Shown here: piece by piece, positions 1 through 64,000 of the stretch | How the letters are laid out: every line of letters starts with the position of its first letter | Position numbering within the stretch: position 1 is the stretch's first letter | Assembly (NCBI GenBank): GCA_902619265.1 | Contig: CACNDL010000003.1 | Location: 575-64,574, forward strand | Source of the DNA: an uncultured SAR86 cluster bacterium | GTDB taxonomy: Bacteria > Pseudomonadota > Gammaproteobacteria > Magnimaribacterales > TMED112 | Reading direction: 5' to 3' | Length of the DNA: 64,000 bases | The notes under the pieces: generated by a model | What the model was told of the DNA's origin: nothing | Database searches by the model: none | What the model saw: the letters and a program-made list of their open reading frames with translations, nothing else | Program-made: the position numbers and the translations under genes

Positions 1-294
1 GTTTTACCAACTCTACATGAAACGTTATCGCTTGTTCTTCTTGAAGCATCGCTTAATAAACTGTCTTTGATAGCTTCAAATACAGGCGGCATTCCAGAAA
101 TAATTGAACAAGGTTTTAATGGAGACTTAGTAGAGGTTGGTGATGTCAAAGGTATAGAATCTGCTATAAGAAAGCAATTTAATGATCACAGATTGAGAAA
201 TAAATATGGTGAAAATGCTTATAAAAAAGTAAAAGAAAAATTTAATGAAGATAAAATTGCAGATAAAATCAATAAGATTTATGAAAACATTTGA
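1..294 (+). CDS. Glycosyltransferase family 1 (GT-B), C-terminal fragment; 5' end lies outside the window
   Basis: Frame 1 is open from nt 1. Translation VLPTLHETLSLVLLEAS..IASNTGGIPEIIEQGFNG matches the conserved GT-B C-terminal sugar-nucleotide binding region (E..LEA / GGxPE). Confidence 0.8.
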   Translation, partial: VLPTLHETLSLVLLEASLNKLSLIASNTGGIPEIIEQGFNGDLVEVGDVKGIESAIRKQFNDHRLRNKYGENAYKKVKEKFNEDKIADKINKIYENI

Positions 295-297
295 CCC

Positions 298-1530
298 ATG
301 TTAATTAATAGAGGCCTTAGCTACTACTTTTTTTTATTCTCAACTCTAGTATTAGGTTTGATTATAACTTTTCCAGTTATTCAGGCCTTGCCTTTTTATA
401 ACATTTTGTGGGCAAGCATAGTTCCAATATGGTTTATATCCGCACTGCTTTACGATCCATCCTTTCTTAATAAAAATCTGTTTTCTTATATCTCGGTTTT
501 TATGTTTATTTCAATATTGGTATCAATATGTATTGCAACAAACTACATCTTTTTGGCAAATAGATATATTGAGTACTCTTTATTATTTATTTTTCTAATC
601 TCTGCACAAATCATTCTTGGAACACAAGATAGAGAACATAGAAAAAATATTTTCTTTTTCTTTCTGTTTTTTTTCTTAATTACATCTTTAATATCATTTC
701 CAGCATACTTAGCAGGAGGAAGTTACATTGCTCGTACAGCAGAATTAGGGACAACAGAAGGAAGAGCACTGCTTGCTATGGGTATTGGTGGTTATAACTT
801 TATTTATTCATTAATATTTTTATTTGTGCCACTAATTCTTATATTAAGAGAAAAGATTGGATTATTCTTCAAAATCTTATCAATGTTTTCTATTGCAATA
901 TTTTTGTTGTGCATTATTTTTTCTGGCTTTTTTACTGCTGCCTTCTTGCTAACATTTGCAGTTACTCTCTTTCTAATAATAGGCAGTCTAAAAAAAGATT
1001 TTTTAACATTAGGCCTATTAATTTTGATCCTAATTGCTCCAGTTATAGTCATAGGTATGTATTTCTTCATACAGCTTTTTAATGAAGGTTCATCCACTAA
1101 TTTATTAATTGCCAGGCTTAATGAATTTTATATCTTACTTAATACTGGTGATGTTGAGCTCTCAATTGGAAGTAGATTAGAGAGATTAGGGATAACTCTT
1201 GAAATAATTGAGTCATTTCCTTTAACTGGTTTCATATTTTCAGGGAAAGTTGCTCTTGCTGGTGAGCATTCATTTATTTTAGATAGTTTTGCATATTTTG
1301 GAATTTTTGGAGGATTATTAAATTTATTTTTTTTTATAATATTGCCTTTATATGTTTTAAATCAATACACTCCACTAAGGTTCAGTGCTCAACATTCAAT
1401 CACTTTTATTTTATTTATTGTGTTTCTAATGCTGAATAACATGACTTCTAGTGTGTGTTTTGTAATTTTTTTCCTTATTATGATGTTTGACTTTTATGAA
1501 AATGAAAAAGCTAGTAAAAAGTATAGTTAA
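298..1530 (+). CDS. Polytopic membrane protein, Wzy-like repeat-unit polymerase / O-antigen ligase family
   Basis: 410 aa and almost entirely hydrophobic (10 or more predicted TM segments) with one larger loop. Sits between glycosyltransferase and acetyltransferase genes in a polysaccharide locus. Confidence 0.55.
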   Translation: MLINRGLSYYFFLFSTLVLGLIITFPVIQALPFYNILWASIVPIWFISALLYDPSFLNKNLFSYISVFMFISILVSICIATNYIFLANRYIEYSLLFIFLISAQIILGTQDREHRKNIFFFFLFFFLITSLISFPAYLAGGSYIARTAELGTTEGRALLAMGIGGYNFIYSLIFLFVPLILILREKIGLFFKILSMFSIAIFLLCIIFSGFFTAAFLLTFAVTLFLIIGSLKKDFLTLGLLILILIAPVIVIGMYFFIQLFNEGSSTNLLIARLNEFYILLNTGDVELSIGSRLERLGITLEIIESFPLTGFIFSGKVALAGEHSFILDSFAYFGIFGGLLNLFFFIILPLYVLNQYTPLRFSAQHSITFILFIVFLMLNNMTSSVCFVIFFLIMMFDFYENEKASKKYS

Positions 1531-2101
1531 TTTTATTCACTCTAAGGTAACACATAGTTTCTTAAAATTTTTCTCAGTTATGTATGTGGTCTTAATTTAT
1601 CTTTTCTTTGGAAAGAAAATAGCTTTTGGTGCAATAAGACAATTACCAGGCGTATCAATTCCAACAGTACTTAAAGCTTTTGGTGCTGATATTGGGAGAA
1701 ATGTAAATTTTTATGGTGGCCTACACCTTCACAATGTCTCAAGTCTCAAAAATTTATCAATTGGAAATAATGTAGATATAGGGAAAAATTGCTTTCTTGA
1801 TATACGTGATAAAATCACAATCAGCGATAATTCTACATTATCAATGCATGTCAAAATTATTTCTCACTTAGATTTAGGAAATTCACAACTTTCAAAATTG
1901 TACCCAAACACATCTGAGAGCGTCTTTTTGGGCAAAAATGTGTATGTTGGTATTTCTTCTATAATTTTAAAGGGAGTAACAATTGGTCCTAATTCTTTAG
2001 TAGCTGCACAAAGTCTTGTAGATAAATCATTTTCTGAACAATCTCTAATTGCAGGAACTCCAGCAGTATTTAAAAGGAAAATTGATCTTAATTCATCGTA
2101 A
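1487..2101 (+). CDS. Left-handed beta-helix (hexapeptide repeat) sugar O-acetyltransferase, WcaF/LacA-like
   Basis: Repeated [LIV]-G-x4 hexapeptides (IGRNVNF, IGNNVDIGKNCFL, VFLGKNVYVGISSIILKGVTIGPNSLVAA). The start overlaps the end of the Wzy-like gene; alternative Met codons at 1496 and 1502. Confidence 0.8.
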   Translation: MTFMKMKKLVKSIVNFIHSKVTHSFLKFFSVMYVVLIYLFFGKKIAFGAIRQLPGVSIPTVLKAFGADIGRNVNFYGGLHLHNVSSLKNLSIGNNVDIGKNCFLDIRDKITISDNSTLSMHVKIISHLDLGNSQLSKLYPNTSESVFLGKNVYVGISSIILKGVTIGPNSLVAAQSLVDKSFSEQSLIAGTPAVFKRKIDLNSS

Positions 2102-2235
2102 TGGTTAGCTTATTTAAAAAAATGGTAAAGGATTTTGCCATATTGAGTACTGCAAGATTATTTGAATTCTTTCTTAATGCAGATGAAACAAAATGGTTGG
2201 CATTAAAATTCAAAAAAATTATTCCATACATATGA
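2101..2235 (+). CDS. Unannotated 44-codon ORF (MVSLFKKMVKDFAILSTARLFEFFLNADETKWLALKFKKIIPYI), small protein or gene remnant
   Basis: Its ATG overlaps the upstream TAA (TAATG at 2099-2103). Its TGA overlaps the downstream ATG (ATGA at 2232-2235). Below the length cutoff of the ORF track. Confidence 0.25.
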   Translation: MVSLFKKMVKDFAILSTARLFEFFLNADETKWLALKFKKIIPYI

Positions 2236-3368
2236 AGAGAGTACTAATAATAGCTAATTCGTCTTTTACAATTTTTAATTTTAGATCTGAGCTAATTTCA
2301 AGATTAAAGGAGCTCAATTGCGAAATTCATGTAGCATGCCCTCAAATACCTATCAATAAATATAAAAAGGAAATCAAAGATTATCTCAAGGAAATGAAAA
2401 TTCAATACCATGAGCTAAAAATAGACAGATCAGCTTTAAACCCGATTTCAGACCTGTTCTTAATTTTAAAGATTACAAAGATAATGAAAAAAATTAAACC
2501 ACATATTGTGCTCAGTTATACAATTAAAGCGAATATTTATGCTTTATTAGCATCAGCCTTTTTCAATAAAATTAAAGTTTTTCCAAACATAACAGGTTTA
2601 GGTTATGTATTTATAAATAACGATTTATTCACAAGATTTATCAGATTAGTTGTTAATTTCCAGTACAGAATTGCTTTTAAATTTAGCCAAAAGGTCTTCT
2701 TTCAGAATTATGATGATATGAATACTTTTAAGTTAAATGGCTTATTGAATGGAGTTAAAACAAAAAAAATTAATGGCTCTGGAGTGAATCTTGAAAGGTT
2801 TTCTTCATCCGGAACAAAGAAGGATAATTTAAGCTTTATATTTGTTGGGAGACTGTTAAAAGATAAAGGTATTTATGAATATATTGACGCTGCAAGGATA
2901 ATTAAGGAAAAATATCCTTCAGCAAAATTTAGAGTACTTGGTGAGCTAGATAATAACCCTACAAGTCTGAATGCTGACGAATTAAATTTGCTTCTTGATG
3001 AAAAAATTATCGAATATATTTCTGATGGAGATGTGTATAAATGGCTTGATAGATCAGAAGTATTCGTTTTGCCCTCCTATAGAGAGGGTACTCCAAAATC
3101 AACATTAGAAGCACTATCAATGGGACTTCCTATAATCACGACAGATGTGCCAGGTTGCAGAGAAACAATCGAAGATGAGGTCAATGGTTACTTAATTAAA
3201 GACAAAGATGAGAAAGCTCTTGCTGAAGCAATAGAAAAATTTATAAAAAATAGAGATCTTATTTATAGTATGGGGCTTAAGTCTCGTGAATTGGCTGAGT
3301 CTAAGTTTGACGTTAATAAAGTAGTTGAAGTTATAATTGATGAATTAGAGTTATCGGTCAATAGATGA
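2232..3368 (+). CDS. Glycosyltransferase family 4 (GT-B, GT1 clan)
   Basis: MKRVLIIANSS N-terminus typical of GT4. C-terminal VLPSYREGTPKSTLEALSMGLPIITTDVPGCRE motif (E-x7-E). The ATG at 2232 is preferred over the ORF-track start at 2193. Confidence 0.85.
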   Translation: MKRVLIIANSSFTIFNFRSELISRLKELNCEIHVACPQIPINKYKKEIKDYLKEMKIQYHELKIDRSALNPISDLFLILKITKIMKKIKPHIVLSYTIKANIYALLASAFFNKIKVFPNITGLGYVFINNDLFTRFIRLVVNFQYRIAFKFSQKVFFQNYDDMNTFKLNGLLNGVKTKKINGSGVNLERFSSSGTKKDNLSFIFVGRLLKDKGIYEYIDAARIIKEKYPSAKFRVLGELDNNPTSLNADELNLLLDEKIIEYISDGDVYKWLDRSEVFVLPSYREGTPKSTLEALSMGLPIITTDVPGCRETIEDEVNGYLIKDKDEKALAEAIEKFIKNRDLIYSMGLKSRELAESKFDVNKVVEVIIDELELSVNR

Positions 3369-4366
3369 GCATATATTTTTCACTATTCTTTTTAACATTT
3401 CTACTCACTTTTTTCTTTAAAGAAATCGCCATAAAAAGAAATAATTTAGATATCCCTAATGAAAGAAGTCTTCATACAATACCAGTTCCGAGAAATGGTG
3501 GATTTTCAATTGTAATTATTTTTTTAAGCTGCCTATTATTTTTTTATTTCAACTCTTTAACTAGCATTGAAGTGATAAAAACCATTCTGCCTGCTTCATT
3601 TCTAATTGCATTGGTAGGGTATCTTGACGATCTTTACGATATTTCACCTCTTGTAAGACTACTATTTCATTTTTTCAGCGCTTTTTTAGTTTTATGTTTT
3701 ATGGGGGGGTTACCTAAAATTATAATTTTTGATTTTGAGCTAAACCTCATACCAGGAAATTTTATTATAGGCTTACTGATAATTGTTTGGGTTACAAATT
3801 TGTTTAATTTCATGGATGGGATAAATGGGTTAGCTGGAAGTCAAGTTGTTGTAAATAATCTTATAGTTGGCTTGATATCAATAATTTACTTTGGTTTGGA
3901 TAATTTTGTACTAATTAGTTTCTCATTAGCAGCAATATGTTCTGGATTTTTAATTTGGAACTTTCCTAATGCAAAAGTTTTTCTTGGTGATGTTGGTAGC
4001 AGTTTTTTGGGGTTCTTATCAGGAACATTCTTCCTTTTATATGGACATCAACATGAAGATCTTTTTTGGATATGGCTGATTATGTTTGGAGTATTTATTG
4101 TCGATTCAACCTATACTCTCATAATAAGAGCTTTCAACAAGAAAAAAGTATATATAGCTCACAGATTACATGCATATCAAAAAGCAACGGTAATTTTAAA
4201 TTCACATTCAAGGGTAACTCTAATTATTATTGCGATAAATTTAGTTTTCTTAACTCCTATATCAATCTTTGTAGCAATGAATTTAATTGATGGTTTTACA
4301 GGTGTATGCTTAGCTTATTTGCCTTTATTAATAATAGCTATGAGATTAAAAGCTGGACAAGAGTAA
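3365..4366 (+). CDS. Polyprenyl-phosphate N-acetylhexosamine-1-phosphate transferase (MraY/WecA/WbpL family), initiating transferase
   Basis: About 10-11 TM segments. Motifs DDLYD and NLFNFMDGINGLAG are diagnostic of the MraY/WecA superfamily. ATGA overlap with the upstream glycosyltransferase. Confidence 0.85.
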   Translation: MSIYFSLFFLTFLLTFFFKEIAIKRNNLDIPNERSLHTIPVPRNGGFSIVIIFLSCLLFFYFNSLTSIEVIKTILPASFLIALVGYLDDLYDISPLVRLLFHFFSAFLVLCFMGGLPKIIIFDFELNLIPGNFIIGLLIIVWVTNLFNFMDGINGLAGSQVVVNNLIVGLISIIYFGLDNFVLISFSLAAICSGFLIWNFPNAKVFLGDVGSSFLGFLSGTFFLLYGHQHEDLFWIWLIMFGVFIVDSTYTLIIRAFNKKKVYIAHRLHAYQKATVILNSHSRVTLIIIAINLVFLTPISIFVAMNLIDGFTGVCLAYLPLLIIAMRLKAGQE

Positions 4367-4439
4367 GTTTTTTAAAGCTAATCTCTTTTTTATTGAATAA
4401 TAAAAAAATGTATAATTTTTACTCGTAAGAAGTATTAAA

Positions 4440-6314
4440 ATGATTAAAGAATTTCTTGATTACCTTGTAAGCCTAAATAAATATGCCAAAGGAGCTGTTA
4501 TAAGGTTGAATGATCTTATATGTTTCGCATTTGGATGGGTAATATTTGTTACTGTGCCATCATTTTTATCAAAGCTAGATGTTCTTTCATACGGCATGAT
4601 CTTTAATTTTTTTGTGCCATTTGTAATCTATTTAATTCTTATGCAGGTAACGAATGGTTATAAATCCCTAGTGAGAAAATTTAATATCCAAAGCTTATTT
4701 CCATTGCTTATTTCTGTCAGTGCTTTTTTTGTCAGCTCAGTTTTATTAAATATAAGAGAAGCTGTTCATGAACGTGCTGCAATAAATTCAATTATTTCCT
4801 CTATTTCTGTTAGCTCATTGTCATCAATACTTTTAATTGGTACCAGATATCTTTTTAAATCAATCATTGATTATGATGTAGGAAGTAATGTAAAAAAAGT
4901 TTTTATATACGGTTTCGGCTCAAGTGCTCAAGAATTATATGCATCACTTTCTTTTGACAAAAGCACAAAGGTAATAGGCTTTATATCAAATAAAAAGGAA
5001 GATATTGATAGAGAATACTTGGGTGTAAAAATTTATTCTTTAAAAGGGTTCAAAAAAAATTTTAGTTCTAGGGATAAACTGTCGGTATACATTGCTGATA
5101 GAGGTATTACTACACTTGAAAACAATAATATTGTTGAGGTATGTATAGCCAATGGATATGAAGTTAAAAAAATACTTTCATTTTCAGAGATGCTGAAAGA
5201 AAAAGAAGTTTTGCTTGAAGATTTATCTATATCAGACTTAATACCTCGTACAAATCTAGATGAATTGAATCAAGAACTTACTGCAATTAATGACAAGAAA
5301 ATTTTAATCACAGGTGCTGGAGGTTCAATTGGTTCAGAACTTTCTAGACTAATATCTAGAAATAAAGTCAAACATTTGATTCTTATTGATGTTTCAGAGT
5401 CAGCACTTTTTTCAATATTAAACGAGATAAAAGAGATTAAACTAAACTGCAAGCTTACCGGAATTATACAAGATATAAAGGATCATGATTCAATGGATAA
5501 AATATTTAAGGAATTTAAACCTGATATTGTTTACCATGCTGCAGCTTATAAACATGTACCTCTTCTTGAAACAAAATTTAATTATAAGGCGGCCTTTAAT
5601 AACAATTTTTTTGGTACTTGTAACTTGGTTGATCTAGCAATAAAGAACGGAATCAGCCAATTTATATTCATTTCAACTGACAAAGCAGTTAGACCAACCA
5701 ACATAATGGGCTCCTCGAAACGTCTAGCAGAGATTTACTTGCAGAAAAAAAATAAAGAAAAACATGGAACTGAAATTTCCTCTGTCAGGTTTGGAAATGT
5801 TCTCGAATCATCTGGATCAGTGGTTCCAATCTTTAGAAACCAAATTAAAAATGGTGGCCCTGTTAGTGTTACGCATCCTGAAATTACAAGGTACTTCATG
5901 ACTATTTCTGAGGCAGCATACCTTGTAGTTATTTCATCTATCCTCTGTAAAAACAATAAACAAAAAGGCATCTATATGCTTAAAATGGGCGATCCTGTGA
6001 AGATTGTAGATATAGCAAAGAGATTAATAAAATTATCAGGACAGAATGTAAAAGATGAACAAAATAAAGATGGGATTGAAATCATTTTCACAGGCCTTCG
6101 ACCAGGAGAAAAATTATATGAAGAGTTATTGGTATCAGAAAATGATGTGAGCACAGACCATCAAAAAGTATTCATGGATACAAACGAGATTAATATTTCT
6201 ATTGATGAACTGCAAGAGCTATCAGAGAAGATCAAACAACACCTTAAAGAAGACAAATTAAAAGATATTAAAGAAATTCTGCATAATTTAATCGAATACA
6301 ATCCGACTATTTAA
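4440..6314 (+). CDS. Membrane-anchored nucleotide-sugar 4,6-dehydratase/epimerase (CapD/WbpM/PglF family)
   Basis: N-terminal TM segments followed by Rossmann ILITGAGGSIGSEL, catalytic YxxxK (AAAYKHVP) and STDKAV motifs. Length (624 aa) is typical of WbpM/PglF. Confidence 0.85.
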   Translation: MIKEFLDYLVSLNKYAKGAVIRLNDLICFAFGWVIFVTVPSFLSKLDVLSYGMIFNFFVPFVIYLILMQVTNGYKSLVRKFNIQSLFPLLISVSAFFVSSVLLNIREAVHERAAINSIISSISVSSLSSILLIGTRYLFKSIIDYDVGSNVKKVFIYGFGSSAQELYASLSFDKSTKVIGFISNKKEDIDREYLGVKIYSLKGFKKNFSSRDKLSVYIADRGITTLENNNIVEVCIANGYEVKKILSFSEMLKEKEVLLEDLSISDLIPRTNLDELNQELTAINDKKILITGAGGSIGSELSRLISRNKVKHLILIDVSESALFSILNEIKEIKLNCKLTGIIQDIKDHDSMDKIFKEFKPDIVYHAAAYKHVPLLETKFNYKAAFNNNFFGTCNLVDLAIKNGISQFIFISTDKAVRPTNIMGSSKRLAEIYLQKKNKEKHGTEISSVRFGNVLESSGSVVPIFRNQIKNGGPVSVTHPEITRYFMTISEAAYLVVISSILCKNNKQKGIYMLKMGDPVKIVDIAKRLIKLSGQNVKDEQNKDGIEIIFTGLRPGEKLYEELLVSENDVSTDHQKVFMDTNEINISIDELQELSEKIKQHLKEDKLKDIKEILHNLIEYNPTI

Positions 6315-6732
6315 ATTTGTATAGCTCACAAACCTCTTTTATATCTTCCATGACTCTTATATATGCCTCCTCATTATAATGAAAAGGATCAGATAGGTTT
6401 TTATTTGGACTAACGCTCGAAAGAAGTTTTATTTTGCTTCTATATTTAGGAAATAGTTTATTTAATTGCATCAACACAATAATATCTAATGCATAAATTA
6501 CATCCGATTCTTTCATGATTCTATTATTAATTCGTTGAGGGGAATGAAGTGTATTTTTAAAACCTATTTTATGTAGAAACTTTTGCGATCTTGGGTCCAT
6601 GCTTGCTTTAGGTAACGGATCAATGCCACAGGACTGAACATATGCTTTTCCCATGAGATTTTTTTTTAATATTGCTTCAGCTACAGGACTTCTGCAGTAA
6701 TTAGCAATGCAAACAACACAAATTTTTTGCAT
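6307..6732 (-). CDS. wzb: Low-molecular-weight protein-tyrosine phosphatase
   Basis: N-terminal CX5R(S) P-loop VCIANYCRSP. 141 aa, immediately downstream of wza and wzc. Confidence 0.85.
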   Translation of the reverse strand: MQKICVVCIANYCRSPVAEAILKKNLMGKAYVQSCGIDPLPKASMDPRSQKFLHKIGFKNTLHSPQRINNRIMKESDVIYALDIIVLMQLNKLFPKYRSKIKLLSSVSPNKNLSDPFHYNEEAYIRVMEDIKEVCELYKFK

Positions 6733-6736
6733 TAAA

Positions 6737-7552
6737 TTAATCTTGGAGTAGATTGTCTACACTGTTTAGAAATGAGGAAAATGGGAAGAATTGAGATATA
6801 ACTCTATTCCATCTTGTTGTGCCTTTAGCATTCACATAGACTATGTCATTATTTTTTAAATAAAAATTACCAGCTTCTACAAACCCTGCTGGTGAAGATA
6901 AATCTGCTTTGAAAATTCTAGCTCCATTGATGTCATTATTTCTTATTATAAAAACTTCTGATCCAGACGATGTATTGGTATTTAAACCTCTAACTTCCCC
7001 TAGCGCATCAGCTAAAGATAAAGGGATATCTGTTATATTAATTTTTTCTGGTCTTGTAACTTCACCGAGTAAATAAACTTTTTGCGAGTTAAATCTAGCA
7101 ATTGAAATATCCAATTGTGGATCAGTAAAATATTCTGATAATTTTTTTCTAAGATCTTCTCTCAAATCATTTTGAGATTTTCCTGCTGCTTTAATTATTC
7201 CTGCATAAGGAAAATATATATCACCGTTTGAATCAACTCTTCTAAGATTTAAATCAGGACTAATACTTGAAAGTGGGAAAATTTCAGGTAGACCCCAAAC
7301 TGTTATGCTAATTTGATCACCATTTCCTATTCGATAAGTAATATCACTAGTTTTATCGAAGCTAAAGTTATCTTTTATATTTTCAATCTCAACTCTTTTA
7401 TCTAAAGATTCAATAAACACATAATTTTTTGAAGATCCTAAATCGCTGCTTGTATTCATATGCATCCCTGGTGACAGGCTACAGCCTGCTAATAAAAACA
7501 ATAGCAGCAGGGATGAAGATCTAGTTTTCTTTATCATAATCATAGTTTTCAT
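6737..7552 (-). CDS. wza: Outer-membrane polysaccharide export lipoprotein (Wza/OPX family)
   Basis: Lipobox LLFLLAGC after a basic N-terminus. PES motif region (ISITVWGLPE..., GDIYFPYAGIIKAAGKS). Start set at an internal Met (7552; 7543 or 7537 also possible) because the long ORF-track N-terminus overlaps wzc. Confidence 0.8.
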   Translation of the reverse strand: MKTMIMIKKTRSSSLLLLFLLAGCSLSPGMHMNTSSDLGSSKNYVFIESLDKRVEIENIKDNFSFDKTSDITYRIGNGDQISITVWGLPEIFPLSSISPDLNLRRVDSNGDIYFPYAGIIKAAGKSQNDLREDLRKKLSEYFTDPQLDISIARFNSQKVYLLGEVTRPEKINITDIPLSLADALGEVRGLNTNTSSGSEVFIIRNNDINGARIFKADLSSPAGFVEAGNFYLKNNDIVYVNAKGTTRWNRVISQFFPFSSFLNSVDNLLQD

Positions 7553-9632
7553 ATAAATATTTTTGAGCGTAATATTGGTAAGAATAGTTGCCGTAAAAAC
7601 CGTAATAACCATAATAACTGGAAGGTTTTTGATAAGCATTGTATACAAACCCATCAAAATCTATACCAATTTGGCTAGCTATTGAAACCATCTGTTTAAT
7701 TTCATTTATCTTAGTCAGTCCGTGTCTGACTATAGCAAGATTTACATCTGAATGGCCCATTAACATTGCTGTATCAGAAACAGAAAGAATAGGTGCTGTG
7801 TCAATTATTATGTAGTCAAAATTCTTTTTAAATAATTCCAATTTATTTATGAATTCCTCTGAATACAGAAACTGAAAACTATTATTAAGTCTTGAGACTT
7901 TGGGGATGAAATAAAAGTTTTCTGTTATCTTCAATTTGTCTAAGTTATCAATATTGATTGTTCTAAAATCTTTAAGGGATATCTTTTCTCTACCAAGAGA
8001 TTTATGTTGATCGCCTCTTTTCATATCAATATCAATAAGAAGTACCTTTTTATTTGTTTGTTGTAGACTTTTTGATAACTCTCTTGCTATGTAAGACTTT
8101 CCATTTTGAGGGGTGGGGCTAGTAATGAGAATAGTTTTAGATTGATTATTTGTTTCTTTGTTCTCAATAGTAGTATTTAAATTAACAATAAGAGATTGAA
8201 GTGATTGTTCATGTTTTTCATTTTCTACATCATTATCAGAATTCTCCTCAGTTAATGGCACTACTCCTAAAATAGGTTGATTTATTGCTCTGTCTGCAAG
8301 CTCAGCTGGGTTTGAAACAGGGATGAAGAATACACCTCTAATAATCGAACCTATTATTGAGATTAAAAAGAAAAGAAAGGTAATAATTATTATTAAAATT
8401 GCTTGAGGCGAAACCTTAGAATCAACATATGCAGTATCAACAATTCTAATATTTCCTAGTGTGCTTGCTTCTTTTATTGAAAATTCTATTTTTTTGCTTA
8501 ACAGCTCAGAATAAACTTCCTCATCTATTTGAATATCCCTATATAAATCTACATATTCTTGTTGAGCTATTGGAAGGCTTTTAATTTTTTGTTCAATATT
8601 AAGTTTTTGATTATATAGAGCATTTTTCTGATCTTCCAGATCAATTAGTATTGGATTTGTAGGTGTGAAAGTATTTGAAGCTGTTGCTATCTCTACATCA
8701 AGTTCAGCTATTCTTTTTTCAACAGCATTGAGGTTTTGCAGAATTGACTCTATCTCGAGTTCTACGTTCACGGACTTATTCACCTCCTGGAATCTCTGTA
8801 AGTTGGTCTTCTCTAGTTCAAGTTTTTCTCTAATAGCATCAGCTCTTTGATCTATGAAATTAATAGCTTTTCTAGCTTTTTTAGACTCAATTTCAACACT
8901 TTGATCAATGAAAGTATCATTATAAAAGTTTAATACTTTCTTTGCCTCTTCAGTATTCTGGGCAATTATACTCACCTCTATTAAGCCATTATTTCTTTGG
9001 TAAAATGATCTTGTTGTTACATTATTTTTGACTTGCATACTTGAGATTAAGCTGTTGATGGCTTTTTCTTCCTCAATAAATCGAAAAGAAATCTCACTTC
9101 CAAACAGATCGACAATTTTTGCAATATTGATAGTTATTCCATTGATATTATAGTCCTGTTGGAATGCCATATCTTTCGTAATCGAATCACCAATAATTAA
9201 GCTATAGTCTTTATCCCCTATCTGTAAAATAAACTTCTCATTTGGATCATTTTTTCCATTAAGTTTAATTTTGTTAAAAAGAAGAGAACGATCAATCATC
9301 GGGTTATCAACTCTTACATTAAGCTTCATTTGTTCTACAACTTTTTTGACGTTTGTTCTAGATTTGTAAAGCATTTCTACATTACCTATATCTGATGTAT
9401 TAGCGCCTTGAGTAAATAGTCCTAAAGACACATCATTTAGAGGGTTTGATTGTCCAGCGGTAATTTGAAGTAAAGAAGTAATTCTAAATGTTTTATCAGT
9501 AGTTAAATGATTATAGATTCCCAAAGAAAAACCTAAAAATGAGATAAGAATTATCAGTTTTGATTGCATCATGAGGATTCTAAAGATTTGGCCAATATCT
9601 AGAGAATCATCTGGACTAAAAGAATTATTCAT
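7521..9632 (-). CDS. wzc: Polysaccharide co-polymerase / BY-kinase tyrosine autokinase (Wzc)
   Basis: Two TM segments flank a long coiled-coil periplasmic domain. Walker A ITSPTPQNGKS, Walker B-like YIIIDTAP, and a C-terminal tail with 15 Tyr in the last 40 residues. Confidence 0.88.
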   Translation of the reverse strand: MNNSFSPDDSLDIGQIFRILMMQSKLIILISFLGFSLGIYNHLTTDKTFRITSLLQITAGQSNPLNDVSLGLFTQGANTSDIGNVEMLYKSRTNVKKVVEQMKLNVRVDNPMIDRSLLFNKIKLNGKNDPNEKFILQIGDKDYSLIIGDSITKDMAFQQDYNINGITINIAKIVDLFGSEISFRFIEEEKAINSLISSMQVKNNVTTRSFYQRNNGLIEVSIIAQNTEEAKKVLNFYNDTFIDQSVEIESKKARKAINFIDQRADAIREKLELEKTNLQRFQEVNKSVNVELEIESILQNLNAVEKRIAELDVEIATASNTFTPTNPILIDLEDQKNALYNQKLNIEQKIKSLPIAQQEYVDLYRDIQIDEEVYSELLSKKIEFSIKEASTLGNIRIVDTAYVDSKVSPQAILIIIITFLFFLISIIGSIIRGVFFIPVSNPAELADRAINQPILGVVPLTEENSDNDVENEKHEQSLQSLIVNLNTTIENKETNNQSKTILITSPTPQNGKSYIARELSKSLQQTNKKVLLIDIDMKRGDQHKSLGREKISLKDFRTINIDNLDKLKITENFYFIPKVSRLNNSFQFLYSEEFINKLELFKKNFDYIIIDTAPILSVSDTAMLMGHSDVNLAIVRHGLTKINEIKQMVSIASQIGIDFDGFVYNAYQKPSSYYGYYGFYGNYSYQYYAQKYLYENYDYDKEN

Positions 9633-9678
9633 AATTGAGTGTCAAATTCTACTTTAAAACTGCTTTTTAATAAACAAT

Positions 9679-9707
9679 TTGGGCTTTTCCTTAAAAAAAA
9701 ATATAAT
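9679..9707 (+). promoter_or_regulatory. Putative sigma70-type promoter of aceE (TTGGGC-N17-TATAAT), with the -10 ending 6 nt before the ATG
   Basis: Hexamers read directly: ttgggc 9679-9684, tataat 9702-9707, ATG 9714. No Shine-Dalgarno-like purine run in between. Confidence 0.3.
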
Positions 9708-9713
9708 TCATTG

Positions 9714-12317
9714 ATGAAGTTTGAACCCAAAACAAACGAAGACCTCATTGATTGGGTTGATGCACTTGAAAATCTAATACTATTCAACGGAAAAGAGCAT
9801 ACAAAAAAGACTATCGAATCTTTTTTGTCATATGCTAATTCGAAAGGTCTTATTGATGATATCTATCATCAGATGCCCTTTGAAAATTCTATCTCAAATG
9901 ATGAAGAAATCCAGTATCCTGGAGATTGGGACATAGAAGAAAATATTAGACATTTTATTAGATGGAATGCTCTAGTAACTGTTTTAAAGGCCAATAAAGA
10001 ACTTGATTTAGGTGGACATATTTCTACCTATTCCTCAGCATCAACTCTTTATGAGGTTGGATTTAACCATTTTTTTAGAGGAGGAGAGTTATCTGACATG
10101 GTTTATTTTCAAGGCCACTCATCTCCTGGTATATATGCAAGGTCTTTTCTGGAAGGGGCTATTTCTAAAGAACAATTAAATAATTTTAGACAAGAAATTG
10201 ATGGTAAAGGTTTATCATCTTACCCGCACCCATGGTTAATGCCAGATTACTGGCAGTTTCCTACAGTTTCAATGGGTCTTGGTCCAATAATGTCAATTTA
10301 TCAGGCACACATAATGAAATACTTGGAGCAAAGAGGGTTGTTAAAAAATATCCCAAATAGAAAAATTTGGATGTTTTGCGGCGATGGTGAAATGGATGAG
10401 CCTGAGTCACTAGGCTCAATTTCATTAGCGGCAAGAGAGAAATTAGATAATTTAATATTTGTTATAAATTGTAATCTTCAAAGACTAGATGGACCAGTTA
10501 GAGGAAATTCGAGAATCATAACAGAATTAGGTTCAATATTTAAAGCAGCTGGCTGGAATGTGGTCAATGTAATCTGGGGTAGAAGATGGGATGATCTATT
10601 ATCAAAGGATTCTACTGGTGCCCTTAGATCAATTATGAACAATACTGTTGATGGGGAATATCAAAATTTTAAAGCAAAAGGGGGAGCGTATACTAGAAAG
10701 CATTTTTTTGGAAAACACCCTGATGCTTTAAAACTTGTTGAGAATATGACTGACCAGGAAATAGAAGAATTAAACAGAGGTGGTCATGATCCTTCAAAAG
10801 TTTTTAATGCTTATAAATCTGCTTATGAGTGCAAGAATAAGCCTACTGTGATTCTGGCATTTACAGTAAAAGGTTATGGAATAGGATCTCAGCAAGCAGA
10901 CAACACCACTCATCAAGTTAAAAAATTAAGCGAGGAAAATCTAAAGGGCTTCATTAAGAAATTCAATTTACCTATAAATGCTTCAAAATTAAAGAATTTG
11001 GAATATTTGAAATTTAGCAAAACAAGCAAAGAATTTAAATATTTAATTTCACAAAGGGAAAAGTTAGGTGGGTTTTTGCCTTCCAGAAAACCTATTAAAT
11101 CAAACTTAAAACCTCACAGCTTAAAACATTTTGATGATTTTAATGCAGTTTCAAAAAGAGAAATGTCTACAACTATGGTTTTTGTTAGGTTAATTACCTC
11201 TATTTTAAGGGACTCAAAAATTGGGAAACATATTGTTCCAATTGTTCCTGATGAGGCTAGAACTTTTGGAATGGATGGATTATTTAGACAATTTGGAATT
11301 TATAGTAGAGAAGGTCAAAAATATGAGCCAGAAGATGCAGACAAAGTAATGTGGTATCGGGAGTCAGAAGATGGTGTAATGTTAGAAGAAGGAATAAATG
11401 AAGCAGGAGCTTTTTCTGCCTGGTTAGCACTTGCAACATCTTACGCCAATAGCTCCTTACCAATGATACCTTTCTATATCTATTACTCTATGTTTGGTTT
11501 CCAAAGAATTCATGATTTAGCATGGGCAGCAGGAGATGCAAGAGCAAGAGGCTTTTTACTTGGAGCAACATCTGGCAGAACAACACTTAATGGCGAAGGT
11601 TTGCAGCATCAAGATGGACATAGTCATTTATTAGCTCAGACAATACCTAATTGTAAATCATATGACCCGTGCTTTGATTATGAATTAGCCGCAATTATCA
11701 AAAATGGCATAGACGATATGTATGTTAAGAATAATGATAATTATTATTATTTAACATTAATGAATGAAAACTATTTGCACCCAGAAAGACCTAAAGGCTT
11801 ATCAGATTCAGAAATAATGCAGGGAGGCTATAAACTTAAAAAAATTAAAAATCCGGATGTAAGAATTATAGCATCTGGACTAACATTGCGATTTGCTTTA
11901 GATGCCTCAGAAAAATTACTACAACTTGGTTTAAAGAGCGAGGTTTGGAGTATAACAAGTTTCAATGAGTTGGCGAGAGGTGGGATTGTTGCAGATCAAA
12001 ATAAAATGAATGAAAAGAATAGTAAATCATATGTCGAGAAATGTTTTTCAGACCATTTGCCGACAGTTGCAGTTTCAGAATATGAAAAACTATTCAGTGA
12101 ACAAATAAGAAAATGGGTAAATGGAAAATATATTTGTTTAGGAACTGATGGTTTTGGAAGAAGTGATACAAGAAAAAAGCTACGAGAATTTTTTGAAATT
12201 GATTCAAATCATATAGTTTTAAATGCTCTAGTAGCATGCAATCTGCAACAAGAAGCAAGAGAATTCAAGAAAAAATATAAGATAAAATTAAATACAGAAA
12301 GCCCTTATAAAAGATGA
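9714..12317 (+). CDS. aceE: Pyruvate dehydrogenase E1 component (homodimeric type)
   Basis: Full-length similarity pattern to AceE (DLIDWVDALENL N-terminus, GGHISTYSSAS, CGDGEMDEPES ThDP motif). The start at ATG 9714 matches the position of the E. coli N-terminus. Confidence 0.95.
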   Translation: MKFEPKTNEDLIDWVDALENLILFNGKEHTKKTIESFLSYANSKGLIDDIYHQMPFENSISNDEEIQYPGDWDIEENIRHFIRWNALVTVLKANKELDLGGHISTYSSASTLYEVGFNHFFRGGELSDMVYFQGHSSPGIYARSFLEGAISKEQLNNFRQEIDGKGLSSYPHPWLMPDYWQFPTVSMGLGPIMSIYQAHIMKYLEQRGLLKNIPNRKIWMFCGDGEMDEPESLGSISLAAREKLDNLIFVINCNLQRLDGPVRGNSRIITELGSIFKAAGWNVVNVIWGRRWDDLLSKDSTGALRSIMNNTVDGEYQNFKAKGGAYTRKHFFGKHPDALKLVENMTDQEIEELNRGGHDPSKVFNAYKSAYECKNKPTVILAFTVKGYGIGSQQADNTTHQVKKLSEENLKGFIKKFNLPINASKLKNLEYLKFSKTSKEFKYLISQREKLGGFLPSRKPIKSNLKPHSLKHFDDFNAVSKREMSTTMVFVRLITSILRDSKIGKHIVPIVPDEARTFGMDGLFRQFGIYSREGQKYEPEDADKVMWYRESEDGVMLEEGINEAGAFSAWLALATSYANSSLPMIPFYIYYSMFGFQRIHDLAWAAGDARARGFLLGATSGRTTLNGEGLQHQDGHSHLLAQTIPNCKSYDPCFDYELAAIIKNGIDDMYVKNNDNYYYLTLMNENYLHPERPKGLSDSEIMQGGYKLKKIKNPDVRIIASGLTLRFALDASEKLLQLGLKSEVWSITSFNELARGGIVADQNKMNEKNSKSYVEKCFSDHLPTVAVSEYEKLFSEQIRKWVNGKYICLGTDGFGRSDTRKKLREFFEIDSNHIVLNALVACNLQQEAREFKKKYKIKLNTESPYKR

Positions 12318-13510
12318 AATTAATAGAATTAAGAATACCTAATTTAGGCGAAGCTGAGGATACTGAAATAATAGAAATTTCAGTTAAAAAAGGAGATAAG
12401 CTTAAAAAGAATGATCCAATAATTGTTCTTGAGTCTGAGAAAGCAGCAATGGAAGTGCCATCAGACTATGAAGGAATAATTCAAGAAATTAAGGTTAAAG
12501 AAGGAGACACAGTTAAAGAAGGTAACATCTTCGCTGTAATCAAAACAGATACAAAAGATATAGTTCAAGAACCAGAAGAAATAAAAAGTAAGCCTGATTT
12601 AAAAACAGAAGATATTGAAGAGCCTAAATTTAACGATGGTGTAACTCTTAATTTTAGTGGTGTAAATGCTGGACCTGCTGTGAGAAAAATAGCTCGTGAG
12701 TTAGGGATAGATCTGAGAAACATCATTGGTTCTGGAAAAAATAAAATGATCATAAAAGACGATCTAAAAAATCATATCCACTCAATGGGAGCAGTAAGTA
12801 AAATTCAATACGCAGATTTAAAAAGCTTAGAGGAATTTGGTGATTATAAAATTGATAACCAGTCAAAGATTAGAAGGGCAGGAGCAAAAAATCTCACTGA
12901 ATCTTGGCAATCTATACCTCATGTATCTCATTTTGAAGAAGCAGACATATCAAAAATTGAAAAACAAAGAAGAGATTTAAATGAAATATCTTCTGTCAAG
13001 ATAACCCCACTAGCATATTTCATTAAAGCTACTTCATTGGCTTTAGAAGAGTATCCATTATTCAACTCTTCTCTAGTTGGTGAAGGTAAATTAATGCTTA
13101 GAAAGTATATAAATATTGGTATTGCAGTTAGCACAAATGAAGGACTAGTGGTTCCAGTCATTAAAGATGTTAATAATTTGAATATTGGTCAGATTGCAGA
13201 AAATATTATTAACCTTTCTAGAAAAGCTCGAGATAAAAAGCTAGTTAAAAGTGATATAACTGGCTCAACATTTACTATTTCAAGTTTGGGAGCAATGGGA
13301 GGCATAGGTTTTACACCAATAATAAATCCTCCAGAAGTAGCGATTATTGGCCTATCTAGAGCAAGAAATGTGGCTTCTTTAGAGAATCAAAATTTCATAA
13401 ATAAAACTTTTTTACCCTTTTCCCTTTCTTATGATCACAGGGTCATTAATGGATTAGATGCTGGTAACTTTATGGTTTTTGTAAAATCAGTAATTGAAAA
13501 AGGACTATAA
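12314..13510 (+). CDS. aceF: Dihydrolipoamide acetyltransferase E2, single lipoyl domain
   Basis: One lipoyl domain (VLESEKAAMEVPS), a peripheral subunit-binding domain (GPAVRKIARELGIDL) and a catalytic domain with SYDHRVINGLDAG. ATGA overlap with aceE. Confidence 0.9.
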   Translation: MKLIELRIPNLGEAEDTEIIEISVKKGDKLKKNDPIIVLESEKAAMEVPSDYEGIIQEIKVKEGDTVKEGNIFAVIKTDTKDIVQEPEEIKSKPDLKTEDIEEPKFNDGVTLNFSGVNAGPAVRKIARELGIDLRNIIGSGKNKMIIKDDLKNHIHSMGAVSKIQYADLKSLEEFGDYKIDNQSKIRRAGAKNLTESWQSIPHVSHFEEADISKIEKQRRDLNEISSVKITPLAYFIKATSLALEEYPLFNSSLVGEGKLMLRKYINIGIAVSTNEGLVVPVIKDVNNLNIGQIAENIINLSRKARDKKLVKSDITGSTFTISSLGAMGGIGFTPIINPPEVAIIGLSRARNVASLENQNFINKTFLPFSLSYDHRVINGLDAGNFMVFVKSVIEKGL

Positions 13511-13535
13511 TTAAAGCGAATTAACAATAAACTAA

Positions 13536-14261
13536 ATGGATTTAAAAGAGCACCTAGAATTAGCAATTAATGCTGCGAGAGAAGCCGGTGAATTTTTAAT
13601 TGAAAATAAGCACAAAGAGAAAATTATTAACTCAGATGCAGGAAGAGATATTAAGCTTAAAATCGATCAAGATTGTGAGCAAATAATAAAACAAAAGCTT
13701 TCAGTTTCGCAACTATCATTTGTTGGAGAGGAATATGGTGCTGATTTCAAAAATAATAGTGCTTATGTGTGGGTAGTGGACCCAATTGATGGTACAGCGA
13801 ATTATTTCAGAGGTCTTGATCAATGTTGCACTTCTATTGCATTAATGAAGGGCAATGAAAGTCATGTTGGGGTAATTTATAACTTCAATACCGATGAGCT
13901 TTATTATGCTTCAAAGAATAATGGCGCATTCTTAAATAATAATAGAATTAATGTCTCAAATATTGATACTAAAATTAAGGCCTCTCTGATTACAGGTCTC
14001 CCTGCTTCTGAATCAGTTAATTCATCAATTAATTTTATTGAAGACTTAGGTAAATGGAAGAAAGTAAGAATGTTTGGAAGTGCAGCTCTTTCATGTGCTT
14101 ATGTTGCAGCCGGAAAATGTGATTACTATTCAGAAATTGGCGTATATATTTGGGATTTTGCTGCAGGAATCTGTTTAGTTGAAGAAGCTGGAGGAGATGC
14201 ATCTCATTCAAAAATTGATAATGAAAGGTATTGGTTAAAATTCTCAAATAATCTTTTATGA
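13536..14261 (+). CDS. Inositol monophosphatase family protein (SuhB/CysQ-like)
   Basis: Motifs GEE, WVVDPIDGTANY and WDFAAG are characteristic of the IMPase/FBPase fold. Confidence 0.8.
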   Translation: MDLKEHLELAINAAREAGEFLIENKHKEKIINSDAGRDIKLKIDQDCEQIIKQKLSVSQLSFVGEEYGADFKNNSAYVWVVDPIDGTANYFRGLDQCCTSIALMKGNESHVGVIYNFNTDELYYASKNNGAFLNNNRINVSNIDTKIKASLITGLPASESVNSSINFIEDLGKWKKVRMFGSAALSCAYVAAGKCDYYSEIGVYIWDFAAGICLVEEAGGDASHSKIDNERYWLKFSNNLL

Positions 14262-15205
14262 AGATTGCAATTATTGCTGATAAAAAATCAGGCCACCTTA
14301 GCCAATGTTTGGGGCTGAGAGAGATAATTAAAGAATACAGCAAAAAAAAAGATATTTTTGTTTTAAATAAAGATCTTATAGCTCTGCCAGGTTTCTTAGA
14401 AAGGTCTATTACATTGATTAGCGAAAAATTATATTTATTTTTTTTAAAACTTTTAAACCCCAACCTAGTTGATTATCAATATGATTTAGTAATTTGTTCA
14501 GGTTCTAGGACCGCTATACCTTCTTATTTGTTCGCTAAACTAACAGGTGCCAAAGTTATTTACATTGGGAGTCCAAAATTTAGAATTATGAAAAAATTTG
14601 ATGGAATTGTCTCTACAAAAACTGATATAAGTTCGGTTTATAAAGTTATTACTACAGATTTGCCTCCAACAAAATTTAAACCATATGAGATCCAAAAAGA
14701 ACCAAATAAACAAAGTTTAGTTTTAATTGGTGGTGATGGTAGTGGATATGATTATGGTGAGAGTGATTGGTACAGGCTAGCATTTGAATTTCAAAATATT
14801 AATACAACTTTTATTAATTCACGAAGAACACCAAAGTTTGCATGGCAAAATTTAAAAGAGAATTCCGGTAAAAATCATGCTCACCTTGATGTAGAAAATA
14901 CCAATTTTAAAACCTTAGAAAATGCCTTAGATGAACACAGCCATATTTTTGTTACAGCTGACAGTACCAGCATGATTTCAGAAATAGTTACTAGAGGTTA
15001 CTTTGTAAACGTTATTGAAATGCGCGGGCCAATTTCAAAAGAACACCACCATGAAATTATAGATAGCCTCCAGCAAAAGGGACTTTTAAGAATTCTAAGG
15101 CTTAACCAACTTCATTTATCTGAAAATAAATTTCAAGAAAATGTTAAAGAATTTGTTGTGACTGAAAGAGATGCCCTTAAATCAAGAATACTAAAATTAT
15201 TATGA
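14258..15205 (+). CDS. ELM1/DUF1022-like protein (putative glycosyltransferase-like fold)
   Basis: N-terminus MKIAIIADKKSGHLSQCLGL resembles the K-x-G-H-x-N-Q-x-x-GL start of bacterial ELM1-family (PF06258) proteins, and the size (315 aa) fits. Recognised from memory only. Confidence 0.45.
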   Translation: MKIAIIADKKSGHLSQCLGLREIIKEYSKKKDIFVLNKDLIALPGFLERSITLISEKLYLFFLKLLNPNLVDYQYDLVICSGSRTAIPSYLFAKLTGAKVIYIGSPKFRIMKKFDGIVSTKTDISSVYKVITTDLPPTKFKPYEIQKEPNKQSLVLIGGDGSGYDYGESDWYRLAFEFQNINTTFINSRRTPKFAWQNLKENSGKNHAHLDVENTNFKTLENALDEHSHIFVTADSTSMISEIVTRGYFVNVIEMRGPISKEHHHEIIDSLQQKGLLRILRLNQLHLSENKFQENVKEFVVTERDALKSRILKLL

Positions 15206-16605
15206 AATCTATCTGTTGGTTTAGGAACGATTTGAGAGTTCTTGATAATCCTGCTTTGCATTACTGTTGCTTAAACAGTGATGAAGTGATTGCTATCTAT
15301 TTCTTAAATAGAAAACAATGGATGGAGCATAATGATGCGCCAATAAAAATTAATTTTTGGCTTAGAAACTTAGAATGCCTTCAAAATGAGCTAAAGAAAT
15401 TAAATATTCCATTAGTAGTTTTAGAGGCTGATACTTACAGAGACACAATTTCAGTATTGAAAGATTTTTCCATTAAGAATGATGTAAAGAATTTATATTT
15501 TAATGTTGAGTACCCAATTAATGAATTAGAACGCGATAGAGAAATCTATACATTATTTAAAGAAAATAATATTGGTGTTTTTGTTCATCATGATCAGGTA
15601 ATACATGAGCCTGGTTCATTGAAAACACAAACAGGCAATAATTTCTCGGTTTACAGTCCTTTTAAAAGAAAATGGTTTGCAGAACTTCAAGATAAGCAGT
15701 TAGATATTTTAGAAATTCCCCACAAGAAAGAAGCAATGGCTATTTCTGGAACTGATCTTTCAGAAATTTTAGATGAATTTTCACATGATTATGCAGAACA
15801 ATGGCCGGCAGGCGAACAGTATATACAAAACTACATAGATGAATTTCTTAAATTTAAAGGCACCACATACAAAGTAAAAAGAAATTTTCCTGCTATTGAT
15901 GCTACCGCTAAATTATCACCCTACATTAATGCTGGAGTTGTTTCCTCTAAATGGTGCTTAGTTAAGGCTAAAGAATATAACAATGATTTACTGGATGATG
16001 GTAACAAAGGAATTGTACATTGGGTTTCTGAAATATTATGGAGAGAATTCTATCGACATATAATTTACAACTTCCCAAAAGTTTCAAAAAATTTGCCCTT
16101 TATAGACTACACAAAAAATATTCCATGGAAAAAAGATGCTGAAGCTCTACAAAAATGGAAAGAAGGAAAAACTGGAATACCAATAGTTGATGCGGGCATC
16201 AGAGAAATGCTGGCAACCGGTTGGATGCACAACAGGTTAAGGATGATTGTTGCAATGTTTTTAAGCAAAAATCTCCTAACAAATTGGCAAGAGGGAGAAA
16301 AATATTTTATGGAAAACTTAATTGATGGGGATATTGCATCAAATAATGGTGGCTGGCAATGGAGTGCTTCAACAGGTACAGATGCTGCTCCATATTTTAG
16401 AATTATGAATCCAGAAACTCAGTCCATAAAATTTGATCCTCAAGGGAAATACATAAAAAGATGGATACCTGAATTAAAAGATTGTCCAGAAGCAGAAATA
16501 CATATGCCATCAAACCCTGAACAATATAATTATCCAAAACCAATTGTAGATTTGAAAGAATCAAGAAAGAATGCAATTGATGTATTCTCAGCAATCAAAA
16601 GTTAA
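15202..16605 (+). CDS. phrB: Deoxyribodipyrimidine photolyase (class I CPD photolyase)
   Basis: WFRNDLRVLDNPAL N-terminus and the FAD-binding region TGIPIVDAGIREMLATGWMHNRLRMIVAMFL...GGWQW. Confidence 0.9.
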   Translation: MKSICWFRNDLRVLDNPALHYCCLNSDEVIAIYFLNRKQWMEHNDAPIKINFWLRNLECLQNELKKLNIPLVVLEADTYRDTISVLKDFSIKNDVKNLYFNVEYPINELERDREIYTLFKENNIGVFVHHDQVIHEPGSLKTQTGNNFSVYSPFKRKWFAELQDKQLDILEIPHKKEAMAISGTDLSEILDEFSHDYAEQWPAGEQYIQNYIDEFLKFKGTTYKVKRNFPAIDATAKLSPYINAGVVSSKWCLVKAKEYNNDLLDDGNKGIVHWVSEILWREFYRHIIYNFPKVSKNLPFIDYTKNIPWKKDAEALQKWKEGKTGIPIVDAGIREMLATGWMHNRLRMIVAMFLSKNLLTNWQEGEKYFMENLIDGDIASNNGGWQWSASTGTDAAPYFRIMNPETQSIKFDPQGKYIKRWIPELKDCPEAEIHMPSNPEQYNYPKPIVDLKESRKNAIDVFSAIKS

Positions 16606-16614
16606 AATATATAT

Positions 16615-18033
16615 ATGGAAATCAATCAATTTTATATAGCTGGCGAGTTTGTCGCTCCTAACGGAAAAGAAAAAATAGATTTAATTAATCCTGCAACAGA
16701 AGAAAAAGTAGGTCACGTTCTTTCCGGTTCAGAAATCGATGTAAACAAGGCCGTTAATGCAGCAAAGAAAGCATTTTTAGCCGCAAGTTCATTATCACTT
16801 GAACAGAAGAAAACAATCTTACAAGAAATCATTGATGGGATGGACGAAAGGAGAGAAGAATTTGCTCAAATAATTTCACAAGAAATGGGAGCACCAATAA
16901 AAGTTGCTAGAGGAGCACAATTTAGCAGTGGAAAAGTACATTTTGCCAATACTTTAAAAGTTATAGACAATTTCAATTTTTCAGAGGTATACGACAATAT
17001 TACTTTAAATAAATTACCTATTGGTCCTGTAGGCATGATTACGCCATGGAACTGGCCATTGAATCAAATGTGTACAAAAATTGCATCAGCAATTGCAGCA
17101 GGAACGTCATTTGTATTGAAGCCAAGTGAAATTACCCCAGGGGCAGCTCATTTGTTTGCCGAAGTAGTTCATAAAACATCGATGCCCAAAGGCATGTTTA
17201 ACTTAATTCATGGTTACGGTGCGACTGTTGGTAGAGCAATGAGTGAACATAAAGATTTAGAAATGATTTCTTTTACGGGGTCTACTAGAGCCGGCATAGA
17301 CATCCAAAAAACTGCAGCAGACAATATTAAAAGGGTTTCTTTAGAATTGGGCGGAAAATCACCAAATATAATACTGGACGATGTAGATCTCGAAAAAGCA
17401 GTCCTAATGGGAGTGAAACAATGTTTCTTCAATACAGGTCAATCTTGTTCATCCCCGACTAGAATGCTGGTTCCAGAAAGCATGCTTGATGATGCTACAA
17501 AACATGCAGTTGCTGCAGCTGAGGCTATGTCTACAGGAGACCCACAGAATGAAGAAATATTTCTTGGACCAATTTCAAACAAAACGCAGTATGAAAAAGT
17601 TCAAACTTTAATTCAAGAAGGTATTGATGAGGGCGCAGAACTTGCATGTGGTGGTATTGGCAGGCCAGATAGGCTCGAGAGGGGCTTTTTTGTAAAACCA
17701 ACAGTATTCACAAACGTGAATAATAAAATGACAGTAGCACAGGAAGAAATATTTGGCCCGGTAATCTGTTTAATACCTTACAAAGATCTTGATGAAGCAG
17801 TTGAAATTGCTAATGACTCTCCTTACGGCTTATCTAGTATGATTTCTTGTAGAGATGAGGCAAAGGGTCATGAAATAGCTAAAAGAATTCGAACAGGCCA
17901 AGTTATTGTCAACAGGCAATCTAGAGGTGAATTCCCTGCTCCTTTTGGAGGATTTAAAATGTCTGGAAATGGCAGAGAGCACGGATTATTTGGAATTGAC
18001 GAATATTTAGAGGTTCAGGCAGTAATTAATTAA
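16615..18033 (+). CDS. NAD(P)-dependent aldehyde dehydrogenase
   Basis: ALDH motifs PWNWPL, FTGSTRAG, ELGGKSP and the catalytic Cys in FFNTGQSCSSPTR. Confidence 0.9.
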   Translation: MEINQFYIAGEFVAPNGKEKIDLINPATEEKVGHVLSGSEIDVNKAVNAAKKAFLAASSLSLEQKKTILQEIIDGMDERREEFAQIISQEMGAPIKVARGAQFSSGKVHFANTLKVIDNFNFSEVYDNITLNKLPIGPVGMITPWNWPLNQMCTKIASAIAAGTSFVLKPSEITPGAAHLFAEVVHKTSMPKGMFNLIHGYGATVGRAMSEHKDLEMISFTGSTRAGIDIQKTAADNIKRVSLELGGKSPNIILDDVDLEKAVLMGVKQCFFNTGQSCSSPTRMLVPESMLDDATKHAVAAAEAMSTGDPQNEEIFLGPISNKTQYEKVQTLIQEGIDEGAELACGGIGRPDRLERGFFVKPTVFTNVNNKMTVAQEEIFGPVICLIPYKDLDEAVEIANDSPYGLSSMISCRDEAKGHEIAKRIRTGQVIVNRQSRGEFPAPFGGFKMSGNGREHGLFGIDEYLEVQAVIN

Positions 18034-18842
18034 TCCAATAAATCTGGTTCTTCTTCCCAGAGAACATCAACCGTTGGCTGGAAGCTTACGTAAGCTGACA
18101 AATCATTCGCAACATAGTCTCTTGTGGCACAAGCTGTCTCATGTGGAATAATAATTGGCTTGCCAACAGCCTCTGCTAATAATTGTGATTTGCAGGCATC
18201 TTCCATATTTAGAAAATACCAAATTGTTGTATCTACCATAGTGCCAGTGGTTAGAATTCCGTGGTTTTGTAAAATAACAAAATCCTTCTCTCCCAAGGCT
18301 TTTGCAATGTTGATGCCTTCATCAGGACCGTTGGCAACTCCATCGTAATCTGCAAATAAGGCAGTTCTCTCATAAAATGCACAAGAGTCTTGTGATATTG
18401 GATCCAATGTTTTGCCTAAAGTAGAGAATGTTTTGCCATACATTGGATGAGCATGTGCAATAGAATTAATATTGTCCCTAGATTTATATATTTCTGAATG
18501 GATACAGAATGCCGCATCGCCTGCTCTCACATCACCATAAGCTAATTCTCCTGTCAGGCTCATAAGAACAAGATCACTCACCTTCATTTGAGCAAAATGG
18601 TAGCCTAAAGGGTTAATCCAAAAATGATCTTTAAACTCCGGATCTCTAAAAGAAATATGTCCTGCTACTCCAAGATCAAAACCCCTTCTAGAAAATATTC
18701 TAAAAGCTGCCGCAAGTCTTTCTAAACCAAACCTTCTTTGCTCTTCCATTGAGCAAGCTGCTATATTGACAGAATTTTCTAAACCTCTGCCTCGGTAGGG
18801 AAGTTTACCTTTATTAATGTCTATTTTTTCTCCAATACTCAT
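18030..18842 (-). CDS. Class II aldolase/adducin-domain protein
   Basis: GHISFRD, metal-binding HSEIY...IAHAHPMYG and ILQNHGILT motifs. Start moved to ATG 18842 (MSIGEK...) because the ORF-track extension would run into fumC. Confidence 0.8.
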   Translation of the reverse strand: MSIGEKIDINKGKLPYRGRGLENSVNIAACSMEEQRRFGLERLAAAFRIFSRRGFDLGVAGHISFRDPEFKDHFWINPLGYHFAQMKVSDLVLMSLTGELAYGDVRAGDAAFCIHSEIYKSRDNINSIAHAHPMYGKTFSTLGKTLDPISQDSCAFYERTALFADYDGVANGPDEGINIAKALGEKDFVILQNHGILTTGTMVDTTIWYFLNMEDACKSQLLAEAVGKPIIIPHETACATRDYVANDLSAYVSFQPTVDVLWEEEPDLLD

Positions 18843-18875
18843 AATAGATTTATAATATAACTTATAATTTTTAAT

Positions 18876-20273
18876 ATGAAAAAAAACCAATCCTTTAGAA
18901 TAGAAAAAGATAGTCTTGGCGAAGTAAAAGTTCCAAAAAAAGCCTTGTGGGGAGCTCAAACCCAAAGAGCAATAGAAAATTTTCCGATAAGTGGCATAAA
19001 ATTTAAATTTCCATTTGGTCGTTCTTTCATCAAGGCTCTCGGCCTTATTAAATACTCAGCAGCAGTTGCAAATCAAGATTTAGGTAACCTAACTATTAAA
19101 AAAGCAAATGCACTGAAAGCTGGTTCAAAAATGGTTATATCAGGTGAAGTAGATGAACATTTTCCTTTAGATGTTTTTCAGACTGGTTCTGGAACAAGCA
19201 CTAATATGAATGCCAATGAAGTTATTGCTAATCTAGCTTCGAAAAAACTAGGTGAGGCTGTTAGCCCAAATGACGACGTTAACATGAGTCAAAGCAGTAA
19301 TGACACTATACCTACGGCTATCTGTATAAGTGCTTTACTGGATATGGAAGAATTACTTATGCCAGGTTTAGATACGTTGATAAGAGAAATCGATGAAAAA
19401 GCAAAAAAACTTAAGGGCACTATAAAGACTGGAAGAACACATTTAATGGATGCGATGCCTATTGATTTTGCCCAAGAACTATCTGGTTGGTCTGCTCAAC
19501 TCAAAAGCTGCAGAAGCGCAATTGTTTCAGCCAATAAAAGAATGATGGAATTGCCACAAGGTGGCACAGCAATTGGTACTGGTGTTAATTCTCACAAAAA
19601 TTTCTCCAAAAATTTTTGCGAAGCACTAGATAAAGTTTCTGGTTTGAAAGTGAAACCTGCATCTAATTTATTTCAAGGGCTAAGTTCTCAAGATAATGCA
19701 GCAGAGTTATCAAGCACATTAAAAAACTTATCGCTAGTTCTTATGAAGATTTGTAATGATTTAAGATGGATGAATAGTGGACCATTGACAGGATTATCAG
19801 ATATTGAATTAGAAGCATTACAGCCTGGGAGCAGCATTATGCCAGGCAAAGTAAATCCGGTAATACCCGAGGCTGTTTCAATGGCTTGCGCTGATGTACT
19901 TGGAAATGATCTTACAATTTCTGTTGCAGTACAGAACGGTAATTTTCAGTTGAACGTTATGTTGCCTGTCATTGCTTATAATCTATTAAAAAGCATCAAC
20001 CTTCTAGGAAATTGTATGCCTCTATTGGCAAAAAAATGCATCAAATCTTTTAAAGTTAATAAAAAGAGTGTTCAAGAAAATTTAAATAAAAATCCAATTT
20101 TAGTTACTGCTTTGAATCCAATAATTGGTTATAAAAAAGCTGCTGAGATCGCCAAGAAAGCTTATCAGGAACAGCGAGCAATTATTGATGTGGCAGAAGA
20201 GATGACAACTATCGAAAGAAAGGAATTAGAAAGTCTTCTTGACCCTAAAAACTTAATTAAACCTTATTTCTAA
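18876..20273 (+). CDS. fumC: Fumarate hydratase class II
   Basis: QTGSGTSTNMN and signature GSSIMPGKVNP. Length is 465 aa. Confidence 0.95.
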   Translation: MKKNQSFRIEKDSLGEVKVPKKALWGAQTQRAIENFPISGIKFKFPFGRSFIKALGLIKYSAAVANQDLGNLTIKKANALKAGSKMVISGEVDEHFPLDVFQTGSGTSTNMNANEVIANLASKKLGEAVSPNDDVNMSQSSNDTIPTAICISALLDMEELLMPGLDTLIREIDEKAKKLKGTIKTGRTHLMDAMPIDFAQELSGWSAQLKSCRSAIVSANKRMMELPQGGTAIGTGVNSHKNFSKNFCEALDKVSGLKVKPASNLFQGLSSQDNAAELSSTLKNLSLVLMKICNDLRWMNSGPLTGLSDIELEALQPGSSIMPGKVNPVIPEAVSMACADVLGNDLTISVAVQNGNFQLNVMLPVIAYNLLKSINLLGNCMPLLAKKCIKSFKVNKKSVQENLNKNPILVTALNPIIGYKKAAEIAKKAYQEQRAIIDVAEEMTTIERKELESLLDPKNLIKPYF

Positions 20274-20602
20274 TGAGTCTCAAAGAAAGTAAATGCGAAG
20301 CCTGCACTATAGATGCTCCACTTGTCAGCGATCATGAAGCTATCCAACTATTGAAAGAACTAGATAATTGGAAAATTGAGCATAATGACAATATTAAACA
20401 ACTGGTTAAACAATTTAAATTTTCGAATTATGAAGATTCTGTGAGATTTTGTCAGAAAGTTGCTGATCTTGCCGAAAGTGAAGATCATCATCCTAAAATT
20501 ATTCTTGAGTATGGTTCAGTAGAGGTATTTTGGTGGTCACATAAAATAAAAGGTCTACATAAAAACGACTTTATCTGCGCGGCAAAGACTGATCAAATTT
20601 AA
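20273..20602 (+). CDS. phhB: Pterin-4-alpha-carbinolamine dehydratase
   Basis: 109 aa with an EDHHPKI..(Y)G.V motif typical of PCD/DCoH. The start overlaps the fumC stop (TAATG). Confidence 0.85.
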   Translation: MSLKESKCEACTIDAPLVSDHEAIQLLKELDNWKIEHNDNIKQLVKQFKFSNYEDSVRFCQKVADLAESEDHHPKIILEYGSVEVFWWSHKIKGLHKNDFICAAKTDQI

Positions 20603-20604
20603 CT

Positions 20605-21255
20605 ATGAGGTCTGTACTTGTTGTCTACTCTGGTGGTCTTGACTCATACACCTTATTAAACAAAGCCTTAGACAAATTTGAGCGAGTTGAAGCAATCACT
20701 TTTGATTATGGTCAAAAACATAGTAAAGAAATAACTTTTGCCTCTAAAGTATGCTCAGAAAATGCTATTACTCATGAAGTTGTGAACTTAGATCTAGAAA
20801 AGATCTTGTCAGGTTCAGCACTGGTTGGAACTTCAGAAATACCTGAAGGTAATTATGATAAGGAAAAGATGAAACAAACAGTTGTTCCTAATAGGAATAT
20901 GATTATGATTTCCGTTGCTGCATCTTTGGCAATTAAAAATAAATGTGAGTATTTATGGTATGCAGCACATTCTGGTGATCATGAAATTTATCCAGACTGT
21001 CGGCCAGAGTTCATTCAAAAATTAGGAGATGTTTTGTCTATATGTGACTATCACGAAATTAAATTTGAGGCACCCTTTATGAATTTATCGAAACAACAAA
21101 TTGTCGCTGAGGGTTTAAAAATGAATCTTGATTATGCAAATGCTTGGACTTGTTACGTTGGTGGAGAAAAACCATGCATGAAGTGCAGCGCCTGTCTTGA
21201 AAGAATGTCAGCTTTCACAGCAAATAATGCAATAGACCCACTCAATGAAATATAA
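20605..21255 (+). CDS. queC: 7-cyano-7-deazaguanine (preQ0) synthase
   Basis: PP-loop VVYSGGLDS and a C-terminal zinc Cys cluster (CYVGGEKPCMKCSACLER). Confidence 0.9.
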   Translation: MRSVLVVYSGGLDSYTLLNKALDKFERVEAITFDYGQKHSKEITFASKVCSENAITHEVVNLDLEKILSGSALVGTSEIPEGNYDKEKMKQTVVPNRNMIMISVAASLAIKNKCEYLWYAAHSGDHEIYPDCRPEFIQKLGDVLSICDYHEIKFEAPFMNLSKQQIVAEGLKMNLDYANAWTCYVGGEKPCMKCSACLERMSAFTANNAIDPLNEI

Positions 21256-21874
21256 GATTAAAGAAATTTATTTTACTCAACAGGGCGAAGGTAAAAATAC
21301 TGGTAAAGATTTTGTTTTTGTAAGATTTTCTGGTTGTAATCTCTGGAGCGGAAAAGAAAAACATCGTGCTTCTGCTGTATGTAAATTTTGTGATACTGAT
21401 TTCTACGGTACCGATGGTATAAACGGTGGAGTTTATGAAACAAAAGATCTGGTGACCAAAATTAAATCTTTATGGATATCTATGGATAGTGAAATTAGAG
21501 TGGTATTAACTGGAGGTGAGCCTTTATTGCAAGTTGACGATTCACTTATAACAGCTCTGAAAAAGGCAAATATTTACATTGCGATAGAAACAAATGGAAC
21601 TTTAAAAGCGCCAAAAGGTATAGATTGGATATGTATGAGCCCAAAAGCAAACACAGCCATTCAGTTGACTGAAGGATCAGAAATTAAAGTAATTTATCCC
21701 CAAGAAAACTTAAATCCTGCTGATTTCAATAATTTGAACTTTTCAAATTACTATATTCAACCTATGGATTCTGAGGACTATGAAATAAATGTTTCAAAAT
21801 CAGTTGAATTTTGTATGCAAAATGCAAACTGGAGGCTTAGCCTGCAAACTCATAAAATTCTTGGAATAAGATAA
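21245..21874 (+). CDS. queE: 7-carboxy-7-deazaguanine synthase (radical SAM)
   Basis: EIYFTQQGEG N-terminus. Radical-SAM cluster with extended spacing, C-x14-C-x2-C (CNLWSGKEKHRASAVCKFC). LTGGEPLLQ motif. Confidence 0.85.
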   Translation: MKYKIKEIYFTQQGEGKNTGKDFVFVRFSGCNLWSGKEKHRASAVCKFCDTDFYGTDGINGGVYETKDLVTKIKSLWISMDSEIRVVLTGGEPLLQVDDSLITALKKANIYIAIETNGTLKAPKGIDWICMSPKANTAIQLTEGSEIKVIYPQENLNPADFNNLNFSNYYIQPMDSEDYEINVSKSVEFCMQNANWRLSLQTHKILGIR

Positions 21875-22556
21875 AAGTACCAAAAGTTAAAACAATCCAG
21901 GAGCCAAAAGCATGTTGTTCTTTATATTTCTGGGAAATAATGATTTTTAAAAGCAGCAAACACGAGGAAATAGTTATTAAATAAAATATTTCTGGAAAAC
22001 CATAGTATAAAGATATTGAAATCAGCAAAATGATGTCACCCAAACCTAGGCCTTCGGTTTTTTTTATAAATAAATAGCCCCAGTATAGAATTAGTAAGAA
22101 TAATCCTACCAGTGCAGCACTAATTAAATTTTCGCCAACATTTGAATTCAAAGAAATCCATAGCAATAAATACATATTTAAGACAAGGGGTATCTCTTTA
22201 AATTTCTCATCTATGAGTGCGATTAACAAAAGGGCAGGGCATAAAAGGCCAATTGAGGTTAAATTGTTGAAGTAAAAGCAAACCATGAAGAAGCTTGCTA
22301 AACCAACTTCTGAAGTTAAATATTTATTACTTAAATTTTTGTTGCAGCAAGTTGATCTACCTCCTTGTGCTAAAAATGAAAAGATTGGGATAAGATTTTT
22401 GGCGCTTAATTGTTTTCCGCAATGGTCGCAAACCGATCTTAACTTTAGTCCATTTTTGGCTTTTCCATAATTGTCGTATTCGTGCATTAAGAAACTACCA
22501 AGTATGGCACCTAAGAAACCCACTATTAAATATGAGATTAGCGTTGTTTCGAACAT
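21837..22556 (-). CDS. pilD: Type IV prepilin peptidase (A24 family)
   Basis: Polytopic membrane protein. N-terminal Cys pairs CDHCGK...CCNK, and the second catalytic Asp in GLGLGDIILL. Confidence 0.7.
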   Translation of the reverse strand: MFETTLISYLIVGFLGAILGSFLMHEYDNYGKAKNGLKLRSVCDHCGKQLSAKNLIPIFSFLAQGGRSTCCNKNLSNKYLTSEVGLASFFMVCFYFNNLTSIGLLCPALLLIALIDEKFKEIPLVLNMYLLLWISLNSNVGENLISAALVGLFLLILYWGYLFIKKTEGLGLGDIILLISISLYYGFPEIFYLITISSCLLLLKIIISQKYKEQHAFGSWIVLTFGTFILFQEFYEFAG

Positions 22557-22557
22557 A

Positions 22558-22587
22558 TTGAGATCAAATATTGAGTTGTTATATACT
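22558..22587 (+). promoter_or_regulatory. Putative promoter of guaBA (TTGAGA-N18-TATACT), with the -10 ending 5 nt before the guaB ATG
   Basis: ttgaga 22558-22563, tatact 22582-22587, ATG 22593. The whole divergent spacer is only 36 nt. Confidence 0.35.
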
Positions 22588-22592
22588 ATATT

Positions 22593-24053
22593 ATGGAAAA
22601 GGTTCTTAAAGAAGCATTAACTTTTGACGATGTATTGGTTCAACCAATGCATTCAGAAGTTCTACCTAAAGAAGTATCGCTTCAAACAAAATTCACAAAA
22701 AATATAAGCATTAACATGCCTTTTTGCTCTGCTGCCATGGACACAGTAACAGAATCTAAGATGGCTATAGCGGTAGCATCTCTTGGTGGTATAGGGATTA
22801 TTCATAAAAATAATTCACCTGAAGAACAAGCGATACAAGTAAGGCAAGTAAAAAAATTCGAAAGCGGAATAGTCAGAGATCCTATAAGCATCAAATCTAC
22901 TAATACAATTGAAGAACTAAAACAATTAACATCAGAACTGAATATTTCTGGAATGCCTGTAGTAGATGACGATGAGCTAAAAGGTATCGTTACCGGCAGA
23001 GACTTTAGATATGCACGTAATCAAGAACAAACAGTTGCCGAGATTATGACGCCAAAAGACAAATTAATTACTGTCAAAGAGGGTGAGAACCAGGAAGTAG
23101 TTAAATCTTTAATGTATAAGCATCGTATAGAAAAAGTTTTGATTTTAGATAATAAAGACAAACTTGTTGGTTTAATCACTATGAAAGATATTGAAAAATC
23201 AATTGATTATCCTCTGGCTTCACGAGATATAGAGGGCAGATTGATAGTAGGTGCAGCTGTAGGAGTTGGTAAAGATTTAGCAAGCAGAGCAAAGAAATTA
23301 GCAGCTGCAGGAGTCGATGTCTTTGTTTTAGATAGTGCTCATGGTGACTCAAAAGGAGTTGTTGAAGCAGTTAAATTGATTAAAAAAGAATATCCGAGTA
23401 TTGATGTCGTTGCTGGAAATGTTGCAACTGCTGCCGGCGCCAAATCACTTATTAAAGCAGGAGCTGATGCCATAAAAGTAGGCGTTGGGCCGGGTTCTAT
23501 TTGTACTACTAGAATAATAGCCGGTGTAGGCGTTCCTCAGTTATCAGCAGTATTGGATGTTGTTTCGGTCGCTGGAGATATACCTGTTATTTCAGACGGT
23601 GGTGTTCGATTTTCAGGCGATATAGTAAAAGCTATCGGCGCAGGTGCTGATTCAGTAATGCTTGGAAGTGTTTTTGCTGGGACTGAAGAAGCGCCAGGAG
23701 AGGTTGAGTTATTTCAAGGTAGAAGTTTTAAAACCTACAGAGGAATGGGTTCTATAAGTGCAATGTCAAAAAGAACTGATGCCAACAGATATATGCAAGG
23801 AGAAGACATCGATACCGATAAATTAGTACCTGAAGGAATTGAGGGTAGAGTTCCATTTAGAGGTTGGTTGAAAGATGTAGTCTTCCAACTTGAGGGTGGT
23901 TTGAGACAAGGTATGGGTTATACAGGATCGAAGAATATAAAAGAACTAAAATCAAAAGTGCAATTTCAAAAAATTACCAGATCTGGTGTAATTGAAAGCC
24001 ACGTGCACGATGTAAGTATTACGAAAGAAGCACCAAATTACAGAGCTGATTAA
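22593..24053 (+). CDS. guaB: IMP dehydrogenase
   Basis: [11 protein letters not shown]-terminus, tandem CBS insert, catalytic loop [11 protein letters not shown]. Confidence 0.97.
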
Positions 24054-25576
24054 TGGAAAAAATCTTAGTAATAGATTTTGGATCGCAGTACACTCAACTA
24101 ATTGCAAGAAGATTAAGAGAGCTTTCTGTTTATTCTGAAGTATGCCCTTGGGATGAAATCCCAAGTTTAAGTGATGTAAAAGGATTTATTTTATCTGGTG
24201 GACCAGAATCATCAAATATTGAAGGTAATCCTTCTATTCATCAGCACATTTTCGACACTAAAAAACCTATTTTAGGTATATGTTATGGCATGCAAGTTTT
24301 AGCGCATCAAGAAGAAGGAAAAATTATTAATGAGGGTAAAAAAGAATTTGGTTACGCCAAAATTGATATAAAACGAGACTCATTTTTATTAAAAAATATT
24401 GATAAGTCTTCGGATGTTTGGATGTCGCACGGCGATAAAGTTGAATCATTGCCTGATGGGTATAACATTACAGCTGTTTCAAACAATTCACCCATAGCGG
24501 CGTATGAAAACATTTCAAAAAAATATTTTGGCTTACAATTTCACCCAGAAGTTACACATACTGTGAATGGCACCAAGATTATTAAAAATTTTCTTGAGAT
24601 CTGCGGCATTGAACAGAATTGGAGTTCTGATGACATTCTTCAACAAATAAATACTCTCGTAGAAACAGAAGTAAAGGATGGGGAAGTGCTATTAGCTCTA
24701 AGCGGTGGCGTTGATTCAACGGTATTAGCCGCAGTATTACACAAAACTCTTGGTAATAGATTGACATGTGTCATGGTTGATCATGGCTTACTGAGAAAAG
24801 ATGAAGCTATAAATGTAGTTAACAATCTCAAAGAAAAAATTGGTCTTTCAGTCAATTTAGTCAACGCTCAAGATACATTTCTTTCCAAACTTAAGGGTAT
24901 TACAGATCCAGAACAAAAAAGAAAGATTATAGGAAATACCTTCATAGAGGTCTTTGAAAGAGAAAGTAAAAAATTAAACGGTATAAAATGGTTAGCCCAG
25001 GGCACAATATATCCTGATGTAATTGAATCAGCTGGCAACTCAAAAACTAAGGCAAAAGTCATTAAGTCTCATCACAACGTAGGTGGTTTACCAGAACGAA
25101 TGCAGCTTAAACTATTAGAACCATTTCGCATGCTTTTCAAAGATGAGGTAAGGAAGATTGGTAGAGCCATAGGTTTGCCTGCTGAGATAGTTGAGAGGCA
25201 CCCGTTTCCAGGACCTGGATTAGGAATTCGTATTATCGGCGAGGTGAATAAAGATCGCTTGGATAAACTGAGAGAAGCTGACCACATCTTCTTATCTGAG
25301 TTAAAAAAACACGACTTATATTACTCTGCTAGCCAAGCCTATGCATTTTATTTACCTATAAAATCTGTTGGTGTGGTGGGAGATAACAGAATCTATGCTG
25401 ATGTTATTGGATTGAGATCAGTGAATACTACAGATTTTATGACAGCTACAGCTTCAGCTTTACCTAATGATTTTATTGAACATGTTTCAACAAGAATCGT
25501 TAATGAAATAGATGGTATCAGTAGAGTTATATACGATATTACTTCAAAGCCACCTGCAACTATTGAATGGGAATAA
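24053..25576 (+). CDS. guaA: GMP synthase (glutamine-hydrolysing)
   Basis: GATase domain (ILGICYGMQ), PP-loop ALSGGVDS and the conserved C-terminus PPATIEWE. Confidence 0.97.
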   Translation: MEKILVIDFGSQYTQLIARRLRELSVYSEVCPWDEIPSLSDVKGFILSGGPESSNIEGNPSIHQHIFDTKKPILGICYGMQVLAHQEEGKIINEGKKEFGYAKIDIKRDSFLLKNIDKSSDVWMSHGDKVESLPDGYNITAVSNNSPIAAYENISKKYFGLQFHPEVTHTVNGTKIIKNFLEICGIEQNWSSDDILQQINTLVETEVKDGEVLLALSGGVDSTVLAAVLHKTLGNRLTCVMVDHGLLRKDEAINVVNNLKEKIGLSVNLVNAQDTFLSKLKGITDPEQKRKIIGNTFIEVFERESKKLNGIKWLAQGTIYPDVIESAGNSKTKAKVIKSHHNVGGLPERMQLKLLEPFRMLFKDEVRKIGRAIGLPAEIVERHPFPGPGLGIRIIGEVNKDRLDKLREADHIFLSELKKHDLYYSASQAYAFYLPIKSVGVVGDNRIYADVIGLRSVNTTDFMTATASALPNDFIEHVSTRIVNEIDGISRVIYDITSKPPATIEWE

Positions 25577-25582
25577 AATAAT

Positions 25583-27463
25583 ATGAAATATAGACCAGAA
25601 ATTGATGGGCTTAGAGCATTAGCAGTAATCCCAGTAATCTTTTTTCATGCAGGCTTTGAGTGGTTTAAGGGTGGCTTTGTAGGTGTAGATATATTCTTTG
25701 TAATTAGTGGTTATTTAATTACAACAATCATTATTAATGAGATGGCCAATGGCAAATTTAGCATAGTTAATTTTTATGAAAGACGTGCACGACGAATATT
25801 GCCCGCTCTATTCCTTGTAATGGCAGCATGCATTCCTCCAGCTTTACTTTTATTGTCTCCTAGTGATTTAAAAGATTTTGGTGAGAGCCTAATATCAACC
25901 TCAACTTTTAGTTCTAATATATTATTTTGGTGGGAAAGAGGATATTTTGGAACGGCATTAGAGCTTAAACCTTTATTGCATACATGGAGTTTAGCTGTAG
26001 AAGAGCAGTATTACATTCTTTTTCCATTATTTTTAATGGCTACATGGAGATTAGGGTTAAAAAAAATAACGTTTTTATTAATAATTATTTTTATTATTAG
26101 TCTAGCCATTGCACATTATGCATCTGTATATGGGGTCTACAGTAGAATTATAACTGGCTCTTTTTACTTGATACCTACAAGAGCATGGGAATTATTGCTA
26201 GGTGTTTTCGCAGCATTTTATTTAAATAATTCTAGATCTAGAAAACTCCCCCATCATTTTAATCAAGCACTCAGTTTGTTAGGAATTAGTATGGTGACAT
26301 TTTCTATAATTGTTTTTGATGAAAAAACCCCATTCCCTAGTTTATATACTCTGGTTCCAACTTTAGGTACGTTATTATTAATTTTAACAGCCGTTCCAAA
26401 AACCCTCGTTTTTAAAATATTAAGTTGGAGGGTATTAGTTTTTCTTGGTCTGCTCTCATATAGCGCATACCTTTGGCACCAACCAATTTTTTCTTTTGCG
26501 AGACATAAGTTTTCAGACGGCCTTACAGATATATCATTTGCTATTTTAAGTATTTTTTCTGTTTTTTTAGCTTATATAAGTTGGAAGTGGATCGAGTCGC
26601 CATTTAGAGATAAAAAAAGAATCTCACGTAGCCGAATTTTTAATTTATCTGGAATAGGAATAATTGCCTTTGTTTTTGTTGGCACCATATTTTCTTACAC
26701 AGATGGTTTCATAAAGAATTACAATAAAATCGATCAAAAAGTTTATAAGGAGTTTATTGACCTAGGCAAATATAATTCAATTAATATGTCAGATGCATAT
26801 TTGAAAGTATTTGATAAAGACGATGATCGAAAAAAATTACTTGTTATTGGGGATAGTTATGCTGAAGATTTAGTCAATGCTATTAAAGAATCGAAAATTG
26901 ATAATCAATATCAACTAGCTACCTACAGGATACCAGCAAATTGTGGTGTTCTCTTTATAGAGAAAGACAGATTGGAAAAATTTCAGCCAGAATCCTGTAA
27001 TTCTAGACCAAATTTTTTTAATAATTCAAAAATAATTGATTTTATAAAAAATGCGGACGAGGTGTGGATTCAATCTAGTTGGCTTGGATGGCACTTAGAA
27101 TTTTTGTCAGAAAGTCTAGAGCGTTTAAAAGTATTAAATGATCAGATCATAGTTTTTGGCTCAAAAGAATTTGATATTAAAAATGCATCACATTATAAAA
27201 ATAAATATGGATCTAAAGGATTACAACAAGAATTTCAAATATCAAGTAACCAAAAGTTTTTGAGATCAAAAATTCAAAATATTTCAGCTGAAGTACAAAT
27301 TAAATATATTGACCCAATGCTTTTAATTTGTGGGTCTGAAGTCTTTTGTAAGCATTCTTTTGATGGAAAAGGAATAATATCAGTTGACGGAGGACACTTA
27401 ACTAAATATGGAGCTATTCATTTCGGAAAAAAATTGTACGAGTATCTCTATATTAAAGAGTGA
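25583..27463 (+). CDS. Acyltransferase family 3 membrane protein with C-terminal SGNH-like domain (OafA/OatA-type O-acetyltransferase)
   Basis: MKYRPEIDGLRALAVIPVIFFH start, about 10 TM segments, then a soluble domain with GDSYAEDL (GDS motif). Confidence 0.8.
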   Translation: MKYRPEIDGLRALAVIPVIFFHAGFEWFKGGFVGVDIFFVISGYLITTIIINEMANGKFSIVNFYERRARRILPALFLVMAACIPPALLLLSPSDLKDFGESLISTSTFSSNILFWWERGYFGTALELKPLLHTWSLAVEEQYYILFPLFLMATWRLGLKKITFLLIIIFIISLAIAHYASVYGVYSRIITGSFYLIPTRAWELLLGVFAAFYLNNSRSRKLPHHFNQALSLLGISMVTFSIIVFDEKTPFPSLYTLVPTLGTLLLILTAVPKTLVFKILSWRVLVFLGLLSYSAYLWHQPIFSFARHKFSDGLTDISFAILSIFSVFLAYISWKWIESPFRDKKRISRSRIFNLSGIGIIAFVFVGTIFSYTDGFIKNYNKIDQKVYKEFIDLGKYNSINMSDAYLKVFDKDDDRKKLLVIGDSYAEDLVNAIKESKIDNQYQLATYRIPANCGVLFIEKDRLEKFQPESCNSRPNFFNNSKIIDFIKNADEVWIQSSWLGWHLEFLSESLERLKVLNDQIIVFGSKEFDIKNASHYKNKYGSKGLQQEFQISSNQKFLRSKIQNISAEVQIKYIDPMLLICGSEVFCKHSFDGKGIISVDGGHLTKYGAIHFGKKLYEYLYIKE

Positions 27464-27512
27464 TGTAAAAGGTATAGAGTAAATTATCTATTCTTTTCAA
27501 TATTTTTTATAC

Positions 27513-28133
27513 ATGCAAAAACCTACAAAAATTTTTAGTAAATGGGCTGAACAAGGTAAAGATATAGGTATGGAAAAGGGGCATGCAACAGCGGTTAAGG
27601 AAATGCTTGACTATGCCATTCAAAATAGAACTAATAAAGAAAAGGAATTCAGTTTCTTAGATTTGGGTTGTGGCAATGGTTGGGTTGTGAGGAATATTTC
27701 CAAAAATCCTTTTTGTGGTGAAGCATTTGGCATTGATGGTGCTGCTCAAATGATAAGAAACGCTAAAAAAATCGGAGGTCAGGTTAATTATATATTTGCA
27801 GACATCAATCATTATATTCCCTCTAGAAAGTTTGATCTAATTCATTCTATGGAAGTCTTATATTATTTAGAAGATCCAGCTGAAAAAGTGAAAAACTTGT
27901 ACGATGATTGGCTTGAAGAGGAGGGTAGGCTCATTGTTGGTATTGATCATTATTTTGAGAATTTAGATTCTCATTTATGGGAAGAAAAAGTTGGTACTCG
28001 AATGCTAATGCTTAAAGAAGCAGAATGGATCGAAATTTTTAATGAATCTGGGCTGAATGAGGTTAAAAGTTGGCGAGCTAATCCTTCTAAAGATTGGCCT
28101 GGCACTTTGGTCTTGACAGGAAAGAAAGGTTAA
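27513..28133 (+). CDS. Class I SAM-dependent methyltransferase
   Basis: Motif I FLDLGCGNGW and post-I/II acidic residues (GIDGA, FADIN). 206 aa. Confidence 0.75.
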   Translation: MQKPTKIFSKWAEQGKDIGMEKGHATAVKEMLDYAIQNRTNKEKEFSFLDLGCGNGWVVRNISKNPFCGEAFGIDGAAQMIRNAKKIGGQVNYIFADINHYIPSRKFDLIHSMEVLYYLEDPAEKVKNLYDDWLEEEGRLIVGIDHYFENLDSHLWEEKVGTRMLMLKEAEWIEIFNESGLNEVKSWRANPSKDWPGTLVLTGKKG

Positions 28134-28144
28134 AATTAAAAATA

Positions 28145-28642
28145 ATGGAACCAGATTTTAGGGCCTTACAAGTTATAGCAGAAGTGTCTTTAGGATTAGT
28201 GGGTTTTTCTGCAATTATTATTGCACTTAGTAGATCAAAAGAAGGATTTTCCGACCCAGATAATTTTAGAGTTCAATTATTGAATTTTGCTGCTTTTGGT
28301 GCCATGTTTAACGCTTTAATACCATTTGCCATTTTTGGTAGTGAAAGTTTAGAAATTAGTTGGAAGTTTACTGGAGGGGTGCTTTGCCTCTATTCAGCAG
28401 TTGGCCTAATGGTTTTTCCAAGAAAAGTTTTTGAATTAAGAAGACGAGGCTACGCAACTATCTTTCCAATCCCTCTTATCGCTACCCAAATGGGAGTGTT
28501 TATTGCTAACTTCGTGCTATCGGGGGCTATAGTTTTAGATTTAGTAGATTCCAAAAATAATGTGTATTTGTTATGTTTAATTCTTTTCATTGTGCAAAGT
28601 ACAGTCGCATTCATAAGAACAATGTTTGTAAGGGTAGAGTAA
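28145..28642 (+). CDS. Hypothetical integral membrane protein (about 5 TM segments)
   Basis: Hydrophobic ORF with no motif I recognise. Start set at ATG 28145 rather than the overlapping ORF-track start at 28094. Confidence 0.4.
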   Translation: MEPDFRALQVIAEVSLGLVGFSAIIIALSRSKEGFSDPDNFRVQLLNFAAFGAMFNALIPFAIFGSESLEISWKFTGGVLCLYSAVGLMVFPRKVFELRRRGYATIFPIPLIATQMGVFIANFVLSGAIVLDLVDSKNNVYLLCLILFIVQSTVAFIRTMFVRVE

Positions 28643-28648
28643 AGAATA

Positions 28649-29029
28649 TTAAGACTTCTTAGACAGCACTAGTAAGCCTGCTATGATACCTAAATTTTTA
28701 ACAAAGTTTTGCGTCTCATGTCCTTGATCTGGGCTCCCTGTCATATTCCAAAAATCGTGAATATAAAAATTAATTAATAGCGTGGCAACAACTAATACTA
28801 ACGAGCCTACTTGGATATATTTTCCAAACATCAGCAATGTTCCAAAGAAGATTTGAGCAACCGCAATTAGGCCTAATGAAACAACAGGAAAAGGCACCTC
28901 CCTTTCTACTACAATAACAAGGTTCTCTTGAAATAAAAAAACTTTTGCTAGACCAGGCAAGAGAAAATACAGACCTAACAATAATCTACCTAATGGATAT
29001 AGATACTTGTTAGATATATTTTCTGTCAT
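28649..29029 (-). CDS. DoxX-family membrane protein
   Basis: 126 aa, 4 TM segments. LLGRLLLGLYFLLPGLAKV N-terminal pattern typical of DoxX. The ATG overlaps the upstream gene's TAA (TAATG). Confidence 0.7.
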   Translation of the reverse strand: MTENISNKYLYPLGRLLLGLYFLLPGLAKVFLFQENLVIVVEREVPFPVVSLGLIAVAQIFFGTLLMFGKYIQVGSLVLVVATLLINFYIHDFWNMTGSPDQGHETQNFVKNLGIIAGLLVLSKKS

Positions 29030-31194
29030 TAATTGCCAGCACTAGATACCTTAGGCCAGGTCATAGGCATCTGTTGCTGAGGGTTGAATAGTCGTTTTGG
29101 TCCAACTGCTGGAAATGCATTGTTGGCACTTTCTATATCAGCTTTAGTTAAAAATTCACTTTCAGTTAATTTAAAAACATCCAGACCTCTTACTATTTCT
29201 GTTCCATAAATTGTTCCCTCATAAAAATAAACCGACCAAAAACCTCCAGTTCCAAGGCTCTTTTCAGAGATAGGTCCTCGATCAAAATACCCAATTTCAA
29301 TTGGGTTATTTGAATCAGTAAAATCCATAATTGAGATGCCGCCTTGGTACCAAGCTTGGACAAAAATATCTCTGTCTTTGACAGGTATGATTGATCCATT
29401 ATGGGCAACACAATTTTCTGTTTCTGTCTGAGGTGCTGGCATTTTATAGTGACTTTTGAAAACTAATTTATTATCTTCAATGTCATATATTGCGTTTGCT
29501 CCCCAGTTCAATGGATCCCATGCTCTACATCTTGGTCTTCCGCCACCACCCCATTCGTCCGTAAAGACAACCTTAGTACCATCATTATTGAAAGTTGCTG
29601 AATGCCAATAAGCAAAACCTTCATCAGTAACTACATCGATTCTTTTCGGGTTATAAGGATCTGAAATGTCGAATAAAATCCCATTTCCAGAACAAGCTCC
29701 AGCAGCTAGATTGGCTGCGGGATAAACTGTAATGTCATGACACTCATCTGTTCTTGAAGTTCTTTGTGTTTGATCTCCATGATCACCGCCTCGCCAAAGT
29801 CCTGCCAGCACACCAGTTTCTTCATCAGCAAAGACTGCCGGACTTTTTACAATTTTGGCTTTTGATGGATTGTTGCTTGGTATTTCTATTACATCGATTC
29901 TGAATAGAGCTGTTCTATCATCTCCTGGACTGTCATAACAACCAGCTAATTCTTCTTCATCTCGTATACTTGAAGTGCCTGAGTTATAGATAATAATCTT
30001 CCCATCTGCGTCAGGACCTGAAACAACTGAATGTGTGTGAGAACCTCTACATGTTTGCACAGCTCCAACTTGAATAGGCATTGTTAAATCAGATATATCG
30101 AAAATTCTTATGCCACGAAATCTTTCTGGAGTAGGTTCAGAACCTGCACCTTGTAGGCCACAATCAACTCTTCCTCTTGTGTCCTGTACAGACATAATTA
30201 ATAGATTTTCAACAATTGAAACGTCGCCTTGCCCACCAGGACATATTACTGAGGATACTAAAGATGGGATACCATTCTCAGCTAATTCATAAATGTTAAA
30301 ACCATGGTAACTGCCAGCAACCATAACGTTATCTTTGAAAGCCATATCAGTATTGGAAAAACTAAGCATTGGCGACCTTCCTTCTCGCGATGCTTCTTCA
30401 ATTGATTTAACTTCATCTTCATCATCAGGGTCCACAGCTTTTCTCATTGCAGGATTTTTAGGGTCAAAAAAACCAGCGGGCTTTCTTAATGATGCAATTA
30501 GTTCCATATTGCTGATAGCTTCCTCAGCAGTATAAAGTCCCGCCATTAAACCTGCTCTTGGATCATCAGATAAGTTAATGAGCAACCCATTCATTCTTTC
30601 AATTTCGATGGCTTGATCATTTACTAAGTCTGAAACAAATTCACTTAGCAGTTGATCGTATCTAGAACCTGGTTGCTCTTTTAATGTATCAACCATATCA
30701 ATTGCGCCATCATGATGAGTGATCATTAGTTGTAGAAATAATCTATCAAAATCTGTGGATCTTGAATTACTTAGATTATCTAATTGCAAGGGAGATGCCA
30801 TACCAGCCATTTTATGCATGCCCATATGTTTCATTTCATATTTTTTATCTTCCCCACGATCTTTTAACCATGAAGTCATAAATTCTATCTCATCTTCTTG
30901 TGAACCTTCTATACGACCAGCGAGATCCAATATCGCCTTTGAGTTTGTTCTTTGTTTAGCAAGTTTAGACATAGTCAGAGCTTGTTCATGGTGAACAATC
31001 ATGCCTTGCATGAAGTAAACATCTGCAGTTGTGTATGAGCTGTTAGCAATATCTGTTGCCATCTCAGCTGAAATCTCCTTTGTTGCTTGTCCTGGAGCGC
31101 CAGGCTGTAAAATTGGAGATTTATTACTTGCAGTTACTGGTAGAGCTAGTAGAGCTGAAAGAAATACTAGAGAAAATAATCTTATATAGTTCAT
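29029..31194 (-). CDS. Secreted fusion protein: tandem DUF305 (HH-motif four-helix) repeats plus LVIVD-repeat beta-propeller
   Basis: Signal peptide MNYIRLFSLVFLSALLALPVTAS. Two DUF305-like repeats (MQGMIVHHEQALTMS, FLQLMITHHDGAIDMV). C-terminal 450 aa has repeated hydrophobic-strand plus D/S units resembling LVIVD repeats. Confidence 0.6.
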   Translation of the reverse strand: MNYIRLFSLVFLSALLALPVTASNKSPILQPGAPGQATKEISAEMATDIANSSYTTADVYFMQGMIVHHEQALTMSKLAKQRTNSKAILDLAGRIEGSQEDEIEFMTSWLKDRGEDKKYEMKHMGMHKMAGMASPLQLDNLSNSRSTDFDRLFLQLMITHHDGAIDMVDTLKEQPGSRYDQLLSEFVSDLVNDQAIEIERMNGLLINLSDDPRAGLMAGLYTAEEAISNMELIASLRKPAGFFDPKNPAMRKAVDPDDEDEVKSIEEASREGRSPMLSFSNTDMAFKDNVMVAGSYHGFNIYELAENGIPSLVSSVICPGGQGDVSIVENLLIMSVQDTRGRVDCGLQGAGSEPTPERFRGIRIFDISDLTMPIQVGAVQTCRGSHTHSVVSGPDADGKIIIYNSGTSSIRDEEELAGCYDSPGDDRTALFRIDVIEIPSNNPSKAKIVKSPAVFADEETGVLAGLWRGGDHGDQTQRTSRTDECHDITVYPAANLAAGACSGNGILFDISDPYNPKRIDVVTDEGFAYWHSATFNNDGTKVVFTDEWGGGGRPRCRAWDPLNWGANAIYDIEDNKLVFKSHYKMPAPQTETENCVAHNGSIIPVKDRDIFVQAWYQGGISIMDFTDSNNPIEIGYFDRGPISEKSLGTGGFWSVYFYEGTIYGTEIVRGLDVFKLTESEFLTKADIESANNAFPAVGPKRLFNPQQQMPMTWPKVSSAGN

Positions 31195-31212
31195 AATGGG
31201 TATCCTTAAAAA

Positions 31213-31241
31213 TTTACCTTGATGCTTTAAATTTATATACT
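31213..31241 (+). promoter_or_regulatory. Putative promoter (TTTACC-N17-TATACT), with the -10 ending 6 nt before the ATG at 31248
   Basis: tttacc 31213-31218, tatact 31236-31241, ATG 31248. Confidence 0.3.
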
Positions 31242-31247
31242 TATTCT

Positions 31248-31553
31248 ATGAAAAAATACAAGAACCTTAAAGAATTTTACCCTTATTACCTTACGGAACA
31301 TGCAGGCAAAGAGACCAAATTATTTCATTTTATAGGCACTGCTCTATCAATATTTTTTCTAGTAAGATTATTCATAACACTTGATCCAATAAACTTAGTT
31401 TTTGCTTTACTTTCAGGTTATGGTTTTGCGTGGGTAAGTCATTTTTTTATTGAAAAGAATAAACCTGCAACATTTACTTACCCGTTTTTTAGTTTAATTA
31501 GTGATTACATAATGTTTTGGGAAATCCTTAGAGGAAAACACAAAATTTTTTAA
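31248..31553 (+). CDS. DUF962 / Mpo1-like membrane protein
   Basis: FKEFYPYYLTEHAGKETKLFHFIGT and SHFFIEKNKPATF motifs typical of the DUF962 (YGL010w/Mpo1-like) family. 101 aa. Confidence 0.7.
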   Translation: MKKYKNLKEFYPYYLTEHAGKETKLFHFIGTALSIFFLVRLFITLDPINLVFALLSGYGFAWVSHFFIEKNKPATFTYPFFSLISDYIMFWEILRGKHKIF

Positions 31554-32359
31554 GAAAATTCTAAATCAAGATCAATAACAACTGGACAGTGGTCCGAGGG
31601 TTTTTCCATAGCTCTTAATTCATGATCAATTTCAGATGATAAATATTTATCTTGTAAGTCAGCTGAAAGAAGAAAATGATCAATTCTTAAACCTCTCTTA
31701 GGTTCTTGATCAAAGCCTCTTGATCTATAATCAAACCAAGAGCATTTAGTAGAGTCTGGATTTTGCTCTCGCCAAACATCCTTTAGTCCCAGATTTGTTA
31801 GTTTTTTGTACCATTCAATTTCTTCGGGTAGAAAAGCAGTATGACCCTCTCTGAGCCATCTTTTAATACCATCCTCATTCATTCCGATATCATTTCTAGC
31901 AGGCGCTATATTGAAGTCCCCAGTGAGAACTATTGAAGTATTTAAATTATTTAAGTGGTTGGTAATTCTCTTATAGTATCTGTCTTTATAGGGAAATTTA
32001 TCAGGATGCTTTCTATTTTCTCCTTGAGGAAAATACGAATTACATATTGAAACTAAACCATGATTTGTTGAAAAATCGCATTGAATATATCTTTTTTGAT
32101 TCTCATCCTCACCACCATTAAGACCTTTAATAGTATTCTTTGGAATCTCTTTAGAGAAGATAGCAACACCATGAAAACCTTTTTGACCATAATTGTAATA
32201 ATTGAAACCTAAATCTTCGGGTATGTTAGGTGGAAAATCTTCATCACTTACTTTTATTTCTTGAAGTGCAACGATATCAGGGTCGTATTTTTCTTTTAAA
32301 GCCTCTAGTTGATGAGGTCTTGCTCTCAAACCATTAATGTTAAATGAAACTATTCTCAT
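31550..32359 (-). CDS. xthA: Exodeoxyribonuclease III
   Basis: MRIVSFNINGLRAR, ALQEIK, GDFNIAP and the C-terminal SDHCPV motif of the EEP nuclease family. Confidence 0.92.
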   Translation of the reverse strand: MRIVSFNINGLRARPHQLEALKEKYDPDIVALQEIKVSDEDFPPNIPEDLGFNYYNYGQKGFHGVAIFSKEIPKNTIKGLNGGEDENQKRYIQCDFSTNHGLVSICNSYFPQGENRKHPDKFPYKDRYYKRITNHLNNLNTSIVLTGDFNIAPARNDIGMNEDGIKRWLREGHTAFLPEEIEWYKKLTNLGLKDVWREQNPDSTKCSWFDYRSRGFDQEPKRGLRIDHFLLSADLQDKYLSSEIDHELRAMEKPSDHCPVVIDLDLEFS

Positions 32360-32431
32360 AACAGATTTTTAATATTTTATCTAAAGTTCTGGTTATTACA
32401 TTATTGAACATAAAAATAATAAACAATTATT

Positions 32432-32986
32432 TTAAAAATAATGCCTTCTAAACCAGAAAGTCATGATAATTTTTTCACCACTTTTAACTTTTAAACCGCT
32501 ATGCAAGCTACCTGGGTTTATATGATCTGTGTTATTTATGCAATTTTCAAATAAGCAAATACTACCCTTAACAGCATTAATTTTAATATTTAATTTATCA
32601 AAAAATGTTTCTCCTCCTAAACATTCAGAAAGATATAAAATAGCTGTATAAATTCTTTGATTATTTTCACTTGGGTTAATGAACCCATCAAAATGAGGTT
32701 TATACTCTTCATTTTTTTTGTATTTTGTAAAAACTACCGGTTCACAATTTTTTGGATCTAAATTAATTATTTCTGAAATCTTAAGAATTATTTTTTTTAG
32801 ATCTTTATCTTCATTATCAAGAATTTTTGATTTACTCGTTCTATCAGGATTTATAACATTTTCGTTATTATCAACAACATATGAGCGAACAAGATCAGCA
32901 TTATACAATTCAATCAATTTGTCACAAAAGTCGTTTGATATAAATTTTTTTAAAGTCTGAATTTTAGGATTTTTGTTTATTAACAT
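32432..32986 (-). CDS. 2-oxoglutarate/Fe(II)-dependent oxygenase, prolyl 4-hydroxylase-like
   Basis: HxD facial-triad candidate (PHFDGF), distal His (GSLHSG) and a Lys/Arg in a beta strand (GEKIIMTFWFR). 184 aa. Divergent from the lasso cluster. Confidence 0.65.
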   Translation of the reverse strand: MLINKNPKIQTLKKFISNDFCDKLIELYNADLVRSYVVDNNENVINPDRTSKSKILDNEDKDLKKIILKISEIINLDPKNCEPVVFTKYKKNEEYKPHFDGFINPSENNQRIYTAILYLSECLGGETFFDKLNIKINAVKGSICLFENCINNTDHINPGSLHSGLKVKSGEKIIMTFWFRRHYF

Positions 32987-33046
32987 TTATTATATTCTAA
33001 TCATTTTTCTAAAATCATTTTATGTTGGAGAGTCTTATTAAAGTCA

Positions 33047-33075
33047 TTGATGTTGAAAGATATTATTTTCATAAT
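33047..33075 (+). promoter_or_regulatory. Putative promoter of the lasso cluster (TTGATG-N17-CATAAT), with the -10 ending 5 nt before the ATG at 33081
   Basis: ttgatg 33047-33052, cataat 33070-33075, ATG 33081. Located in the 94-nt divergent spacer. Confidence 0.3.
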
Positions 33076-33080
33076 GAATT

Positions 33081-34232
33081 ATGCATTTAAATGTTTACAC
33101 CGACATAGTACATCAGATTTTTTTTAGTAAATTAGAGAAAACATTATCTATACTTAAGAATCTTAGCTTAATTGATAAAAAAGCATTTTTAAGATTTATA
33201 TCTTTTTCAAGAATTGAAGATCTATTTATAAATAAAATAGGTTTTGAAAACATAGAATCAATTTTTGGAAATGAAGAGGCTTTGTGGTTAAAAAATAATT
33301 CTATTAAAAGAGCTATAAGAACAGCAGAGAACAAAAGTTTTGCCAAGAAAATTTCTAAGGAACTCAAAAAAAGAAATATAGATCATGTCTTTTTAAAAGG
33401 GATAAATATGCATGAACATTTCTTTCATAATAATTTGATAAGGCCTTTGTCAGATTTTGATATATTAGTTGATAAAAAAAATCTCTGTGAACTTTTGAAG
33501 ATATGCAAAAAACATAATTTTGATACGTCTTTATGGGATTCAATTGATATCAATGAATTAGAAATTTATAAGAACCCCTCACTTAAACATAAAAATGATC
33601 TTGCCTATATAGATATTCATACTGAATTGAAGACTTCAATATTTGTAGACTCACATAGCTACAAAAAATTTGGTCAAGACTTACTAAGAAATGCAAAAAT
33701 TAATAATTCCAATATATGTTCAAGGGAAGAAACATTTTTGCATTGTCTTTTTCATGGAACTATTCAGAGCAACTATAATGTGGGGCCTATATTTATCTTA
33801 GATTTAATTAGTATGATAGAAAGTGACGATATAAATTGGGATCTAATTAATAAAAATGTTGAAAAATACAAACTAAAAAAAGAATTCAATGAAGTAATGT
33901 TCTATTTATCAAGCTCAATGAATGTGTCAAATAAAATTTTTAAAAGCAGTCCAGATAAAAGTTTAAATTTCGAAGATTTAAAAAATATTTTTATGACAAT
34001 TCCTAAAAATACTTCCCTTTTTGCTTTAAGAGATATCAAGGACCTTAAAATCCTAATAGAAAAAGTTTTTTATAAAAAATACATATTCCAGCATAATCAG
34101 CAAAAAATGTATTTTAAATATTTTTTTGAAAATCTACTAAGGTTATTTAAAAACCATGTTTTACAGGCTATTTCTGATAATTATGGCAATAGCATTTCAA
34201 AAAAAAGATATAAATTGTTAAAAGAAAAATAG
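33081..34232 (+). CDS. Nucleotidyltransferase of the uncharacterised NTP_transf_5 (PF14907-like) family, a lasso-cluster-associated tailoring candidate
   Basis: Core LKKRNIDHVFLKGINMHEHFF..IRPLSDFDILVDKKN..LLKICKKHNF matches the K-G...R.xSDxDxLV signature of this family. 383 aa. Confidence 0.6.
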   Translation: MHLNVYTDIVHQIFFSKLEKTLSILKNLSLIDKKAFLRFISFSRIEDLFINKIGFENIESIFGNEEALWLKNNSIKRAIRTAENKSFAKKISKELKKRNIDHVFLKGINMHEHFFHNNLIRPLSDFDILVDKKNLCELLKICKKHNFDTSLWDSIDINELEIYKNPSLKHKNDLAYIDIHTELKTSIFVDSHSYKKFGQDLLRNAKINNSNICSREETFLHCLFHGTIQSNYNVGPIFILDLISMIESDDINWDLINKNVEKYKLKKEFNEVMFYLSSSMNVSNKIFKSSPDKSLNFEDLKNIFMTIPKNTSLFALRDIKDLKILIEKVFYKKYIFQHNQQKMYFKYFFENLLRLFKNHVLQAISDNYGNSISKKRYKLLKEK

Positions 34233-34235
34233 CAC

Positions 34236-34943
34236 ATGTATACGATAAATAATCTCTCAAAATATTTTTATGATCAGTCTTGGCGATCGTTTTTCAAAAA
34301 TAATAAAACTGTTGCTCTAAATAATTTAAATTTTGATTTTAATGATGGTGACAGTATTGGAGTTATAGGTAAAAATGGGTCAGGAAAATCGACTTTGCTA
34401 AAAATAATTGGAAATATTCTATTAGCTGATGAAGCTAGTTTTTCATTCGATACAAACAAGTCAAATACGTCTTACATATCGGGAAATGAAAGATCTTTTT
34501 TTTGGCGACTATCTGTTAGAGAAAATTTAGAGTTCTTTTCATCAATGTATGGCATAAATAAAGAAGTTGCTGATGCTCAAATTCTGAAGATTGCAAATGA
34601 TCTAAATTTTGATGAATTTCTTGATATCAAATTCGTTTCTCTTTCTTCTGGCTATAAGAAAAAAATATCATTTGCGAGGGCGTTGCTGAAAAATCCTGAT
34701 ATTTTTTTATTTGATGAAATTACAAATTCGCTAGATTTTTCGTCAAAAAACAAAATTAAAGAATTGCTAACATTCTTTAAGAAGAATCAATCAAAAAAAA
34801 TTCTATTTTGGGCCAGTCACGATACAAGTGAAATTATTGATATATGTAACAAAGTAATAATTTTAGAAAAAGGTACAGTAGCAAGAGTAATATATAAGGG
34901 AGAGGATGATTTTAATGAAAAATTTTTTAATCAGTACCTTTAA
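34236..34943 (+). CDS. ABC transporter ATP-binding protein
   Basis: Walker A GKNGSGKST, signature LSSGYKKK, Walker B IFLFDE, H-loop SHD. Confidence 0.9.
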   Translation: MYTINNLSKYFYDQSWRSFFKNNKTVALNNLNFDFNDGDSIGVIGKNGSGKSTLLKIIGNILLADEASFSFDTNKSNTSYISGNERSFFWRLSVRENLEFFSSMYGINKEVADAQILKIANDLNFDEFLDIKFVSLSSGYKKKISFARALLKNPDIFLFDEITNSLDFSSKNKIKELLTFFKKNQSKKILFWASHDTSEIIDICNKVIILEKGTVARVIYKGEDDFNEKFFNQYL

Positions 34944-35742
34944 TAGATCTTTAGCTTTTTTCAAAAAAGATCTAATCAATCAAACAAGTTATAGATTAAG
35001 TTTTTTCTTGAATATTCTTTCAATTTTCATTGCAGTGTATGTTTTCTTTATATTTTCAAAATTATTTGAGGGATCAAATAACTATTTAGAAAAATTTGGA
35101 AATAATTACTTCTTTTTTTTAATTATTGGTATATCTATATCAGACGTAGTTTTGCGCATTTCATCAGTAATAAATACTGAAGTTAGAAATTATCAATTAA
35201 CTGGTATGTTTGAAGAAATTATTAACCTCAAAGCTCCAATAATTGAGCTTCTATCTTATAGTTTTATCTATCCAATAGTTTTTTCAATATTTAGATTACT
35301 TATCTTTTTATTTTTTGCTGTATTTTTTTTTGATCTTTCATTAGATTTTACGAATATAGGTTTAATAATGTTTACAATATCTCTTACAGTTATTTCTTGT
35401 ATAGGGATTGCATATATAGCAGGAGCTTACGCTTTAGCTTTTAAGAAAGGGAATCCTTTATCAGCCATAAATCAACTTTCTGTGATGATTTTAGGAGGTG
35501 TTTTTTTTCCTACAACGATACTGCCTGATTGGTTAAATTATGTCTCTCAATTTATTCCGATTACTCATGCTTTAGAAATAATTAGATATTTGTTTATAAC
35601 GGACAACATTCTAAACTCTGAAGTTATCAAACATTTTTATTCACTAGCTTTATTATCTTTGTGCTTTTTATCAATCGGTTTAATTGTTTGCCACTTTGCA
35701 ATTAAAAATGGTAAAAAAAATGGTACTCTAACAATTTATTAA
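34906..35742 (+). CDS. ABC-2 type transporter permease
   Basis: Six hydrophobic segments in a 278-aa protein immediately after, and overlapping, the ATPase gene. Alternative start at ATG 34915. Confidence 0.7.
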   Translation: MILMKNFLISTFNRSLAFFKKDLINQTSYRLSFFLNILSIFIAVYVFFIFSKLFEGSNNYLEKFGNNYFFFLIIGISISDVVLRISSVINTEVRNYQLTGMFEEIINLKAPIIELLSYSFIYPIVFSIFRLLIFLFFAVFFFDLSLDFTNIGLIMFTISLTVISCIGIAYIAGAYALAFKKGNPLSAINQLSVMILGGVFFPTTILPDWLNYVSQFIPITHALEIIRYLFITDNILNSEVIKHFYSLALLSLCFLSIGLIVCHFAIKNGKKNGTLTIY

Positions 35743-35751
35743 GCTATAACT

Positions 35752-36015
35752 TTGACATTGAAATTCACAGTACAAAAAGAAATATTTGATATTGATCTTG
35801 AAGATAAAAAAATTTTGTTAGATCCCAACTCTGGCAGGTACATAGAATTAAATTCAACCGCAGCTAAAATTTTTGAGTTTGTTAAAAATGACGAAAAAAC
35901 ATTAGAGCAAATAACAAACTTTATTTGTGAAAATTATGATATATCTTCTGAAGAAGCATCTAAGGAAATTGATAGCCTTCTAAAAAAATCTCCAAATATT
36001 TTTTCATGCTCTTAA
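35752..36015 (+). CDS. PqqD-like RiPP recognition element (lasso B1 protein)
   Basis: 87 aa. The pattern KKILLDPNSGRYIELNSTAAKIFEFVKNDEKTLEQITNFICENYDISSEEASKEIDSLLKK is the canonical PqqD/RRE layout. TTG start. Confidence 0.75.
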   Translation: MTLKFTVQKEIFDIDLEDKKILLDPNSGRYIELNSTAAKIFEFVKNDEKTLEQITNFICENYDISSEEASKEIDSLLKKSPNIFSCS

Positions 36016-36389
36016 AAAAAGCTAATTCGCTAGTAATTTTATCTTTTAGTCTTTTTTATCTTTTGAAAACACGGTTGGATTTTATTTTTTTAACTTTTAA
36101 TAAACTAATTAAGCCTGTCAAATTAAGAAAGAGTAATTGGACTAAATCGGATATGAGTAAATTTTGTAGATTTGTGGAAAAGCTCTCGGGCATTATCGGA
36201 ATAAAGTCATGTTTTGTTAAGTCAATAACAAAAAGAAATTTTCTTTTGCATAAGGGGTATGAATGTGAAATGTACATTGGAGTGTCTTTAAAAGATAAGT
36301 TTAAATCTCATTCTTGGTTAGTTTCAGAAGAAATTAATTGCTTTGAGTCTCCAGACAAAAACATGAAAGTATTAAAGGTAGTTAAATAA
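36006..36389 (+). CDS. Lasso-peptide leader peptidase (B2, transglutaminase-like Cys protease)
   Basis: 127 aa. Catalytic Cys context IKSCFVKSITKRNFLLHKGYECEMYIGV, then His in KSHSWLV, as in lasso B2/McjB C-terminal domains. 10-nt overlap with B1. Confidence 0.75.
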   Translation: MLLKKANSLVILSFSLFYLLKTRLDFIFLTFNKLIKPVKLRKSNWTKSDMSKFCRFVEKLSGIIGIKSCFVKSITKRNFLLHKGYECEMYIGVSLKDKFKSHSWLVSEEINCFESPDKNMKVLKVVK

Positions 36390-36390
36390 T

Positions 36391-38241
36391 ATGGCTGGAT
36401 TCACTGGAGCAATAAACTTTAAATCTAATGGTTTTACTCAGGCACAAAAAAATAAAATTTTAAAGAATTTCCAAGCCTTTCATAAAACTTATGATCTTAT
36501 ACAAGACGATAACATTTTTATTTGTACTTATTCAAAGAATAATTGCAGTTTGAGTTTAAAGAAGAATAAAAGCCTAACCCTATTTTATGGAAGAATAGAT
36601 AACATCACCGAGTTAAGAAAATTGCTTTCTATTGATGAAAAATATAATTGTGCTGAAATAATCGACAAAGGTCTTGAAGACATCGGAGATGAATTTATAG
36701 AACGAATTAAAGGTGCCTTTGTTTTTTGGTCATTGGACCTTAAATCAAAATCGTTTCTTGCTGTTAAAGATCATATGGGTCAGAAGCCTCTTTTTTATAG
36801 TTATGAGGATTCATTACTATTATTTTCAACAGACATAAAACAAGTAGTTGACTTAAATGCTTCAAAATTAAAACTGAATAAGAAAAGAGTATTATTCTTT
36901 TTAACTTATTTATGTGGCCCAGTTGGTCAAACCTTTTTCGAAAAAATTTTTAGGCTTCCTGCAAGAAAAAAATTATATGTTTCCAAAAAAGGATGTAGAG
37001 ATCAAAAATATTTACATTTTTTAAATACGAATAAAATTGAATCACAAAATGAAACAATCAAAAAGTTTGAAGAAGCACTTGAAAATGCAATTACTTCCAT
37101 ACCATTTAAAAATAAGGTTGGATCTAAATTAAGTGGCGGACTAGATTCCAGTTCAATTTCTGGCTTTCTGCTTTCAAAAAACTCTAAAGAAAAAGTTAAA
37201 TTATTTTCTGGGGTATATGATCTTAATTTTAAGGAACTCAATGATGTAAATGAATACGAATACATCAAATCATTTGAAAAGTATCATGATTGTGAAACTA
37301 ATTATGTAAGGTTTAATAAATTCGAAGAGTTAAATCCTTTTTTATATGGGCTAAATGACTATGAGCCAAATTTTATAATGAGCAGATACTTTGATATTAA
37401 ATTCTTGGTGGAGGCAAAAAAAAACAACATTGAAAAAATATTCGATGGTTTTGACGGAGACTCTGTAATTTCATACGGTAAGGGATATCTCCTTGATCTT
37501 GGTAAAAATTTAAGATTAAAACAATTATTTAATGAAAAGAAATTGCTTGAGAGCAAAGGATTCATAAAGAAAATTCATCCAATAAAATTTTTTTATAGGT
37601 ATGTGATAGTTCCAAATGTTCCAAGTTTTTTTATAAATTTTATTAATAATCTTAGAGGACATAAAAAAACACAACTTGTAAATTACAACCTATTTACAAA
37701 AGCTGTAAGAAACAAATACAAATTTAAAGACATAAGAAAAGAAGTCGGAGACCATGATTCTAATTATATCGACTCACAAGAAGTGCATAGGAGAGTTCTA
37801 GAGTGGCCGTTATGGGAGTATATTTTAGATAGCGTACATGAAGATAGTCAAAAACTAGATATTGAAGAAGTGTACCCATTTCTAAACAGAGATGTTATGG
37901 AAATAGCTTTAAGCTCTGCTCCTACATTAAAGTTGAATAGAGGTACAACAAGGTATTTGCTAAGAGAATCTGCAAAAAAAGTATTGCCTAGGGAAATTTA
38001 TAAAAGATCCAGTAAATCAAATTTAGCTCCTCCAATTGATAAATATTTTTCAATAATGAAGAAGAATAAAGATTATTTAGACTTAATTATTGGAGATGAC
38101 TCTCCATTAAATGGGCTCGTTGACAAACATAAAATTTTACAAATGTATGAGATTGACAGTAAAAAAGATAATCAATACTTAACTTGTTTAATTAATCTAG
38201 CGATCTGGATGAAAAAATTCGGGTTTAAATGGCAAAAATAA
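36391..38241 (+). CDS. Lasso-peptide cyclase (C protein, asparagine synthetase B homologue)
   Basis: 616 aa, PP-loop SKLSGGLDSS. The N-terminus MAGFTG lacks the Cys2 glutaminase nucleophile of true AsnB (compare purF MCGIVG in this window). Starts 1 nt after the B2 stop. Confidence 0.85.
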   Translation: MAGFTGAINFKSNGFTQAQKNKILKNFQAFHKTYDLIQDDNIFICTYSKNNCSLSLKKNKSLTLFYGRIDNITELRKLLSIDEKYNCAEIIDKGLEDIGDEFIERIKGAFVFWSLDLKSKSFLAVKDHMGQKPLFYSYEDSLLLFSTDIKQVVDLNASKLKLNKKRVLFFLTYLCGPVGQTFFEKIFRLPARKKLYVSKKGCRDQKYLHFLNTNKIESQNETIKKFEEALENAITSIPFKNKVGSKLSGGLDSSSISGFLLSKNSKEKVKLFSGVYDLNFKELNDVNEYEYIKSFEKYHDCETNYVRFNKFEELNPFLYGLNDYEPNFIMSRYFDIKFLVEAKKNNIEKIFDGFDGDSVISYGKGYLLDLGKNLRLKQLFNEKKLLESKGFIKKIHPIKFFYRYVIVPNVPSFFINFINNLRGHKKTQLVNYNLFTKAVRNKYKFKDIRKEVGDHDSNYIDSQEVHRRVLEWPLWEYILDSVHEDSQKLDIEEVYPFLNRDVMEIALSSAPTLKLNRGTTRYLLRESAKKVLPREIYKRSSKSNLAPPIDKYFSIMKKNKDYLDLIIGDDSPLNGLVDKHKILQMYEIDSKKDNQYLTCLINLAIWMKKFGFKWQK

Positions 38242-38284
38242 GTATCTATTGCCAGATGCGCTTATTTATTGTACATTTCTCTTT

Positions 38285-38431
38285 ATGAATTCAAAAGACA
38301 AGAAAACCTGGACCACGCCTGAAGTTAAAGATCTAGGCGATGCCAAGGATATAATCAAAGGTTTCTCTCCTGAAGACCCAAAAGTTCCAGGTGGGGGTGA
38401 TGGGGCTCTTGCTGGTGCCTCAGACGCATAA
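38285..38431 (+). CDS. Lasso-peptide precursor (A peptide), 48 aa: MNSKDKKTWTTPEVKDLGDAKDIIKGFSPEDPKVPGGGDGALAGASDA
   Basis: Small ORF between the cyclase and the kinase. The leader carries W-x-x-P-x-V-x3-G with the spacing of RRE-binding lasso leaders. ATG 38285 is preferred over the TTG 38249 of the ORF track. Confidence 0.65.
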   Translation: MNSKDKKTWTTPEVKDLGDAKDIIKGFSPEDPKVPGGGDGALAGASDA

Positions 38432-38440
38432 CTTAAAACT

Positions 38441-39319
38441 TTGCTCTATAAAATTTATAACTTAATTGTTAGATCCGACCTAACTATTGATGATTTTTAT
38501 GATGTTGTTTCAGTAAACTCAAATACATTCGATGCGTCTGTTAAAAATGAAAAATTTGATTTTTTAAAAATTAGACCAAAAAAAAATTGCAATTTTGATC
38601 TTTACTCCTCAAAAAATTACACAGAAATTTACAAAAAGTCTATGGGCAAATTTAGGATAAGAAATGGAAAAGAGGTCTCCTACGAACCCTATAAAAATAT
38701 AAAACTACCAAATTTAGCAGCATATTTATTTTCAAATGTTTTTGCTTACCTTTTATATCAAAGAGGACATATCGTTCTTCATGCAAGTGCTATTGAAATT
38801 GATCAAAAAGCTTATTTTTTTTCTGGAAGGAGCGGTGTTGGGAAATCTAGTTTATTAAACAAACTCTTATCTACAGGAAATCATTTAACAGAGGATACAT
38901 GTTGTTTTGAGAAAACTAATGAAGGATTCAGTATTTTACCCTCATTGCCTTATCTAAAGTTAGGTGATGCAGATATTATTGATTTTGAACATAACAATTA
39001 CAGCACTCAATTAGATAAAAGAAATAGAAATATAATATCTTTCAAAAGAACGTCGCAAATTAAAAGGAATAAATTTACATTAGGCTTTTTTTTAAAATAT
39101 GGAAAAAAATTAAGAATTGAAAGAATTGACGATACTGAAGCTTTGAAAAACTTTTTATCAAATATGTTTGCATCCTATCCACATGAAAATTTTTTAAATG
39201 ATCAACAAGATAATCTTTTAAAAATGAGTGACATTATTAACAAAGGTATTTTTTATAATTTGTATAGAGATGAGACCTCAGACTTTGATTTGGAAGCTGT
39301 ACTAAAAATTCTTAACTAA
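38441..39319 (+). CDS. HPr kinase/phosphorylase C-terminal-domain-like kinase (lasso precursor Ser kinase candidate)
   Basis: LHASAIEIDQKAYFFSGRSGVGKSSLLNKLL reproduces the HprK P-loop context (H..a.....G.l..G.SG.GKS). 292 aa. TTG start 9 nt after the precursor stop. Confidence 0.7.
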   Translation: MLYKIYNLIVRSDLTIDDFYDVVSVNSNTFDASVKNEKFDFLKIRPKKNCNFDLYSSKNYTEIYKKSMGKFRIRNGKEVSYEPYKNIKLPNLAAYLFSNVFAYLLYQRGHIVLHASAIEIDQKAYFFSGRSGVGKSSLLNKLLSTGNHLTEDTCCFEKTNEGFSILPSLPYLKLGDADIIDFEHNNYSTQLDKRNRNIISFKRTSQIKRNKFTLGFFLKYGKKLRIERIDDTEALKNFLSNMFASYPHENFLNDQQDNLLKMSDIINKGIFYNLYRDETSDFDLEAVLKILN

Positions 39320-41261
39320 TCTCAATTAATTCAATAAGAGCTCTAAGTGATTGATCAATTTCAGCATCTAAAATGAATTCATCCTCAGAAATATAATCTT
39401 CATACTCACTAAAGTTTGCAAATTCTTCTTTTCCAGAGAGGGTTCTGCCTAAATTGACTAATTCAAGAGTATTATTTTTATCTGATTCTTTAATGGATAT
39501 TCTTTCTTCAAGGTTAAGGCTTAAAAATAAGTTGGAATCTCTTTGTTTTTTGATTTCATCAATTTTATTAAAGTATTCTGAATCATTAATTCTTTTTTGA
39601 AATGATTTTTGAAGTAAATTTGAATCAAAATTTTTAAAAGATACAAAGTAGGCTTCGTCTATATCATTTGGCTTAATTGCATTATCGTATTCACCTTCAC
39701 CTACTATTTCAGCACTAACTAATGAAGGAATTACTAAATTAGGTTCAACTCCAAATAGTTGTGTCGGCAAACCAGTAACTCTGTAATAAAGTGAATCAGT
39801 TAATTTAATTTGACCATTACCAGTTGTTTTAAACCTCTGTACACTGCCTTTTCCAAAGGTTGTTTGACCAATAATAATTCCACGATTGTAATCTTGCATT
39901 GCCCCTGCAAATATTTCAGAAGCAGATGCAGAGTATCTATTTACTAAGACAATGAGTGGCTTTTCCCAAACTTTTGTTGATCGCCAAGAATGCAATATCT
40001 CTACATCTTTTGATGGGTTCTTTACTTGAACTGTAGGACCGTAATTAATAAAAAGTCTAGTGAGAGAATCAGCTTCATGCAGATATCCTCCACCATTATT
40101 CCTTAAATCAAGAACAATTCCTTCAATATCTTGGTAATTGAATTCTCTCAAAAGCTTTTGAACATCTGATGAAGCTGTTTTGCAAACATATACATTTCGT
40201 CTTAAGCATTCATAGTCGCTGTAAAACGAAGGTAATTTTATATAACCTAACTTTCTTTTATTAAACTCAATAACTTCAGATGATGCATCACTGTTTTCAA
40301 GGGTAACTGTGCCTCTTGTAAGGTTGACTATTTCTTTTCCCTGATCGTTTTCTATTTCTAATCTAACCGTAGTACCTTCATCTCCCCTAATTAATTCAAC
40401 GATATCATCAAGACGCCAACCTATAACATTTCTAAGTCTTCCTCTTTCACCTTGTCCAACTTTGATAATCTTGTCGCCAACTTTTATTTTTTTAGATTGT
40501 ATTGCTGGCCCACCAGGCATGAGTTCTTGAATTTTTGCTTTTTCTTCTTCGTAGCTTAGTATTGCGCCAATGCCTTCGAAAGAGAGGTTCATCCTTAAAT
40601 TCCAGTTTTCGAGATCACGTTCTGAAAAATAAGACGCATGTGGATCCAACATAGATAAAAAATTATTTGCTAGGATCCCGAACCTATCTGATTCTCTAAT
40701 TTTTGAAATCGAAGACAAACGGCTTGTATAAGTCTTTTTTAATTCACTTTTTGCTTCAAAATTATTTTTATCCTCAAGGAGTAAATTGATTAACTCATTT
40801 TTAACTATTCTTCTTTGATAATCCTGTTTTTCTTGTTTATTCTGAAAAAAGCTATCCCTCGGTTTTAGGTTGATTTGCTCATTTTTATTGTAGTTGAATT
40901 CATAATTGTTTAAGAAATGTCTTCTTGTCTTTAGAGATTCTTCATACCTTTGATAGTAAAGATCAATCACTTCTTTTAGTTGCTCATAGTTTGATTTAAT
41001 CTTATTGTTCGAGTCTTTTCTAAATTTATTTAAATCTTCCTGTAAAAATGTATTTTTTTGCTTATCTAATTTCGTAATAAATTGTTCAAGAAATGTATCT
41101 TTCTCGATATCTTTACGTTCAAAATTTAGAATGGATGATTTTTCAAACTCAGATACTATGGAATTGAATTCAGCTTCGTAATTTATCTGTTCTTCTTGCT
41201 CAAATGAACAGCTAAAAAGAAATAATGCAAAAATTAAACTAAATAACGGTTTTAATGCCAT
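39312..41261 (-). CDS. S41 carboxy-terminal processing (tail-specific) protease lipoprotein with PDZ domain
   Basis: Lipobox LFLFSCS. PDZ region (GDKIIKVG). Catalytic Ser in NRYSASASEIFAGA and Lys in TFGKGSVQ. Confidence 0.85.
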   Translation of the reverse strand: MALKPLFSLIFALFLFSCSFEQEEQINYEAEFNSIVSEFEKSSILNFERKDIEKDTFLEQFITKLDKQKNTFLQEDLNKFRKDSNNKIKSNYEQLKEVIDLYYQRYEESLKTRRHFLNNYEFNYNKNEQINLKPRDSFFQNKQEKQDYQRRIVKNELINLLLEDKNNFEAKSELKKTYTSRLSSISKIRESDRFGILANNFLSMLDPHASYFSERDLENWNLRMNLSFEGIGAILSYEEEKAKIQELMPGGPAIQSKKIKVGDKIIKVGQGERGRLRNVIGWRLDDIVELIRGDEGTTVRLEIENDQGKEIVNLTRGTVTLENSDASSEVIEFNKRKLGYIKLPSFYSDYECLRRNVYVCKTASSDVQKLLREFNYQDIEGIVLDLRNNGGGYLHEADSLTRLFINYGPTVQVKNPSKDVEILHSWRSTKVWEKPLIVLVNRYSASASEIFAGAMQDYNRGIIIGQTTFGKGSVQRFKTTGNGQIKLTDSLYYRVTGLPTQLFGVEPNLVIPSLVSAEIVGEGEYDNAIKPNDIDEAYFVSFKNFDSNLLQKSFQKRINDSEYFNKIDEIKKQRDSNLFLSLNLEERISIKESDKNNTLELVNLGRTLSGKEEFANFSEYEDYISEDEFILDAEIDQSLRALIELIEIS

Positions 41262-42135
41262 ATTTTTCTTTCTCTCTTTCTATTATTTGATCTTTCTCTT
41301 CCCAAATTTCTTCTAAAAATGCTTTTAATTTATCTCTCATTTCCTGATTGTCTGTATAATCAACACCTCTGAGTTCTTCAGGTATTTTGTAAGTGTTGAT
41401 AGTTACGCTTGCCTCACGCATGTCCCCGCATAAAAAGTTCCAAAATTCTCTTTTATTAGATTTATAGACAAGTGTTACATCCGTTAAGTGGTCGATATAA
41501 GGCATTACTTCCAGGGTATAGCCCATTCCACCAATTTTTGGAGGCATTAAATTTTTAAATTTGCTTTTAGAAGCATCATATTTTTCTTTATCTATACGTG
41601 TTCCCTCTATGAAGCCTGCGACATTAGTTGGCATAATTTCGTACATTTTGCACGCACGTCTTGTAGCATTCTTATCTGTTTCTGCCAATTTTGGATTAGC
41701 TATTATTTCTTCCTTTGACCTCCTTACTACATAGGGCATACCCAAACCAAGGTTGGCAGTCCATGTTAAAGGTAGCCACCATAATTGTGATTTCATGAAA
41801 ATCCTTGGAACACTTTGCTTAAAGTTACAAAAATATAAATAAAGGAATATATCAGCCCAGCTAAGATGATTTATCGTGGTAAATTGCCAAATATCTCTTT
41901 TTAATTTCTCATCTCCATAAACTTTATAATCTGCATTATGCATCAAATCTTGTATGCGGCTATTGAAGTAAAGGTAAAGTTCTCCAAACTTTTCATTGAT
42001 CTTTAAAATATTTCTTTGAAGGGTCTTAATAGGTATAAATCTTAGAAAACCTAGCGGAGTTACAATGATAATGACTGATAGCGCGTTTATAAGCACCAAC
42101 AAAAATGTAATTACACCTCGCAAATATCTAATCAT
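41239..42135 (-). CDS. Acyltransferase (PlsC/YihG-like lysophospholipid acyltransferase family)
   Basis: N-terminal TM segment, HX4D motif (NHLSWAD) and GFIEGTR motif. Confidence 0.7.
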   Translation of the reverse strand: MIRYLRGVITFLLVLINALSVIIIVTPLGFLRFIPIKTLQRNILKINEKFGELYLYFNSRIQDLMHNADYKVYGDEKLKRDIWQFTTINHLSWADIFLYLYFCNFKQSVPRIFMKSQLWWLPLTWTANLGLGMPYVVRRSKEEIIANPKLAETDKNATRRACKMYEIMPTNVAGFIEGTRIDKEKYDASKSKFKNLMPPKIGGMGYTLEVMPYIDHLTDVTLVYKSNKREFWNFLCGDMREASVTINTYKIPEELRGVDYTDNQEMRDKLKAFLEEIWEEKDQIIEREKEKYGIKTVI

Positions 42136-42911
42136 TTAATTTTTTGCCAAACCTCTTCAAGCTGAGCAACACTCATACCATCTAATTCCAAATCATTATG
42201 CTCAGCATATTTTTCCATTGCTTTAAATCTTTGTTCAAACTTTAAATTTGATCTTCTCATTATATCTTCTGGATCTAAATCGTAATGCCTAGTTAGATTA
42301 ACAATTGTAAATAAAATATCACCAACTTCTTCTGCAAGCTTATCTTTATTATTTTTTGAGTGTTCAATTTTTAGTTCATCAAGTTCTTCTTCAATCTTAT
42401 TTATAACTTTATTGGCATCTTTCCAGTCAAAACCAATTCTTGCCGCTCTTTTTTGTAATTTTTTTGCCCTTATTAAGCTTGGTAAATTTTTTGGCACATC
42501 ATCCATTAATGAATCAAGTTTCTGGGCTTTTCTCTCTTCTGCTTTGATATCCTCCCAAATCGACAAGCTTTCTTTCGATGAAATTGCTTGCTCATTTGCA
42601 AAGACATGAGGATGTCTTCTAACAAGTTTGTCATTTAGTTCACTAATAACCTCTTTTAAATCAAATATACCTTTTTCATTGGCCATTTCTGCATGAAAAA
42701 TAACTTGAAATAACAAATCACCAAGCTCTGACTTTAATGCTTTGAAATCTTCTCTGTCGATTGCATCAGCCACCTCATATGCTTCTTCAATTGCACAGCT
42801 AGCAATAGATTTGAAAGTTTGTTCTCTATCCCAAGCACAACCAGTATCAGGATTTCGTAAGCTCCTAAAAGTTGCTATTAAATCTTCTAACTCTTTATTT
42901 AATTTGTTCAT
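42132..42911 (-). CDS. mazG: Nucleoside triphosphate pyrophosphohydrolase
   Basis: Two MazG repeats with EExYEVxDAI and ELGDLLFQV / EVGDILFTIV motifs. 259 aa. Confidence 0.9.
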   Translation of the reverse strand: MNKLNKELEDLIATFRSLRNPDTGCAWDREQTFKSIASCAIEEAYEVADAIDREDFKALKSELGDLLFQVIFHAEMANEKGIFDLKEVISELNDKLVRRHPHVFANEQAISSKESLSIWEDIKAEERKAQKLDSLMDDVPKNLPSLIRAKKLQKRAARIGFDWKDANKVINKIEEELDELKIEHSKNNKDKLAEEVGDILFTIVNLTRHYDLDPEDIMRRSNLKFEQRFKAMEKYAEHNDLELDGMSVAQLEEVWQKIK

Positions 42912-43635
42912 AAATATTTTCTAAACAATCATTAATCACTATATCAGCATAGTCATCCATAGGTGTAGGGTCTTTATTTAAAATAATTATTTTCGCACCA
43001 TTGTTCTTTGCAATTCTTACAAAATTATTTGCTGGTGATACTTTTAAAGAACTGCCTAAAACGATAAAAAACTGGCAATTTATACTGGCTTTTTCTGCTT
43101 TTTGTAATGTTTTAGAGACTAATGCTTGTCCAAACGATATAGTTGATACTTTTACAAAACCTTCTCGACATTTAGAACAAAGACAGTCTGTATCTAACTC
43201 TAAATTATCAAAGTATTCTAAAGTGTCATATTCTGCCTCACAGTGAAGACACTTGGCTTTAAAAATACTGCCATGCAATTCGATAATATTTTTTTCTTTA
43301 GCTTTATCTCTATGCAATCCATCAATATTTTGAGTAATATGAAAATTACTTGTTCCTCTGTAAATGACTCTATTTACTAAATTATGCATTTTTGTGGGTT
43401 TAATATTTTCAAGTTTTTTATGAATGGCAATGTTGTTTTGCCATGATTTCATACGATATTCCTTCGAAGAGAGAAAATCTCTGAAATGCACTGGGGAATT
43501 GCTTTTCCAAAAACCATTTTCATCGCTTCTAAAGTCAGGAAGACCAGCAGAAGTGCTTAAACCAGCACCAGAAAGAAATGTAATTTCATCTTTTTCTTCA
43601 AGGATTTGCTTTAAAGCTTTAAAATAAGTGTCCAA
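42895..43635 (-). CDS. cobB: NAD-dependent protein deacylase (sirtuin)
   Basis: GAGLSTSAGLPDFRS, TQNIDGLH, zinc Cys pairs CLHCEA...CSKCRE, GSSLKVSPA. Only a TTG start is available (43635). Confidence 0.88.
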   Translation of the reverse strand: MDTYFKALKQILEEKDEITFLSGAGLSTSAGLPDFRSDENGFWKSNSPVHFRDFLSSKEYRMKSWQNNIAIHKKLENIKPTKMHNLVNRVIYRGTSNFHITQNIDGLHRDKAKEKNIIELHGSIFKAKCLHCEAEYDTLEYFDNLELDTDCLCSKCREGFVKVSTISFGQALVSKTLQKAEKASINCQFFIVLGSSLKVSPANNFVRIAKNNGAKIIILNKDPTPMDDYADIVINDCLENIYEQIK

Positions 43636-44477
43636 TGTTTAATTATAAAAAAATTCTTGTCGTGGTATTTGATAAAAATAAATCAAATAAGGCACTTCAA
43701 GAAGTACAACAAATTTTAGCTGATAATGCTTGTGAACACGAAGTATTTCTGGAGGAGAAAGAAGCATCAGGATATAAGGGGTATGATCTAGTTTTAGTTA
43801 TTGGTGGTGATGGTTCGATGCTCTCAGCAGCCAAGCTCTTTTCACACCTTAATTGTCCATTTTTGGGCGTAAATCTAGGAAAGGTTGGTTTTATGGCTGA
43901 CCTTGATTCAGAAAATTTAACCAATGAACTGCCTGAAGTCCTGAGTGGCAAAAATTTGCTTGAAGAAAAAGAGACACTTTCTTGCATATACAATGGAGAA
44001 GAATATACCGCCTTCAACGAAATAGTTCTTCATACACAAAAAAGTTATAAGTTGATGCATTTTGAATTAAAAATAGAAGATAACTTAATTTACAGAAAAA
44101 GAGCTGACGGTTTAATCATATCTACATCCAACGGCTCAACGGCTTATTCTCTATCAGCAGGAGGACCAATTCTTTCACCTGAAGTAAAAGGCCTAGTTAT
44201 TACTTCACTTAACCCTTTATCATTATCAGCAAGGCCATTGATTGTGCCGAGTGATTCTAAGATTGAAGTCAACTTGATTAAAACTCCATCTGATTTAAAT
44301 AGCTTTATAATCATTGATGGTAATCAAGAGGTTAAGATCGAAGATAAAAAAGACTTTAAAGTTACCAAAAGTGAAAAGAGTTTTAAGTTACTGCACCCTG
44401 TAGGACATGATTTTTTCAAAACTTGCAGAGATAAGCTACATTGGAGTTTATCTAAAGATGAAAATAGCTCAAATTAA
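43635..44477 (+). CDS. nadK: NAD kinase
   Basis: GGDGSML motif, NLGKVGFM, and the ISTSNGSTAYSLSAGGP motif. Confidence 0.9.
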   Translation: MFNYKKILVVVFDKNKSNKALQEVQQILADNACEHEVFLEEKEASGYKGYDLVLVIGGDGSMLSAAKLFSHLNCPFLGVNLGKVGFMADLDSENLTNELPEVLSGKNLLEEKETLSCIYNGEEYTAFNEIVLHTQKSYKLMHFELKIEDNLIYRKRADGLIISTSNGSTAYSLSAGGPILSPEVKGLVITSLNPLSLSARPLIVPSDSKIEVNLIKTPSDLNSFIIIDGNQEVKIEDKKDFKVTKSEKSFKLLHPVGHDFFKTCRDKLHWSLSKDENSSN

Positions 44478-44501
44478 GCAACTTCTGTATAATTCACCCA
44501 G

Positions 44502-45371
44502 ATGAAAATAAAGAAAGCAGTTTTTCCAGTAGCCGGTTTTGGTACCAGGTTTTTACCAGCAACCAAATCAACCCCGAAAGAAATGTTGCCTGTTGTTGAT
44601 AAGCCACTGATTCAATATGCCGTAGAAGAAGCAAGCAAGATAGGAGTGGAAGAATTCATTTTTATAACCCATCACGCCAAGGGTTCAATTGATAAACATT
44701 TTCAAGATAATGAAGACCTATTTAATATGTTAGTAGAGCAGGGTAAAGATGATTTAGCCAACTCAATTAAAGATATTGGTGGTTCAAACGCAAAATATAT
44801 CTCTGTCGATCAAGGCGAACCAAAGGGTCTTGGCCACGCGATTGGATGTGCTGAAAATTATATTGAAGAAAATGAATTTTTTGTTGTTCTTCTTGCTGAT
44901 GATCTGATTTACACCAAAGAACGTAATGTACTAGAACAAATGAAAGAGCAAGCTGAAAAATATGGAAAACAAGTTTTAGCTTTGGAGCAAATCCCAGAAG
45001 AAGATATATCAAAATTTGGTGTTGTTGATCCTAAATCGAGTGAGGGAAGTATTTCTCATCTTAAAGGTATAGTTGAAAAGCCAGCAGCTCATGATGCACC
45101 CTCTAACTTAGCAGTTGTTGGTAGGTATTTATTCAATAAAAGTATTTTTTCTCACATTGATAAAGACAATGCTGGAAAAAATGGTGAAATTCAAATTACA
45201 GACGCAATACTTAGCAATATAGATGATTTTATTGGTTACGAGTTTGAAGGTGACAGATTTGATTGTGGAAGTAAGTTTGGTTATCTGAAGGCAAATATAG
45301 CTCTTGGTTTAGCTAATGACGAATTATCTGTAAGACTAAAAAAATATATTGAGGAAATTAAAGATTTATAA
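44502..45371 (+). CDS. galU: UTP--glucose-1-phosphate uridylyltransferase
   Basis: KAVFPVAGFGTRFLPATKSTPKEMLPVVDKPLIQY N-terminus and VEKP motif. Confidence 0.93.
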   Translation: MKIKKAVFPVAGFGTRFLPATKSTPKEMLPVVDKPLIQYAVEEASKIGVEEFIFITHHAKGSIDKHFQDNEDLFNMLVEQGKDDLANSIKDIGGSNAKYISVDQGEPKGLGHAIGCAENYIEENEFFVVLLADDLIYTKERNVLEQMKEQAEKYGKQVLALEQIPEEDISKFGVVDPKSSEGSISHLKGIVEKPAAHDAPSNLAVVGRYLFNKSIFSHIDKDNAGKNGEIQITDAILSNIDDFIGYEFEGDRFDCGSKFGYLKANIALGLANDELSVRLKKYIEEIKDL

Positions 45372-46359
45372 ATTAGCCAGAAAATTACTTTTCCTTCTCC
45401 CACCAGAACAATCACAAAATATTTCCCACTTTTTTTTAAAGCTATTTTCAGGCCTATATAAAAGCAAGCAAACACATCTTTTTGTGAAGGGCTTGAGAGT
45501 TAAAAACAGATTGGGTTTGGCTGCCGGTCTGGATAAAAACGCAAGACTAATCAACGAGTTCGATAATATCGGCTTTGGATTTGTTGAAGTTGGGACCATA
45601 ACTCCCAAAGCTCAATATGGAAATCCAAAACCTAGAATAAAAAGACTGATTTCTCACGAGTCTTTGCTTAATAGCCTCGGTTTTCCTAATGAAGGAGTCA
45701 GATCAATTAAATCCCGGCTTAAGAAGGTAAGTGGTGATATATGTCTGGGCGTGAATATCGGTCCAAATAAAGATACTCTTCCTGAGGAAGTTATAAATGA
45801 TTATTTACTTTGTTACGAAGAAGTTTTTGAATACGCTGATTTTGTCACAATAAATATTTCCTCACCAAATACACCTAATCTGCGCAGTCTTCATAACTCT
45901 GAAAACTTTAAAGCTGTGATCGATGCAATTCTAAATGAAAGAAATAGGCATCAAAAAAAACCAAAAGTATTTATTAAGATTTCACCTGATGAGGAATCTA
46001 AAACTTATACAAATCTTATTGAAACCATAAATAATAGCGCAATTGACGGTGTAATAATTTCAAATACATCAAATAATCAAAACTTGAAAAAAAGTTTAAA
46101 TGTTGCACATTTACCCGGAGGCATATCGGGCAAATCATTAAAAAATTCTTCTAATAAAATTCTCAAAGAAATTAAAACAATGATTAACAAAGAAAAAATT
46201 ATTGTTGCAGTCGGCGGTATTTTTGATGTAGATTCTTATAACGAAAAATTTGAATTAGGTGCTGACCTTGTACAAATGTATACAGGTCTTATCTATGAAG
46301 GACCAAATTTAGTTAAAAGAATTGTAAAAAATGACAAGCAAATCTCTAGTAATAGTTGA
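45349..46359 (+). CDS. pyrD: Dihydroorotate dehydrogenase (quinone), class 2
   Basis: N-terminal membrane-association helix region, GLAAGLDKN, GFVEVGTITP, NISSPNTP, catalytic Ser region ISNT. Confidence 0.9.
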   Translation: MRKLKIYKLARKLLFLLPPEQSQNISHFFLKLFSGLYKSKQTHLFVKGLRVKNRLGLAAGLDKNARLINEFDNIGFGFVEVGTITPKAQYGNPKPRIKRLISHESLLNSLGFPNEGVRSIKSRLKKVSGDICLGVNIGPNKDTLPEEVINDYLLCYEEVFEYADFVTINISSPNTPNLRSLHNSENFKAVIDAILNERNRHQKKPKVFIKISPDEESKTYTNLIETINNSAIDGVIISNTSNNQNLKKSLNVAHLPGGISGKSLKNSSNKILKEIKTMINKEKIIVAVGGIFDVDSYNEKFELGADLVQMYTGLIYEGPNLVKRIVKNDKQISSNS

Positions 46360-48817
46360 GTCTCCATCGAAGGCAAAAACTATCAGTAAATACTTAGGCA
46401 AAGACTTTGTAGTTAAGTCTAGTGTTGGTCATGTAAGAAGATTAACTAAAGGAAATAAGGCTATAAATCTTGATGACTGGTCAATTTCTTATGAAATTGA
46501 TCCAAAAAAAGAGAAAGTTGTTAAAGATCTCAAAAGTTCAGCTAAAGGGGTTGAAAATATATTTTTAGCAACCGACCTTGATAGAGAAGGCGAAGCTATA
46601 GCTTGGCATTTAAAAGAAATTCTTGGCAAAAAGTTTAACTACAGCAGAGTAAGATTTAATGAAATTACAAAAGGAGCTATTCAAGAAGCATTCGAAACTC
46701 CCGGAGATCTTGATGAGGGTCTCATTGACGCGCAAAAAACAAGAAGAATCTTAGATCGTATCGTAGGTTATGATTTATCAAGTTTATTGTGGCAAAAAAT
46801 TGGAAGTTACGGAAAACTATCAGCTGGAAGAGTCCAGTCAGTTGCAGTGAGATTAGTTGTCGAGCGTGAAAAGGAAATCAAAGCTTTCTCTCCTCAAGAA
46901 TATTGGGAATTCGAAGTTAGCGTAAGGCATGATGAAAGAGATATAGCCCTCAAACTTAATACTAAAAAGTCTGGGTTAGAAGTAAACTCAAAAGAGGAAG
47001 CAGAAAAAATTGCTTCTGCATTAAAAGAGCATGAAATAGAAATCATTAGCAATGAAAAAACTAAACGTAAGATCCCAGTCAAACCACCATTTATAACATC
47101 TACCCTTCAGCAAACCTCCAGTTCAATGCTGGGTTTTAGCTTGTCTAAAACAATGAAATTGGCTCAAGACTTATATACAGGTGGATATATTTCATATATG
47201 AGAACTGACTCACCTAATATTAGTGTGTTGGCCCAAAACAACTGTAAACAATATCTTCTAGATACATATGGTGAGGTATATAGCGCACCTAAAAATTTTG
47301 CGGCAAAAGCATCAAATTCTCAAGAGGCACATGAAGCTATAAGACCAACAGACGTGACTTTCAAAGCAGATGAATTATCCCTAAGCCAAGACCATAAAAA
47401 ACTTTACAACTTAATATGGTCTAGATTTGTGGCATCACAAATGCCCCAACCGGAAATAATTGTTAACAGTATCAAAGCTCAAAGTGAGACTAATATTTTT
47501 GAAACCTCAGTAAGTAGCATAAGCTTTGATGGTTTCTACAAAGTAATGCCTCCTGGTAAAAATAGTGGATATGTTGATTACGATCTTGAAAGTCTTTCGG
47601 TTGGTTTGATGAAAAAAATTAATAAAGTTGAAAAATCCCAACATTTCACAAAACCTCCATCAAGATATTCTGAGGCTAGCTTGGTAAAAGAATTGGAAAA
47701 ACGAGGTATAGGACGACCATCAACCTATCAAGAGATTATTACCAATATACAAGACAGAGGTTATGTCAGAAGTGAGAATAAAAGACTTTATGCGACCAAA
47801 ATAGCTAATTTAATCTCTGACCGACTTATCAAATCCTTCACTAATATTATGGATTACAGTTTTACCGCAAATATGGAAAAGAGCTTAGATGAAGTAGCGG
47901 AGGGCAAAGAAAGTTGGAAAAAATTACTAGAAGAATTTTATGCTGAATTCAATGAAGCTAAAAAAGTTGCAGTTGATGTCATGGAAAGAAATAACCCAAT
48001 CTCTACCAAGGTTAGATGCACTGAATGTGATTGCGATAAAGAAATGATTCTAAGGACTAATCAAACAGGCCAATTTCTCGGATGTGAAGGTTACTTTGAT
48101 GAAGGAGATTTAAAATGCAAAAAAACATATTCTTTAATTCCAGAAGAATTATTCACTGACAATGATGATAAAGAAGCTGAGAGCATTTTTAATAAACCAA
48201 AATGTGATATTTGTGGCTCAACAATGGATGGTTTCATCATCGATGAAAATCGAAAATTGCATATTTGCTCAAGCTCACCGATATGTCCAGGCACAAAATT
48301 AGAAGAAGGTAATTTCATAAAGCCAAAAAATGGCGAAGAAGAATTGATCGATTGTCATAAATGCGATGCAAAAATGGAATTAAAAATTGGTAGATTTGGT
48401 AAGTATTTTGCGTGTCAATCATGTACAGCAACAAGGCAAATCATGAAAAATGGCCAACTTAAACCAATTTTTATGGACCCAATAGAAATGTCAGATTTAA
48501 AATGTGAAAAGTGTGATGATATCTATCTTTTAAGGGATAGTTTGAAAGGTCTTTTTCTAGCTGCATCCCAATTTCCAAAAAATAGAGAGACAAGAGCTCC
48601 ATTGGTAAGTGAAATAAAATCAGTCATTGATAAGTTACCAGAAAAGCATCAGATTTTTGCTAATGCTCCAGAGCTAGACCCAGATGGTGATAATTTAGTT
48701 GTTCGTTTTAATAGAAAAGATGGAAGCCATACACTTTCTGCCGAGGCAAAAGGAAAGAAAAAGAAATTATTTTTCGTTTATGAAGGATCCGATTGGAAAG
48801 AAATGCAAAGAGATTAG
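46331..48817 (+). CDS. topA: DNA topoisomerase I
   Basis: Toprim start LVIVESPSKAKTI, DLDREGEAI, active-site Tyr region GYISYMRTDS, and C-terminal 4-Cys zinc ribbons. Confidence 0.95.
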   Translation: MTSKSLVIVESPSKAKTISKYLGKDFVVKSSVGHVRRLTKGNKAINLDDWSISYEIDPKKEKVVKDLKSSAKGVENIFLATDLDREGEAIAWHLKEILGKKFNYSRVRFNEITKGAIQEAFETPGDLDEGLIDAQKTRRILDRIVGYDLSSLLWQKIGSYGKLSAGRVQSVAVRLVVEREKEIKAFSPQEYWEFEVSVRHDERDIALKLNTKKSGLEVNSKEEAEKIASALKEHEIEIISNEKTKRKIPVKPPFITSTLQQTSSSMLGFSLSKTMKLAQDLYTGGYISYMRTDSPNISVLAQNNCKQYLLDTYGEVYSAPKNFAAKASNSQEAHEAIRPTDVTFKADELSLSQDHKKLYNLIWSRFVASQMPQPEIIVNSIKAQSETNIFETSVSSISFDGFYKVMPPGKNSGYVDYDLESLSVGLMKKINKVEKSQHFTKPPSRYSEASLVKELEKRGIGRPSTYQEIITNIQDRGYVRSENKRLYATKIANLISDRLIKSFTNIMDYSFTANMEKSLDEVAEGKESWKKLLEEFYAEFNEAKKVAVDVMERNNPISTKVRCTECDCDKEMILRTNQTGQFLGCEGYFDEGDLKCKKTYSLIPEELFTDNDDKEAESIFNKPKCDICGSTMDGFIIDENRKLHICSSSPICPGTKLEEGNFIKPKNGEEELIDCHKCDAKMELKIGRFGKYFACQSCTATRQIMKNGQLKPIFMDPIEMSDLKCEKCDDIYLLRDSLKGLFLAASQFPKNRETRAPLVSEIKSVIDKLPEKHQIFANAPELDPDGDNLVVRFNRKDGSHTLSAEAKGKKKKLFFVYEGSDWKEMQRD

Positions 48818-48860
48818 TAAAAAGACTTTAATAATTCTCAAAAGCACCTAATATAAAAAT

Positions 48861-49124
48861 ATGTCCAAATATTTAGAATTAGTCGAAGTTTCCGAAGGTG
48901 TTGTCGTTTTAAGAAGGTCTGATCAAAAAGATGCGCCGCTAGTAAAAATTGAATTTTCATCAGAAGTTAAAACATTATTGAATGGCATGGAGTTTGACGT
49001 TGCTAAAGAAATGATCAAATCTGGGATTGAAACCCTTAATAGCGATATTGATATGGATGCTCTTGATGACGATGTCTTTGATTCTTTCCTCAAAAAAGAT
49101 TTAGAAGATAGAGTGGTTCACTAA
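48861..49124 (+). CDS. Hypothetical small acidic protein (87 aa)
   Basis: ORF with coding-like composition in the only gap between topA and lexA. No recognisable motif. Confidence 0.35.
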   Translation: MSKYLELVEVSEGVVVLRRSDQKDAPLVKIEFSSEVKTLLNGMEFDVAKEMIKSGIETLNSDIDMDALDDDVFDSFLKKDLEDRVVH

Positions 49125-49125
49125 A

Positions 49126-49716
49126 TTAAAGGTCTTCTCTTATAATACCTACTGCTTTCCCTTCAATTGAGAAATTAGATGTATCATCAACCAAAATGTC
49201 TGAAAAACTTTTATTTTCAGCCACAAGTCTGATGCCAGATGAATCTTTTTTAAACCTCTTGAGAGTTACTTCGTCTTCTAACCTTGCAACAACTATTTCC
49301 CCATTTTCTGCATTCTTTGTTTTTCGAACACCAACAAGGTCATTATCCAATATGCCTGCATCTATCATGCTTTCTCCTTGAACCCTCAGAAAAAAATCGA
49401 CCGATTTATTGAGAGGATTTGAGTGTATAGTTTTTTCAACATTCTCGTAAGCCGTAATTGGACTACCGGCAGCAACACTACCAATGAGAGGGATACCAGA
49501 AATCTCTTCAACTAATTTTATTCCTCTTGATGAGCCTGGCACTTTTTCAATAACACCCTTTTTAACAAGGGCTTTAATATGCGATTCAGCTGCATTCACT
49601 GATTTAAAATCTAAAATTTTTGCTATTTCAGCTCTTGTTGGTGGATAACCATTGCTCTGTAGTGATTCTTTGATAACATCAAATACTTTGATCTGTTGTG
49701 CAGTAAGGTTTAACAT
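49126..49716 (-). CDS. lexA: LexA repressor
   Basis: Winged-helix N-terminus (LTAQQIKVFDVI...GYPPTRAEIA), cleavage-site region VAAGSP, and S24 catalytic Ser (GESM) and Lys (TLKRF). Confidence 0.93.
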   Translation of the reverse strand: MLNLTAQQIKVFDVIKESLQSNGYPPTRAEIAKILDFKSVNAAESHIKALVKKGVIEKVPGSSRGIKLVEEISGIPLIGSVAAGSPITAYENVEKTIHSNPLNKSVDFFLRVQGESMIDAGILDNDLVGVRKTKNAENGEIVVARLEDEVTLKRFKKDSSGIRLVAENKSFSDILVDDTSNFSIEGKAVGIIREDL

Positions 49717-49717
49717 A

Positions 49718-49737
49718 TACTGTAATTATATACAGTA
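49718..49737. promoter_or_regulatory. LexA (SOS) box TACTGTAATTATATACAGTA
   Basis: Perfect CTGT-N8-ACAG palindrome of the gammaproteobacterial consensus TACTG(TA)5CAGTA. It ends 1 nt before the lexA start codon and 22 nt before the divergent gene's ATG. Confidence 0.8.
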
Positions 49738-49754
49738 AAATATAAAAAATACAA
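49725..49754 (-). promoter_or_regulatory. Putative lexA promoter (TTGTAT-N18-TATAAT on the minus strand), with the -10 inside the LexA box
   Basis: Minus-strand tataat = 49730..49725 and ttgtat = 49754..49749. The -10 ends 8 nt before the lexA ATG (49716). Confidence 0.35.
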
Positions 49755-49759
49755 ATATT

Positions 49760-50638
49760 ATGTCGATACTTAAAATAGGAATTAGTTCAAGAGCCTTGTT
49801 TGATTTAAGTGAAAGCCATGAAATTTTTAAAAAAGAAGGCATTGAAGAATATTCTAATTATCAAAAAAAGAATGAAAATAAACCATTAGATAAGGGCGTA
49901 GCTTTTAATTTGGTAGAAAAGCTTCTTCAAATGAACAATAAAAAAGAAAAGCTCGTTGAAGTTATTTTATTATCAAGAAATAGTTCAGATACGGGATTGA
50001 GAATATTTAATTCAATAGAAAAAAATAACTTAGATATCTCACGAGCAGTATTTTCAGGTGGTGAAAGTCCGTTTCCTTATGTTGATGCCTTAGATATCGA
50101 CCTTTTTTTATCTGCAGATGTTAAAGATGTAAAAATGGCTATTGAAAATAATATTGCAGCTGCGCATATCTTTACCGATAAATATAAACCTTCTGATTCT
50201 AAGCAATTACGAATTGGCTTTGATGCGGATGCAGTTATTTTCTCAGATGAATCAGAAGTCACTTACAAAAAGAAAGGGCTCAAAACTTATTTAAAAGAAG
50301 AGGGTGCATCAAAGAAACCAATAAGTCCTGGCCCTTTTAATGGTTTCTTAAAAAAATTAAATCTAATTCAATCTGAATATTCAGCGGATAAATGTCCAAT
50401 TAGAATTGCGCTTGTAACAGCTAGAGCGGCACCAGCTCATAAGCGGGTTATTAATACGCTCAGAAAAGAAAACATAAGAATTGATGAAACTTTTTTCCTG
50501 GGTGGTCTAGCAAAAGGTAAATTCCTAAAAGGATTCTCAGCCGATATATTTTTTGATGACTTAACTGAGAATTGTTTAGAGGCAACTAGTCATGTATCAA
50601 CAGGTCATGTACCATACGGGATTAATAATCCTAAATGA
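49760..50638 (+). CDS. 5'-nucleotidase family protein (PF06189-like)
   Basis: N-terminus LKIGISSRALFDLSESHEIFKKEGIEEY and C-terminal DD motif (ADIFFDD) resemble the bacterial cytosolic 5'-nucleotidase family. Recognised from memory only. Confidence 0.5.
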   Translation: MSILKIGISSRALFDLSESHEIFKKEGIEEYSNYQKKNENKPLDKGVAFNLVEKLLQMNNKKEKLVEVILLSRNSSDTGLRIFNSIEKNNLDISRAVFSGGESPFPYVDALDIDLFLSADVKDVKMAIENNIAAAHIFTDKYKPSDSKQLRIGFDADAVIFSDESEVTYKKKGLKTYLKEEGASKKPISPGPFNGFLKKLNLIQSEYSADKCPIRIALVTARAAPAHKRVINTLRKENIRIDETFFLGGLAKGKFLKGFSADIFFDDLTENCLEATSHVSTGHVPYGINNPK

Positions 50639-51225
50639 AAATTCTCTGTACTGACTTAGAAGGCACACTTGCACCAGAGATATGGCAAGAAATAGCTAAT
50701 GAGTATCAAATCGAAGACTTACAACTAACTACCAGAGAAATTCCAGATTTTGAAGAATTGATGCAAAGAAGACTGGATGTATTATCAAAAAATAAAATCT
50801 CCTATAACGAATTAAAATTATTTTTAGAAACAATTCAGCCATACGATCAGGCAAGAGAATTTTTAGCGTCTTTGGCAGAGCAGTACCAAATAGTTATTGT
50901 CTCAGATACTTTTTACGAATTAGGTCTTCCAGTCGTTAAAAAATTAGGGAACTACCCCTTGTTATGTCACAAGCTAAAAATTGTGAATGATTTTATTACT
51001 GGTTACAAAAAAAGACAGGAAGAACCAAAGAAAAATGTTGTCAAAGCTTTTAAAGCAATGAATTTTGAATGTTTTTGTATTGGAGATTCTTATAACGATA
51101 TTCAGATGATAGAGGAGTCTGATGGAGCATTTATTTTCGCTCCCGATGAGGTAAAAGCTTCCCGTCCTGATATAATTTCATTCGATAATTACAACGATTT
51201 AAAAAAATACCTATTACATGAATAA
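50635..51225 (+). CDS. thrH: HAD-family phosphoserine phosphatase / homoserine phosphotransferase (ThrH-like)
   Basis: Co-linear similarity to Pseudomonas ThrH as I recall it: [53 protein letters not shown]. Confidence 0.7.
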
Positions 51226-51886
51226 TTTATCAGTTGAAAAATATGTAAGACCAAAATTAGAACTGCCTAATAATGGAAAAAATTTGTTGCTTCACAGTTG
51301 CTGTGCTCCTTGTGCTGGGGAAATAATGGAAGCTATTGCCGCTTCAGGAATTGAAACAACTATTTATTTTTATAATCCAAACATACATCCAAAAGAAGAA
51401 TATGAAATAAGAAAAGATGAAAACATTAGATTTGCTGAAAAGTTAGGATTTAATTTTATTGATGCTGACTACGATAAAGATAATTGGTTTGAAAGAGTGA
51501 AAGGGCTTGAAGATGAACCAGAAAGAGGAGAACGATGTACTGTTTGTTTTGACATGAGATTTGAAAGATCAGCTCTTTTTGCCCATGAAAATAACTATGA
51601 TACCTTTGCAACGACACTTGGAATATCAAGATGGAAAGACTTGGAGCAAATTAATGCCTCTGGTTTAAAAGCAGCAAATCGTTATAATAATTTGGATTTC
51701 TGGGATTTCAACTGGAGAAAACAAGGCGGTTCTGCACGTATGTTGGAAATTTCTAAACAAGAGAAATTTTATAAACAAGAATATTGTGGATGCGTTTACA
51801 GTTTAAGAGATACAAATAGATGGAGAAAATCGCAAGGAAGAGAAATCATAAAAAGGGGAATAAATTTTTACGAAATTAAATCATGA
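51218..51886 (+). CDS. queH: Epoxyqueuosine reductase QueH (DUF208)
   Basis: [11 protein letters not shown]-terminal Cys cluster, NPNIHP, and the C-terminal YCGCVYS motif characteristic of DUF208/QueH. Confidence 0.8.
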
Positions 51887-52998
51887 AAAAATTACAAGGC
51901 GCCGGTTTAAGAGGACAATCTGCAGGTCAAACCTCTTTGTCAACTGTGGAACAGGAAGGTAGTCTTAGATATCTTGGTTATAGCATTGAAGATCTTGCTA
52001 AAAATGCAAGTTTTGAAGAGGTTGCCTATCTGCTTTTACTCGGACATTTACCAAAAAAACAAGAATTAGAAGAATTTGAAAATGAGTTGGCCAGTCTTCG
52101 TGAAATGCCTGATTCTCTAGTGACCGTGCTTGAATCAATCCCTGCAGAAGCACACCCTATGGAAGTAGTCAGAACAATTATTTCTTACATGGGTGTGATT
52201 GAGTCAGAGAGGTCATTCGATGAACAACTAGACGTTACGAAAAGGTTACTTGGGGTGACAACTACTGCCATTGTTTATTGGTATAAGTTTTCTCATGAAG
52301 GAGTAAGAATAGAGCAAACTTCACATGAAGTTTCTGTTGCTGCGCATTTTCTTAAATTATTAAGGCAAGAGGAAATAAATGATCTCCATAAAAGGACATT
52401 AGATGTTTCATTAACTTTGTACGCTGAACATGAATTTAATGCATCTACATTTACTGGAAGGGTATGTGCGTCAACATTGTCTGATTTACATTCCTGTTTA
52501 ACAGCTGCCGTTGGGAGTTTAAGAGGACCATTGCATGGTGGAGCTAATGAAGAAGCTATGAAAATGCTTGAAGAAATAGATTCTCTAGAGAATGTTAAAG
52601 AATTTATTGACCATAAACTTGAAAAGAAAGAAAAAGTAATGGGTTTTGGTCATGCTGTATACTCTGTCAAAGATCCTCGAAGCGACATCATTAAAGAATA
52701 TTCAGCAAAATTAAGTGAAGGCCATAAAGATAAGCTACTACATGATGCTGCGGTCGTTATGGAAGCTTATTTGAAGGAGAAAAAAGGGCTATTTCCTAAT
52801 ACCGATTTCTTTCATGCACCAGCGTACCACTATTTAGGTATACCAACAAAGTTGTTCACACCACTTTTTGCTATTGCAAGAATCATAGGATGGTCAGCAC
52901 ATGCTTATGAACAAAGAGACAATAATAGAATAATTAGACCTAGTGCAGATTACATTGGCCCAGAGGATAGAAATTGGGTTGATATTGAATCTAGATAA
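51883..52998 (+). CDS. prpC: 2-methylcitrate synthase (citrate synthase family)
   Basis: Citrate-synthase catalytic motifs ([26 protein letters not shown]). 371 aa, type II-short. Immediately upstream of prpD. Confidence 0.85.
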
Positions 52999-54386
52999 TG
53001 TCTGACTTTGATCCAATCATCAAAAAAATATCTGACTACGTCCAGAATTACCAAGCAAACGAAGAATCTCTTCAAGAAGCAAAAACATGTTTTTTTGATA
53101 GCATTGCATGCGCATTCATGGCTTTAGAACATGATCAAGTAAAAAAATTCATTGATATTGACTATATTAAAAATTCTCAAGGTTCTGTGAGAGTTGTTGG
53201 CACTGATTTACAGACTAATGTCTTGGATGCAACATTTTTAAATGGTGCATTAATAAGGTGGTTAGATTTTAATGATACATGGCTAGCTAAAGAATGGGGC
53301 CATCCGTCCGATAACTTATCAATAATTTTAGCTTTAGTTGATTATTTAAAAAGTCATAGAAATAAATCTCTAAATTTTAAAGAGGTTCTAAATTACATGG
53401 TCATGGCACATGAAATTCAGGGAGCTTTAGCTATAGAAAATAGCCTTAACAAAGAGGGTCTAGATCATGTAGCTTTGGTAAAGATAGCCTCTGCCTCAGT
53501 TGGAGCAAAAATATTGGGACATAACGATCATCAAATTAAAGCAGTTATTAGTAACGCATTTATTGATGGGCAAAGTTTGCGCACATATCGCCATTTTCCA
53601 AATACTGGAGCTAGGAAAAGTTGGGCTGCGGGAGATGCATCAGCTAAAGCACTTAAACAAGTGTTTATTTCTGAAGTTAGTGATGAAAGTTATCCAACAG
53701 CTTTGTCGGCAAAAAACTGGGGTTTTAATGACGTTTTAATGGGTGAAAATCCTCTAAAACTTGAACGAGACCTTGATTCTTATGTTATGGACAACATTTT
53801 GTATAAAGTATCTTTCCCAGCTGAATTTCATGCACAAACTGCTGCAGAAGCGGCAATATCTTTATCATCAGATGTTAAAGAAAAAATTCATGACATAAAA
53901 GAAATTAAGATATTTACACAAGAACCAGGCGTAAGAATCATTTCAAAGAAAGGCCCTTTGAATAATTTTGCTGATAGGGATCACTGCATTGAGTATATAG
54001 TTGCATGGTGTTTGCTGAATGGAAATTTAAATTCAAATTCCTATTCAGATAGCTCTGCTAGTGATGAAAATATCGATAAACTCAGAAAGCTAACAAATAC
54101 TGTAGAAGATCAAGCTTACACCAGAAGTTATTATGATTTGGATGAAAGGGCAATACCAAATAAGGTCGTTGTATCTATGATTACAGGTGAGGTATACGAG
54201 AAAGAAGTTATGTATCCTTTAGGTCATAAAGAAAGAAGAGCAGAATCTTTACCATTTTTAAAAGAAAAGTTTGAAAAGAGTATAAAGAAAGCGGATATAA
54301 GAGAAGATGAGCTAATGAAATTTTATGATGAAAAAAATCTAGATTCTATTAATATATACGATCTATTAAATTGCATTTATAAATAA
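52998..54386 (+). CDS. prpD: 2-methylcitrate dehydratase (MmgE/PrpD family)
   Basis: 462 aa. Conserved D(S)xACA region (FFDSIACAF), WLDFNDTW..GHPSDN. The start overlaps the prpC stop. Confidence 0.85.
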   Translation: MSDFDPIIKKISDYVQNYQANEESLQEAKTCFFDSIACAFMALEHDQVKKFIDIDYIKNSQGSVRVVGTDLQTNVLDATFLNGALIRWLDFNDTWLAKEWGHPSDNLSIILALVDYLKSHRNKSLNFKEVLNYMVMAHEIQGALAIENSLNKEGLDHVALVKIASASVGAKILGHNDHQIKAVISNAFIDGQSLRTYRHFPNTGARKSWAAGDASAKALKQVFISEVSDESYPTALSAKNWGFNDVLMGENPLKLERDLDSYVMDNILYKVSFPAEFHAQTAAEAAISLSSDVKEKIHDIKEIKIFTQEPGVRIISKKGPLNNFADRDHCIEYIVAWCLLNGNLNSNSYSDSSASDENIDKLRKLTNTVEDQAYTRSYYDLDERAIPNKVVVSMITGEVYEKEVMYPLGHKERRAESLPFLKEKFEKSIKKADIREDELMKFYDEKNLDSINIYDLLNCIYK

Positions 54387-54387
54387 T

Positions 54388-55461
54388 ATGTCAGGTAATA
54401 CATTTGGAACAATATTTAAACTTACAACTTTTGGTGAAAGTCATGGCAGCGCATTGGGTGCTGTTATTGATGGATGTCCACCAAATATCGAGTTAGACGA
54501 AAGTGTCATTCAACAAGATCTTGATAGAAGAAAGCCAGGCCAATCTAAATTTGTTACTCAAAGAAAAGAAGGAGATAAAGTAGAGATTCTTTCTGGTGTA
54601 TTTGAAGGTGTCACAACAGGAACACCTATTGGTTTAATTATTAGAAACGAAGATCAAAAATCAAAAGATTATGCAAATCTTAAAGATAAATTCAGGCCAG
54701 GCCATGCAGATATTACTTACCAAGAAAAATATGGAATACGAGATTATCGTGGTGGTGGAAGAGCAAGTGCACGCGAGACTGCAATGAGGGTAGCAGGTGG
54801 TGCAATAGCAAAAAAAGTCTTATCTAGTTTAGGTGTAAAAGTTAGAGGTGGTGTTGTCCAGGTTGGAGATATCAAAGCCAAAGATATTAATTACGAAACT
54901 AAAAATGAGTTCAATTTTTTAGATGAGTCAAAAGTTGAAGAATTAAAAGAATTTTTTGCAAAATTAAATAAAGAACAAGATTCAATAGGAGCAAAAATCT
55001 TAGTAAATATTTCTGGCATGCCATCTGGCATTGGTTCTCCGGTTTTTTCTAAATTGGATGCTGAATTGGCAAAGGCAATGATGAGTGTCAACGCAGTAAA
55101 AGCTGTGGAAATTGGAACAGGTTGCGATGTGGTGACTATGAGAGGTTCTGAAAATAGAGACAAAATCAATAAATCTGGTTTTGAATCAAATAATTCAGGA
55201 GGAATTTTGGGTGGCATTTCGAATGGCGATGAAATAAATATATATGCCTCATTAAAACCAACATCAAGCATATCTCAAAAAACTAAAACACTTGATATAA
55301 ATAACGATGAAGTAGAACTTCAAGTAAAGGGTAGGCACGATCCATGTGTAGGGCTGAGAGCAACACCGATACTTGAAGCAATGACGGTGATGTGTATTCT
55401 GGATCAAATTCTTATAGATAGAGGACAATGCTTTAATGTTCAAAGAGATTTTAAAAATTGA
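54388..55461 (+). CDS. aroC: Chorismate synthase
   Basis: GNTFG..FKLTTFGESHG N-terminus, RPGHAD, GGGRASARET, and the GRHDPCV motif. Confidence 0.95.
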   Translation: MSGNTFGTIFKLTTFGESHGSALGAVIDGCPPNIELDESVIQQDLDRRKPGQSKFVTQRKEGDKVEILSGVFEGVTTGTPIGLIIRNEDQKSKDYANLKDKFRPGHADITYQEKYGIRDYRGGGRASARETAMRVAGGAIAKKVLSSLGVKVRGGVVQVGDIKAKDINYETKNEFNFLDESKVEELKEFFAKLNKEQDSIGAKILVNISGMPSGIGSPVFSKLDAELAKAMMSVNAVKAVEIGTGCDVVTMRGSENRDKINKSGFESNNSGGILGGISNGDEINIYASLKPTSSISQKTKTLDINNDEVELQVKGRHDPCVGLRATPILEAMTVMCILDQILIDRGQCFNVQRDFKN

Positions 55462-55828
55462 GTTTTCGGAATTAGAAAACATTATCACAAACCCAGCTCA
55501 ATTTTTACAACAAGAATACAATCTAGATCTTTCAAACAATGAAATATATTTTACGGTTATAGCAATATTACTATTTATCGTTGGAGTTTCCTTTGAATTG
55601 TTTAAAACAAAAAAAGAAATTCTTGATAGTGATTTACCAGATATTGACTATAAATCTAATGAAATTGCAACCAACACAACTATACAAAAAATTGACTTAG
55701 CAAACGCATACATAAATATGGGTAAAGGTGTTAGAGCAAAAAGTATTATTGAAAGACTCGAAAAGAATGGATTGTCGAAAAGCGAGAAAAAAGAAATAAA
55801 CAAATTAAAAAAATTATTAAATGAATAG
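55436..55828 (+). CDS. Small membrane protein with FimV C-terminal-like motif (miniature FimV/HubP-like)
   Basis: One TM segment (YFTVIAILLFIVGVSF). C-terminal IDLANAYINMGKGVRAKSIIERLEKNG resembles the FimV C-terminal LDLARAYIEMGD..GAR..L motif. Occupies the fimV position upstream of truA. Confidence 0.45.
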   Translation: MFKEILKIEFSELENIITNPAQFLQQEYNLDLSNNEIYFTVIAILLFIVGVSFELFKTKKEILDSDLPDIDYKSNEIATNTTIQKIDLANAYINMGKGVRAKSIIERLEKNGLSKSEKKEINKLKKLLNE

Positions 55829-56603
55829 GTTCTTCGTTCAGTTAGAATATGACGGCAGTAGATATCATGGCTTTCAAAAACAGCCCAAAACTTCAAAGAC
55901 GATTCAATATCATCTCGATAGAGCTTTAACTAAGGTCGCTAACCATAAAATTTCAACTATTTGTTGTGGTAGAACTGATGCAGGTGTTCATGCATTCAAT
56001 CAATTTGTTCATTTTGATACCAATTCAACAAGAAAAATTGATTCTTGGGTAAAAGGTACAAATGCAAATTTACCAGACGATATCGTTGTTAAAAATTTTT
56101 TCAAAGTAGATACAAATTATCATGCTAGATTTGACGCAACTTCTCGGGAATACCTCTATGTAATAAAAAATGCAAATACTCCTCCTGCTATAGGGTTTAA
56201 CAATTATTTATGGATCAAAAAATCGTTAAATATTGAGAAAATGAACAAGGCAGCAAAACACCTCATTGGAGAGAAAGATTTTTCAGCATTTAGAGCTTCA
56301 GGATGCCAGTCTAAATCGCCAATTAGAGAGATTACAAAAGCAAAAATCGTTAGAAAGGGAGAATATGTATACTTCGTTATTAAGGGAAATGCTTTTATGT
56401 TGAATATGGTCAGAATAATTACAGGAACTTTGTTGGATGTAGGGACAAATAAAAAAAATATTTCAGATTTCAAAGAAATCATAAAGCAAAAAAATCGAAA
56501 AAAAGCAGGAAAAACTATATCTCCAAAAGGATTGTATTTTCTTGGACCAGAGTATAATGAGCTAAATTATATAAAAGAGGGAATTTTAAATGAACTGGAT
56601 TAA
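55821..56603 (+). CDS. truA: tRNA pseudouridine(38-40) synthase
   Basis: YDGSRYHGFQ and the catalytic-Asp motif CGRTDAGVHA. Confidence 0.92.
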   Translation: MNRFFVQLEYDGSRYHGFQKQPKTSKTIQYHLDRALTKVANHKISTICCGRTDAGVHAFNQFVHFDTNSTRKIDSWVKGTNANLPDDIVVKNFFKVDTNYHARFDATSREYLYVIKNANTPPAIGFNNYLWIKKSLNIEKMNKAAKHLIGEKDFSAFRASGCQSKSPIREITKAKIVRKGEYVYFVIKGNAFMLNMVRIITGTLLDVGTNKKNISDFKEIIKQKNRKKAGKTISPKGLYFLGPEYNELNYIKEGILNELD

Positions 56604-57450
56604 AGACTTTATCCCAACAATGAAGAGAAACCTTTCTCAGACATTTGGTGGAGAGAAAGACAGCAAAATACCTGAAGGTTTGTGGAGGTCATGTGATGCA
56701 TGTGGCTCTATTCTTTATATTCCAGAGCTAAAAAAGAATTCTTACGTCTGTTCTAAATGTTCTCATCATTTCAAAATTAACGTAAAAGAAAGGATCGAGA
56801 TTACATTCGATCAAGGAACATACAAAGATCTAAATAAAACTGAAGCTTTCAAAGACTATTTAAAATTTAAAGATACCAAAAAATATAAAGACAGATTTCA
56901 AGAGGCGCAAAATAAAACTGAGTCTGATGAAGCGCTTTCAATTGGAGTTGGAATGATTAAAGGAAAAAAAGTTGTAACTGCAATCTTTGAATTTGATTTT
57001 TTAGGTGGTTCTATGGGTGCAGTTGTTGGTAAAAGGTTTGCTGCAGCTGTTGATTATGCAGTTGAAAATAGTCACCCATTATTAGTTTTTTCAACTAGTG
57101 GTGGAGCAAGAATGCAAGAATCGATGATTTCTCTTTTTCAAATGGGAAAGACAGCAGCAGCAGTAAAAAAATTAAAAAACAAAAAATTGCCTTTTATTTC
57201 AGTCCTGGTTGATCCTTGTTATGGCGGTGTTACTGCTAGTTTAGCTATGCTAGGGGATCTCATATTAGCTGAACCAAAAGCAAGAATCGGATTTTCTGGC
57301 AAAAGGGTTATACAAGATACTGTTAAGGAAGATTTACCAAAAGATTTCCAAACCGCTGAAACTCAATTAGAGAATGGTTTTGTAGATAAAATCATTGATA
57401 GAAAAAATTTTAGAGAATTCGTAGATAAAATTCTTACAATGTTGCAGTAA
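56590..57450 (+). CDS. accD: Acetyl-CoA carboxylase carboxyltransferase beta subunit
   Basis: Zinc ribbon CDACGS...CSKCSHH, GGSMG and GGARMQE motifs. Confidence 0.93.
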   Translation: MNWIKDFIPTMKRNLSQTFGGEKDSKIPEGLWRSCDACGSILYIPELKKNSYVCSKCSHHFKINVKERIEITFDQGTYKDLNKTEAFKDYLKFKDTKKYKDRFQEAQNKTESDEALSIGVGMIKGKKVVTAIFEFDFLGGSMGAVVGKRFAAAVDYAVENSHPLLVFSTSGGARMQESMISLFQMGKTAAAVKKLKNKKLPFISVLVDPCYGGVTASLAMLGDLILAEPKARIGFSGKRVIQDTVKEDLPKDFQTAETQLENGFVDKIIDRKNFREFVDKILTMLQ

Positions 57451-57909
57451 ATGAGAGAACTAGTTAAATATCTCCTCGGAATCATTATCATCTTAACTAT
57501 TATTTATACGATTTTTATTAGCTATAACGTCTTTGTTTTTATAAACTCCGATGAATCTAAAATTACTATCGAAGATTATTCTGAAAGTGTGAATTTAGTG
57601 AGTGAGGACCGTGAAGCTTTAGAAGAGTTGTTCAATTCAGAAAATCTAAAAAATTCGTCGAATAATATCAATATAAACTATGATGGCACACCAATTACTT
57701 GGGTATTAAAAGTTGAAAAAGCGCTTTTAGAAACTTCTTATGATGTACTCGAAGATGAATTGCTGAGGAATAGCTTTATCTCACTGGAGGATGGTGATTT
57801 CATTTTGATTGGCCCATATATAGACCGATCGCAATTGCTCTTGGCACAAGACTATTTAAACGAAAGATATGGGAAAGCACTTGGCGTAATAGAGAAATGG
57901 CAAATTTAA
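57451..57909 (+). CDS. Hypothetical membrane-anchored protein, possible SPOR-domain (DedD-like)
   Basis: N-terminal TM segment. C-terminal FILIGPYIDRSQLLLAQDYLNERYG resembles a SPOR beta-alpha unit. Sits where dedD lies in the enterobacterial accD-folC-dedD-cvpA-purF arrangement. Confidence 0.3.
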   Translation: MRELVKYLLGIIIILTIIYTIFISYNVFVFINSDESKITIEDYSESVNLVSEDREALEELFNSENLKNSSNNININYDGTPITWVLKVEKALLETSYDVLEDELLRNSFISLEDGDFILIGPYIDRSQLLLAQDYLNERYGKALGVIEKWQI

Positions 57910-58361
57910 ATTTTAGTATTCTTGATTTACTTCTTTTTACTGGTCTAATTTTGCTTTTTTTTAGGGTGAAAAATAATGGCTTTCTCAAAGAGTTAGTTTT
58001 TATTTCAATCCTTTTCACATACTGCTATTTGACCTTAAACAATTTAAAAACTGTTTATGATTATTTTGATGATGAAGGTTTTGATTATGCCCAATCGATT
58101 TATAACGTTTTCTTAGGTCTTTTTGCTTGTGCAGGCTTACCTTTCGTTAACTTTTTCACAGGGCTCTATATTCCTAAACACAAGGGAGTCGTAAACATTA
58201 CCTTAGGCTGTATTATTGCAATAGTACGATTCTTACTATTAATTTTCTTTATTCTGCAACTTTTCCCAACTTTTACTGATACAACTTTGGTTAAAAATTC
58301 ATTTGTTGTTAATATCATACTTTCTTATTTTGAAAATATTTTTATTTACCTATTAAGCTAA
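57897..58361 (+). CDS. cvpA: Colicin V production protein family membrane protein
   Basis: 154 aa, 4 TM segments. N-terminal LDLLLFTGLILLFFRVKNNGFLKEL pattern like CvpA. Immediately upstream of purF, as in many Gammaproteobacteria. Confidence 0.65.
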   Translation: MANLNFSILDLLLFTGLILLFFRVKNNGFLKELVFISILFTYCYLTLNNLKTVYDYFDDEGFDYAQSIYNVFLGLFACAGLPFVNFFTGLYIPKHKGVVNITLGCIIAIVRFLLLIFFILQLFPTFTDTTLVKNSFVVNIILSYFENIFIYLLS

Positions 58362-59809
58362 TGTGTGGCATTGTTGGAATCGTTCAAAAAGATGATTGTT
58401 TTACTGATCTCTATGATTCATTAATAATGCTACAGCATCGAGGTCAAGATGCTGCTGGTATGACTATTTGTAAAAATGGAAAACTGTCTTCACGTAAAGC
58501 AAAAGGTTTGGTCAAAGAAGTCTTCAATCAACAACATTTTGAAAGATTAAAAGGCAATTATGGTATTGGTCATGTTCGTTATCCAACTGCAGGAGGAAAC
58601 TCCAAAGAATATGCTCAGCCAATGTATGTAAATTCACCTTACGGTATTTCACTAGCCCATAATGGCAACCTTTCGAATACTGAAGAGCTTGCTGAAGAAC
58701 TATTTCACAGTGATTTACGCCATATTTCAACTGATTCAGACTCAGAGGTCCTCTTAAATATTTTGGCACATGAAATATCAAAAAGAGGAGAAAATGAACC
58801 TAGTCCAGATACTTTTTTTGACGCTGTTGAAAGCACATTCAAGAGATGTGAAGGAAGTATTAACGTGGTTTCAATTGTTACTGATTATGGCTTGCTGGCC
58901 TTCAGAGATAAATTAGGCATAAGACCATTGTCCATTGGTTCAAGGGTTAATAGTGATGGCGGCAAAGATTACATGGTTTCTTCTGAAAGCTGCGCTTTCG
59001 CCTCATCAAGCTATGAGCTTGAAAGGGACGTAATGCCTGGTGAAGCTATTTTCATCTCCTTCGATGGAGAGATATATTCTAGGATATGTGCAGAAGATGC
59101 GTCTTTAAATCCATGTTTATTTGAGTATGTATACTTTGCCAGGCCAGATTCGATCATTGATGGTGTTAGTGTGTATCAAGCAAGACAGTTAATGGGAGAA
59201 AAATTAGCAGAAAAAATAAAACAACAGATACCAGATGAGGATATTGATGTGGTTATACCTATACCTGAGAGCTCGATTACAAGTGGGACGAAAGTAGCTC
59301 GAACATTAAATAAGGACTTAGCTTATGGTTTTGTAAAGAACAGGTACGTTGGTAGAACATTTATTATGCCTGAGCAAACCCTCCGTAAAGAATCTGTTCG
59401 AAGAAAATTAAATCCAATATCAGATGAATTTAAAGGTAAGAAAGTTCTTCTTGTTGACGATTCAATAGTAAGAGGCACGACTATGAAGCAAATAGTGTCA
59501 ATGTGCTATAAAGCTGGAGCTAAAAAAGTATCAGTTGCTTCGGCTGCAGCAGAAGTAAAATTTCCAAACGTCTACGGGATCGATATGGCAGCAAAGAAAG
59601 ATCTAATTGCCAGCTCAAGGACTAATGATGAAATAAAAGAATTTCTTGGTTGTGATCATCTGGTTTATCAATCACTTGATGATATGGTCAAATCTGTGAT
59701 TGAGCTTAATTCTGATATTGGCGACGTGGAAAAATCCATTTTTGATGGCAACTATCCTACAAATATTTCTACGGAATATTTAGAAAATCTTGAAAAAATC
59801 CGAGGGTAG
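58361..59809 (+). CDS. purF: Amidophosphoribosyltransferase
   Basis: MCGIVGI Ntn nucleophile, and PRPP-binding loop VLLVDDSIVRGTT. Confidence 0.95.
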   Translation: MCGIVGIVQKDDCFTDLYDSLIMLQHRGQDAAGMTICKNGKLSSRKAKGLVKEVFNQQHFERLKGNYGIGHVRYPTAGGNSKEYAQPMYVNSPYGISLAHNGNLSNTEELAEELFHSDLRHISTDSDSEVLLNILAHEISKRGENEPSPDTFFDAVESTFKRCEGSINVVSIVTDYGLLAFRDKLGIRPLSIGSRVNSDGGKDYMVSSESCAFASSSYELERDVMPGEAIFISFDGEIYSRICAEDASLNPCLFEYVYFARPDSIIDGVSVYQARQLMGEKLAEKIKQQIPDEDIDVVIPIPESSITSGTKVARTLNKDLAYGFVKNRYVGRTFIMPEQTLRKESVRRKLNPISDEFKGKKVLLVDDSIVRGTTMKQIVSMCYKAGAKKVSVASAAAEVKFPNVYGIDMAAKKDLIASSRTNDEIKEFLGCDHLVYQSLDDMVKSVIELNSDIGDVEKSIFDGNYPTNISTEYLENLEKIRG

Positions 59810-59810
59810 T

Positions 59811-62390
59811 TTAATTTTTTATTTCTTCAATATCTAAATGAGAAATATCCATTTCTCTAACTTTTTTTAGATATTCCTCAATTTCGTTAAAGTTCATATA
59901 TCTAAAGACATCCTTAGACATTGTATTTAAATCTTCCATATACTCTTTGTATTCTGCAACAGTTGGTATTTTCCCTAAAAGTGAGGAGATTGCTGTGACT
60001 TCTGAAGAGGCTAAATAGACGTTACATCCATCGCCCATTCTATTTGGAAAGTTTCTGGTAGAGGTTGAGACCATAGTTGTGTTATCTGCTGCTCGTGCTT
60101 GGTTACCCATACATAAGGAGCATCCAGGAATTTCAACTCGAGCTTTTGATCCATTGAATATCTCATAGTATCCTTCTTGTTTTAACTGATACTCATCCAT
60201 TCTAGTTGGAGGCACGACCCATAATCTCGTTTTTGATTCTCCGTATTTATCTAATAGCTTTCCAGCTGCACGAAAATGGCCGATATTGGTCATGCATGAA
60301 CCAATAAAAGTTTCATCTACTTTATCTCCAGCAACATCTGAAAGTTTTTTTACATCATCTGGATCGTTTGGACAGCATAAAAGTGGTTCTGTAATTTCCT
60401 CTAATGGGATATCAATCACCGCTGCATATTCAGCGTCTTTATCTGCTTCCATTAGTTCAGGATTTTTAATCCATTCTTCCATTTCTCTCGCTCTCCTTTC
60501 TAAGGTTTTTGGATCATGGTAGCCGTCTGATATCATCCAACGCAGCAAAGTAATATTCGATTTTAAATATTCAATAATAGGTTCTTTATCTAATTTAACA
60601 GTACAGCCTGAAGCAGATCTTTCAGCAGAGGCATCAGATAATTCAAAGGCTTGTTCAATTTTTAAATCAGGCAAGCCCTCTATTTCAAGACATCTACCTG
60701 AGAAAATATTTTTTTTATTCTTTTTATCCAATGTAAGCAGACCATCTTGCATAGCATAGTAAGGTATTGCATGAACAAGATCTCTGATTGTAATTCCTGG
60801 ATTCAATTTACCTGAAAATCGTACTAGGACACTCTCAGGCATTTCTAAAGGCATCACTCCAAGAGTAGCGGCAAAAGCAACCATGCCTGAACCCGCTGGG
60901 AAACTTATACCGATTGGAAACCTTGTATGGCTATCGCCACCAGTTCCAACTGTATCAGGCAGTAACATTCTATTTAACCAGGAATGAATAATACCGTCAC
61001 CCGGTCTAAGAGATACTCCACCTCTATTAATAAAAAAATCTGGTAGAGTTCTATGAGTTACTTCGTCAACTGGTTTAGGGTATGCAGCCGTATGACAGAA
61101 CGATTGCATAACTAGATCAGAAGAAAATCCTAAACATGCAAGCTCTTTTAACTCATCTCTTGTCATTGGTCCCGTAGTATCTTGTGAACCCACGGTAGTC
61201 ATTCGAGGCTCACAATATTGTCCAGCTCGAACACCTATCATTCCGCAAGCTTTGCCAACCATTTTTTGTGCAAGAGTATAGCCCTTAGCATTCTTTTCGT
61301 TATCGCCATATCTTTGAAAAACATCTGATGGCTCCAAGTTTAATTTTTCTCTTGTTTTATCTGTTAATTGACGCCCAATAATTAGATTTATTCTTCCACC
61401 TGCTCGAATCTCATCAAACATTACATTGCTCTTAAGTTCAAATATAGCAATAATTTCATTTGAAGAAGCATCTAGTATTTGACCTTCATATGGCTTGAGA
61501 ATAATTTTTCGTCCATGCTCAAGAGCATCCACATCCAATTCAATTGGAAAAGCACCTGAATCTTGCAATGTATTATAAAAAATAGGAGCAATTTTATTTC
61601 CAAAACAAAAACCACCAGTTTTCTTAGCTGGAACAAATGGAATTTCATCTCCCATATGCCATAGCATGGAATTAGCTGCAGATTTTCTTGATGATCCTGT
61701 TCCTACTACATCACCAACAAAAGCTAGTTTTGAGCCATCTGCTTTTAATTCTGATAATTTTTCTAGGGGATCAGTAATATTCTCTGACCATTTAAGGAAA
61801 GCTTGTGCATGCAATGGAATATCTGGTCTAGACCAAGCTTCTTTTGCTGGCGAAAAATCATCTGTATTTGTTTCTCCGCTGACTTTATAAACAGTTAATG
61901 CTATTTCTTTTTCTAATTTAGGCTTATTTAAAAACCAATCTGCATTAGCCCATGAATTTATAATTTCTTCTGCATGTATGTTTTCATTTTTTAAATCAAA
62001 AATATCATTGAAAGAGTCATAAACAAGAATTGTATTTTTTAATGCCGAAGCAACCTCTGCTCCAAATTTATTTTCCTTTAAAACAGCAACCAAGGCTTCC
62101 ACAGAATAACCACCAAGCATAGTACCCAACATTTGTATCGCTTTTTGAGGTGTTATTAAATTCGTTGAAATTTGCTCTAGTGCTAGATCTTTTAAAAACG
62201 CAGCCTTGACGTAAGCAGCCTCATCAACGCCTGGCGGTACCTCATTTTCTAGAAGCAATAAAAGCTCATCAGAACCTTCTCCCTTTTCGAATATATCTGC
62301 TATTGCTTGAACTTGTTCTGCATTCAAGGGCAGAGGAGGGAGGCCTTGCTCTCTTCTTTTTTCCTTCTCTTTGTAATACCCTTCTAACAT
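59811..62390 (-). CDS. acnB: Aconitate hydratase 2 / 2-methylisocitrate dehydratase
   Basis: MLEGYYKEKEKRREQGLPPLPLNAEQ start typical of AcnB (HEAT-like N-terminal domain), and Fe-S Cys motifs (GSCMTN, PGCSLCMGNQ). Start set at ATG 62390. Confidence 0.95.
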   Translation of the reverse strand: MLEGYYKEKEKRREQGLPPLPLNAEQVQAIADIFEKGEGSDELLLLLENEVPPGVDEAAYVKAAFLKDLALEQISTNLITPQKAIQMLGTMLGGYSVEALVAVLKENKFGAEVASALKNTILVYDSFNDIFDLKNENIHAEEIINSWANADWFLNKPKLEKEIALTVYKVSGETNTDDFSPAKEAWSRPDIPLHAQAFLKWSENITDPLEKLSELKADGSKLAFVGDVVGTGSSRKSAANSMLWHMGDEIPFVPAKKTGGFCFGNKIAPIFYNTLQDSGAFPIELDVDALEHGRKIILKPYEGQILDASSNEIIAIFELKSNVMFDEIRAGGRINLIIGRQLTDKTREKLNLEPSDVFQRYGDNEKNAKGYTLAQKMVGKACGMIGVRAGQYCEPRMTTVGSQDTTGPMTRDELKELACLGFSSDLVMQSFCHTAAYPKPVDEVTHRTLPDFFINRGGVSLRPGDGIIHSWLNRMLLPDTVGTGGDSHTRFPIGISFPAGSGMVAFAATLGVMPLEMPESVLVRFSGKLNPGITIRDLVHAIPYYAMQDGLLTLDKKNKKNIFSGRCLEIEGLPDLKIEQAFELSDASAERSASGCTVKLDKEPIIEYLKSNITLLRWMISDGYHDPKTLERRAREMEEWIKNPELMEADKDAEYAAVIDIPLEEITEPLLCCPNDPDDVKKLSDVAGDKVDETFIGSCMTNIGHFRAAGKLLDKYGESKTRLWVVPPTRMDEYQLKQEGYYEIFNGSKARVEIPGCSLCMGNQARAADNTTMVSTSTRNFPNRMGDGCNVYLASSEVTAISSLLGKIPTVAEYKEYMEDLNTMSKDVFRYMNFNEIEEYLKKVREMDISHLDIEEIKN

Positions 62391-62454
62391 AACCAAAAAT
62401 TTGATCTAGATTTTACATCTAAGTACTCTAAATATAAAGAAAGAGAAATTTTTA

Positions 62455-62913
62455 ATGGAAGATAAGATAATAAAAAGAACCCCATGCATCGGAGTATGCT
62501 CAACTACTTATGGAGATGATATTTGTCGAGGCTGTAGAAGATTTAGACATGAGATTACGTCATGGATAAATTACTCTGATTTAGAAAAAAATATAATTAA
62601 TAGAAGGCTAGAAAAATTCAAGATTATTGTTTTAGAAGAAAAATTTCTTGTTACAGATTTAGATAAGTTTAAAGAAGCACTCAACCAAGCAAAGATAAGG
62701 TTTAATCAAGACCTAGAACCTATATGTTGGATATTCGACCTTTTCAGATCTTTAAATACTGAAGACCTTGATGTGAAAGATTTTGGCTTAGAAGTTAAAA
62801 AAGACTTTGTTGCAACCCCTTTGCCTCAACTCAAAGAAGACATAAATAAAGAATTTTACGAATTGTCACTTGCGCATTATCAAAGATACATACAGCCAAG
62901 CTTCTTCACTTAG
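62455..62913 (+). CDS. DUF1289-domain protein (predicted Fe-S/Cys-rich)
   Basis: N-terminal PCIGVCSTTYGDDICRGCRRFRHEITSW matches the C-x-x-x-C...C-x-G-C-x-R...W DUF1289 signature. Confidence 0.6.
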   Translation: MEDKIIKRTPCIGVCSTTYGDDICRGCRRFRHEITSWINYSDLEKNIINRRLEKFKIIVLEEKFLVTDLDKFKEALNQAKIRFNQDLEPICWIFDLFRSLNTEDLDVKDFGLEVKKDFVATPLPQLKEDINKEFYELSLAHYQRYIQPSFFT

Positions 62914-64000
62914 TTATCGGAATCTCTTCAATTTTTGTTGTATATCTTTTTGATTTAATCTCTCTTTTCATTCTCCAGGTATTGCGATAACCTTGATTGC
63001 CAAAACCTATTTTTGCTATTTCCATTAAATTAATATAATCCACGGTTTCCATTAATCTCGAAGCCATTTTTTCATCCCTTCTTTTATCAAAAAGAGACAT
63101 TTGATAGCCGTATTTATTAGTAAAATCACTCAATAATATGCCTGCTTTGGCATATTGGTAACCTTCAGCAAATATCTGATCTAATATTCGATTTGCATTC
63201 TTGATTATTATTCTCGTATCGTCTGTTGGGTGAACTAGTTCAAAAGATTTGGCAGCATAAATTTGTCTAACTCTAGTATTGAATCTATTAGACCTAATAA
63301 AGGCTGTTATTAGTCTGCATTTTTGTTTTTCATGTCTTAATTTTTCTGCAGCTCTACTAGCGTGAAAGCTAATTGCTTCACTAAGAACACTTTTTGATCG
63401 TATGCTTCTTCCAAAACTTCTACTTACCATTATTTGTTTTTTAGGTTCCATAAAATCATGTAAGGTTATGCATGATTGGCCCTTAAGCTCTCTTACTGTT
63501 CTCTCTAAAACGACATTAAAATTATCTCCGATTAATCTTGAATCTACCTGACTTAGATCATAGGCAGTTTTTATATCAATATTTTCTAATTTTGCGGTTA
63601 GTTTTCTGCCTATACCCCAAATCTTTTCGATAGGCATAGATTTTAAGAAATGTCTTATTATTCTAGGTTCAGACAGAATGACGACACCATCAAATCTTGG
63701 ATCATCTTTAGCAACTTTATTTGCTAATTTTGCAAGTGTTTTTGTTGGAGCTATGCCTATACTTACCGGTATTCCTATCCAGTCTTTAATTCTCTTTTTG
63801 CAGTCGTAAGCAAAATTTACCAAATCAATATTTTTTCTAAAAGTTCTTAGATCAAGGAATGCTTCATCTATGCTGTAAATATCAATTTCCGGGCAAAGAT
63901 CAGACAGAACATTCATAACTCTGTTGGATATATCAGCATAGAACTCGTAATTAGATGAAAAAACTACCCCACCTTTGGACAAATATTGGTCCTTAACCTG
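62906..64000 (-). CDS. umuC: Y-family translesion DNA polymerase, UmuC-like; 5' end outside the window
   Basis: The frame stays open to nt 64000. GGVVFSSNYEFYADISNRVMNVLSDLCPEIDIYSIDEAFLDL is co-linear with the E. coli UmuC region CGVVCFSSNYELYADMSNRVM...YSIDEAF. Confidence 0.85.
   Translation of the reverse strand, partial: QVKDQYLSKGGVVFSSNYEFYADISNRVMNVLSDLCPEIDIYSIDEAFLDLRTFRKNIDLVNFAYDCKKRIKDWIGIPVSIGIAPTKTLAKLANKVAKDDPRFDGVVILSEPRIIRHFLKSMPIEKIWGIGRKLTAKLENIDIKTAYDLSQVDSRLIGDNFNVVLERTVRELKGQSCITLHDFMEPKKQIMVSRSFGRSIRSKSVLSEAISFHASRAAEKLRHEKQKCRLITAFIRSNRFNTRVRQIYAAKSFELVHPTDDTRIIIKNANRILDQIFAEGYQYAKAGILLSDFTNKYGYQMSLFDKRRDEKMASRLMETVDYINLMEIAKIGFGNQGYRNTWRMKREIKSKRYTTKIEEIPITK

Follow-up and report, generated by a model that had tools for sequence, protein, structure and literature searches.

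A gene located immediately downstream of a lasso precursor gene in the window (the whole stretch of 64,000 nucleotides that was analyzed) encodes what is, judging from its sequence and modeled structure, a predicted peptide kinase of a lasso-peptide gene cluster, with an HprK/PEPCK-like fold. We propose, with moderate confidence, that this kinase phosphorylates Ser46 of the precursor (core Ser21) and that it belongs to the type acting on a C-terminal Ser, yet tolerates an extension of two residues beyond the acceptor.

The enzyme would be an HprK-like serine kinase that uses ATP to modify the lasso precursor whose gene lies directly upstream, and its target would be the hydroxyl group of Ser46 within a conserved C-terminal Ser-Asp-x motif. 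It would descend from the classical C-terminal-Ser kinases and now accept a Ser followed by two further residues; as a speculation, the carboxylate of Asp47 may replace the terminal carboxylate recognized by the classical enzymes. The most likely substrate is the linear precursor with its leader still attached, modified in the cytoplasm before B2 and C act, with the RRE protein B1 probably presenting the precursor to the kinase; the same holds for all characterized relatives. The PF14907 protein N may add a sugar or a nucleotide to the phosphate afterwards, while the leader would be removed by B2, the core cyclized by C, and the product exported by the ABC-2 pump.

Gene cluster, kinase fold and catalytic motif

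The kinase gene is the last one of a complete lasso cluster with the order N-ABC-ABC-B1-B2-C-A-K (N-D-D-B1-B2-C-A-K; Table 1), and the order C-A-K was the same in all related loci. A spacer of 9 nt separates the TAA of the precursor gene (38429-38431) from the TTG of the kinase gene at 38441, and the coordinates of the ORF and of the stop codon agree with the first-pass annotation, in which this TTG start had been described. TTG starts located 7-11 nt 3' of the precursor stop were seen in at least 13 related loci, and the N-terminus MLYKIYNL was kept in homologues, with the variants MLYRLFNL and MTYILYNY; the TTG start was therefore taken as real. The conservation of both the spacer and the start codon between A and K also bears out the tight precursor-kinase coupling that had been suggested from the window alone. 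Moreover, 23 residues were invariant across 34 clusters of kinase homologues sharing 27-90% identity, so the kinase gene is not a chance ORF.

Table 1. Positions in the window of the lasso cluster genes, of selected precursor features and of neighboring genes.
Feature	Positions	Strand	Remarks
Divergent ORF	32432..32986	-	184 aa; inside the island; earlier read as P4H-like 2OG/Fe(II) oxygenase
N	33081..34232	+	PF14907 nucleotidyltransferase, homologue class of PsmN
ABC genes	34236..35742	+	ABC ATPase, 34236-34943; ABC-2 permease, 34906-35742
B1	35752..36015	+	PqqD-like RRE
B2	36006..36389	+	Leader peptidase (transglutaminase-like)
C	36391..38241	+	Lasso macrolactam cyclase (Asn-synthase-like)
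A	38285-38431	+	Lasso precursor, 48 aa, MNSKDKKTWTTPEVKDLGDAKDIIKGFSPEDPKVPGGGDGALAGASDA
Core of A	38360-38428	+	Residues 26-48, from G26 on, GFSPEDPKVPGGGDGALAGASDA
Ser28 codon	38366..38368	+	Core position 3; alternative candidate acceptor (cf. BsfK, LppK)
Ser46-Asp47 codons	38420..38425	+	Core S21-D22
K	38441..39319	+	Predicted HprK/PEPCK-fold lasso precursor kinase, 292 aa
prc	39312-41261	-	S41 tail-specific protease

Searches with the single kinase sequence (Pfam, NCBIfam and phmmer against PDB) returned sub-threshold matches to P-loop proteins only, such as RsgA, ABC and HprK, with scores far under the cut-offs (Hpr_kinase_C, E 0.016; HprK_rel_A, 5.9e-5), and profiles and a structure model were therefore needed for the assignment. 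In a PDB search with a profile of 13 diverse lasso-linked kinases, the top match was HprK/P from L. casei (E 4.5e-8). The AF2 model of the kinase, built with 21 homologues (pLDDT 93.2, pTM 0.91), was matched by Foldseek to PEP carboxykinases (PEPCK) and to HprK/P with a probability of 1.0. The kinase thus has the same fold class and P-loop region as HprK/P, but the similarity to the latter does not extend beyond approximately 60 residues surrounding the P-loop, both the N-terminal domain and the gene context are different, and there is no link to HPr. The cut-offs for genuine HprK/P were not reached (TIGR00679, 14 bits vs. 240; PF07475, 15.2 bits vs. 33.3).

The key residues of the kinase are H114, the P-loop G129-R-S-G-V-G-K135-S136, and the pair E151-D152, to be compared with the His-Lys-Asp-Asp catalytic set of PadeK-type lasso kinases. 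The P-loop-region string quoted in the first-pass annotation as well conserved (HASAIEIDQKAYFFSGRSGVGKSS) was found with its first letter at residue 114, and five of its P-loop residues were invariant. Nine residues (H114, S116, A117, G129, G132, G134, K135, S136 and D152) did not vary among the 13 lasso-linked kinases, including BsfK, and in the alignment the invariant residues line up with H148, G163, G166, G168, K169, S170 and D186 of BsfK, all of them validated by mutation (PMC10368454). The second Asp of BsfK, D187, falls on T153 of the window kinase in an ungapped alignment. This apparent loss of the second catalytic Asp was re-read as a probable one-residue shift, since relatives keep the T-E-D motif. 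Indeed, T-E-D is also present in loci L094 (with one extra residue before the motif) and L091, whose precursors end in Ser, and for this reason E151-D152 would be best read as the canonical Asp-Asp pair with its first Asp changed to Glu.

The same deviation, be it a shifted second Asp or a pair changed to Glu-Asp, could be taken to indicate a different chemistry, in which the kinase would act on a mobile hydroxyl (core position 3 or 15/16) with Ser21 serving N or another enzyme, would have another substrate, or would be a non-catalytic partner; the function of N is, besides, unproven in any proteobacterial system. We regard these possibilities as quite unlikely, given that the Glu-Asp pair is shared with relatives of Ser-ending precursors and that the kinase and precursor genes are coupled in a conserved way, which favors the precursor as the substrate.

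Two further features were observed at this motif. In the window kinase, two cysteines that are almost invariant come after the Glu-Asp pair (TEDTCCF; 38891-38905, kinase residues 151-155). SED occupies the same motif in L011, a non-lasso locus of an uncultured proteobacterium, where the HprK-like kinase (L011:9557-10600) seems, by eye, to be fused to an N-terminal PqqD-type-like region, and where no lasso cyclase was detected within 10 kb of the kinase.

Candidate acceptor hydroxyls in the precursor family

The leader of the precursor comprises residues 1-25, ends in IIK, and carries the anchors W9, P12, V14, G18 and I24, which are in register as W-17, P-14, V-12, G-8 and I-2. A longer precursor of 60 aa, starting from the TTG at 38249, was unsupported, as the conservation among relatives begins only at the ATG. 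The predicted cleavage site before Gly1, with Ile at -2, agrees with the leader feature of the Bsf type. Distant loci showed the same leader (...P-E-[VI]-x-[DE]-L-G-[DK]-A-K-[DE]-I-I-K) followed by different cores, namely SVFVSG[ST]GDTFPGTE[DN]TLASS, NVFISGSGDTFPGTEDTLESS, GIPGGDKEVGTADGEFLPLQVS and GLFLNKEVGGADTLFDDDQNPISVPD, the first three of which are Ser-ended. If the residue following IIK is numbered 1, all four cores have an acidic residue at position 7, 8 or 9, and this speaks for a cut behind IIK in the window precursor too. The window core is itself off the rule for ring formation: Asp and Glu are absent at positions 7-9, and Asp occurs only at positions 6, 14 and 22, the three of them being invariant acidic residues (27/27 cores). 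A candidate precursor (…KKAWIKPELVVYGDVEKLTTELPVPLPQPPSGGSSSIP) in a lasso-kinase locus from Chloroflexia (L006:9427-9576) also has a predicted core in which no Asp or Glu ring acceptor follows position 1; the last residue of this core is Pro.

Counting from G26, the only serines of the window core are S28 (core 3) and S46 (core 21), and the C-terminus reads ...G-A-S46-D47-A48; these residues and positions, already reported in the first-pass annotation, agree with the translation. For the comparison across the family, precursors were gathered from contigs carrying kinase homologues, from a search with the precursor itself, and from a metagenome scan with the precursor alignment. The resulting 39 precursors comprised 27 distinct cores, each of 23 residues. 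Positions 1, 2, 6, 7, 8, 11, 13, 14 and 17 were invariant (G, F, D, P, K, G, G, D and L, respectively), as were Ser at position 21 and Asp at position 22, while the last position was occupied by A in 16 cores, L in 5, V in 4 and S in 2. Ser21, corresponding to Ser46 of the precursor, was the sole invariant hydroxyl among the 27 cores, although its invariance alone is no proof of an acceptor role, since about 13 core positions are invariant. Only two cores are Ser-ended (both in Ser-Asp-Ser) and the other 25 are not; the C-terminal Ser typical of PadeK-type precursors is likewise lacking in the window precursor, which ends in Ser-Asp-Ala. Together with the fold, the motif and the cluster, these figures uphold the earlier description of an HprK-like lasso kinase that lacks a C-terminal Ser substrate.

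The other serine of the window core has a clear precedent. BsfK, from Bradymonas sediminis (Duan et al. 2023), phosphorylates Ser3 of the core, a residue of the ring, accepts Thr3 and requires an Ile(-2) context, its precursor BsfA carrying Ile at -2 and ending in Asp, and the B1 protein of the Bsf system strongly stimulates the reaction (PMC10368454). LppK, the kinase of linear polyphosphorylated peptides (Nat Commun 2026), also modifies Ser3 (PMC13381572). The statement in the first-pass annotation that characterized lasso kinases target the C-terminal Ser is consequently outdated. The window precursor shares Ile(-2), Gly1, Ser3, an acidic C-terminal region and the lack of a C-terminal Ser with the Bsf precursor, which counts against Ser46, and the likeness of its junction DIIK/GFS to AIIR/GTS of BsfA (the slash marks the predicted cleavage site) made Ser28 the initial candidate site. 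A kinase of the BsfK/LppK kind, aided by B1, would thus phosphorylate core position 3, which lies near the leader junction and is Ser28 in the window and Thr in most relatives. Position 3 is occupied by Ser or Thr in 20/27 cores (T 18, S 2), but by Ala, Gly or Asp in the remaining seven (A 3, G 3, D 1), and the catalytic motif of the kinases paired with the latter is intact. Although the window core has Ser3, the conserved Ser/Thr3 of the Bsf type is therefore not a feature of the 27 cores. In addition, Phe or Pro is found at position 3 in the outgroup cores with the same leader. On balance, phosphorylation at position 3 appears unlikely, although Ser28 is a serious rival to Ser46.

The occurrence of further hydroxyls bears on the idea of two modified sites, or of a kinase acting on a mobile hydroxyl. 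None of the cores has fewer than two hydroxyl residues, and Ser/Thr3 and Ser15/16 (38402-38407 in the window) are complementary: Ser15 or Ser16 was present in every core without Ser/Thr3, and Ser15 in none of those with it. However, this pattern comes down to 2 independent pairs only (p 0.5) and carries no statistical weight for that reason. A second modified hydroxyl at position 3 or 15/16 is possible, in addition to the Ser46 that we favor.

Descent of the kinase and comparison with characterized systems

A maximum-likelihood tree was built with 49 kinases, comprising the family, the hits from 400 Pseudomonadota genomes (with 20-kb contexts), the Sphingomonad and Chloroflexia loci, and BsfK; PadeK, ThcoK, SyanK, PsmK and LppK are not among them, and the deep nodes are affected by composition bias and long branches. 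The kinases of S-D-x precursors formed one clade (support 100/99), nested in a larger clade (99/91) composed only of clusters with the IIK leader (...AK[DE]IIK). The earlier branches of the latter, L094, L090, and then L091 with L095, are of Ser-ending types, with cores that end in ...ASS, ...ESS and ...QVS. The Ala3 group was the first to branch off inside the S-D-x clade, a further point against position 3 as the acceptor. The window kinase belongs with the lasso-associated HprK-like kinases and neither with HprK/P proper nor with unrelated P-loop proteins, so the placement that would have refuted the first-pass annotation was not obtained.

No specific kinship with BsfK was apparent, which also argues against Ser28. 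BsfK was placed on a separate long branch, away from the S-D-x clade, and in BLASTP the two kinases shared 33% identity over 64 residues (40 bits). Forcing BsfK as sister of the S-D-x clade cost 20.5 lnL (AU p 0.056), so this placement is disfavored although formally not rejected. An orthology between the window kinase and BsfK was rejected on the grounds of similarity and tree position, the AU test being borderline.

In the sample of 400 Pseudomonadota genomes, a precursor could be identified for 14 kinase loci, and in 12 of them it ends in Ser; these precursors were picked by a leader regular expression, unvalidated, that gave none for 6 loci. A precursor search in the 1.5-kb flanks of the sampled kinase loci had returned almost nothing, and 20-kb windows were used instead; a scan of genome contigs with the close-family alignment recovered only 7 loci, its patterns being too specific. 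In the precursors that do not end in Ser (...GTSI, ...GSTP and ...TPTV), a Ser or Thr is always among the four C-terminal residues, as it is in congener precursors ending in ...VVSP and ...IGST. The simplest history, as read from these sequences, would be that of a C-terminal-Ser kinase whose substrate gained two residues beyond the acceptor.

On the linear precursor, the classical kinases PadeK, ThcoK, SyanK and PsmK specifically recognize the Ser at the C-terminus, and PsmN adds a hexose to the phosphoserine of pseudomycoidin (reviews PMC9266682, PMC8498205). As in these systems (paeninodin, pseudomycoidin, Sphingobium), the kinase of the window is an HprK-like P-loop enzyme with a His...GxxGxGKS...acidic-Asp motif, its lasso cluster is of the split-B kind and includes a PF14907 N gene, and the nearest outgroups of the window kinase in the tree serve Ser-ending precursors. 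Unlike them, its precursor has Ile(-2) and its only invariant Ser is followed by Asp-x, instead of Thr(-2) and a C-terminal Ser, and the catalytic pair of the kinase is Glu-Asp, a comparison for which the Sphingomonad loci L007 and L008 were used as stand-ins. As the classical kinases are reported to recognize the C-terminal Ser specifically (PMC8498205), Ser46 as a target would demand a changed pocket. With BsfK, the window kinase shares its setting as an HprK-like kinase in a lasso cluster, the presence of an N gene, and the H-G-G-G-K-S-D motif, but not the conservation of position 3 in the substrate family. With LppK it has in common an HprK-like kinase accompanied by a discrete RRE and an NTP-transferase, and a leader-bearing RiPP precursor, LppK being moreover a precedent for a site that is not C-terminal; in contrast to the LPP clusters, which have no cyclase or B2 and a signal-peptidase-like protease, the window has both B2 and C (the LPP clusters were compared by description). 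Since a C-terminal Ser, a conserved Ser/Thr3 and a relationship to BsfK are all absent, the window kinase would be related to lasso precursor kinases but a member of neither characterized subtype (PadeK type or Bsf type).

RiPP and lasso peptide kinases serve as tailoring tools, for which two site rules have been described so far, the last Ser or core Ser3. On the basis of the sequences compared here, the S-D-x kinases appear to be a variant not described before. With less assurance than we assign to Ser46 itself, and as a tentative though reasonable proposal, they may represent a marine clade with a third regiochemistry, in which the acceptor is the antepenultimate Ser of an invariant Ser-Asp-x-COOH terminus, the Asp side chain mimics the terminal carboxylate, and the core is unable to form a canonical ring of 7-9 residues and perhaps has a second modified hydroxyl. 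If true, a clade accepting a Ser plus two residues would widen the substrate rules of these enzymes, and Ser-Asp-x would be a motif for testing and engineering. For genome mining, the absence of a C-terminal Ser would be no ground for dismissing kinase-type lasso clusters. The family is common in marine metagenomes, where it is carried on a variable island in genomes of approximately 1 Mb, and a phosphorylated, possibly glycosylated product may matter ecologically in such abundant, streamlined plankton.

Insertion site and neighboring protease

The lasso cluster and the 184-aa divergent ORF lie on an island of about 7 kb (~32360-39311), with a GC content of 26.8% vs. 33-35% in the flanks, inserted between an xthA-like gene and prc. 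The prc gene is convergent with the kinase gene, overlaps its end by 8 nt, and adjoins it in 19/19 family loci that reach far enough. This S41 C-terminal processing protease could thus be thought to act before the kinase, removing Asp47-Ala48 and leaving Ser46 as the true C-terminal Ser for a kinase of the classical type. The requirement of classical kinases for a C-terminal Ser would be satisfied in that case, and the last core residue is indeed variable (A/L/V/S), with the length being fixed. However, three congeners without the cluster (L099-L101) show what represents an empty site: there, the xthA-like gene lies directly next to prc, with which a sir2-mazG-acyltransferase-prc block ends. 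The adjacency is therefore explained by the insertion site, and a functional link between kinase and protease was dropped as evidence after this synteny test. Furthermore, the hydrophobic, lipoprotein-type signal at the N-terminus of the protease makes it probably extracytoplasmic, while known kinases work in the cytoplasm, on a precursor that still carries its leader; a gene for a cytoplasmic carboxypeptidase is absent from the island, and the invariance of Asp22 suggests that this residue is kept for a function and not trimmed away. Prior trimming is thus very improbable. Among the three options raised in the first-pass annotation, that of a specificity for an internal Ser is the best supported, the family comparison favoring Ser46 over Ser28, while the removal of Asp-Ala as a first step lost the support that the protease seemed to lend it.

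The site was found occupied in other ways as well. In a fourth congener (L097) another lasso cluster, with the core GAGTIDGVRKEVGTPTDSAFADSVVSP, takes this position, and in a fifth one (L098) a lasso cluster with a core ending in ...PIGST is located 36 kb from prc. The site looks like a hot spot for the exchange of lasso clusters in these ~1 Mb genomes. In a relative of the Gly3 type, a PF13640 2OG-Fe(II) oxygenase gene (L015:1637-2197) is situated between N and the ABC genes, within the cluster, which suggests that the divergent ORF of the window belongs to the lasso pathway.
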